DNA of 63,802 nucleotides, the filler included, from Collodictyon triciliatum (lineage: Eukaryota): assembly GCA_043381765.1 (NCBI GenBank). It is 45 parts of 45 records of this genome, joined end to end, with 100 filler letters (N's around TTAATTAATTAA, not from the genome) between each part and the next. Parts side by side here need not be neighbours in the genome. Positions count along the whole stretch, not along the records: positions 37,006 to 38,323 come from JBHJMP010011441.1; 44 more parts are not named here. One strand, 5' to 3'. Both the position numbers and the translations under genes were made by a program. This document shows, piece by piece, positions 1 to 63,802 of the stretch. Under the pieces are notes generated by a model. It had not been told where the DNA came from. It saw only the letters and a program-made list of their open reading frames with translations, and did not search any database. Within the stretch, counting starts at the first letter, position 1. Every line of letters starts with the position of its first letter.

Positions 1-10199: not shown

Positions 10200-13100
10200 G
10201 TGATGTAATTTAAGGAACATCGAATCAATGTCGCAGAATTAACGCGCTTATCTTGTGATTAGGATGAGCACTGATGGGGTGCTATTTATCCATGTTTGCC
10301 CAGTTCGAGGAGAATGCTCGCCACCAAACGTGTGGTTGTTCGGTAACTTGATATCAACGCCAATCCAACCACTGTATTGATGGAATGATAATTTATGATG
10401 AATGTGTGAATCAAATATGATTCTTGGTTTATTATTGCCCCATTTTCAAGCTTTTTCTTTTTATTTGCGCTCAGGGAAGCACGGTGACTTTGACAAAATA
10501 AATTAGCTAAAACAAAGAAAAAAGAAAAGAAAAGGAAAAAGAAAAGGAAAAAGAAAAGGAAAAAGAAAAAGGAACAGGGAAATGAATCAGAGAAGTATAT
10601 TACACAAAGTGATTTCATACTCCCGAGGTACCAGCTCCTGTAATAGAGAATGGAACAGATTCACGCTTTAATTGTGTATTGGTTGTGGTTCCTCTTAATA
10701 ATATTTTCTTTCTTACTTTCCTGAAATCAAGTATGTGCAAATATATTTTAACCTCATGATTCGTCAAGAGGTGTTTAATGAGAAGTAAACCTCACCGCTC
10801 ACAAAGTTTCATTCTGCACCTTCTGTTCCCTTAAAAGTCCTCGATTCAAAATAACAGTAACCTTTTCCACTGAATAAATAGGTGTTGATTGGTGATATCC
10901 AAAGCCTATCGCGCAAATCGATTGTAGTTTCTCGCGCAACCAGTTCATATTTGGTACTTATCTTTCACAGAAACACGCCAAGCACCAACGAGAAGATAAG
11001 CAGATGGCAGTGTTGCGCTGTGGGGTCAGGAGTGAAATGGTACATGATGCAACATAGAATGAGGCTCAAGTATTCACCAACTACAATTAGATGAAGTAAT
11101 TCATGTAGCGAGTATGTTTGTTAGAATGATAGTTGCAGGATGCGATTTTTAATTCCGTATTTAGTAAAAGTTTTTTTTTTTCACGAGTTTGGAAGAGTTT
11201 GACAGATTCCTAAAAGAATAATCACACTTCGTAGTGCCCAAATAAACAAAAAACAAAAAACAAAAAACAAAAAACAAAAAACAAAAAACAAAAAACAAAA
11301 AAACAAANNNNNNNNNNNNNNNNNNNNNNNNNNNNNNNNNNNNNNNNNNNNTTAATTAATTAANNNNNNNNNNNNNNNNNNNNNNNNNNNNNNNNNNNNN
11401 NNNNNNNCACCTCAGACGCGTTTGTGTAGTTTGATTGGAAGAATAGAAAAAGGAAAAATAATCCTTCAAATCAATATCGCCAACCGATACAATACAACAC
11501 TTCTTGCATGGTGTGAGAATTGAAGTAAATTATGAGTATTTTTAGATACTGTGCAACATGTGGATGCAGCGGTTTCCCCATCTGATTCAAAGTTCAAGTA
11601 AATTAAAACATTACAAAGTAAAATCAGTTTCTATATAATCCTGGAAGAAATTAAAATTGGTGTAAATCATTCGCTTAGTTTATGGATATTTTCATATTAG
11701 CTACCCAGGTGGCATCTCCTATGACCCAAATGCGATTCTCTCGCGACCAAAATCTGCTGTAATCACTTATACACATTTTTCTTATTTTATTGTAAAGATA
11801 ATTATCTTTTGGAAACCTCGTTGATCCTTTTGATATCATCATTATAAACCAATCTTCACTATCCTGCACAAAATTGAAAGGAAGATAAAAAAATCATTAT
11901 AATCCAATTTTTTTTTTATTATTGCACTCAAAGAAAATAATCGATATTAATAGACCCCCTCTTCATCGGATTATACTGAAAGAAGAAGAAGTGTCATTCG
12001 CACCCAGGTGGCTCATTCTTTTACATGTCTGCTTATTCTTTGAGATATCGTGACACCCTTTATGTTATTTTTATTTATTTTTAATGTTAAGAATCATGAA
12101 TCCCGTTTCCAGCAATATCTGTTGGGTTAAACAATTAGAGCTTAATTAATTTTTCTTAATGCTGGAGTTTATTTCTTCCTCGTGTTAATGATAATGAAGT
12201 AATAAACCTCTCTTTTAATACTCATAGGGAAGGACATCCCCACATGACACTACAGTTATCTTACAAACAAAATCAGAGCAAGATATGAACTCGATGGTAA
12301 GGCCAACGACACCCCTCCAATTTCATGTACCAGGCTCAATATCTCGAGAGTTCTCCTTTACATCCTTGTCAGCACAAGCGAGGGAATCAAGTGATGAATT
12401 CATTTCACCGGCTGCCACCCCTACTGAGGCTGGAGATTCCCATCGCGAACGATTTTTAACTGGAACTACTTCACTAACGGGAAATAAGGCACCGAAATCG
12501 TAGGGTTTTTTAAAATAATTTAGCTGGCATAACGAACCTGAGAAAGAAAATAACAGAGCCCCTGAAATGTGAATGTCATCGTAACTATACCTTTATTACG
12601 CATAGTGTGGGACCGAACCCGGCATCTGTCGGACGTCGCCTATCAACGCAGCCAGAGAGGTAAGAATGTATCCAAAAAAATATGAGTTGCTTCTCTGAAA
12701 CAAAAATCTTTTATTCAACTTTTTTTTTCTTNNNNNNNNNNNNNNNNNNNNNNNNNNNNNNNNNNNNNNNNNNNNTTAATTAATTAANNNNNNNNNNNNN
12801 NNNNNNNNNNNNNNNNNNNNNNNNNNNNNNNTTTGTTTTGTTTTGTTTTGTTTTGTTTTGTTTTGTTTTGTTTTGTTTTGTTTTGTTTTGTTTTGTTTTG
12901 TTTTGTTTTGTTTTGTTTTGTTTTGTTATGTTCATTTTTTATGAAGAATTCAAACATGACTCTGAAGGCCGATCTTGTCCAGCACCCTCCAGAGCTTTGT
13001 TGCTCCAACCCGAAAAAAATCCTTCCTTGCCTGCGAAGTTAGAATCAGTACATTTTAAAGTCTGACAAAAGTGGCAAATGGACTGACTTGAAAACTCGCG

Positions 13101-14123
13101 GTACAGAATATTTACCAGGATTACCAGGTTTTGCCGACCCAGCGCCACCGGTAGTTGTTTGATGAGTCTCGACAGGCTTTCGTAGGCGTGACATCTCTGA
13201 ATGAGACAGCAAATAAATACGATTGGTTTTTCGTGTGTAGGGAGCTAAAGGATACACCATATACGAAGAAGCTTATAAAAAAAGTTGGCCATGATTGATA
13301 GCAATAGCACAGAGCTTAAAAAAAAAGTGTTTTTTCAGTCCATGCGATGAAACTACCCCATCCAAGACGCAGCGCAAGCTTTTGGACTTTCCACATCTTT
13401 TGTGAATTGGTGGGTGGAGTTTTCGCGGAGGTTGATTCTTTCCGTTTCGAAAGATTTTTTTAAGATTCCACCTTCGTTCAAACAAATCTGGAATATATAC
13501 TGAAATCTATAAAATGTACATTTCTGTCAAACATACAAACTCACTAAATTACATTAGTTAATTTGCAGATGCTATCAATGAATTTGCTCAATTTGTTTAT
13601 AAGGTGTTCCAAGTTGGGGGCCTTAGCCAGAATATGTGATCTATCCCTCACCTCGCGATGTGAATAAATCTGGTGATCACACCAAGAGAGACTCGAGAGG
13701 AACAATAAGAAAAAAATAACAATAAAAAAGAAAAAGTCTCTTGCTGAGAAAAAAGGACACATTCCCCAGAAAGTAATATTATTAAACTGGCATTCTTTCC
13801 TTCTTCTCTCAACCCAACACATTCTGAAGCCAGAAAAAAGAAAAAAAAGAAAAAAAAAAACAAGCAAGGGATCGGAAAGAGGGATCCTGGGAAGGACGAG
13901 ACTGCCTACCAGGAGACCAGCGCCACAGCCCAGCCCCATGGAATGCCTACTGACCGAATGCAAACCGAGAAAGCCGACCCAGAGAGCAAAGAGGTCACTT
14001 TACCACATCTCTTGCAATACAGGTTATGCGCGGAGACACACCGAAGACCAAGATGTCAGCTGCCACCGACCCGTGAGTACAACCACCTACTAATAAGACG
14101 GAGCGAGCTCTTTGAAACGAATA

Positions 14124-14155
<32 letters not shown>

Positions 14156-14327
14156 NNNNNNNNNNNNNNNNNNNNNNNNNNNNNNNNNNNNNNNNNNNNT
14201 TAATTAATTAANNNNNNNNNNNNNNNNNNNNNNNNNNNNNNNNNNNNNNNNNNNNGGGGAAAGTGCAAAGTTTTGATGAACAAATTTTATTATGTAAATT
14301 TATTTATAGAAATGATATTATTTTAAA

Positions 14328-15578
14328 ATGGAAAACCTTGAATTGAGTGTGATTAGACCGCTTCTTGATGAGCTTTTTGATGGGCTTCTTGATGGGCTTC
14401 TTGATGGGCTTCTTGATAGGCTTCTTGACCCACTTCTTGATGCGCTTCTTGATAGGCTTCTTGACGGACTTCTTGATGGGCTTTTTGATGGGCTTCTTGA
14501 TAGGCTTCTTGATGGGCTTGTTGATGCGCTTCTTGACCCACTTCTCGACCCACTTCTTGATGTACTTCTTGATTGGCTTCTTGATAGGCTTCTTGATGGG
14601 CTTCTTGATGGGCTTGTTGATGCGCTTCTTGATGCGCTTCTTGATGCGCTTCTTGATGCGCTTCTTGATGCGCTTCTTGATGCGCTTCTTGATGCGCTTC
14701 TTGATGCGCTTCTTGATGTACTTCTTGATGTACTTCTTGATGGGCTTGTTGACCCACTTCTCGACCCACTTCTTGATGCGCTTCTTGATGCGCTTCTTGA
14801 TGCGCTTCTTGATGCGCTTCTTGATGGGCTTGTTGATGCGCTTCTTGATGCGCTTCTTGATGTACTTCTTGATGGGCTTGTTGACCCACTTCTTGACCCA
14901 GTAATTGACCCACCTCTCGATGCGCTTCTTGATGAGCTTGTTGATAGGCTTCTTGATGCGCTTCTTGATGTACTTCTTGACCCACTTCTTGATGCGCTTC
15001 TTGATAGGCTTCTTGATGGACTTCTTGATAGGCTTCTTGATGGACTTCTTGATGGACTTCTTGATGGGCTTTTTGATGGGCTTCTTGATGGGCTTGTTGA
15101 TGGGCTTGTTGATGCGCTTCTTGACCCACTTCTCGACCCACTTCTTGATGGGCTTCTTGACCCACTTCTTGACCCACTTCTTGATGGGCTTCTTGATGGG
15201 CTTCTTGATGGGCTTCCTGATGCGCTTCTTGATGAGCTTCTTGATGCGCTTCTTGATGCGCTTCTTGATGCGCTTCTTGATGCGCTTCTTGATAGGCTTC
15301 TTGATAGGCTTCTTGATGGGCTTGTTAACGGGCTTTTTGATGGGCTTCTTGATAGGCTTCTTAACGGGCTTCTTGATGCGCTTCTTGATGCGCTTCTTGA
15401 CCCACTTCTCGACCCACTTCTTGATGCGCTTCTTGATGCGCTTCTTGATGCGCTTCTCGACCCACTTCTTGGTGCGCTTCTTGATGCGCTTCTTGATGCG
15501 CTTCTTGATGCGCTTTTTGATGCGCTTCTTGATGCGCTTCTTGATAGGCTTCTTGATAGGCTTCTTGACCCACTTCTT
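14328..15578. repeat. 12-bp-unit minisatellite (about 100 units of CTTCTTGATGSG), probably coding; strand unresolved
   Basis: Plus frame gives (LLDx)n from ATG 14328. Minus frames giving (SRSx)n and (KKxI)n also appear open. Confidence 0.85.
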
Positions 15579-17308
15579 NNNNNNNNNNNNNNNNNNNNNN
15601 NNNNNNNNNNNNNNNNNNNNNNTTAATTAATTAANNNNNNNNNNNNNNNNNNNNNNNNNNNNNNNNNNNNNNNNNNNNTCTCGTAAATTGTATCTTTGGG
15701 TATAGTATACCGCTTCTGCCCACAGAAATGCGGATTTCTTTTGTAAAACTGATGTCCTATTCCTATACTCGATTCAAGGAAAACTGATTTACTATAACCT
15801 CTTATATACGCGCACATCGCAAGAACCCAGTACAGTTTACTTACAAACCGGAAAACAAATCTTTTATTCAATTAATCATTCAGACCGACATATAAATATA
15901 TTAAAGTAGGAGGCATCAAGGCAGCAGTTTTGACATATCAAATAAAATACCCAGTAATAAATAACGTAAGAATCAACACCCACTAAATGTAGTCTCTTTA
16001 ACATTTACCCATCCGTCGCACCAAACACCAAGAAGCTACAGCAAACAGCACAGGTCAAATCCAAACTTGAATCTTCACACACTAATGACAGTCCGTACAA
16101 TTAGGAGCACATGTTTCTTATACTACAAACACACATTCATACTCCGGTTAAGCAAATTTCACTGCTGGTTGTGCATGATTTCAATATCAAATGGACAGTC
16201 AAGCTTCACTCCCGTCAATACTTAATGAAACTGAATAGCTTAGTTTTTTGGCTCAGACACTCAGAAAGACATGCAAGAAAATTGACCTGATGTCTCCTCA
16301 AAAGTATCCTCTGTAAATTAAAATATCATATAAAAGTCATCTCAGATACAGCGACATAAACTCGACAGGACTGATTTTCGAAAAAAAACAGCCACGTGCA
16401 AACTTTCATCAGTCATGCAACCTTATGCACTTTTCATTCAGTCTCAAACATGACCAGAAACCGCGCTAAAGCTCTTGTATTTCCAATAAAATAGTCTACG
16501 TGTAATAACACTTAATCTCAACTATGCCTCTAATCAATTCTCTTTCATCTTATTTTTCTGCTGTCTTTCTTTCCTGCCAATTAAATTTATTCCCGTATCG
16601 CGCTGAAACGATAAAAAAGCCTATCAGTTACCTTCAATCCGATAATCAGCCATCGATTTCACCTCCCCGTCTGCAGCTTATTTATGTCCTATAATTAATA
16701 CAAGTTTTACTATTCTAGTTTTCTGTCTAAAAACCATTTCAACATTCCAATATAATGAACATTTATCAACTTGAACAATGTGCCACTCGCACCTTACATA
16801 ACATATTGTTTTAAAATCTGTGTCTAAATGAACGATCGAATGGCTAAAGTTCATACATGTTATTTCACACTAGTATGTGTCTATTCACATCAACTCGCAT
16901 TTATTTGCATTTATTTGCATCATTTCTACTCTATTCGCATCAATCAGTACACATTCTCATCAATCACATCAATTGCTATATATTCGCACTTCATCCTCTT
17001 GNNNNNNNNNNNNNNNNNNNNNNNNNNNNNNNNNNNNNNNNNNNNTTAATTAATTAANNNNNNNNNNNNNNNNNNNNNNNNNNNNNNNNNNNNNNNNNNN
17101 NAAAACAAAAAACAAAAAACAAAAAACAAAAAACAAAAAACAAAAAACAAAAAACAAAAAACAAAAAACAAAAAACAAAAAACAAAAAACAAAAAAAAAG
17201 CAAAAAAACAAAAAGCAAAAAACAAAAAGCAAAAAGTAATTAAAAAAAGCCGTTCTAGTTGATTCTTTCCGACCGAGCTCAATCCGGCTTACAAAAGTAG
17301 TCTCTGCC

Positions 17309-18352
17309 ATGGGCCTGACAAATGAAGAAATAATCATTGTCTCGTATGCGAACTGGTCGTCCTCGCTGCTGTCGTTCTTTGGCTGTCTGTTTGTGATCAT
17401 TTCGTACCAGCTGTTTGCTGACACACGCAACAAACAACTGCGATGGATCTACTTCTTCACCATATCCAACCTATTTGGCTCTCTCTCGTTTGTCCTGTCC
17501 ATCTTCACTCAGGAAAACCTTGTCGGCCCGGACTCGTCACCCCATTGGGTCTGCATCGTCCAAGGTCTGCTTGCCCATTCGGTTTCATCTCGAAAGATGA
17601 GCAAATCTAAGACATGTGTTGTGTTTACACTTTGACATAATCCCATCTTTAGCTTATTGTTTGAATTGTCAAGCATACCTTCACAATTCAACTAAACGAT
17701 TCAAGGATATGCGCTCTGATTATGTCGCCTTTTCTTTCTGGAGATAAGTACTGACCTCTGAATCCTTGTCATTTTATCACTACAGGAGTAGGTATCCAGT
17801 ATTTCTATGTGGTTTCTTCCATCTGGATGGTGTTTATCGCCCGTTCTATTTATCAGTCGGTGATTCTGCTTATCCCACAGGTAAATGTCTTCTTTATCTT
17901 TTAATATATTCAATGCTCACCTTTCTGAAATCTGAACTGTAATCTTACCCCTGCTGCATTGATCTTTATATTTGCTAACTTCAGACCATATAAAATTAAT
18001 AAACAAAGGATGAAAGCGATGATAAGTTAGCACATGCTGTTTGCTGGGGCTTACCCTCCATATCTATAATCATTCTGCTCTCTTCGTCATCTTTTGGAGA
18101 CGCTGGAATATGGTTTGCCAGATAAAAAAATTCGAAAATATGACTATAATCAGATTTTGATCCACAACGCGGCTTGTAGAAAATAAAAATGATGCGCTTT
18201 ATTTTCTTCGTCGTCTTAAATAGGTGCTGGATTGGTGAAGATGATGAGATATACCGCTATCTATTTTTCTATGCTCCAACATTCTTTTGCTTCGTGGCTG
18301 TTGCGGCTATTTACTTCTATGTTGGCCTAAAAATCAGAAAAATGGACAAGGA
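17309..18352 (+). CDS. cAMP-receptor/GCR1-like 7TM GPCR, spliced, partial (exons about 17309-17564, 17786-17880, 18009-18112, 18224-18352)
   Basis: SSLLSFFGCLFVIISY...CIVQG|VGIQYFYVVSSIWMVFIA...HAVCWGLP...FGDAGIW|CWIGEDDEIYRYLFFYAP, with GT-AG introns. Confidence 0.85.
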
Positions 18353-18523
18353 TGTAATGAAATAACGAGGACTATGAGATACAGTTTTCACCTCTTATTT
18401 TTTGATTTGTTTTGTTTTATTTTNNNNNNNNNNNNNNNNNNNNNNNNNNNNNNNNNNNNNNNNNNNNTTAATTAATTAANNNNNNNNNNNNNNNNNNNNN
18501 NNNNNNNNNNNNNNNNNNNNNNN

Positions 18524-18572
<49 letters not shown>

Positions 18573-18849
18573 AAAAAAAAAAAAAAAAAAACAAAAAAAC
18601 AAAAAACAAAGATAAAATAAAGTAATATGAAGTATATATAAAAATTCAAGATGGTTTAAAATTTGCAAAGGTAATTCTTACTTGGCTTGTTGAAATATCG
18701 ACAGGTGTCACCTAACCGAACATATTAAACATTTTTTTCATACATGCGAATGCATACCAGCAAATATTTTAACAGATAATATAATGTGATATTTAATTAA
18801 TAAAAAAATTATAAAGGTGCACAAAAGTTGTAATAACACATCAGAAATT

Positions 18850-19818
18850 ACTTTGGGGAACGTTGAGATTGAATCATGTGCTATCAACATCTCTCCAGAA
18901 ATCTTGTAAAGGTCACGCTGTCTCATCCTTCGAAGAATTTTTTGGGCCTCGCCCAGTTCCTATGAAAATAGGACACGCCACTGCTTTTAGAATTGTTTTC
19001 ATACCAAAATATAAGTCGCCGATCTTACTGGGTCTTTGGAGCGCTCAATGGTGGATATGATAGAATCATTCAAAAGTGTGTACCTTTTGGTGTTTAATCG
19101 ATCATATCGAATCACTGAAGAAAATGGACGTATAAATGTAAATATATTCTTGTTTAACCATGATAAGATGGAATACGATTATAATATATAACCCCAAAGT
19201 TTAAAGTACTCTTCTGGATTGTCAACACATTTTGAAATTCCAAGCACAGGATCTGCCAGTATGAGAGCGTCGGTCACCATATACTCGACCGCCTTTGCGA
19301 CCCGGTGGGTATATATCTGCTTGAAGAGGTTGTATCTTGTGTGGAACTAATGTAATCAATACTTATTTACCTTTTTTTTTTTTTTACAAATATTATAATA
19401 AGATAGGCGAAGGTCGAAGTGGTTGGAGGGAAAGGTATTTGTGGTATTGTTTAAATTCGGATCGGTGTCACGGAAATGTAAAGTATACGATATGGCAAAT
19501 TCCTTACCAACTCGTAAACGCTGTAGGCTTCTTTGATATGGTAACAAATTTCATCGTCTATGACACGTGCGAAGTTCATTAACCTGATTAATATTATTTT
19601 AAAGACTAGAAGGGATTTAGAGAACTAACTAAATCAACTACAATCATATGAAAGCCGATTTGAGTGGGACGAACCTGCGGTAATCATATGAGGACTTTAA
19701 GCCAAGGTTTAAGCAATCTCTTTGAATATAGTCAAACTTATCCACGTCAATAGAGTTACGAGCATTGGAGACGATGTCAAAGATAAATTTTGGTGCGTCG
19801 GGAGGCGGGGGCCTATAA
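18850..19818 (-). CDS. SAMHD1-like HD-domain dNTP triphosphohydrolase, internal exons
   Basis: KFIFDIVSNARNSIDVDKFDYIQRDC...|LMNFARVIDDEICY...|FHTRYNLFKQIYTHRVAKAVEYMVTDALILAD...RQRDLYK. Confidence 0.88.
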
Positions 19819-19946
19819 CAAAAAAAAAAAAAAAAAAAAAAAAAAANNNNNNNNNNNNNNNNNNNNNNNNNNNNNNNNNNNNNNNNNNNNTTAATTAATT
19901 AANNNNNNNNNNNNNNNNNNNNNNNNNNNNNNNNNNNNNNNNNNNN

Positions 19947-21005
19947 CATTTTTTGCAATGTTTCCTCCCCTTCGGTACTTTCTATTACCGCGTCAAATTG
20001 TGCAAAATACGCATTTAGCTCATCCATTGTTGAATCCAATCGTCCCTTATCTTCTACTTCCTTTGGTTGGTTCTCTATTGCAACTGCTTCACCGACTGTT
20101 TCTGCTCCTTCTATTGCTGCTTCATCAAATATTTTTTGTAAACTTTCTTTGATAAGTCTTGGTTTTTTTCTTTCTGCTACAGCTTTGATAATTTCTGTTT
20201 TAGTCATACCATCTGGAGGTTCCATAGCAAATACTACTTCATAGTTTAGCACTGCCAGTCTAAGACTAGATTCATCAGGATTATCTTTTAATATGCCATC
20301 TATCATTCTTTGTAAAGTAAAATCTTCTTTTTTATTGTACATTCTACGTCTATCTGGATCTTTAGCTTTATACACCTCATCTTCTATAGCCTGTATCATT
20401 TGTTCAGGAGTCATACCTTCTGGAGGGTCTGTTTTAAAGGCCAATATATATTTCCATTTTGGAATTTGTGGATTATCCTCTTCTGTATTTTCTATAAATT
20501 TCTCAAAAAGTTCCAGATTTTCTTTATTGTATATTTTACGACTTGATTGAAATACCGGTTCCGGGTCCGGGTCCGGGTCTACATCTATGATCTCAGGTGG
20601 GGCTGTTATGTAATATGGTTCTAATAAATCAGTCCTTCCCTCAATTTTTTCTGGGTCCAAAGTATCAGCTTCCTTTGGCAGTTTGGCTTTCACGGCCTTT
20701 TCATACAATTTCTCTAATTCTAAAAAGTTTTCATGTAATTCTATAAAGTCTTCAGGTTCTGCATTTATTACCTCACGTCTAGATTTATAATATAAAGAAT
20801 GAAAATCATCTCTTGCTTTAATATATGTTTCATTAGATTTCGATCTTGAAAGAAAGAACAGTATATAATTAAACGAAAACCCCAATCTAGTACTTTTATC
20901 ACTAAATAGCATTTCAGTGTCAGGTTTTTCAAAAAAATCTCTGTAAAAGCCTATACCTGCTTGTTTTTGATTTAACTCAGCAATAGTTCTGTATTTTAAG
21001 CTCAT
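19947..21005 (-). CDS. Intronless acidic hypothetical protein (>350 aa, truncated by contig end) with an internal ~55-60 aa duplication
   Basis: Long open frame from ATG 21005 (MSLKYRTIAEL). Duplicated unit YNK...DNP...PPEGMT / YNK...DNP...PPDGMT. Confidence 0.7.
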
Positions 21006-21038
21006 AATATAACTTATATAAAATTTCTTGGCTAATGT

Positions 21039-21268
21039 ATGATTGTTGATGTTAAAAAACAAGCAAGGGGTGTCGGTCGCTTTCTCACGCGACACACAGA
21101 CAACGCACTAAACAAACTGCAACGATTAGATAGAGCCTACTCGGATTTGAATCGAGCGAGCGGCGGACTGGTTGAGTTGGGGCTGCAGGGAACAGGAAAC
21201 AAACCTGCATCTCAGACAATTGCCAACCCACTGGTGAGCACAATCACCGCAGCGAATTTCCTGGGAAA
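21039..21268 (+). CDS. Hypothetical protein with a basic amphipathic N-terminus, divergent from the neighbouring ORF
   Basis: MIVDVKKQARGVGRFLTRHTDNALNKLQRL...; ATG is 33 bp from the opposite ATG; open to the contig end. Confidence 0.5.
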
Positions 21269-22989
21269 NNNNNNNNNNNNNNNNNNNNNNNNNNNNNNNN
21301 NNNNNNNNNNNNTTAATTAATTAANNNNNNNNNNNNNNNNNNNNNNNNNNNNNNNNNNNNNNNNNNNNGAAAAGAAAAGAAAAGAAAAGAAAAGAAAAGA
21401 AAAGAAAAGAAAAGAAAAGAAAAGAAAAGAAAAGAAAAGAAAAGAAAAGAAAAGAAAAGAAAAGAAAAATGTATACATACATGTAAGAATTAACCCTAAA
21501 ATTTCAACAAAAAAAAAGGTTGCGTTTACAAGTAATCGGGCTATGCTATATTACAAAAATACCTGGAACCTCATCATTTTCTCTAAGGAAAATAATGTCT
21601 CCTACAGCGACATCCTACGTGTTTAAGTGACTACCAATCAATATTGTTATGTGTTATCGTTTCACACTGAACGAGAAACTGTGTATGTAGGAAAAGACTG
21701 AATAGGCATACAATTCAATTAAAAGAAAACTTCAAATATTCATAGCCATATGGCTGTATACAATATATAAGATGTTTGCAAACCGCGAAGCGATATGTAA
21801 ATTTTTCCCCGTTTTTTAAATGCGTCGTTAGTTTATTGTTAATCTGGTTGTCAGCTTTCCATCGTTGCTGTTGAAAAGAAATGTATGGATAATGATAAAT
21901 AAACTTGGATTATAATGTATTCTTGTAATGGCGATGTACAAAAGGAAAATATATTACAGGAAAACTAAGTGAATATTAGTTTAAATTAATCAAAATACTA
22001 TACACAGATAATACATGGAAGAAAGAGTCGAGACTCAAATATAGGGAAAACGAACCAAGTCTTCATAGGCCTCTCGTACACTTGATATGGATATCACAAA
22101 AAGCAGAGGCATTATACTTGTGATTGGAAAAATCGGAGAGACTGTCGGGACGAGCTGAATCAAAATAATAACGAGAAAATAAAAATTGGACGTCCTAAGA
22201 TGCAAAAGTGGGATTATTCAATAATACGATCAAGTTTAGGGATATAAAGAAGGGGTTAATGGATATTACCCAATAGAGATTGAATCATGAAAACTGATAA
22301 TTGCATATAATTATATGATAGAGGAACATTTCAATAATATAGTGTGCCGGTATCGACAGGGGAAAGGGAATACCTTCGAAATTGCTCGAAAAGATTCTTA
22401 AGTAGAAAATTGAAGGCTGATGGAGGAGAACGCAATTTATTAATTTATTCATTATTAAGACCAAAGAAGTTGCAAAATTAAAAAAAAATCGCTTTTGAAC
22501 GATACATAGAAAATCCTCTAGGTATTCAAGAGACATTATCTAGATTTGTTAATATGTCCAGTTTGCTCAAAAATCATCAAAATATTTGTTCATAAATAAT
22601 GATAATGATAATGATAATGATAATGATAATGATAATGATAATGATAATGATAATGATAATGATAATGATAATGATAATGATAATGATAATNNNNNNNNNN
22701 NNNNNNNNNNNNNNNNNNNNNNNNNNNNNNNNNNTTAATTAATTAANNNNNNNNNNNNNNNNNNNNNNNNNNNNNNNNNNNNNNNNNNNNTTTATTTTTT
22801 TTTTTTTATTTTTTATTTTTTTTTTTTTATTTTTTATTTTTTATTTTTTATTTTTTATTTTTTTTGGGTTTTTCGTTCTTCGTTCTTCGTGTATTCAAGT
22901 CGTGTAATTTTTTATTCACATCTGGAGAATGCTCTATCATTCACCATAATACATCCTAACCAACGCGTATTTCTCTTATGTTTTCATAG

Positions 22990-23354
22990 AAAAACCTTTC
23001 TGTATCCTATGGAATTCAACGGATATTGATGCGCATAATTCGTCATCATGTTCTCCAAGCTACAGTTCAATGAAAAAACAAGTATCTTGTGAATGTCACG
23101 AACCTGGATATGTATTGATATACACTATCGAAAACCCAACACTTACAAGACTTGGTCATGAGAAGTTCAGCTTCTATTATCTACCTGTAGTACTTGGATT
23201 TACTGTCCCACTGCTATTGGCCATTACTTTAATCTACATTAGCACAGGCATTATGAGACGAGCTTTTGATGAAAATCTTTTAGCTGGTGGTAGACGGGCT
23301 TTTACATACTATGACGTTGCTCAGAATGAATGGATTGTGTATGAGGCCGATTGA
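22990..23354 (+). CDS. Last exon of a single-pass membrane protein with a GPS-like motif
   Basis: KPFCILWNST...SC...VSCECHEPGYVLI followed by a TM segment (YLPVVLGFTVPLLLAITLIYI) and a short tail. Confidence 0.55.
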
Positions 23355-24212
23355 AACTATTCTCCGCCTATTTAATTTCAATCCAATCCATTGTCAACAA
23401 TTTGCCTCTATTTCTTTCACCATTCCCTCCTATAACTAAAAAAAAAATGCATCCAGCAATATTACATTCAATACCTTATCAAATTATCTCCAATCTATCT
23501 CAAATGTCACGGGCATTAAATAAAGGATGAATGTCTGATAAATAGATATTTAGGATTAACGCTTAAATTTGTATGTTTCTTTCAAAAAAAAAAATAATAG
23601 CAGCTTTTCTTTGTTGGTAATTTGCATATTTTAAGGCTCGCTCATTCATTTCCTTTTATTCAACTCAAAGTTCAAGAAAGTTAAATCATACAAGAGACGG
23701 ATATAGTTTAGATAATTGAGAGCAAAAGCAAGTGATACACTACCAAGAATATGACTCGACTGGATAGAGGTCAATGATAGCTAATTGTCTAGGTGGGTGA
23801 CATGGCTGGTTGGTTAGTTATATGGATAACAGGGGCTCAATATGTGGATGAGAGAGTTTTTTTTTTTCCTTTATTCTACTCAGAGTAGTATTTGGATGAG
23901 ATAAAGTGTGAGACTAACTGATATTGTCCCTCCTGTTAATTTAGCACAGCGATGGTATATTAACTCTACTGCTTATGAATTCGGTGAAAAGGATGTTATC
24001 TGGCCTAATGTATGGAGACAAACACAAGTCAACTTCATGAGACCATCCCTAAGAGTACTCCTCCTGAATATCGTGTGGAAAAACCTTCTCACAGGAGAAA
24101 GACTCGAGAAAANNNNNNNNNNNNNNNNNNNNNNNNNNNNNNNNNNNNNNNNNNNNTTAATTAATTAANNNNNNNNNNNNNNNNNNNNNNNNNNNNNNNN
24201 NNNNNNNNNNNN

Positions 24213-24275
<63 letters not shown>

Positions 24276-24295
24276 GAAGGGAAACAGAAACAAAC

Positions 24296-24580
24296 CTCCC
24301 ACTCCTGCTCCAAGGTCACTTTTGTCTTTTGCTGCTGCTGTTCTTGTTGTCGGGCGTCAAGGTCTTGGGGATCTGACCCTGCTGTTGCCGTCTTTGCTCC
24401 CACTTTTCCTCTTGCCTGTGTCTCGTCCTGGGTAAATTGTGTGTCGTTGAACTTGCGCGACCGGACATCCTGTGTCTCCACCTTCAGCCGCGTGAACTGG
24501 GAAAGCCAAACAGAACCGCCAGCCATAAAGAGAAGCAGAGGGATCCCAGCACGGAGGAATCTCGAGTCGCTTGTGCTCAT
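24296..24580 (-). CDS. COX16: Cytochrome c oxidase assembly factor COX16, exon 1
   Basis: FLRAGIPLLLFMAGGSVWLSQFTRLKVE...KVTLEQEWE, followed by a GT donor. Confidence 0.75.
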
Positions 24581-25134
24581 CCTCAAAGGCCTCTATTTTT
24601 ATTTTATTTTATTTTTTCTCTTTATTCGATCCAAATCAAAGATCTCTACTTTGCTTCGTCCTTCGCACTCACACGGAACAAATAAGAGGGGGAGGGGGTT
24701 AGGAGAAAAAGAAGAAGATGCTAGAGAAAGAAAGAAAGAGAAAAATAAGAGGTACAGCCTCCACGCTTACGGACAGGAAGGCCAGGGAGGGTGAGAGTGG
24801 TCGAGGAAGTAGAATACAGATGGAAAGCCAGCGGAAGGGAGAAGAAAAAGAAAGAGATCGATTAAGACAAGGATGAAGACTGGGTTCATTTTTGTGGAGC
24901 GTTTATCGTCTTCGTTGGGGGAGTGGCCTACGAGGCGGGCACAGCGGACGGCCGCAGGGGAAAGAGAGCGCGGCCGGAAGACGAGGGCAGGTGAAGAGCA
25001 TCAGAGGGGCGGGGGGAGAAGCGGGGATCAAAAAGGCGCGCTTAGAACAACGACACAAAGGAGGGTTGGAAACGAGGGCACCAGGAGAGGGTCCACCGGC
25101 AGGTGCGTGGGTGGGCGGGCGGTGGGGGCGCCAC

Positions 25135-25451
25135 TTATTCCTTCGGGGTCTGTGCAGCGGCAGCGGCAGGGGCAGGGGCGGCCGGCTTGGTGACGGGGAC
25201 GGCCTTCTTGATGGTCAGGGTGCGGCCTCCGACGACCACCTCCTGCAGCTTGTCGAAGGCGGCGTCGCGGGCGGCGGTGGTGGCAAACTCGACAAAGCCG
25301 AAGCCCTTGCTGCGTCCGTGGGGGCGGGTGGCCACGCGGCCGGAGACGGCGCTGAACTGCTGGAAGATGCTGACGAGCGTCTCGTCGTTGACCGAGAACG
25401 GCAGGTTCGCCACAAAGAACGCCTTTTCGTTGTCCACGCTGCACGGCGCCG
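25135..25451 (-). CDS. RRM RNA-binding protein, last exon
   Basis: RNP2 FFVANL and RNP1 KGFGFVEF; GC-rich codons. Confidence 0.9.
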
Positions 25452-25639
25452 CTTTCAGTGAATGCAGGGAGAAGGCGAGAAGGCGAGAGGAGAGAGGTGG
25501 CTTACTGGATCGGGGCAGGGCGCGGCGAGCGGGCACGGCNNNNNNNNNNNNNNNNNNNNNNNNNNNNNNNNNNNNNNNNNNNNTTAATTAATTAANNNNN
25601 NNNNNNNNNNNNNNNNNNNNNNNNNNNNNNNNNNNNNNN

Positions 25640-25670
<31 letters not shown>

Positions 25671-25872
25671 TTATATATATATATTTGGTGTTTTTTTTTT
25701 TTTTTTGAACTGGCCGAGACTCTGAGAGTTTTCTTTCTGATTAGAGGCCACTTAATTTTTGAAAAATCATTTTCTTTTAACGTGCATTTCAAAAATATGT
25801 TAAATCGCGTACGAGATTCTTTGGATCACACGATATGACAAAAGATTTTTAAAAAATATCTACCCCTTCCAA

Positions 25873-26430
25873 TAGTTATCAAAATAGCCGGGGACGCGGT
25901 CGTGGTTGCATGGGTTGTGGATGAGACACAAACTTCAAAAGCAGACGATGAAAAACACGTGTCGCTTGGCTTTAAAGAGTTTCCAAGGTACATGTATTCA
26001 TGCAAGGATTATGAGTCTGCCGTCCTGCAAGCCACAATATGTTGCTTGAAAAGTATGGAATTAGCAAAGAAATACAATAGAAAGACACATGAGCCAAGTG
26101 ATTTGGACTCAATCCATGAGCTCAGGGTTCACTGTGGAATGGCGGCTGGTGATTTGTTCGAAGTTGTTTGCGGGGGTAAGCTTTTACATATATGGTTTTA
26201 CTTTGGACATTAGAAAAATTATCCTTATGTTAAATATTTACTTCTTATTACCATAAACACAGGGTTTAATGGTTCGTTTGAGCACATAATCTGTGGAGAT
26301 TCTGTTTTCACAGAGATTACAGAAGCCATTAAAAACTCTCATTCTGGAGAGTTGTGTATGTCCGAGCGATGTTGGGATGTTTTTCCAGAGAAATCTCATC
26401 TATTGAAACTATATTCCCACGATGAGAAAG
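25873..26430 (+). CDS. Class III nucleotide cyclase of the soluble adenylyl cyclase (ADCY10-like) type, internal exons
   Basis: VIKIAGDAVVVAW...LRVHCGMAAGDLFEVVCGG|FNGSFEHIICGD...SGELCMSERCW. Confidence 0.75.
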
Positions 26431-26779
26431 TTTGTACCATTTCAATGATTTAAACTTTTTCTTGCGTGGTCATTCATATTTATTGCTTTCCTCGCTCAAT
26501 ATTACCCTTTGCTTCATTGCGACATGCTACAGAAATTAAATGAAATGTCTATTAATCGATTAGATCGCTGGTTCCAAAACTCTGCATATTATTTCCTCTG
26601 AACTCCCAGTTAAAGGTAGTTCAATTTCAGACTGAATTGCTGTAAACCATTTAATGCATTTGTTCTAAATTGTTGAACCTTTATAAGAGAACTTTATGTA
26701 ATCCATATTATCTTATTTGCTGATTTCCCCCTTCATTCGATTTAATTTTATTTGTTGAATTTGCTTTTGCATATCCACA

Positions 26780-26878
<99 letters not shown>

Positions 26879-27825
26879 CTTGTTTATTTTCTCTTATAAA
26901 TTGAACAGAGAAGAGAAACTCGAAATTAACAAGAAAGCAGAGTGAATTTTTCGGGGACGATNNNNNNNNNNNNNNNNNNNNNNNNNNNNNNNNNNNNNNN
27001 NNNNNTTAATTAATTAANNNNNNNNNNNNNNNNNNNNNNNNNNNNNNNNNNNNNNNNNNNNAGTAAAAAAAAGTAAAAAAAAGTAAAAAAAAGTAAAAAA
27101 AAGTAAAAAAAAGTAAAAAAAAAAGTAATAAAAAACAGTAAAAAACAGTAAAAAACAGTAAAAAACAGTAAAAAACAGTAAAAAACAGTAAAAAACAGTA
27201 AAAAACAGTAAAAAACAGTAAAAAACAGTAAAAAGTAAGAAGAAAAACAGCGAACCAATAAAATAGTAAAACGAAAGTCTATGAAAAACGGATTTCTCTT
27301 AAACAGATGAGTTTCACCGTGGGGGCTTTCCTTGCAGGTGCTATTTGGAGCGTGTTCCTTTCGCAGCAGCGTCTCGAGGCTGAGCGTTTCATTCACTCGA
27401 TGAAAAACGAGGAAGTAATTAAATTATTCTTGATTTAAGATAATTTATCCACTTTACATACTTTTTTTTAGATAGGTAGAATTTTTTTTGTGGTATTTCT
27501 TTCAGGAAAAATTTGTATCATATTTCAGATTAAATAGATTGCGCACATTATTGATTTTTGAAGTCATTACAATCAATTATCATTTTTCACGCTGATGTAC
27601 AAATGTAGCATCATAATGTATTACAAAAAAGCAAAAGAAATATTCGAACGCCTAGGCTATTTTCTAACAATTAGCATACAAATGCAGAGCAATCGATCTC
27701 CAACGCAATAAATCGAGGCAGTTCCTCTAATAAGCTTACTGTATACGACTTCAAACGGTGTAGCGTATTCAAAAAAACCCGATTATTCAACTCTCGAGGT
27801 TTATATCTTGTTTTTCCAAAAAGAG

Positions 27826-28358
27826 TTTTTTTTTTCTTGATTCGACAGCCATCATTTGCACGGACGCCACTTGTTGGCCGGGTGGCAAAGAAGTAGTCGG
27901 TAATCAGGAATTGCATCGTGCGGTTTGGCCTGTAGCCTGGGTCTTGTGCTTGCATGAGAGATACAAGGCGAGGTTTAATTTCTTTCTCAGCCCCTTCCAC
28001 ACGTCTCTTCTCACAGGGTCTGAGGAATGGAGAACGTGCGGGTGGCGAAGGAAGCTGTTGAGAAAATAGATTTGTATGATGTCATCCAATCTGTTACAGG
28101 AATGGGCTTTAGCTTAGCAATCCACCTTTTACACAGGATTGCTACGCCGGCATGTTTGTGTTGTGATGGTGATAATGATGGTGACCATAGCTGAGGGCCC
28201 TTCCACCCGAAATCAGTAGATTGGGTCTCAGGGCTCTGCCACGTCTCTTGAGGACAGACGATATCCGCGTGGGTGAAAAGAGCTGTCTTGTAAACCTCTT
28301 TCCGCCTGTGGGGGTCGTTAATCCCCCTAGCGTTCCATGACAGAACGCCGAAACGCAT
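27826..28358 (-). mobile_element. Internally deleted L1/Tx1-like retrotransposon: EN N-terminus fused to the ORF2 3' end, short A-tail
   Basis: SWNARGIN...ADIVCPQETW...GVAILCK at 28100-28358. Bases 27845-28105 align with 34500-34770 and 54710-54980. Confidence 0.85.
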
Positions 28359-28623
28359 GGTCTGTTATTAATGGGTGGAGGGANNNNNNNNNNNNNNNNN
28401 NNNNNNNNNNNNNNNNNNNNNNNNNNNTTAATTAATTAANNNNNNNNNNNNNNNNNNNNNNNNNNNNNNNNNNNNNNNNNNNNGTTTGCCCAGTGCTGTC
28501 GACTATGAATCGTATCGCGGGTGCATTTATTTCCCCTCATTTAATTCGATTATAGGAATCGCATTTTTGCATTATGTTCATAAGAGCGGCATATGTGCTG
28601 AAAAGGTAACTTTTTTCAAACAG

Positions 28624-29577
28624 AAAGCTTCGCCATCCTCACATCCTCCAGTTTTTTGGATGTGTTGTCGTTGGAGAGGATTACATATATGGAGTATTTG
28701 AATATCTCCACGGGTGTCAACTTGGAACACTATTATCTCAGCTTAATTCCGAGGACTCTCCTTTGGGCGAAGCAAATAACCTCCGCCAAAACCAGGTGCT
28801 TTCAATCCTAAGCGGAGTTGCAAGGTGTTTTTTTTTTTAAAAAAAAAAGATTGGATGTTTTAATGACAAATGTATATATCACATATGTAGTTAATTCGGT
28901 TTAAATAGTGCCAATTTGTACATCGATTTACTGGATGTATACATTCGTTTTAAAATAAAATTGTCCTTTTTATTGGATTCAGCTCTGTTCTATATCTTCA
29001 CCAGCGAAACATTGTTGTTCGTATGGGAAGTGGAATCACAGTCAATAACATTTACGTATGAATACCTTAGTTTAATCATGTTACCTTCACTTTCTTTTCA
29101 GTTTATGGAACTTTTATCACTCGGTTCTCCAGTTTATCATACGTCATATAATTTCAAATTTATGCAATATGTAGGTGGATGAACGTCTGCAAAGTTACTT
29201 GATTGACGTAGACTCAGCACCAGTAACAAACGTGGATTCTAATGCACCCAGCCAATTAGATGATATCCATGACTTTGGTGTCCTAATTTGGCGCATTCTA
29301 TTCAAGAATATTACAGACTATCCTCACGATGTTGGTGAGTTGGATTTGCTTTTATGTCAAACTCATTCTACTTTGTGGATAGTAAAGTATATATTGGCCT
29401 CTTCAATCGACTTTTTTTTTTTAAGAAAGAAAGAAAAAAGTACTTTAAATTTACCCAAAAATTGTTTCAGTTGAGGAATTTGACAAATTATCAAAAGCTG
29501 GGCATCCGCAATTCTTGGTGGAATTATTCTTACTATGTAGTCAACCTGATTCATCGAAATACCCCAATTTTTGGCAG
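28624..29577 (+). CDS. TKL-type kinase domain, probable pseudokinase, spliced
   Basis: KLRHPHILQFFGC...VFEYLHG; YLHQRNIVVRMG..NNIY|VDERLQSYLIDVD...DIHDFGVLIWRIL; PQFLVELFLLCSQPDSSKYPNF. Confidence 0.65.
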
Positions 29578-30030
29578 GTGAATACAAGAACGTCTCTGTT
29601 TTCACTGCATTCATTCGATTTGTTTCATAGAAAGGCTCAGAAATGTAAATTTACCATATAGTGATGTTAAATACTAATTATTTTGAATTTAATCATTCAC
29701 GAAATCTAGATTATACAAATGATACAAAGCAGAAAAATAAGAGTCAAGAAGGTACTCTATCCGATCTAGAATACAACTTATCTTCAATCGAGGCATATTA
29801 TGGGNNNNNNNNNNNNNNNNNNNNNNNNNNNNNNNNNNNNNNNNNNNNTTAATTAATTAANNNNNNNNNNNNNNNNNNNNNNNNNNNNNNNNNNNNNNNN
29901 NNNNACGTGCCTTCTGTTTCCTTTGATTTTTATTTTTGTTTTTGTTTTTGTTTTTTATTAATATTGCTATTATTATTATTTTAATTTTAATTTTATTTAT
30001 TATTATTGCTATTATTATTATTATTTTAAT

Positions 30031-30130
<100 letters not shown>

Positions 30131-30683
30131 TGATTCTCGTCGGAAAGACTCACAGAAACTGTATTTTCAGGAGGCCAGCACTAGAGAAGAATTTGCAAGG
30201 CATTTAATCAAAAGTCGATAATGTCTTCAGCAGACGAATCTTTACAAAAGTAAATATATGCATATAACTAGCGAAATAATCCATTCACAGATCCCCGCGA
30301 CTGTGAACGAGTTGAATATCCTTTCTTTTGTTTTACTTTTACTTTTACTATTATTTTCTTGCATCCTTCTTGATGCACTGTCATGATGCATGTATTCAGA
30401 AAAATGATTCCTTCATTCCAGAAAGCATTTTCGTGCGGATGCCAATTCTCCCAGGAAGCGTGGAGCAACTAGCGGGAAGACAGGCGAGGTTTCATCTCCT
30501 GGTAAGCTGCTCTCTTACTTTCACCCTCTCTCACTTCCTACATCGATAATTTGTTTCCCTTTCATGCCGGCATCTTTGTCTTTATTTCCAATAAGACATA
30601 TACCGATACAAAAAAAAATTTCGGCTTACTTCCTTCTTCCTTTTTAAAATGATAGTAATAATCATCCCATATAACCGTATAGT

Positions 30684-31066
30684 AGATTCTGCCGATGGCT
30701 CCCAGTATCTTGTGGCAAAGGTCGTGATGCTCGGGGATTCAGGTTGCATATTGATATATTTTAATGCATGAAATATTCAATTATATACTGTGCTATACAT
30801 CGAGCCTCCTTCGTTCTATTTTCATACTTCAATTATGTCGTATATATCCATAATTCAGATATGTCTTTCTAATCTGTAACTAAGATTCTTCTTAATATAT
30901 ATTCCTTGTTGTTTTCTTTTTTGTTGTTTTGTTGTTTTTAAATATTAAGTAAAAAATATGTACTTGACCAGGTGTGGGAAAATCAAGCTTAGTCACCCGC
31001 TATGTCGACGGAAATTTCACCTCCACTATGAAGAGTACTGTCGGTGCATCCTTTTTTACAAAGAGA
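30684..31066 (+). CDS. Rab-family small GTPase, 5' exons
   Basis: AKVVMLGDSG|VGKSSLVTRYVDGNFTSTMKSTVGASFLQR (G1 and G2 motifs; TVGASF as in the Rab5/21/22 group). Confidence 0.88.
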
Positions 31067-31138
31067 TTGTAATACTTTGCTTTTTTTATTCAACTTTCAT
31101 TCACAGAAAATAATGTTTTATAAGTTCGCAATTTTATG

Positions 31139-31169
<31 letters not shown>

Positions 31170-31174
31170 TTTTT

Positions 31175-31225
<51 letters not shown>

Positions 31226-31569
31226 NNNNNNNNNNNNNNNNNNNNNNNNNNNNNNNNNNNNNNNNNNNNTTAATTAATTAANNNNNNNNNNNNNNNNNNN
31301 NNNNNNNNNNNNNNNNNNNNNNNNNCTACTCTCGTGCTAGGTTTGGCGTGTTTCTGTTCTTCGATCTTCCTCAGGAAGGTCACTTCGCTTTGCTACCAAA
31401 ATGTAAGGGGATGTCCTTTTATTCTGCTATAAGCTTGTTTCATGATTCCCAACCTATTAACGAGTCGACGGACTCGTTAAATATCTCCTGGACAAAGGAT
31501 TCAGGGGAGGATTCTGAGAACGATTCTGGAGCGTTCCACGGTGGTTCTTTGAACTGATTCTGAGAACAT

Positions 31570-32300
31570 GCTTGGAGAATTACGAGATGGGTCTTAGTAT
31601 CAGATCAGAGATTCCAAGGACGCACTTGGGTGTCTAGTTGTTGCACTAAGCCACCTACGGAGGGAGGGCTGGGACTCATAACGCCTGGCATTGCATAGTC
31701 ATCGCTCACTATGGATGGTGGACCGATATCCTTACCCACCCGAAAGGATTTTGGCAGCATGGAATGTGGCATCTTATTCACCGCATATGTCCGAACTTCA
31801 AAGCACGGCTCTGTGAGAGTATAATGCCATCACCCCCGCCAAACACTCCCGAGGCGCTACTAGCGCGGTTGAAGATTCTGTATGAAAACTGTGAAATGTG
31901 CGAGTTTACTCAACTACACGCTGTTACGGGGCAAAATTTGCTGGAATAGAGCAAGAGGCATCTGTATCAAAAGTCGAGAGAAGGAAACAGCTCCTTCATT
32001 CTGCAACATGTCGCTTTCCAAAAGGATGGGAGCTTTTCATCGTCGAAAAATGCAGCGATATTTCACTCCTCGAATGCAACAGCCAACCACAGTCGTCCTG
32101 AACAACAAAGGAGAATGGCGCTCACGCCGCCTGACCTCTTGTGGAGCGCCGTCGCCATTTTTCTTTCGCCTGAAAAACCAAAGGCAGTCGATTATACCTG
32201 ACTCACTGAATTATCTATGGCCATGGCGTACTTCAAGCTGTTTCGATACAAAATCATCAGTCCTAATCCTTAATAACCAGAGAAAATGAGTTAATGGGCC
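31570..32300 (+). mobile_element. Decayed non-LTR ORF2 post-RT region
   Basis: TW...CTKPPTEGGLGL matches the L1-type P..EGGLG motif; frames broken. Confidence 0.4.
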
Positions 32301-33519
32301 GAAACTATACGCATTACAGACAAATATTAGAAAAAAGAAGGAAGACAACATTCTTCGATAGTTTGACTGCAAGAAAATAGAGATGTGTAATGTGCGTCGT
32401 GCGATACCTCCCACAAAATATCGAAACCCATGTTACCCACGCAACCAATCAACCAGTTGGGCCGCCCACCTCTCCCTAACGCCCACTGAGTTCTTTCCAG
32501 TGCTAGCCTCTTCTCAGTAACATCTTCTCCTAATCGCGTTAGCTCTGTGCCATGCGCACCACCTCATCCCTTTTTATGGAATTACTTTCTTGCCCTTACA
32601 TCTAACAAGGAGTAAAAATATGCTAAAGCCTCGCAAATCACAAAAANNNNNNNNNNNNNNNNNNNNNNNNNNNNNNNNNNNNNNNNNNNNTTAATTAATT
32701 AANNNNNNNNNNNNNNNNNNNNNNNNNNNNNNNNNNNNNNNNNNNNAATCTGATGCATATTCATATAGCCTGCATAATTGCACGACCTTCACAAAGGGAC
32801 AGTCTTACATAAAATAGTGAGGTACACGGACACAGCCACTGATGTTGCATTCCACCCACTTCACTCTCAACTGGCGACTTCGTGCTTGGATGAGAAAGTA
32901 AGAATATTTAATGAAAAGGAAAGTGGGAGCTCTTCATGATTATTGTCTACTTTTATCCAGTATCATAAACGCAAGTGGTAAAAATAAAAGTGGGATGTGA
33001 TGGGGTAATTCTGGTGTATTTGATTTAATTTCCCCCTGATTCTATGGTTTATCTCTTCCCGTATCAATATAAAAGCTATACCACTATGCTATCATGTTTG
33101 CTAGAAAATATTGAGAATATTTTTTTGCTTTACTCCTTTTATCCTTTTTTTCCTTTTTTTGCGCGAAAAGAAAATATACGTAGTTTATGTGACAATAACA
33201 CAAGCAAACTATGTATGTAATCAAACAAAATATGGGGGAGAAAATCGTCAGGGTAGGTGCATACGGATAGAAAAAGACAAGCAAACGAACAAAACCGTAT
33301 TTTCTAGCAGGCAAACTGTCATATCCAATCAGGCATATGGTTTGTGGTAGCGGTGAAGGGGTTTTCGTTTTTGCGTATATCAGACCCGCTAAGGGATTTC
33401 ATTTTAGATTGTGAGAGACCATCACACTGATGAAGCATGGCGCGAAAGAAGTATTTATCATGGGCTTTGTCCATAGGGTCCAAAAGAAATGGGCGCCAGC
33501 GTAGAATGCAGGGATACGG

Positions 33520-33778
33520 TGGGATGTTGCTTGGTCAAACTTGTTTTCCAGGACGAAGCGGTAGCGGACACCACCAGCACGAACGCGCTCGAGGGCAGTA
33601 TTGATGTTTTGGATGGGCAGAACTCCAATCCAAGGACTGACGTTGTACTAGGAAGCAAATTGCAACATTTCTTTGATTTCGAAAGTGGAGTCGATGACGC
33701 TGCCATACAGACCGACATGGCTCATGATAAGATTGAAGGGCGCGATTTTGATGGTTCTTCAGGGAGACCACCCACAAC
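33520..33778 (-). pseudogene. Cinnamyl-alcohol-dehydrogenase-like (YahK/ADH6-type) C-terminal fragment
   Basis: GLPEEP/IKIAPFNLIMSHVGLYGSVIDSTFEIKEMLQFAS*YNVSPWIGVLPIQNINTALERVRAGGVRYRFVLE; one frameshift and one in-frame TAG. Not in the ORF track. Confidence 0.8.
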
Positions 33779-34167
33779 CATTTTTTTGTGAGTGCGGAAA
33801 AGTGACAGATACCCGCCTTACTTAATGTCGTTGTTATTTGCTGTTACAAGGATAACATCCCACTAATTAATTCTGATTGTAAAACAAAGTTCCTTCATTT
33901 ATTTTAGCAATAGATAAACACATATTAACGGATTTTTGTGTTTGATTCGCATACGGTCTTTGCAGCAGCAGCGATTTCGGCAGGGTTGCTACTGTTGATG
34001 AAGTGGTTCGCTCCAAGCTTGATAGCTTCCTCTTTCTTTTTCTCTGAGTGAGAAATGGTGGTTACTTNNNNNNNNNNNNNNNNNNNNNNNNNNNNNNNNN
34101 NNNNNNNNNNNTTAATTAATTAANNNNNNNNNNNNNNNNNNNNNNNNNNNNNNNNNNNNNNNNNNNN

Positions 34168-34778
34168 CACCAATAGGGAGCTATGGATAGGCACACGCGC
34201 GGCAAAAGCTGGCAAAGTCTCCCAACAATGCACACTTTGCAGCAACGGTGATGAATCCATTGAGCACACATTTTTGCAATGTCCCTTCTCTCAAAAACCT
34301 GCGCGAAACAGCCAGTGCGATTCTCCGACTGACACTCAAGACGGCTGCGGCTGTTGGCCCAATCCAGGCGATATTTGGGCCTCTACAACAGCTGCATCCA
34401 GATGCAAAAACATTCTGGGCAGTGATGCAAGGCCATTTGCTATGGACTATGTGGATAGCGCGCATATACTCACGCAAAGCAAGACTCAACAACCATCCAC
34501 CCATTCCTGATAATAGACTGGATGACATCATACAAATCTCTTTCCTCAACAGCTTTCTTCGCCACATGCACGTTCTCTACTATCCATACCCCGTGAGAAG
34601 AGACATGTGAAAGAAGTTGAGAAAGAGATTAAACATGGCCTTGTATCTCTCATGCAAGCACAAGACCCAGGCTACAGGCCAAACCGCAGGATGCAATTCT
34701 TGATTACTAACTACTTCTCCGCCACCCGGTCAACAAGTAGCGTTCATGCAAACGATGGCTAGCAAACCAAAGCCAAAA
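34168..34778 (+). mobile_element. L1/Tx1-like ORF2 3' end with zf-RVT CCHC finger
   Basis: NRELWIG...CTLCSNGDESIEHTFLQCPFS.../GHLLWTMWIAR; three related copies in the window. Confidence 0.85.
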
Positions 34779-36173
34779 CTTCGAGAAACTTACACAAACT
34801 GAAGGGGAAAATGCTTTTGAGAGCGACCTATAATTGAGTATTTACCTTAACACAGCTAGGAGGCAAAAACGATTGCTACCGTTGGTTCTGCTGGGAATTA
34901 ATAGGATATTGAACCCTTCTGTCAGAAGGTTTTGAACTTTTACTTTGACATTAATGTTCAATAGTTCTTGTATAACTGGTTTATATTGAAAATTTTATGA
35001 GCTGGCCGGACAAAAGGACAAAACTAGAAAAGCTAAAATTTTATTGCAGCGCTTCACTCGAAAGCGCCGAAAGAAAAATTCCCAAGAGGTATGTACTCTT
35101 ATCGCCGCTATACACGAGCACCAATATTGGACAAAATAGACTCGATATTAAGTTTTAAGAAACGTGACGTAGTTCGACGTTGCAATTGCATCAAGGAACC
35201 AACAAGGTCGTTGACCTTTTTATGTGAAAAAAATAGCGTTAAGTTAGAATCACTCATCGCGGAGAAAAATTGTAACCCTGAAACGAATAAGTCTCCATAT
35301 AAGCAACTATGTTTCTTTTATTCTGTTATTCATTATTCTGTCTCATTGATTCTTTAATTCTTTGATTCTTTTATTATTCATTTATTCTTTATCATCATTA
35401 TTATCATCATTATTATCATCATTATTATCATCATTATTATCATCATTATTATCATCATTATTATCATCATTATTATCATCATTATTANNNNNNNNNNNNN
35501 NNNNNNNNNNNNNNNNNNNNNNNNNNNNNNNTTAATTAATTAANNNNNNNNNNNNNNNNNNNNNNNNNNNNNNNNNNNNNNNNNNNNTCGACAATCCATT
35601 TTCCAATGTGCATTCTCCAGTTTCTGATTGCAGAATTTCGGCCACTCTCCAACCGCAGCGACGCCGGACTTAGCACAAAGAGACGCATCCGTGCAGGTGA
35701 TTCAGGAAACCCACGAACATGCAGCAACTCCTCCGCACCAACGCGACTCATGTGGCCACCCCCAGTATTCCCAACCATATGGCAATTCCCAGGTCTTTGG
35801 TGACGCCCGGTGACGCACGCGACAAGCACCCGGCTATTCCCAAGACTTTCGATGCAAGAGGTCAACCTTGGCTGTGGCCAACCCCGAACCGGTGAATTTC
35901 CAAGGAAGCACAAGCACACAAGTTCTGCACAAGTCGTCTTCTCTGAAAAATCCGCCGGCCTTTGCGGGATATTTAATGTCGTCTTGTCGAAATCCTTGCT
36001 CCTCTTTTTTTATTCACAAAGTACTTTCTGATCTCCGTGTGCACAACCCACCGTCCTGACTCGAGTAATTCTGTCCTTTATGATTGTTAAGTCCACTCAT
36101 AAATCAAATAAATGATGTGTATTGTATTGACACCCAGCCAGTCTACCCATATATACAGCCGGAATCTGTCCAG

Positions 36174-36815
36174 ATGTCCGACTATCTCACACCTGCTCAA
36201 GTGGATGCGCTTTTGGAAGTTCGGAAACTCTCTGAGAAACCTGATATTGCCACTCTGAAAGGATCTACATATCTGAATCTCAGTTTCAAGAATCTGTCAT
36301 CTGTGCCGCCTGGTGTTTTTTTGTTGACTGGTCTGAAAGAATTGTGGCTTGATAACAATCAGCTGTCATCACTACCTGCACAAATATCCTGTTTGACTGG
36401 TCTCAGTATACTTGATGTTCGTGGAAATAAGCTGTCATCACTACCTGCACAAATATCCTGTTTGACTGGTCTCACATATCTTGATGTTAATGGAAATCAG
36501 CTGTCATCACTACCTGCACAAATATCGTGTTTGACTGGTCTCATAGAACTTTATGTTTGGTCAAATCCGGTATGTTTTTATTCATATATTATATTATATT
36601 TATGTTTAAAAGATAGTGACTGACAATGATACACACAGATGGAGGAGCTTCCAGCACAGATCACAGCCCTCACAAATCTGAAAAAACTCTGGATAAAATA
36701 TACATATACACAAACCATAAAGAGAGCCCCGCGTGGCATCTCCAATCTCCCCTGCTGGAACAACACAGGATACGAAGACAACAAACACATCCGCGCTCTG
36801 CAGCTCTACGACCCC
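36174..36815 (+). CDS. Leucine-rich-repeat protein, 5' exons
   Basis: 23-aa LxxLxLxxNxLSSLPAQISCLTG repeats encoded by near-identical 69-bp units; GT-AG intron about 36571-36638. Confidence 0.9.
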
Positions 36816-37005
36816 GTAAGCACACATCCACCCCCAACCCCCACATACACAACACAGGACACAACTAACATAACCCTAGGTCGAAACCGCAGCTGAAGCT
36901 AAAAANNNNNNNNNNNNNNNNNNNNNNNNNNNNNNNNNNNNNNNNNNNNTTAATTAATTAANNNNNNNNNNNNNNNNNNNNNNNNNNNNNNNNNNNNNNN
37001 NNNNN

Positions 37006-38323
37006 ACTCGCTATGCATGCACACAGGTCTATCAAAGAGCGACGCTGGCATTGTCCATGAGACTAACTGACAACTCCGTTCATGACATCACGTCAAAACC
37101 ACTGGCTGTATTTTCTGTACCCACAAGCCAGCAAAATATTTTGGCAATCAAAGACAAAACTATTCTTGAACCGACTGGTACATACTTTGGAACTGCTACA
37201 ATCACAGCCTCTTACGGCGATGCATCAGCTACAATAGACATCGTGGTCGCGGACGAAACTGTAAGCGCAACATCGCTAGCAACCGTATTTCCGTCAATAT
37301 ACACCGGTATCATTGGAACATCAACACAAAGCATCAAAGCGACTGCCGTGTTCCAAGATGGCACAAAACATCCAATCGCCCACACCATCACTGGGCTACT
37401 ATCTTACACCAGCGATGACCCGAGCTCAATAGCAATCGACACAGCAGGAACAGCCACTATACATGCGAATTCGAGAAGTCTTGTAAAGCTTACATCGTCA
37501 ACATGCTTTGGAGTCGTAGGAACGTCAAGCACCTATGCAAATCTGAGCCCGGATGTTGGTGATGTCGATATTGGAAGTACAAGCGGCCTTGCATTGAGTA
37601 ACATCGCAGTTGGGTCCAGCCTGACAGTTCCTGTTCGCGTCAACACGGGAACAAAGGCACTTGGAAGTCTCGATACTAGTCTTGTCTATGACGCAGACAT
37701 ATTCGATGTTACTTCATACAGCACTGGAAGTAGCTGGCCAGGAGGACAGTTAGAGATTACGCTAAACGACCCACCAGGGGTCATTCGCATTGTGGGAGCG
37801 ACAAGTGCAACCAGCAACTCAAAGGGCATGTTGGAGGTTATCAAGCTAGTCATCAGAAGTAAACAGAACGGAATATCACAGTTATCTGGCTTCATCACAA
37901 AGATGCTAGCTAACGATGCAACGTCTTCACCAATCGGAAGCACACTTGGACAAGGAGAGACAAAAGCAATAGTAGCTGGTAACGCCCCAGTAAAGAGCGG
38001 AACGGGCATCAAGTCTAGAGCTTCTTGGAGTAACGGAATGAATTTGGATGCGAGACATCAAAACATAACAGCAATACAACATGCTGGCAGAAAATCACAG
38101 ACATGTGACCCAGCTAGTATTCTCGGAAATACAGACGGAGACTGCGAATTCTCAGTCGGCGATGTCCAGTTTATATTGAGGCATCTAACTGGCATAGTCA
38201 CCACATCATTACAGCCCTACCAACTTCAATACTTGGATGCAGACAGAAATGGAAAGATTCAAGTACAAGATGCGATATACTTGATTCGAGTGCTGGCGAA
38301 CAAATGGCGATTCTTCAATGTCC
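37006..38323 (+). CDS. Internal part of a large extracellular protein: Ig-like (Big_2-type) domains, cohesin, type-I-like dockerin
   Basis: Cohesin-like VGSSLTVPVRVN..LGSLDTSLVYDADIFDV...GVIRIVG..GMLEVIKLVI (about 37600-37995). Dockerin-like GNTDGDCEFSVGDVQFILRHL...LDADRNGKIQVQDAIYLIRVL (about 38122-38313). Confidence 0.8.
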
Positions 38324-39024
38324 NNNNNNNNNNNNNNNNNNNNNNNNNNNNNNNNNNNNNNNNNNNNTTAATTAATTAANNNNNNNNNNNNNNNNNNNNN
38401 NNNNNNNNNNNNNNNNNNNNNNNATGTTTTCATGTTGCATTATTCAGTTTGCTTGGTCTTATGTTGATCGGTGGTTTTTTTTTTTGTGTTTTGTTAAAAA
38501 TAATGAGCGTCCAAGAAAAAGGGATTCAATAGATCAGTTGTGTTGTGCCGGTCTTTGGCTTTTGTTCTTGGCTGTCTGTGTGCTTTCGATGGTGGAGAAG
38601 TGCTTGTGAGTTGATCTTCTATATACACGGGTTTCTTTTTTTTTTTTTTTTTTTGTTTTTTTTTTTTTTTTTTTTTTTTTTGTTTACATCGAAAATGAGT
38701 CGGATTTTGGTAGAAAAAAAAAAGACATAGGTAAATTTAGTTTTCTTATTACAAATTTTAGTCGAGCAGAGAAATCCAAAGCAAAAATCATGAAAGTGAT
38801 GGACGGAGCGAAGGGGAAAAAATGGGGCTAGTGTCTTGGTTAACTGAATAAGCGGTTTAGTGACTATCTTGAAAGTAAATATAGCTAGGAATATGAAAAT
38901 GATTGCACATATTGCAAACCAATCCATCTCTTCCATAATATTATCAACTATTCATCGATTGGTCGATTTTTTTTTAGTAACGGCCTTTGAACAGAGGGAA
39001 ATATTGCAACTGCACATAATAAAA

Positions 39025-39741
39025 TGCGTACCTATGGAAGGTATATTAATCCTGTCGCATCAACATTCACATTATCATCAACATTATCATTCACATAGCA
39101 AAAAACAAAAGCACCAGAACATCGCATTGTATTAGTTGAAGAGAAAAGCACATTGTGCGCATCAAATGGTTAACATATCGACCTTATCCATTTAGATATC
39201 TGATGGAAACGGATGCAGTCCGTGATCTAAAAAACCAGTAAATCAAAGCACTTTGATAAATTTCACTGCTGATTGTTTCTCTTGAAAGCACTGCAGGCGC
39301 ATCTCGCTATTGGAATCCAAAGTCTAGTTTACTAGCTTGTTAGCTTCTTCCTTCTTTTCTTTCTTTTCTTCAATAGTTTATTGATCAAACACATCGCCAA
39401 AGATGAATACCGTTTTATTTGAATCTTTTTTTTATGAAAAGGCTGATATTTGATGCGGGGTTAAGTGACACGCACCAACTTTCGAGTATCTTTACTTACT
39501 CATTATAATGGCTTACGAAACCAAACACAAAGCAAAGGTTTATGCTATAATGCTACTTTTTTACTTTTCAAAAGGAATATATGATATTATTGGATATTCT
39601 GTAAAAATAATAACTTATTAGACCACTGCTAGAAATCTCTTTTTTGTAAGTTACTGATCTCAAACTGTCGTTGAGGTCAATGTGGCGCATTGATTTTTCC
39701 TTTTATATTTTGTTAAAAGAAAGTGTTTAATTATGATTCTA
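39025..39741 (+). repeat. Dispersed ~700-bp repeat, copy 1
   Basis: Collinear with 51438-52126, e.g. AGTTGAAGAGAAAAGCACAT, TAGTTTATTGATCAAACACATCGCCAAAGATGAATACCGTTT, TTGATGCGGGGTTAAGTGAC. Confidence 0.9.
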
Positions 39742-40130
39742 NNNNNNNNNNNNNNNNNNNNNNNNNNNNNNNNNNNNNNNNNNNNTTAATTAATTAANNN
39801 NNNNNNNNNNNNNNNNNNNNNNNNNNNNNNNNNNNNNNNNNGTGATGTGATGTGATGTGATGTGATGTTGATTGATATGATATTGATGTTGATGTGATGT
39901 GATATCATGTGTGATGTGATATCATGTGTGGTGTGATGTGATGTGGTGTGGTGTGATGTAATATGATGCGATGTTGATGTTGATTGATGTTGATTGATGT
40001 GTAAACTAAATCATAATGAATCGGTATACAAGGAAAAAAATCTCACTTTATTTGATCATTCCATTTTAAATTCTCACTCATCTATTCGACGGAGCATTTA
40101 TTCGTACGCGACATTTGATTGTGCTGTGCA

Positions 40131-41115
40131 GGTTACTTGAGGAATTCTGCTCGGTAGCATTGAGTGGCTCCGATGAAGCAACTATCGACAAAGCCTTGTG
40201 TGAGTGGATGTCGGCCTGCAGATGGCCCGCCAGTGGAGAGAAGTGGCTGATGACATGGATGGAATTCTCTGACGTGCAGAAGCAGCAGGTTGTCAGCAAA
40301 AGGTCACTACAGTCGATGTGGATGCGACCAAAGAAAGATCCATTTCGTAGAGCGAGAAAATCAAAGTTGTATCTTCATGGATTAGACATCCACTTGAATG
40401 AATCTTGCCCCCCAATCACTGCTGGTCAGCTTCCGCCAAGCATTCCCGATATCGGTGAATCGAGATTGCAAATGTCTAGAATGACTAGCTTCCCCCTAGC
40501 AAATGAAACACAATTTGGCGATGCGAAGGATAATTTGCTTCTTTTGCGCGATGTAGTGTAAACTCTACAGAACGCATTATACATACACATACATATAGCT
40601 GCAAGTTCTCTATTTGATCACTTCTGCACTTCTTTTAAGGTTTCATTATTGTTATCGAGACATACGTATTCCTCATCCCTATGTTTCTCTTTAGATTGGT
40701 ATCCGATGTCATTTTGTGAATAACGAAGATGTGGACGTGAGACTTCTACGCGTGTCGAATCAGATTCCATTGGTTTCTTTGCAGGTGAATGCAAACCCAT
40801 GAAACAAAATCTACGTGGCAAAGCTCTTGATTTCGAAATCTACCATCTTCTTGTCTATTTTTCTTTAAGCTACTCAGCTCTATCACACAGAGTCAAATCG
40901 TTTCCATTTTGATATTCTCTCCATTCTTTATCAGGATATGATAAAGAAGAGATACAAATTCCCTTCCAACCAGTTCCAAATCGAGGTCAAAACATTGGAT
41001 GGAAAAACTGAGTTTATCGAATCAGACGACCAACTGTCCTCGGCAATAAACAAAACCCTGACGCACAACCAAATCATGCACGTTAATATTTATCGGCCTC
41101 AACAGCACCTCTCAG
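40131..41115 (+). CDS. PB1-domain protein, spliced fragment
   Basis: IGIRCHFVNNEDVDVRLLRV...LQ|DMIKKRYKF...KTLDGKTEFIESDDQLSSAI (OPCA-like motif). Confidence 0.6.
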
Positions 41116-41307
41116 GTAAAAAAGAAAAAAACAAAAAACAAAAACAAAAAAAAACAAAANNNNNNNNNNNNNNNNNNNNNNNNNNNNNNNNNNNNNNNNN
41201 NNNTTAATTAATTAANNNNNNNNNNNNNNNNNNNNNNNNNNNNNNNNNNNNNNNNNNNNTTTTTTTTTTTTTTTTTTGCGTCATAACTTTACTTTCATAT
41301 CCCACAG

Positions 41308-42452
41308 AAAAACCACGATAGGATGGGGGAGTCTGACGAATTTTATCCCTTCGAAAAGCAATATATGTTCACGGCGCCCGTACCCGAATTCAAAGAAACT
41401 ACAGAGGTTCTTGACAAAGCAAAAGCACCACCTTCCATCATAGTAGCCAATATAGGTTTAAAACCAGAGGAAGAAAAAATTGAATTTGATCAAGAATGGA
41501 CCAAGTCAAAATCGAAGCAACTTTATCTGGCCCGCAGCAATAAAAGCGCCGTTGAAAATCGAAGCGACTTTGATCCTGAAAGACCAAGATCTTACCATGA
41601 TGACGAAAATAGATCCGATATATCTGCATCTTATCCTCATTCTAGTGAATCTCTAAATAGGAAGGAACATAAAGCAAAAGAATCACGCCCTAAGGTACAT
41701 CCTGTGATCAAATCAGCTTCCAAAAAGAAGGATAGCGCAGATGTTCATGTATTCACCCCCAGGGATTACCAATTTATGAACGAAAAGGACGACGAGTACT
41801 CAATATTCAATTTGATCAATCGAGCAAAAAGAATTCATCCAGAAAATAGCTTTGAAAGTCATGACAATCCCATAATAATACAATTCAATCATAAGTCCCC
41901 AGCGAAAAAGGCATCGAAGGATTCTGAATCTAGTGCAAGAAATAAGTACACTGAGGTACCTCCGCCTGAAAAAGAGCTCTCATCCAATCGTTTGACATCT
42001 AAATCATTCCAAAGTGTAGATGAATCATATTTTGATCCTGGTCGCTACTTACTCGAATATGAACCGAAAGGCATTGATGAAAATGAAATAGAATCGGAGC
42101 ATCACCCAAAAGAAACTGAAAATCTTGGTCGTCGTGGAATATCTGAAAGTCTAGGATTGATAAAAGAAGACTGCATGTTCTTTCCTTTACCACCAGAGGA
42201 AAAAATCGAGAGTGAATTAAATCAGACGAATATAGAAGTCGACTTTTCGCCTGTGGCAGGCGATATAAAAGAAGCAAATATTATAATATCAAGCCCGGTT
42301 GATTCCGTCCCTACTTATTACGAAAGGCAGGCAGTTGGACCCAGTGCTACATCTAATGCAGCGATATGCCATTTAACAAACACGTACTTAGAAACTTTAG
42401 GAAGCAAAAATCACAGTTCTTATATCGTAAGGAAACTTTATTTTTCTACTGG
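41308..42452 (+). CDS. Long exon of a hydrophilic S/E/K-rich hypothetical protein
   Basis: About 380 open codons after a poly-T/cacAG acceptor; no recognisable domain. Confidence 0.6.
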
Positions 42453-43009
42453 TGTATACCAGTCATCATATCTTTTTCTTTTTCTTTCTTTTTGTTTTTG
42501 TTTTTTTGTTTTTTTTTGTTTTTTTTGTTTTTTTTGTTTTTTTTGTTTTTTTTGTTTTTTTTGTTTTTTTTGTTTTTNNNNNNNNNNNNNNNNNNNNNNN
42601 NNNNNNNNNNNNNNNNNNNNNTTAATTAATTAANNNNNNNNNNNNNNNNNNNNNNNNNNNNNNNNNNNNNNNNNNNNACATACATACATACATACATACA
42701 TACATACATACATACATACATACATACATACATACATACATACATACATACATACATACATACATACATACATACATACATACATACACGAATCCACATC
42801 CTGTTTTATTATCTGTATTATGAACGCTATTTTTTGGGAATGCATGGATTAGACAAGCAAAAATTTGAGAAAATCGATGTCTATATTGTGTATACAAAAA
42901 GGATACTGAGTTTACAAATTAATTCATTGTTTATTATCATATGTTGATGTAATCTCTTAAGAAACGTACATTTCCTCATTCAAACGTGGATTTTTTTGCT
43001 ATTATCACA

Positions 43010-43998
43010 GATGAAATATCCGATCGTGGTTAATGCTTATTTACTGGGTAATATATTTTAAAGATCTTAGCATTTAATAATAATATTCGCAAAATTATGA
43101 TTTCGTTAATTACTTATTAACAATTCTAGGAATTATTTTTTTTGGCCAATTAATCTATGCCGAGGGACAAAACGACGTTATTCGCGCTATAATTAATCGC
43201 AACTATAGAGTTGTCAATGCTTCTAGTCCCCTTGTAGATTCTAAATTTGTTCCGGGAAGTGAGGATAAGACAATTAAACTATGGGGAGTTTGCAATCCAG
43301 GGTTCTACTTAGGAATATTTTGGTGCATTTCATGCCCAGCTGGTACATACAATCCGACAGTCGGCTCAACAAGCTCCAGTGCTTGTCTTTCATGTGCCGC
43401 TGGAACATACAATCAATTAACTGGACGAGCGAGTTGCTTTTCATGTGCAGCTGGTACGTACAATCCGACCGTCGGCTCAACAAGCTCCAGTGCTTGTCTT
43501 TCATGTGCCGCTGGAACATACAATCAATTAACTGGACAAGCAAGTTGCTTTTCATGTGCAGCTGGTACATACAACCCATCCATCGGCTCAACAAGCTCCA
43601 GTGCGTGCATTTCATGCGCAGCTGGTACATACAATCCATCAATCGGCTCTACGAGCTCTAGTGCGTGTATTTCATGTGCAACTGGAACGTACAATCAATT
43701 AACTGGACGAGCGAGTTGCTCATTATGTGCAGCTGGAACATACAATCCATCCATCGGCTCAACAAGCTCCAGTGCGTGTATTTCATGTGCAGCTGGAACA
43801 TACAACCCATCCATCGGCTCTACGAGCTCCAGTGCGTGTATTTCATGTGCAGCTGGAACATACAATCCATCAATCGGCTCTACGAGCTCCAGTGCGTGTA
43901 TTTCATGCGCAGCTGGAACATACAATCCATCCATCGGCTCTACGAGCTCCAGTGCGTGTATTTCATGTGCAGCTGGAACATACAATCCATCCATCCAT
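43010..43998 (+). CDS. Secreted Cys-rich GCC2/GCC3 (ephrin-receptor-like) repeat protein
   Basis: MKYPIVVNAYLLG|IIFFGQLIYAEG signal peptide, then CPAGTYNPTVGSTSSSACLSCAAGTYNQLTGRASC repeats (60/51-bp units). The true frame is absent from the ORF track. Confidence 0.85.
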
Positions 43999-44255
43999 NN
44001 NNNNNNNNNNNNNNNNNNNNNNNNNNNNNNNNNNNNNNNNNNTTAATTAATTAANNNNNNNNNNNNNNNNNNNNNNNNNNNNNNNNNNNNNNNNNNNNTG
44101 TATGTATGTATGTATGTATGTATGTATGTATGTATGTATGTATGTATGTATGTATGTATGTATGTATGTATGTATGTATGTATGTATGTATGTATGTATG
44201 TATGTATGTATGTACGTTCGTAAAATAATTGCACTAACATTCCATAATATGACAG

Positions 44256-44353
44256 AATTGTATTGTCCGTTGACAAAGAAGCTCATGACAGACCCTGTGC
44301 TCGCCGCTGATGGGTTCACATATGAAAGGAGTGCGATTGAAAAGTGGCTTGAG
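44256..44353 (+). CDS. U-box domain exon
   Basis: ELYCPLTKKLMTDPVLAADGFTYERSAIEKWLE between AG and GT splice sites. Confidence 0.85.
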
Positions 44354-44939
44354 GTATGATTTATGGTTAACATATCTGAGACACAAATCCAAGATGAAAA
44401 TATAAATGAAATAGAAAATAGAAAAAATAACTATATGATAGAGATAGAGGCAAAAGATAAAGGAGAGATAGACCAGTTCGTTGGTTACCATCTGCTTTCT
44501 TATATGCCCGCAATACCCAACCTCTGGCGATAAAATAGGACCGGCAAATCTCTCCCGTGACTCAGCAACCCGTGTATTCAACCTCCGTCTTTCCAAACCC
44601 ACAAGTGCGAGAGCGAATCCGACTTCACCTCGCAGAAGGCCGCGCAGAAGAAAGAGCCGCAAACAAATAAACGGCTCTGCTTGGACTCGCTGCGCTTGTG
44701 GCTTTGTTTTTGCTCTTTTTGATAAAACCGACCTGAAGTTTTTGACCCTGGAGACTCTGCGGACACAAAACCATGATTAACTGTCGCAAAATACATATAT
44801 TCCACATTAAGATGATCGATACACCAGTTTATATATGCGCGGTTTTGATTTGCATCGATTCTGTTGCTCAGTCCCAGCGCCCGTGAGTGTGGGATCTTAT
44901 GAGACCGCCGGATAAGCAAAGTAAAAAAGAGAAAAAAAG

Positions 44940-45056
<117 letters not shown>

Positions 45057-45517
45057 CAAAACAAAACAAAAAGCAGGTAATTGTATGAAAACAGGATGAG
45101 ATAAAAGAAAAAAATGTCTCTCCACTCCAGGCGAAGTGCCTACACGATTGATCTTGCTTCAAATAATTGTTCAGCCTTTGTCCAGCGACACTATTCTATT
45201 ATAATTATTATTACTATTATTATTTCGACTATCGACTCGCAGTGGAAGTGAATCCCCGCGTTCAGTGAATGATGTCACACACGCTTTGCCCCGCTAATCG
45301 CCTGACGGAGGCTTTTTTTTTCTTTTTAGTTTTTCATATAGATTTAGTTCCGTTTGTTATTGAGTGCCTGGTGGAACAAACAAAAAAACAAAAAACAAAA
45401 AACAAAAAAACCAAAAANNNNNNNNNNNNNNNNNNNNNNNNNNNNNNNNNNNNNNNNNNNNTTAATTAATTAANNNNNNNNNNNNNNNNNNNNNNNNNNN
45501 NNNNNNNNNNNNNNNNN

Positions 45518-45612
<95 letters not shown>

Positions 45613-47019
45613 CGACGACGACAAAAATGAAAATGAAAATGACAGTTGACCAACAGATGTTTAGTCTCTGTCTTTATCCCAAGATTAGGACATGTGTGTG
45701 TCCTTGAAATAAGATATAATTAATTGCAAGAGATACAAACTTCCATCGCCAGTCGGAGTTGCTCTTCTTCGTCATCTTCCATAGGAGATGAAGAATCATC
45801 TTGGGGCTAGGTCGAAACAGATATGATTGAGTAAATTGAACATACAGAGCAAGTACCATGAGAATAACATAATTATCATAACACGAGAGAAAATCATATT
45901 ATGCGGAATATTCTGCGCTTTGGGCGTCATGAGCCACCATACAAGATCTACTCGCGATGCCGCAAGGGCTGCCTGTAGAAGCTCATCTATATTTGACAAT
46001 ATTCAAAATATATGGCTACTGAAATATCGTGCTACGTATGGAATATATAATGAAATAGAAGATAATATAGAATTATGAGCTTCCCATAGGTTTATAATTT
46101 GTGCGATTGCTTGATGTAAGTCACTTTTCTTTTTGTCTTTACAAACTTTTAATAGTAACACAGCTACAACGACATCAATATTGTGACGGCTACTCGAACC
46201 ACAAACCTTCCTCCATGGAGCCTGGAGCACCCTGTGATGGTGGTGCGGACGATGGCTACGATTCAGTGAAAAGGTCACATTAGTGTGTGATTTGATGAAC
46301 AGTCCTCTTGGGATGTATATTGTAGATATGGCCATAAAGGTGAGGTTTGAGTGAATTCGACAATACCTGGGCAGAGTCGGACATTGCTGTGCTAATTTTA
46401 GGAGTATTAAAGTTTCATATTGGTGGAAACAGTAGGACACAAATCCATGGTGAGAGTTTCAAGAGTTATATATCGATCGTGATATGATTGTAGAATGCCC
46501 TACTTGCTGGCGTCACCGCTTCCACTGCCTCTTGTTGTTGATTCTGCCGCCTGTCTTGCCCTTTCCATTTCCATGGATTCGCGAATAGCCTGAGTTTGGA
46601 GTGTCGTTTGTAAAAACAAAACCAAAAATTGTCTTAAGCTTGCTAACATAATTATGAAGGTAATAAGGAATATGCGGTAGCTTGAAATAAGAAGAGTAGT
46701 AACCCATTAAGAATGATATGATATGATATGATATGATATGATATGATATGATATGATATGATATGATATGATATGATATGATATGATATGATATGATATG
46801 ATATGATATGATATGATATGATATGATATGATANNNNNNNNNNNNNNNNNNNNNNNNNNNNNNNNNNNNNNNNNNNNTTAATTAATTAANNNNNNNNNNN
46901 NNNNNNNNNNNNNNNNNNNNNNNNNNNNNNNNNAATAGCAGAGGAGAATGAAGTCTGAAGCCCTATATTGTGATTCTTTTCATATCTGGTGGCGAAATAG
47001 TAACCTATTGCTCAATCTT

Positions 47020-47365
47020 ACCTTTGGAAGCCTAAGGGCAGCATAAAAGCTCAGAGTTTCGTGCACAGTGAATGCTTCTGGGAGTTTGTGATCCTTAATC
47101 GCGTAACTTGATACCTGGGTCAAACCCGTGTTGAAAGTCAGGATGATAAGGTCAAGTATTCGTAGGCTGATAATGATTAAACTGCAAACCTTGCAAAGAG
47201 TTGCATGGTCGATAGGGGCGTTGTTAAGCTCCACGACTCCGTCAACGTTCCCGGGATGGTCAATGCTGCCAGCGAGGATGTCTAATAGAGTTGATTTTCC
47301 AGATGATGAGCTGCCCATGAGTGCACACAGTTGGCCACATCGAGCCTCTCCAGAGACATTCTATT
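47020..47365 (-). CDS. ABCG (White-like) transporter NBD exons
   Basis: NVSGEARCGQLCALMGSSSSGKSTLLDILAG...|VSSYAIKDHKLPEAFTVHETLSFYAALRLP. Confidence 0.85.
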
Positions 47366-48204
47366 GATAACGTACAGGTGAAAATGCGATAGAAGATGGT
47401 ATCATTGACAAACTTAGTTATCTACACACAAGGTTGTGATTTTTCCAAAAGGCTGGCTGAGAACAAGACCCTGTATATGACACACAGCTATACCTCGATC
47501 TTGCCATTTCGGCTTATTGAATCTTTTTCCTTATCTTTCTACTTTCGTTCTTTTTAAAGTATTTGTTTCTGATGAAAAAAAAATCAAGAGTTTGGGAATA
47601 TGTGTACTTGAATGATGCTCTTGAGTGGGCCATTCTTTCCTTCGCGCGCTTTGTAGGAAATGTTTTTCCACACAAGGTCGATTTCAGACGTGCGTTTGAA
47701 TCCCGCGCTGCCGCTTGGTTGTTCAGAGCCAGCTGTTCCATAGCTGCGGCGATTAATGAGTGGGGTGGAACCCTTCTTGAGGTCTTCCTGCCCATCAAGG
47801 CCTTTTGGCGGTAATTGTGAGGTGCGGAGTGTAAATAAAAAGCACTTTATTTCAAATGAACTTTGGTGAGGCAGAGTGTAAGGGTTTCATCGAAACATGA
47901 CATAAGGAGGACGGTAAGTAGACTCAATAAGCAAAGGTGGGAAGAGGCTTCTTTTTTCTTTTCATTTTTGCACTGGCATTTTTTAATTTAATCATGGTAT
48001 CCAATTAAAGCGCAATTGTGTGCGTTTCATTTTTATATTATCGGGGTTGCATAAAGCTTTTATGCTCTTGTTTAATTATTCTCCTCCCTTTTTTGTTTTG
48101 TTTTTTTGTTTTTCGTTTTTTGGTTTTTTGGTTGTTGTTTTTTGTTTTTGTTTTTGTTTTTTGTTTTTTGTTTTTTGTTTTTTGTTTTTTGTTTTTTTTT
48201 TTTT

Positions 48205-48249
<45 letters not shown>

Positions 48250-51200
48250 NNNNNNNNNNNNNNNNNNNNNNNNNNNNNNNNNNNNNNNNNNNNTTAATTA
48301 ATTAANNNNNNNNNNNNNNNNNNNNNNNNNNNNNNNNNNNNNNNNNNNNTTTTGTTGTTTTGTTGTTTTGTTGTTTTGTTGTTTTGTTGTTTTGTTGTTT
48401 TGTTGTTTTGTTGTTTTGTTGTTTTGTTGTTTTGTTGTTTTGTTTTTTGGTTTTTGGTTTTTTGTTTTGTTTTGTTTTGTGTTGTTTTGTTTTTGTTTTT
48501 TTTGTTTTGTTTTGTATCCAAGGACATTTCCGCCTTTTTGCTTGCAGATGCAAAAGATATCGTTTGGGCTTCAGCCAACCGAGGCCGCTGCGCTGTGTCT
48601 TGTCTAAAAACCTTATGGCTTATCCCAGAAGCTGTTGCCTGCATTGCTCTCAACAGACATAGAAAGATGCATACCAGACAAACGTGGCAAAAACGCCGGG
48701 CAAGAACCTGTCTGGCTGAAATCCAAACTCTCCGCGTCAATCTCATTTCAATGGAGATTGCAAAGATGTCGAAAAATGGATTGCGGAATCGTACCATGCG
48801 CCAAAGTGTTTTGTTCTCTTTCACCATAGCCACATCACGTAGATTCGTCCACAAGCATCCACATACACACGGGTTTTTGATTTGCAGATTGAATTGTACG
48901 CGAGGCCGATAGTTGTATGCTTTGGGTGATGAGTATTAAATCGATGAGCTTCTTTTTTCTTTTTCATTTTCATTTTCATTTTCATCTTTTTTTCTTTTTC
49001 TTTTTCTTTTTCTTTTTCTTTTTTCTTTTTTCTTTTTTTCTTTTTTCTTTTTTCATCCATATTAACGACAACCAGATTGTGCGTTCTGGTTTTGAAGATT
49101 AAGGCGTGTGGTTGCGATGCCTGTTATCTGTAGCGCTGATTTGATAAAGCTCATCACCCCAGCCAAAAAAAAACACATACAAAACCTGCTTTAGCATGCC
49201 ACTTTTCTTATCTTGTGGTTTATCGGCAGAGAAGGCAAACCGGAATTGGCGTATGCAAGTGACTACGTTGCGTATTACTTGAAGCCACACGATGCTTCAG
49301 CTTTTATCCCTATCAAATCTTATCATAATGTGCATTATGGCTTGGTGCTCTAATGATAGGAATTATAAGCCTATCTATCGCAACAGAAGGGCAAATTAGT
49401 GAAATATAATTAAATTCCAGAAGTGAACCCCATTTATTATAGCGTACATACCGCAGTTAGCCCCCATTGAGCCTAGTCTGCTATATTTACCACGTTCCAC
49501 GCCAAACGCAGCCGACTCATTCACGCCATTCGCCCGTATTACAATATTGTTTTTTTGGTCACATGAATAGTGTCCCTGTCACATACAAACTTGTCAGCAC
49601 GAGAGAGAAAGAGAAAGAAAAGATCAAACGAGAAGGTGAAAAGGGAAAGGAAAAATGAAAAAAANNNNNNNNNNNNNNNNNNNNNNNNNNNNNNNNNNNN
49701 NNNNNNNNTTAATTAATTAANNNNNNNNNNNNNNNNNNNNNNNNNNNNNNNNNNNNNNNNNNNNATACATACATACATACATACATACATACATACATAC
49801 ATACATACATACATACATACATACATACATACATACATACATACATACATACATACATACATGGCCTTGAATTCACTTTCATTCAAAAGTATTTTTAATA
49901 TATCTTGGTGAAAGCCTTCTTAAATGGAATGACGGTGGTTGAGAAGGTGCTAGACTTATATCATCTTTCTCTATTCTCTTACATAAAATCATCGTAAACT
50001 ATTAATTGGCGGGTATGCTTCTCTGGTTTTTCTTCGGCTGGTTCATTCCTTACAGGTTCGTTGGTTGGCTCGTCCTCCCATACCAAGCTACGTCCTTCTT
50101 TACTAGGGGGTTGGAGAGTCAAGGGCAGTTTATAATCGATAATGAAAAAACAAAAACAAAAACAAAAACAAAAACAAAAACAAAAACAAAACTCCGAAAA
50201 ATACTATACGTCATTCATGAAATACATATTCTGATGAAAATCTCTCAATTTCGGTGCGAAAGGATATTAGGCTGGGATTCACTCGGTGTGGTTATTGACG
50301 ATTCCGTCACTTGAGTAAGCACAGGTGGGAGGGGGGTCATAGGAATCAATGGCGTTAGGGGCAGTAGCGTCTGAGTTTTTGGTGAACGTGCGTGATACGT
50401 ACTCATCCCAAGCAGGCCCGATGTTTTGGTGGATGGAAATGCATCTTTTTTTTTTTAACAAGCAAAATAAAATAAAATTACATGAATTTTTAATTGAAAA
50501 TTCCATGTAGAATATTACGTTGCAAAAAACAATAGTAAAAGCTAATTTTTTTTTTAAAAAGTATATATAGAAGGCTACATGTCGCTGTTCTTGAAACAAT
50601 TTGTTTCCTACCAGGGTTAGGCGTTTCTGGTGGATAATATCCAGGATAAGGTGATGAGACTGGCATAGGGGTTCTCTCGCTATTATCATTATGTCTTGCA
50701 GTAAAGCTGTTTCTCCTCCCGTGGTATGATGAATCTGTTCAATATATTGTTTGCATATGTCATTTAAGTTATAATTCCATATCCGCCTAGCGAAATATAC
50801 AGTGTAAATACACGTATCAAAATTTTCTTTATTGTAACCTGCTGGCCCAGACCTCTGAGTATTACTAGTTAAAAAAATAATACCATAATTTATTGAATAG
50901 ATTGTTAAAATAAAGCTTTGATATCATATATTATTATAGTTATACAAGAAATAAACTGCGTGAATGATGAAATCTATTTATATAAAGCAAAAGCAAATTA
51001 CGATGATGTCTTTGAAAATGCCACTCGCAATTGCATTCCCCATAGCTCTTTATTATTCATCGTTGTAATGGCTTTCGAANNNNNNNNNNNNNNNNNNNNN
51101 NNNNNNNNNNNNNNNNNNNNNNNTTAATTAATTAANNNNNNNNNNNNNNNNNNNNNNNNNNNNNNNNNNNNNNNNNNNNAGCTAAATCTCGGCCATTGGG

Positions 51201-51437
51201 ATTTGCCCGATTGGGCGAACTTGTGGTCTCGCTGCGTGCGTCTTCCGCTAACTGCATAGCGCTGTCTAGCGGTGTTTGTAAGGAGGCGTGCAAGTGAGGC
51301 TGGGGCGGGTGGGGCGACCTGTCGGGGAGGATGCGGAGGCGGCAGGGGATGCCGCGGATGGTAATGTTCATAGACCACATTCTCATCGTCAAGTTGAGGC
51401 TTGGTTGCTATTCGTGTGGTTTTTGTGCAAAACCAAA

Positions 51438-52126
51438 GGGGACCTATGGAAGGTATATTTACATTAACATTCACATAATACAAAACACGAAAGCACCAGA
51501 ATATCGCGTTGTATCAGTTGAAGAGAAAAGCACATCATGCGCATCAAATTGGCCCACATATCGACCTTATCCAGTCAAATATCTGGAGGAAAGGGATACA
51601 GTCCGTGATAAAAAAAAAAACCGGTGAATCAAAGCACTTTGATACATTTCACTGCTGATTGTTGCTCTTAAAAGCACTGCAGGCACATATCGCTTTTGGA
51701 ATCCAAAGTTTAGTTTACTATTTTGTTAACTTCTTCTTTCCTTTCCTACTTCACATTAGTTTATTGATCAAACACATCGCCAAAGATGAATACCGTTTCT
51801 TTTTAATGTAAGGTTATTTTGAAAAGGCTGATACTTGATGCGGGGTTAAGTGACGCGGCTACCTTTTCGAGTATTTTACTGACCCATTACAGTGGCTTAC
51901 AAAACCCGACAAAAAGCAAAAGTTTATGGTTTATATTGCATTAGTTTTATTTTTAAAAGGTACATATGATATTATTGGATATTCTGTAAAAACAATAACT
52001 TATTAGAATACTGCTAGAAATCTCTTTTTTCGTAACTGATCTCATACTATCGTTAAGGTCAATGTGGCTTTTGATTTTTTTTTCCTTTTATATTATGTTT
52101 AAAGAAAGTGTTTTATATTATTCTAC
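51438..52126 (+). repeat. Dispersed ~700-bp repeat, copy 2
   Basis: Collinear with 39025-39741. Confidence 0.9.
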
Positions 52127-53863
52127 AGCCCGCCCTAGTTGTTGCGCCTTGGTTGACAGCACGAACGCGTTTTGGATTCATGTGCAGGTCGTCGTAGTAT
52201 AGAAACAAAATTATGACTAACCTAAATATATCTATTAAGGTCGAGGAGACTTAACCCCTAAAAAGCTGTAACTACCAAAGGTCCTGACCTGGATTCATCC
52301 GAAGCCAAAGTTCTGGCAAAGACGAAGCAATGCAACTAATTTATATCAGATGATGAATGCGCAACCAGCAGACGCAGCATGTGAAAGTTGCTAATCCTAC
52401 TCTAAAAAAAAGAACATTCAATTTGGACAAAGTGCTGTATTTGATTTTTTTTTTTTTTTTTTGTATAGTTATTTGATTTAATGCCTTTAGTCCGTNNNNN
52501 NNNNNNNNNNNNNNNNNNNNNNNNNNNNNNNNNNNNNNNTTAATTAATTAANNNNNNNNNNNNNNNNNNNNNNNNNNNNNNNNNNNNNNNNNNNNAGAAA
52601 AAAAGAAAAAAAGAAAAAAAGAAAAAAAGAAAAAAAGAAAAAAAGAAAAAAAGAAAAAAAGAAAAAAAGAAAAAAAGAAAAAAAGAAAAAAGAAAAAAAA
52701 TGAAAAGATGAAAAAGCTAGAAAGGAATAGAAGAAAAACCAAAACCAGCCTAATGCGACACAGAAACACCTGGCAGCCCAAGAAATGGCGACGCACAAAG
52801 CCAGCAACGCAACAGAGGGCGCCGCACCAGGCGCAGGCCACGAGACGCACGGCTCTCAACTGCCACCTGCGCGGCCGATCGCAGGCGGACCGGCTGTTGC
52901 GATCCCACGCACACGGAATCCTGCGAGACTCAACCGCCCCTTTGCCGACTGCAGCCACGGCACGGCTTCAGCAGACTCCGCAAGTCTGATTGGATCAAAC
53001 AAGTCGCACAGCGTCGCGGAGTCGTTGGCTGCTTCTGTCGACGGACCGCAGACCCAGTCAGGATTCCCGGCGAATCATCCCGGCCATTTTCGGCACAATA
53101 GGCAGCCCTTGCAAAAGGAGGCTGGATTGTGGAAGTATCCCACTTCGGATGGCCCCATGCCACATCGGTCAGAGTCTGTCGCAGGCCACACAGATCCCAG
53201 GTATTGATGTGCATATTTAGTGCTCAGCAAATCCAGTTCTTGCTTTCTTGCGTGCTTAAGTTCTTGAACATGCTTGTGCATCTGGGTGGATTGTTTGGTT
53301 TCCGTCTTTCTATTCTCCTTATCATGGTGTTTGAGATATTTTAGAAGCACCGCTTTTTTTTTCTATTCTTCCTTTCAATTTTGTGCAAGATGGCGGGAAT
53401 ATTGGCATATAATCACTATGACTATGACTATGACCATTATTACTATCACAATTACAATTATCTTAAGCAATTATGATACGGTGATACATGTGATTTTTGT
53501 TAAAAATCATTATTTATATTACCTACAATTCAAATAAGGATATTGACTACCTGTGGAGATATTTTAACTGACATACCAGTGAATATAATAACTGATACAG
53601 ACAAATAACTTCCAATTTGCCGCTCGTCAGTGAACCAGGGAACGACAGTGAATACACTAGTAGAAAAAAGGTTTTCTTTTCTATATACAAGTAAATTATA
53701 TTTTACTCCACTATACCATCCAGGAACACACATACCTGTCGTCTTTTGAGGCACATATTTTGTGGATTATTAGATTACCAAGGGTTCTTTTTTTGACAGC
53801 GTTCTCATTTCCTTCCTTCCTTCCTTCCTTCCTTCCTTCCTTCCTTCCTTCCTTCCTTCCTTC

Positions 53864-53910
<47 letters not shown>

Positions 53911-54010
53911 NNNNNNNNNNNNNNNNNNNNNNNNNNNNNNNNNNNNNNNNNNNNTTAATTAATTAANNNNNNNNNNNNNNNNNNNNNNNNNNNNNNNNNN
54001 NNNNNNNNNN

Positions 54011-54365
54011 GAGAAGTAGGGCGCGGTGTTTTGGAAGTAGCTGGTATATGCGGGCTTGGTTCCAGTTTTTTAATTTTTGATTATTCGTAGTGATGAAGTT
54101 GCGGCAGATGTCTTCCAGCTCCTTCAACCTCTTGAGATTCAGCTAAGTGCCTTTCATGTTGTAGATAAGGGTCGACAGCATCACTTGGTTCCAAAACCTT
54201 ACTTTTCCCATGTCCGAGAGATGAAAGTTGCTCCGCACTGATATTTTCGGCTTGATGTCCTCAACCAGGCTTGTCCATTTGCTATCCGATTGTGGACCGA
54301 AGATGATGCCAAGATACTTGAGTGGATGTGACGATGGCTTCCACACAATGTTTCCTGGAAACATA
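54011..54365 (-). mobile_element. LINE RT C-terminal segment, inverted relative to the adjacent 3' segment
   Basis: HPLKYLGIIFG...KWTSLVEDIKPKI...LSDMGKVRFWNQVMLSTLIY (RT motif KYLG and the L1-type LS..GK..). Confidence 0.8.
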
Positions 54366-54369
54366 AATC

Positions 54370-54985
54370 CATCCTGAAAACCAATAGGGAGCTATGGATA
54401 GGCACACGCGCGGCAAAAGCTGGCAAAGTCTCCCAATAATGCACACTTTGCAGCAACGGTGATGAATCCATTGAACACACATTTGTGCAACGTCCCTTCG
54501 CTCAAAACCTGCGCGAAACAGCCGGTGAGATTCTTCGACTGACACTCAAGACGGCTGCGGCTGTTGGCTCAATCCAGGCGATATTTGGACATCTGCAACA
54601 GCTGTGTACAGAGGCAAAAAAATGATGGGCAGTGACGCGAGGCCATTTACTATGGACTGTGTGGATAGCGCTCATATACTCACGCAAAGCAAGACTCAAC
54701 AACCAGCCACCCATTCCTGATAATAGGCTGGATGACATCATATAAATCTCTTTCCTCATCAGCTTCCTTCACCACCTGCACGTTCTCTACTACTCAGACC
54801 CTGCGAGAAGAGACATGTGGAAAGCGGCTGAGAAAGAAATTAACCTCGCCTTGTATCTCTCATGCAAGCACAAGACCCAGGCTACAGGCCAAAGCACAGG
54901 ATGCAATTCCCGATTACCGACTACTTCTCTGCCACCCGGCCACCAAGTAGCGCTCATGCAAACGATGGCTAGCGAACCAAAGCCA
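54370..54985 (+). mobile_element. L1/Tx1-like ORF2 3' end, degenerate zf-RVT copy
   Basis: Closely similar to 34168-34778 (CTLCSNGDESIEHTFVQ), with stops. Confidence 0.85.
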
Positions 54986-55024
54986 ACTCTCCACCACCCT
55001 GCACAAAGTGATATAGAGGGGAAA

Positions 55025-55254
55025 TACAATAAGTTTTATGATACCTGTCAAACACGATATTTGTGGAAGCAGCAATGGCAACTGATTTCTACGAAGGCTC
55101 AAGATTTTCACACTAGTCAACAAAAAGACACCATGAGGAACGGAAGTTAAGCCGCTCCCGGCTAAAGCTAGACTCTCGGAGTTTTTTGAAGAGGCGATGT
55201 CAGTGTCTCGTTATTCCTCGGACCTCTTCTAAAAGCGCATTCCCGTCGGCCATT
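55025..55254 (-). pseudogene. Disrupted paralogue of the LRR gene at 36174
   Basis: NALLEEVR../..LTSVPHGVFLLTSVKILSLRRNQLPLLLPQISCLTG versus VDALLEVR...LSSVPPGVFLLTGLKEL. Confidence 0.7.
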
Positions 55255-55732
55255 GTGACAGAAGTGAGGCGAAAGCAGTTTGGACGAGTTCTGGGGGTTG
55301 TGTGGAGGGGTGGATTGGGTTGTGNNNNNNNNNNNNNNNNNNNNNNNNNNNNNNNNNNNNNNNNNNNNTTAATTAATTAANNNNNNNNNNNNNNNNNNNN
55401 NNNNNNNNNNNNNNNNNNNNNNNNTTTATTGTTTATTGTTTATTGTTTATTGTTTATTGTTTATTGTTTATTGTTTATTGTTTATTGTTTATTGTTTATT
55501 GTTTATTGTTTATTGTTTATTGTTTATTGTTTATTGTTTATTGTTTATTGTTTATTGTTTATTGTTTATTGTTTATTGTTCATTGTTCATTGTTCATTGT
55601 TCATTGTTCATTGTTCATTGTTCATTGTTCATTGTTCATTGTTCATTGTTCATTGTTCATTGTTCATTGCTGATTGTTTATTATTCATTATTCATTATTC
55701 ATTTTTTCCTTCGGAAATAAATTGTTTACATA

Positions 55733-56493
55733 CTTGAAGGGGAATCTATGTTCGATAAGTCCACCCTAAATATCCAAAGTCCTTGAATACCAACGTTAGA
55801 ATTAGAGGCTATCCATTGAACATTGTTTGTCATGGAATAAGGAAGACTGTAATAGTGGCTTCCATCTCCCGCATTAAACCCAGCTTGAGGGTATCCATTA
55901 GATTTTGATGTGACCCATTGAATGCCATTTGTGGGATACACAAGAAATGAAAAGGAGAACCTTCCATCGGTAATTATCACAGTTTGAAAAGAGTTTAGAA
56001 GATTCGTCATGGAAGAATAGTATCCTACTTGGTACCAAGTTGCCATGAAGGCTCGTGTGCCCTTCCAAGTAGAAAATCCATAATCTTTCATACCTTCGTT
56101 AATTAGCGTGTTAAAATTTGCTAACAAGGCTGATGATGACCCAATAGTCTCATAAAAAACGCGATTTTTTCCTGATCCTGCATTTCCTCTCGTATCGACG
56201 TCTGCCCAGAACGGTGCAATTAGAACTTTGGAACCGCTTATTGGAAACGACTCAGCTATGAAACTGGAAACTGGAGAATCAAACGAGATGAGTCCGTTAT
56301 TGTTTACGTAAAGATGGTTGAAAGTCGTTCCGTAGTAAGGAAATACAAATGATATTGGACTCGATGATGTGTCGTCTCCAGTGGCCATCGTCTTCGATTG
56401 GGGACCATCGAATGAAAACAGAGGGTATGCCAATACCAGGTCCAGGAGATAAAAACTCAAAAATATGTGGAATCGTAAATACTTTGATTCCAT
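55733..56493 (-). CDS. Secreted NIDO-domain (nidogen/alpha-tectorin-like) protein, exon 1
   Basis: Signal peptide; FPYYG...LYVNNNGLISF...IAPFWADVDTR...ATW..V...NSFQTVIITDG...IQW...AGFNAGDG...SNVGIQGLWIFRVD; ends at a GTATGT donor. Confidence 0.92.
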
Positions 56494-56630
56494 GTTTATT
56501 TACCTCCTGAAGTGGGGACTCGGTTGTTGCACCTCCTTACGTTTCGATATCGCCTGTCTAAATCGAGAGGTTAAGAAAAAATGAAAAGGGGAGAGGGGGG
56601 AGAGAGGAGAGAGGGAGGAGAGAGGAGAGG

Positions 56631-56723
<93 letters not shown>

Positions 56724-57002
56724 TGTGTGTGTGTGTGTNNNNNNNNNNNNNNNNNNNNNNNNNNNNNNNNNNNNNNNNNNNNTTAATTAATTAANNNNNN
56801 NNNNNNNNNNNNNNNNNNNNNNNNNNNNNNNNNNNNNNTTATCTTTTGTTATCTTTTGTTATCTTTTGTTATCTTTTGTTATCTTTTGTTATCTTTTGTT
56901 ATCTTTTGTTATCTTTTGTTATCTTTTGTTATCTTTTGTTATCTTTTGTTATTTTGGGTTTTGAATTTCTATATCTGACGGGCATTTTAATAATGAAATC
57001 AG

Positions 57003-57702
57003 ATTTCATGGTTGATGACCTTATGCAATTACCCTGCTCCTCAGCCGGATGTATTTGGAGACCCCGTTACAATATCGAATGAACTTTGTGAGTTACTGAG
57101 ATTCTAGGAGGATATACCCAATTTTCACCTTAAATGTTTGCTGGATTTCCCCGTTTCCTTATTGAAGGAATTTGGAGAGGACGAATGCAATTACGCTCGG
57201 AGGATATTTAAAAATATTATTTTAGTGGCAGATATTCGACAATTAGGCGTTCAGCTAGACTATCCACCAAGTAGAATTCGTATCGGATATGGCTATGCTG
57301 TTTGTGATATGCTGGATAGGTTTGTTTTATTATCAATCGATATTGTTTATCACTTAATGTCCAACTGAATTTAATTTTGTTGCAATCAATGTATATTGAG
57401 TAGGGTTTGCGATTTAGCCATTGGTTTCAATCAAATCGAAGTTTACTTACCGAATCACTTCCCTGATGTGTAAGTTGCATTTTTTCCTGACTGAAAACTA
57501 TAAGATAATAAGAATTTAACTCAGTCTAATTTTATTATACTTTTTTGTCTCAATTTTCTAACGGTGTTCGTAATGTGCTGATGGTATATAGATACCCCGA
57601 CGAAGATGAAATGGAAACCGTGGCTGATGAAACTGAGGTTCTAATTCAACCAGACAACGTGATTCAAACTGGCCCTGATGCTCATCATGACGAGGCATTA
57701 GG
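57003..57702 (+). CDS. IFT57: Intraflagellar transport protein 57 homologue, internal exons
   Basis: SWLMTLCNYPAPQPDVFGDPVTISNEL|..DIRQLGVQLDYPPSRIRIGYGYAVCDMLDR|VCDLAI...YPDEDEME resembles IFT57 (P.E.DDPN...DFPPSKLK.GYG..VC..LD). Confidence 0.7.
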
Positions 57703-58384
57703 GTATTTGTCAGCTATAATTATCATTATCATTACTAGTATTAGTATTCTATAACTCATACCAAGAAATAAATGATATTTCTGCGTCAAAAATTTGCTCT
57801 TAAAGCCCCTGATTTTCTGAACTACTTGAATTATATACTACCATAAATACAGCCATGGCCTCAATGGCGAAGATTCGAGCACGAATTCATCTAATATGAT
57901 TATATCTACAATTGAACCAAAATTATGGAACGCGGAAGTGCAAAGGGTTTGCTATATCATAATTATATATTCAATCTAATACTTTTATTATTGTGTTTGT
58001 TTCTTGCTTTCTTGCTTTCTTGCTTTCTTGCTTTCTTGCTTTCTTGCTTTCTTGCTTTCTTGCTTTCTTGCTTTCTTGCTTTCTTGCTTTCTTGCTTTCT
58101 TGTTTTCTTGTTTTCTTGTTTTCTTGTTTTCTTGTTTTCTTGTTTTCTTGTNNNNNNNNNNNNNNNNNNNNNNNNNNNNNNNNNNNNNNNNNNNNTTAAT
58201 TAATTAANNNNNNNNNNNNNNNNNNNNNNNNNNNNNNNNNNNNNNNNNNNNAAAAAACAAAAAAAAAAAACAAAAAAAAAAAAAAAAAAAAAAAACCAAA
58301 AAAACCAAAAAAACCAAAAAAACCAAAAAAACCAAAAAAAACCAAAAATAAGACAGACAGACAGACAGACAAACAGGTGGAGTT

Positions 58385-59270
58385 AACAAACTCTGCAAGC
58401 CCACAGCGAGACCCCTCTTTGTAAAATCCGACAAATGTGATAAATCCAGTCGAATCCCACTCAACACATGGACCTGAAAGTTGCCCTTCATGGTACACAC
58501 CCTCTTGAAAATTCCCATCAGCAAAAGTGTACAAGCCAACACCCTGGAACATGAAAGAGGCTGCTCATTAGAATTGATAAACTTTTCTTGGAAAAATATA
58601 TGGAAGACAATCGGCTCCCAGTGGATTCATAGACGCCGCTTTATATATCGCTTCAAGAGATAAATGAATGCAAACATGAATTCCATCGACTGTCCAATAA
58701 CCACGCAAACTACCGCCATCAGAGAATCGAAAGCAACCTACATTAGATTGTATTGTACGACGTAAAAAAAAGCTTAAAATTGTTGATATGATGTTTAAGT
58801 GTTAGGTATAATCAATGAAACAATATACTCCGATGAAAGCACAGGAACAACGACATAAAAGTACAGATGCGGTATTAAAACGAATGCATTAAATATCAAA
58901 TCGAAAGAATTTGAGTAATAATGAATAGTGCAGGGCCAAAAGACAGTTCATCAATTCTGAAGTATCATGCAAATATGGGATTTGTCAATGATTTGGGTGA
59001 TGATCTGATATCTAAATCAAAATAACCTTCTCCTTTCCTTTCACCATGCTCAAAATTGCCTTCGAATACGTTTCCACCAACCCAGCGCATTGTTCCTTGT
59101 CCATGTGGATTTCCATCTCCATCTGTTTCGCCCTCGTATTCGAATTCATCTTCTTCGCTGTTTACATTCTCCTCTGCTGTCTCTGTGGATTTTACTTCAC
59201 CGCCGCCCTCACTTGAGAAATCTTCCAAAGAACTCTCGTTTTCAGACTCTTGGGACTTCTCCGAAGACAT
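58385..59270 (-). CDS. MORN-repeat protein resembling the SETD7 N-terminus, 5' exons
   Basis: EGETDGDGNPHGQG...FEGNFEHGERKGE|GCFRFSDGGSLRGYWTVDGIH|GVGLYTFADGNFQEGVYHEGQLSGPCVEWDSTGFITFVGFYKEGSRCG. Confidence 0.7.
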
Positions 59271-59424
59271 TGGCGTGTCACTCGGTGTGGGGTAAAAATC
59301 TGAAAAGTAAGAGAAAAAATAAAAAAAAGAGAATAAAAAAAGAGAATAAAAAAGAGAATAAAAAAGAGAAAAAAAAAAAGAGAAAAAAAAAAAGAGAAAA
59401 AAAAAAAGAGAAAAAAAAAAAAAG

Positions 59425-59518
<94 letters not shown>

Positions 59519-60464
59519 AGAGAAAAAAAAAAAGAGAATAAAAAAAAGAGAATAAAAAAAAGAGANNNNNNNNNNNNNNNNNNNNNNNNNNNNNNNNNNN
59601 NNNNNNNNNTTAATTAATTAANNNNNNNNNNNNNNNNNNNNNNNNNNNNNNNNNNNNNNNNNNNNTTTTCATCGATATCTTTCCTTTTTTTTTTTAACGA
59701 TAAAGTCAGAAAAATATGGCAAATGGAGATGGCTACTTGCCAAAGTTCAAATGCTCACAGCAAAAATGCACATATTGAATATTCCCTAACTGTGTTTCAA
59801 GAATTTTAGAGACTATGCGATGATAAACATCTTCGCGAAGGATGATAATCATGGAGTTGAGGGCTCCCTCTGATTCCTTATACAATTGCTCCTATTAGGG
59901 CAGAATTTTATGCATTATTTAGCCCAACTAGGTGTCTCAGAAGACGAACAAGAGTAACTATATATGAGGTTAAATCAGACATCATGATATGATTTGTTTC
60001 AACACACTTCCTGGAGGGTGCTTTCAATCTCAGAAATGAGCTCACAAAGCTTCTCACGAGACGTTGATATGTATTCACGTTTTTGCTCAGAAATGGCTTT
60101 CTTTTGATGACTCAGATGAAGCCTTTCTGCGATGAGTGCGTCCTTCTATACAAATTTATGTTCTAATACTCTTTTTGGATATGCATGAATAATTATTTCT
60201 AGCACGTTGCCATAGGGTTGCGCTTAACTAAACTGCATGATGGGCCTATCGATAATGATGAAAAACCTGGTAGCGAGTGACAATATTCTGGTTGAATAAG
60301 ACGAAACCTTTTTCATGAGAAGCTCGATTGAGCTTTGGTTGTTGAGGCCATACTTGCGAATCTCAGATAAAGAAAGCCCGTGCGTCTCCAAATATGCTGA
60401 AGCACTCTCAAATGCATCGAATCCAGACTCTTCCATTGGACCTCTGGGATTGATCCTTAAGTTA

Positions 60465-60527
<63 letters not shown>

Positions 60528-60544
60528 GTAAATAAGTAAGCAAG

Positions 60545-60591
<47 letters not shown>

Positions 60592-61078
60592 GTAAATAAG
60601 TAAGTAAATAAGTAAGTAAATAAGTAAGTAAATAAGTAAGTAAATAAGTAAGTAAATAAGTAAATAAGAAGGCGTTCAGATAAACATATAGGACTAGGAA
60701 CATGAAAATAACAGCAAAAAGGCAACAAAAAAAATAAAGGTGGATATTAATAGATATAGATATAAATAAAAATAAAAGAAAAAAAAGAATAAAAAAGAAT
60801 AAAAAAGAAAAGAATAAAAAAGAAAAGAATAAAAAAGAATAAAAAAGAATAAAAAAGAATAAAAAAGAATAAAAAAGAATAAAAAAGTATAAAAAAGTAT
60901 AAAAAAGAATAAAAAGAATAAAAAGAATAAAAAAGAATAAAAAAGAATAAAAAGAATAAAAAGAATAAAAAGAATAAANNNNNNNNNNNNNNNNNNNNNN
61001 NNNNNNNNNNNNNNNNNNNNNNTTAATTAATTAANNNNNNNNNNNNNNNNNNNNNNNNNNNNNNNNNNNNNNNNNNNN

Positions 61079-61260
61079 CAAATGGATGCACACATTCGAC
61101 ACGAACCTATCGGACCACAGTGCTATAGTGTCGTTCCTAGACACAGCTGGAGGAAAGCCAGCATCTCCGAAGCGTATCGATTGGAGAGCATACAACGACA
61201 CGGAAGCCGTAGAAGAAATCAGTCACAACCTGAGGTCTCACTTCAAATTTGCGAAAGTCG
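61079..61260 (+). mobile_element. Non-LTR APE-endonuclease C-terminal fragment
   Basis: TNLSDHSAIVSFL...KRIDWRAYND (SDH motif). Confidence 0.5.
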
Positions 61261-61268
61261 ATAGAAAA

Positions 61269-61768
61269 TCATTCATTCCGGTCGTCTGGTGGATAGAAAG
61301 TGAGGGTCTGTTCGACTTTGCATTCGCCTCCTTGGGTTGGATCAAACGAACACTTGAAGAAGCTTCCGTTGGCGCACGATACTACACAAATGCAGTTGTT
61401 AAACATATCAACCAGGCTCACATAAAAAAGGACATATTCATCACATTCGATGAAAACATAATGAAAGTTATTTTGGTCATTAACATCTTGATAATCGGGC
61501 TCCAACATACCGAGAAACACATTCTTCTCTGATGGAAAAGCACAGAGTGAATGTCCCTCTGGTGCTCGGAACTTTGAAAAGACCCAAAGTTTAATAGATA
61601 GCATATGAAACAAAAACAAAAAAAAAAGAAGAAAAAGATAAAAATAATCGCGGCACTGCTAGCATAACCAAGTTTTTGCAAACGTGTGGAGTGAATATGA
61701 ATCACACCTGCGCAAAGCTCCACTCAGAACTGAAATATTTTGGTAGGACTTTTTTCATGAAGTGCAGG
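61269..61768 (-). CDS. ATG18: ATG18/WIPI3-4 PROPPIN, 3' exons
   Basis: LHFMKKVLPKYFSSEWSFAQ|FRAPEGHSLCAFPSEKN|...CANGSFFKCSFDPTQGGEC, ending in TGA. Confidence 0.85.
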
Positions 61769-62276
61769 CTATAAAGTGATTAAATGATATGATGTTAGCT
61801 AAGAAAGGTTAAGCAAGAACGACACAGGAAAGACAATATGGTGAAGAAGTACTTGCAAGATGTTCAAATGATCTAATAAACATACGATGATTTCGAATTC
61901 TGTGCCGTAGGCTCACTGTTCGAATTGAAAATGTTAATAAATGCATTACATATAGAGAGCTAGTATGTCCATGCGTAAGCTCTGTGTGTCTATTTATTTC
62001 GAAAAAAAAATGTAGGATATTCGTTCATTTCCTATCTTAATATCGCCAGTTTCATGTGTATCAACAAGATAAAAATCGAATGGAAAAACCTTGTCTCTTT
62101 TTGTGAGGCACATGGAGAAAGGGAAAAAATATGCACTGTCCCCTTCATACTCGAAACAACAATCCATTGTGTATCCAGACTGAAACAAAGCCCGCATATG
62201 ATAGTCCTATTCCATGGTTGATTTTAGGTAGTAAATATTGAACGAATGCTAAAAACATTCAGAGCCTGTTCGGGTA

Positions 62277-62369
<93 letters not shown>

Positions 62370-62639
62370 AAGGATAAGTTAAAAAAAAATNNNNNNNNNN
62401 NNNNNNNNNNNNNNNNNNNNNNNNNNNNNNNNNNTTAATTAATTAANNNNNNNNNNNNNNNNNNNNNNNNNNNNNNNNNNNNNNNNNNNNGACCGTTTAT
62501 TGTTACCAAAGCTCTTGAAAAGAAGCTAATAGACGCCGTGGAGTACTATGATCAAGTCATCTTTTAATTGGAGAAGACCACATTTATATATTGAAATGCT
62601 TTCTATTGAGAGGAGGATTTTCAATCAAGCATTTCACTT

Positions 62640-63490
62640 TTGGTAGAAAACACAAGCCGCGACCCGTCGAAGGCTTTGCGAGTTGCAGCCAGTTTTTCTG
62701 GTTCCAACGCTGGTGCAGAAAACCCCGAGTTGCACGTAAGTCCAGGAAGACCCGTGCAAGGAAGCCGCCTGCAAGTCTGTCTGAGCAGACAGTATTTTTG
62801 CACGGGGTCGAGCAAGTCGTTTACAACAAGAACAAGGCTCGCAGGCTCACAGATGCGCTCGCCTCCTTCTTGAAAGCGAACAAACTTTGGGAAGATTCCA
62901 TTCAATTGCGCTTACCGGACAGCGAAGGCCTTTGCCTGATCGCCTTCCGCACTACAGAGAACGCCCGAAAGCTTCTGGAACTGAAGCAGGTAAGTTTGGT
63001 TGATATTACGATCAGCTTCAGCAGAAGTAAACCAACAGAGACCTCGGTGATGATCTACCAACTACTGCTGGACGTGTGGCCGCAACTCCTTCGTGAGGAG
63101 CTGAAGCCGTTCAGACCGACCCACGTGGATACAAAAAAGGACAAAGGCTTCTTCACAGACACGGCCGTGGTGAAGCTTCTTTGTCACAAGAACCAGCTCA
63201 CTGCAAAGTTTACGGTCATGGGTAAAAAGTACCCAAAGCGCAACCTCAAATAACGTCCGCCAGCCGCGAATAACGAACGACAAATAAAAGCCCCACAAAA
63301 GAATACACCCGCCAAGCAGACAAGCAGCAACGGGGTCAAGGAGGCCAAGGCCAGGCAACAACAGATTCCACAAGACTCATAGCAGATACGCGCATACAGC
63401 GACAGCGACGATGACATGGAAGGAAATCTCGGTTCCTCTTCAGAATCCTCGCACTCGAGCACTCCACTGCCAACACCGGACAAGACCGCA
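62640..63490 (+). mobile_element. Probable LINE ORF1 (RRM-like, Tx1/L1 type), with stops
   Basis: Intronless TVFLHG...LIAFRTTENARKL...TSVMIYQLLLDV..LLREELKPF...GFFTDTAVV, then a low-complexity tail with in-frame stops. Confidence 0.5.
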
Positions 63491-63802
63491 TAACTGCTAT
63501 CCTGTTACTTTATACACAATCAAAAATCGCGTTGGAATTCGTCACTCGAGTTGAATGATCTGTATGTGTGAAGGAAATCACATTTTTTTTTTTTTTAATA
63601 ATTTTTGACTTTTTCTCTACTGATGTCCAAGAAGAAAAACCAGTGTGAAATTTATCAGGACTCTGCGCCGTTTCTCTTCAACTCACGCAACTTGACGGGC
63701 GGCTTTGGATAATTATTTTATACTTTACAAGCAGTTTGATAAAAAAAACCTTTAATTATGTAGGTGTAAGAGTAACCTATATGCTGGCGGCATGGAACCG
63801 TC

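Follow-up and report, generated by a model that had tools for sequence, protein, structure and literature searches.

What does the 1.3-kb stretch at positions 37006-38323 encode, and could a cohesin and a dockerin lying side by side in one chain act there as a coupling pair? The stretch is part of a window of 63,802 nucleotides (filler included) from the Collodictyon triciliatum assembly GCA_043381765.1. The window is a pseudo-molecule of 45 contigs of 1312-1327 bp each, ordered by size and separated by 100-bp spacers. Each spacer consists of N44 + TTAATTAATTAA + N44, and TTAATTAATTAA was counted 44 times versus 0.01 expected. Positions 37006-38323 correspond exactly to one 1318-bp contig, one of the 45 unplaced contigs. 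Since the stretch is one whole contig among joined unplaced contigs, 'genes' on either side are unlinked to it.

Frame 1 was read through 439 residues with 0 stops, in agreement with the open frame of 1.3 kb given in the initial annotation. The 'ORF from 37051' could not be retained as a gene. The reading frame is open at the very first base of the contig and continues into the N spacer, and the TTG start at 37051 was rejected as an artefact of the ORF listing. No start, stop, signal peptide or TM helix was seen within the 439-aa fragment, and no intron is present in the 1.3-kb contig. As the frame is closed at neither end of the contig, the protein is a fragment of a much larger protein and not a whole gene, and a complete, small and self-contained 'Ig-cohesin-dockerin protein' was ruled out. 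Searches of the window for RNA families (Rfam), of the 439-aa sequence against NCBIfam, and of the same sequence against PDB sequences with single-sequence phmmer gave no match. Features are listed in Table 1.

Table 1. Features of the contig and of the protein fragment encoded by it (positions along the window).
Feature	Residues (aa)	Position (nt)	Strand	Basis or remark
Assembly spacer (N44 + TTAATTAATTAA + N44)		36906..37005	.	Contig boundary, not biological
Whole contig, single frame (P0001)	439 aa	37006..38323	+	Open at both ends
Ig-like beta-sandwich 1, probably Big_2 type	1-83	37006..37254	+	AlphaFold2 strands, Foldseek, family profile
Ig-like beta-sandwich 2, probably Big_2 type	86-180	37261..37545	+	AlphaFold2, Foldseek, family profile
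Cohesin	184-331	37555..37998	+	Pfam PF00963, Foldseek, conserved columns
Basic low-confidence linker	332-370	37999..38115	+	pLDDT 56-76
Linker cluster KSR	336-338	38011-38019		
Linker cluster RK	362-363	38089-38094		
Cys367	367	38104..38106	+	Conserved in 74% of aligned copies
Dockerin	371-436	38116..38313	+	Family profile, domain model, Foldseek, loop conservation
Ca loop 1, NTDGDCEFSVGD	375-386	38128-38163		Contains Cys380
Ca loop 2, DADRNGKIQVQD	411-422	38236-38271		
Assembly spacer (N44 + TTAATTAATTAA + N44)		38324..38423	.	End of contig

The fragment was modelled with AlphaFold2 from 54 sequences (mean pLDDT 92.8, pTM 0.85). The model comprises three beta-sandwiches with approximately the limits given in Table 1, the low-confidence linker, and helices at aa 384-395, 404-410 and 420-430. 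Foldseek searches identified aa 184-331 as a cohesin fold and the dockerin part as a dockerin fold. For the Ig-like fold, LigA (8gyr) was matched with an E-value of 3e-9. Pfam searches of this region with the fragment alone yielded Big-like only (E 0.42). A profile of the family matched Big_2-bearing chains (9ifo_A, 1.9e-14; 2mog_A, 0.012; LigB 2mqg_A, 0.025), in part through columns upstream of the fragment. The N-terminal edge of the first Ig-like domain may be truncated by the contig end. A protein atlas returned only bacterial Big_2, dockerin and cohesin clusters for the fragment (0.86-0.92), which are leads only.

The cohesin starts with the near-invariant N-L-x-P-x-V-G-D-V-D-x-G motif of the family. 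Pfam Cohesin (PF00963) was matched over aa 199-310 with 39.3 bits (cut-off 24.1, E 9e-10), and the model has pLDDT values of 96-98 throughout the domain. The modelled domain is a nine-stranded jelly-roll, and solved cohesins were retrieved by Foldseek with TM scores on the target of 0.71-0.74 (3ul4_A, 0.74; 6kgf_C, 0.73; 1ohz_A, 0.72; 2xdh, 0.71). The cohesin-like beta-sandwich proposed at the outset was confirmed. Among 51 shorter relatives, 33 matched PF00963 at E <= 0.01.

Both of the Ca-loop/helix repeats proposed for the dockerin were located. The domain is laid out as Ca loop 1, helix 1, helix 2, Ca loop 2, helix 3 and a conserved R-F at 435-436. A duplicated 12-residue Ca loop with D/N at positions 1, 3 and 5 and D at position 12, followed by a helix, is present (N375, D377, D379, S383 and D386 in loop 1; D411, D413, N415, Q419 and D422 in loop 2). 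With the fragment alone, Pfam Dockerin_1 (PF00404) scored 15.3 bits over aa 377-430, under the cut-off of 22.9 (E 0.023). The same model matched 13/51 shorter relatives at E <= 0.01 and 3/51 above the cut-off, and it also scored above the cut-off in P0020 (32.8), P0030 (27.6) and P0059 (24.3). Of the three above-cut-off matches among the 51, one lies outside the module, at a second dockerin. The family profile, built from 54 relatives, retrieved 20 dockerin-containing chains at E < 1e-3, and its best matches to solved dockerins were 4fl4_A (2.2e-8), 2ccl_B (5.1e-8) and 1ohz_B (1.3e-7), each over 57-65 residues. The domain model (pLDDT 93.0) gave dockerins in all of Foldseek rows 1-31, with TM scores of 0.75-0.80 and rmsd of 1.6-2.1 A (e.g., 4uyp_B, TM 0.75/0.76, rmsd 2.0; 2ccl_B, rmsd 1.6). 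The modest E-values (best 8.6e-3) are due to the small size of the domain.

Ca-loop columns are 89-100% D/N in 169-184 aligned copies. In up to 184 aligned copies, conservation was 99% for G374, 100% for D/N375, 96% for N/D377, 99% for D/N379, 99% for D386, 98% for D411 and 100% for D422. Both Ca loops are under strong constraint. Cys367 and Cys380 are both present in 116/159 modules and are likely disulfide partners. Taken over Pfam, the AlphaFold2 model, Foldseek and the family profile, the initial assignment of Ig-like domains, cohesin, linker and dockerin to one chain was right.

Relatives were counted at E <= 1e-3 in an exhaustive search, which returned 535 representative sequences (62 at E <= 1e-30). 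A word-indexed search was far less sensitive and found one protein near the length of the fragment and five longer ones. Local phmmer gave 241 matches in 155 proteins, 182 of them covering > 300 residues of the fragment. The module, in the order Ig, Ig (both probably Big_2), cohesin, linker and Ca-binding dockerin, is conserved and recurs in 1-4 copies per protein in proteins of 2,000-8,000 aa. Cohesin and dockerin were always adjacent and 1:1 in all copies examined. The view that cohesin-dockerin outside cellulosomes is rare in eukaryotes was not borne out by these 535 relatives: most of the 156 inspected are not GC-rich, and many carry cadherins or TMEM132 Ig domains. From domains and composition we infer that the top relatives are eukaryotic.

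Module-bearing proteins also carry cadherin, TMEM132-Ig, REJ/GPS or EGF domains. Up to 15 cadherin repeats were counted (cadherins in P0027, P0028, P0030, P0032, P0040 and P0054), and others contain TNFR, Kunitz, VWA or EGF domains. In P0003, the closest relative (46% identity), a TMEM132 Ig domain is accompanied by REJ (170 bits), by GPS (42.6 bits) with the motif C-S-C-N-H-L-T (C-x-C-x-H-L-T), by a single TM helix and by a long, acidic and Ser-rich tail; its kin carry QS-repeat spacers. The extracellular, adhesion-type context that had been suggested agrees with these architectures, and the conserved unit seems to recur across protists, relatives of animals and myxobacteria, in their giant adhesion proteins.

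The linker had been called basic, and its 39 residues hold seven K/R/H versus two D/E. In the relatives, furin-type sites were found packed into the cohesin-dockerin linker, which is new: R-x-[KR]-R is present in 113/159 modules, 85/118 proteins and 111/155 distinct linkers, and [KR]R in 146/155 distinct linkers. Shuffled linkers gave 21.9 +/- 4.0 (maximum 34) versus the 113 real modules. The density of R-x-[KR]-R was 23.6 per 1000 aa in linkers (180/7,630 residues) and 0.19 in the rest of the same proteins (63/326,154), i.e. ~120-fold denser in linkers. Two separated convertase sites occur in 55 modules with a median spacing of 20 aa, and Arg is overrepresented at positions -4 to -8 relative to the conserved Cys. 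In the linker of the fragment, neither R-x-[KR]-R nor [KR]R is present, and it is among the 9/155 distinct linkers without a dibasic pair. Its KSR and RK clusters are at the two homologous positions that hold R-x-K/R-R sites in relatives. Linkers of the fragment's type are long (39-48 aa) with basic clusters at eukaryote-type positions; those of the bacterial clade have ~18 aa and no cleavage motif.

The convertase motifs of the relatives fit a nicked, non-covalent cohesin-dockerin joint. Cleavage of the protein encoded here is doubtful, since its linker has neither motif. Of the original proposal that the domains clasp after linker cleavage, the cleavage step thus found backing in the linkers of the relatives and none in the linker of the fragment. 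Basic linkers could also serve another role, e.g. in glycan or charge interactions.

By a narrow preference, we regard the fragment as part of the interior of a giant surface protein, secreted or membrane-anchored and likely eukaryotic, in which cohesin and dockerin form a cis, Ca-dependent joint whose linker is cut in relatives and uncut here. The protein would most likely stem from the eukaryotic host or an associated eukaryote. The dockerin would dock in cis on the cohesin of its own module, and the pair may form a joint that depends on calcium and is mechanically strong. The linker would be excised by furin/kexin-type proteases in most eukaryotic relatives, and the giant protein would then be a chain of segments held non-covalently at its cohesin-dockerin joints, by a logic like that of the Notch S1 heterodimer or of GAIN/GPS or SEA nicks. 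Because the basic sites are degenerate in the fragment, its joint probably stays uncut, as a rigid clasp in a stalk. The pTM across the four domains hints at a fixed domain packing. Prediction of a complex of cohesin (aa 181-335) and dockerin (aa 366-439), run without controls, gave scores of 0.42, 0.20 and 0.18 at a mark of 0.34, which speak neither for binding nor against it.

Cellulosomal cohesin-dockerin pairs act between chains, and solved complexes of this kind are among the structural and profile matches of the fragment. Assembly in trans, in which a cohesin pairs with the dockerin of a different molecule or released segment, would yield a head-to-tail chain or a cell-cell zip, and hence a surface coat or adhesion polymer, with linker cleavage freeing both ends for re-plugging. 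The several modules per protein would suit such assembly, and so would excision at the two sites of the 55 modules, after which middle segments would be dockerin-first and cohesin-last, as a chain needs. We nevertheless consider it unlikely. If the halves were unbound at the time of cleavage, a membrane protein would lose its N-terminal parts; the short bacterial linkers without cleavage motif suit a fixed arrangement within the module; and the 1:1 adjacency is kept in every copy examined.

A still smaller chance is given to the two domains not being partners at all, the dockerin serving as a Ca-stabilised spacer or binding some other partner, and the cohesin another ligand, for instance a glycan or a free protein with a dockerin tag. 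In scaffoldins, the cohesins and the dockerin of the same chain do have different specificities. Strict co-inheritance and adjacency of one cohesin and one dockerin in bacteria and eukaryotes is, however, hard to explain without a joint function, and cutting the linker between non-interacting domains would break the protein apart. The cis joint remains the preferred reading.

Host origin of the contig is likely, and a bacterial source, left open in the initial annotation, is less likely. Copies of the module were sought by a genome scan seeded by an alignment. In Myxococcota, open frames of 4,400 to 14,117 aa carry the module and their contigs measure 0.3-9.3 Mb, so a bacterium of the sample (prey, symbiont or contaminant) making similar giant cohesin-dockerin surface proteins had to be considered. 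In the tree, the fragment falls into a clade of 4 rows (support 98) that is sister to the clade holding all Myxococcota-labelled copies, and two of its three clade-mates (L001, L002) are on tiny contigs of a 'Bacteroidetes' MAG bin. The missing intron and the unplaced contig also speak for such a source. We rate it improbable because GC3 of the fragment is 0.42 versus 0.75-0.99 in Myxococcota copies, and because P0003, the closest full relative, has the REJ, GPS, TM helix and tail described above and kin with QS-repeat spacers. The 'Bacteroidetes' bin is moreover mixed: GC is 0.44-0.49 in its module contigs and 0.26-0.42 in the 17 contigs sampled from it, and no open frame > 170 aa exists in one of its contigs of 9.7 kb. 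Other window contigs inspected are eukaryote-like and encode NIDO, ephrin-receptor-like and RRM proteins. Nothing was shared between the window and 21 contigs of the bin in blastn. Tetranucleotide correlations (r) of the contig were 0.23 with the rest of the window, 0.29 with the sampled bin and 0.55 with module contigs; tetranucleotide make-up does not assign the contig to a source.

Four of 24 listed sequencing runs were examined (X1-X4), and all 20 holders contained < 0.15 of the words of the fragment. X1 (a freshwater metagenome, possibly DNA) yielded one 211-nt contig with 0 differences. X4 (an RNA library) yielded one 151-nt contig with 0 differences. A 775-nt contig of X3 was colinear with 37392-38166, with 86 differences and 2 gaps, and represents a relative. 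X2 gave 87 contigs, 10 at >= 99%, 22 at 95-99%, 41 at 90-95% and 14 below 90% identity. No joints were seen in reads of X1-X4. The four runs show presence and many close paralogues or relatives, and they are silent on transcription, introns and host.

More tentatively, and at less than even confidence, cohesin-dockerin might be an ancient joint in the giant adhesion proteins of eukaryotes (coherin-type cadherins, TMEM132-domain and REJ/GPS proteins), with cis complexes, an excised linker and a unit shared with Myxococcota by gene transfer. Furin/kexin excision would turn one chain of 2,000-8,000 aa into segments joined by Ca-dependent, highly force-resistant yet separable plugs, which might act as a mechanical fuse or re-pluggable connector. 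Bacterial copies would be without the cleavable linker. Cohesin-dockerin ranks with the strongest non-covalent protein pairs known. TMEM132 and the coherin-type cadherins are regarded as ancient adhesion molecules, and no partner is known for their cohesin. Outside vertebrates, a candidate partner dockerin adjoins the cohesin, with Ca loops intact and conserved, and between the two, most eukaryotic copies have a linker seemingly made for excision. If true, this would provide a testable mechanism for segmenting, stiffening or releasing giant surface proteins under force or low calcium in protists and early animal relatives, and protein engineering would gain natural eukaryotic cohesin-dockerin pairs that are switchable by Ca. 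As regards the window itself, the result is more modest: a domain set correctly recognised in an unplaced gene fragment.

A 2009 paper by Peer et al. (FEMS Microbiol Lett 291:1) is said to list same-protein cohesin/dockerin cases and eukaryotes. Our literature search yielded no fixed Big_2-Big_2-cohesin-dockerin unit repeated in giant proteins and no convertase-site linker. Parts of PMC9012536 describe cohesin and dockerin outside cellulolytic organisms, sometimes in the same protein. Compared with type I cohesin-dockerin of clostridial cellulosomes (1ohz, 2ccl, 4fl4, 6kgc-6kgf, 3ul4), the cohesin has the same fold (TM 0.72-0.74) and the dockerin the same two Ca loops and three helices (TM 0.75-0.80; profile homology 2e-8). 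Unlike there, cohesin and dockerin are adjacent, 1:1 and in one chain of giant adhesion proteins, as a predicted pair, and neither enzymes nor scaffoldin logic are involved; the Cys pair C367/C380 is an addition, and the linker of relatives has predicted convertase sites. The non-cellulosomal cohesin of Archaeoglobus fulgidus (2xdh) is also among the fold matches.

Passages of PMC6030884 (Sanchez-Pulido & Ponting 2017) place cohesin domains in coherin, lefftyrin and hedgling cadherins of choanoflagellates and sponges and in TMEM132, and describe dockerin homologues as not detectable in vertebrates. Relatives of the fragment likewise combine cadherin repeats, TMEM132 Ig and Pfam-type cohesin. 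Unlike in TMEM132, the cohesin of the fragment is of the classical PF00963 type and not the TMEM132 'third domain'. Pfam models of the 2nd to 6th TMEM132 domains gave none at E <= 1 for the fragment; in relatives, TMEM132 domains lie elsewhere in the chain. With Polycystin-1 and other REJ-GPS receptors, P0003 shares REJ, GPS and a TM helix, but it has one TM helix and no channel domain, and the fragment, which ends earlier, is linked to them by kinship only.

Surface receptors have nicked, non-covalent joints in Notch S1 (furin, Ca-dependent heterodimer), GAIN/GPS and SEA. The joint proposed here would follow the same logic, with a cut in the secretory pathway and halves kept together by a pre-formed force-bearing or force-sensing interface. 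It differs in that the interface would be cohesin-dockerin, that two sites would excise a spacer, and that the convertase sites of the fragment itself are degenerate.

The window was cut at the spacer motif TTAATTAATTAA (44 N on either side), which occurred 44 times in the window (0.01 expected) at steps of approximately 1.41–1.43 kb. This yielded 45 contigs of 1312–1327 bp, sorted from longest to shortest. The window is thus a pseudo-molecule of unplaced small contigs and not a continuous piece of the genome, and findings resting on gene neighbourhood across a spacer are unfounded. Positions 37006–38323 correspond to exactly one 1318-bp contig; the LRR gene at its left and the T-rich DNA at its right lie on other contigs and are uninformative about it. 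On the adjoining contig (36168–36650), the LRR protein frame was broken by an apparent short intron (gtatgt...acag), indicating that introns do occur in the host. Separate contigs encoded two animal-type extracellular products, a NIDO domain (55729–56499, minus strand, 163 bits) and six ephrin-receptor-like repeats (43084–43998, plus strand, 131 bits). The GC-rich contig 24213–25539 (0.575) started with a (CA)n/(TG)n run, and its minus strand carried a frame for an RRM-type RNA-binding protein.

Frame 1 of 37006–38323 was uninterrupted along the whole contig (439 aa, P0001). The ORF initially annotated from 37051 started at an arbitrary in-frame TTG and "ended" inside the spacer. Nor is its product a small self-contained protein: P0001 is a fragment from a widespread, little-described family of giant surface proteins, of a kind already known as non-cellulosomal cohesin-dockerin proteins or coherin/TMEM132-type giants. 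In sequencing run X2, 87 contigs were 85–99% like 37006–38323, 10 of them at least 99%. These matches suggest numerous close paralogues, or repeat units that are nearly identical, and the gene may have broken up into 1.3-kb contigs for this reason.

Domain identity was assessed with Pfam, AlphaFold2, Foldseek against the PDB and a profile of 54 sequences, which together supported the annotated Ig-like domains, cohesin, linker and dockerin in one chain. Pfam identified Cohesin at aa 199–310 (39.3 bits, cut-off 24.1) and Dockerin_1 at aa 377–430 under its cut-off (15.3 bits, cut-off 22.9, E 0.023). The AlphaFold2 model of P0001, built with 54 relatives, reached a pLDDT of 92.8 and a pTM of 0.85.

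Domains of P0001 (residue numbers of the 439-aa frame)
Feature	Residues	Source
Ig-like sandwich 1	about aa 1–83	AlphaFold2
Ig-like sandwich 2	about aa 86–180	AlphaFold2
Cohesin sandwich	aa 184–331	AlphaFold2
Linker, low confidence	aa 332–370	AlphaFold2
Three-helix domain (dockerin)	aa 371–436	AlphaFold2

Domains 1 and 2 together matched LigA-type Ig tandems, and the third domain matched cohesins (3ul4_A, TM 0.74; 6kgf_C, 0.73; 1ohz_A, 0.72; archaeal 2xdh, 0.71). With the 54-sequence profile, 20 chains containing a dockerin scored below 1e-3, aligned across both repeats in full (best 4fl4_A, 2.2e-8; 2ccl_B, 5.1e-8; 1ohz_B, 1.3e-7); cohesins at approximately 1e-3 and Big_2-bearing chains were matched as well. 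When the dockerin was modelled alone (14 sequences, pLDDT 93.0), Foldseek rows 1–31 were dockerins throughout (TM 0.75–0.80, rmsd 1.6–2.1 Å), with modest E-values as expected for 74 residues. These results confirm the domains of the initial annotation. The two Ca-loop repeats described there were also present, both with the dockerin/EF-hand pattern (loop 1: N375, D377, D379, S383, D386; loop 2: D411, D413, N415, Q419, D422).

When 1.84 billion representatives were searched exhaustively with HMMER, 535 proteins passed E ≤ 1e-3; 292 of them reached ≤ 1e-10 and 62 reached ≤ 1e-30. The best 155 of the 535 gave 241 local phmmer matches, 182 of which spanned more than 300 of the 439 query residues; in 124 of these 155 proteins the match extended to the end of the dockerin. 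Carriers were 2,000–8,000 aa long and contained one to four module copies 1,400–2,700 aa apart, some near-identical. In the closest carrier (P0003, 2743 aa, 46% identity) the module was accompanied by an Ig of the TMEM132 fourth-domain type, a REJ region (170 bits), a GPS with the motif C-S-C-N-H-L-T, a single TM helix and an acidic, Ser-rich tail of 230 aa. Up to 15 cadherin repeats and TMEM132 Ig domains were present in P0027, P0028, P0030, P0032, P0040 and P0054, an architecture already reported for the coherin, lefftyrin and hedgling cadherins (PMC6030884). Other carriers had TNFR, Kunitz, VWA, EGF or ankyrin parts.

Column conservation was counted over up to 184 aligned module copies. Near-invariant columns were found in the first Ca loop (G374 99%, D/N375 100%, N/D377 96%, D/N379 99%, D386 99%) and the second (D411 98%, D422 100%). 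The conserved cysteines C367 (74%) and C380 (87%) probably form a disulfide. Cohesin and dockerin were adjacent without exception at a 1:1 ratio. The near-invariant Ca loops and conserved cysteines argue that selection maintains plug (dockerin) and socket (cohesin) together.

Linkers were defined from the cohesin end (query G325) to the first dockerin loop (G374) in 159 modules of 118 proteins with both anchors, and measured 25–73 aa (median 48). R-x-[KR]-R occurred in 113 of the 159 modules, 85 of the 118 proteins and 111 of 155 distinct linkers, compared with 21.9 ± 4.0 (maximum 34) after composition-preserving shuffling; a [KR]R pair was present in 146 of the 155. Motif density was 23.6 per 1000 aa in linkers (180 in 7,630 residues) versus 0.19 in the remainder of the same proteins (63 in 326,154). 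Motifs were located at two places: after the last cohesin strand (median end 15 aa past G325), and 4–8 residues ahead of the conserved Cys (86 of 139 linkers with Cys). By these position criteria 47 modules had sites at both; counted separately, 55 modules had a pair of sites separated by more than 6 aa (median spacing 20 aa). The pattern is the one characteristic of processing by proprotein convertases (furin/kexin), which would excise the spacer between cohesin and dockerin. A literature search turned up no publication that connects cohesin or dockerin domains to furin or convertases, nor one that reports coherin-type cadherins with a dockerin. This putatively cleavable linker across the family is the part worth follow-up.

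In the query linker, motif search detected neither R-x-[KR]-R nor [KR]R; basic clusters lay at both homologous places (KSR ending 13 aa past G325, RK at −5/−4 from the Cys). P0003 had a K-R pair ahead of the Cys. Cleavage of P0001 itself is therefore doubtful, and a permanent clasp more likely. Between the second candidate convertase site and the dockerin, cadherin-type relatives (P0004–P0032) had three extra cysteines (C-x-x-P-P-C-x-x-C) besides the loop Cys; the query and bacterial clades had one Cys in this region. The bacterial-clade linker, read from the alignment since the regular expression mis-anchored several of its rows, was approximately 18 aa long (x-G-x-L-D-P-D-C...) and had no R-x-[KR]-R motifs.

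A scan of prokaryotes with one genome per species yielded 20 loci, 13 of them labelled Myxococcota, Myxococcales or Deltaproteobacteria, including copies on 0.3–1.2 Mb contigs and a 9.3-Mb chromosome. On this Myxococcota chromosome (G002:C1, with locus L005 at about 2.83 Mb; also L004) the open frame exceeded 4,400 aa in the retrieved stretch and reached 14,117 aa in the genome search. Its product, a strongly eukaryote-like giant in a bacterium, comprises the module, 35 EGF repeats and one laminin-G domain. A quick, unrooted ML tree of 73 module copies placed the query with P0003 and the scan loci L001 and L002 (support 98). The sister group of this clade (99) was a clade of 22 rows (100) containing every Myxococcota-labelled copy, and both lay among cadherin/TMEM132-type copies; being unrooted, the tree gives no direction of transfer.

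The contig is probably eukaryotic in source. Its GC3 (0.42; other window frames 0.23–0.38, L001/L002 0.39–0.46) differs from that of the Myxococcota copies (0.75–0.99), other window contigs code for NIDO, ephrin-receptor-like and RRM proteins, QS-repeat spacers, an acidic tail and REJ/GPS/TM occur in its nearest relatives, and its linker is of the long eukaryote type. A bacterial source is less likely. It would agree with the contig being unlinked, with the lack of an intron in its 1318 bp, and with L001 and L002 lying in a bin labelled Bacteroidetes (G001). However, this bin appears mixed: its four module contigs (L001, L002, L027, L028) were 2.7–4.5 kb, open end to end and of GC 0.44–0.49, unlike 17 sampled contigs (0.26–0.42). 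Of the sampled contigs, one had a typical Bacteroidota secretion-tail gene (L029), and AT-rich ones were almost devoid of open frames (L030: 9.7 kb, none above 170 aa). A QS repeat was observed at the end of L002 and the start of L028, possibly parts of one gene.

The observed domain identities, conservation, adjacency, extracellular giant-protein context of the relatives and linker motif enrichment are consistent with a dockerin that would bind its neighbouring cohesin in cis, forming a Ca-dependent joint. Convertases would then remove the linker in most eukaryotic carriers, leaving a cut chain of segments joined by cohesin-dockerin plugs. Docking in trans, into the head-to-tail chains of the initial annotation or cell-cell zippers, is less likely. 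Docking in cis is favoured, since a cut between unbound domains would cost the protein its distal part, the linker of the bacterial copies is short and the pTM of the four-domain model is high. By analogy, such a joint would resemble the cut-but-held joints of the Notch S1 heterodimer, GAIN/GPS and SEA nicks, and P0003 has a GPS too.
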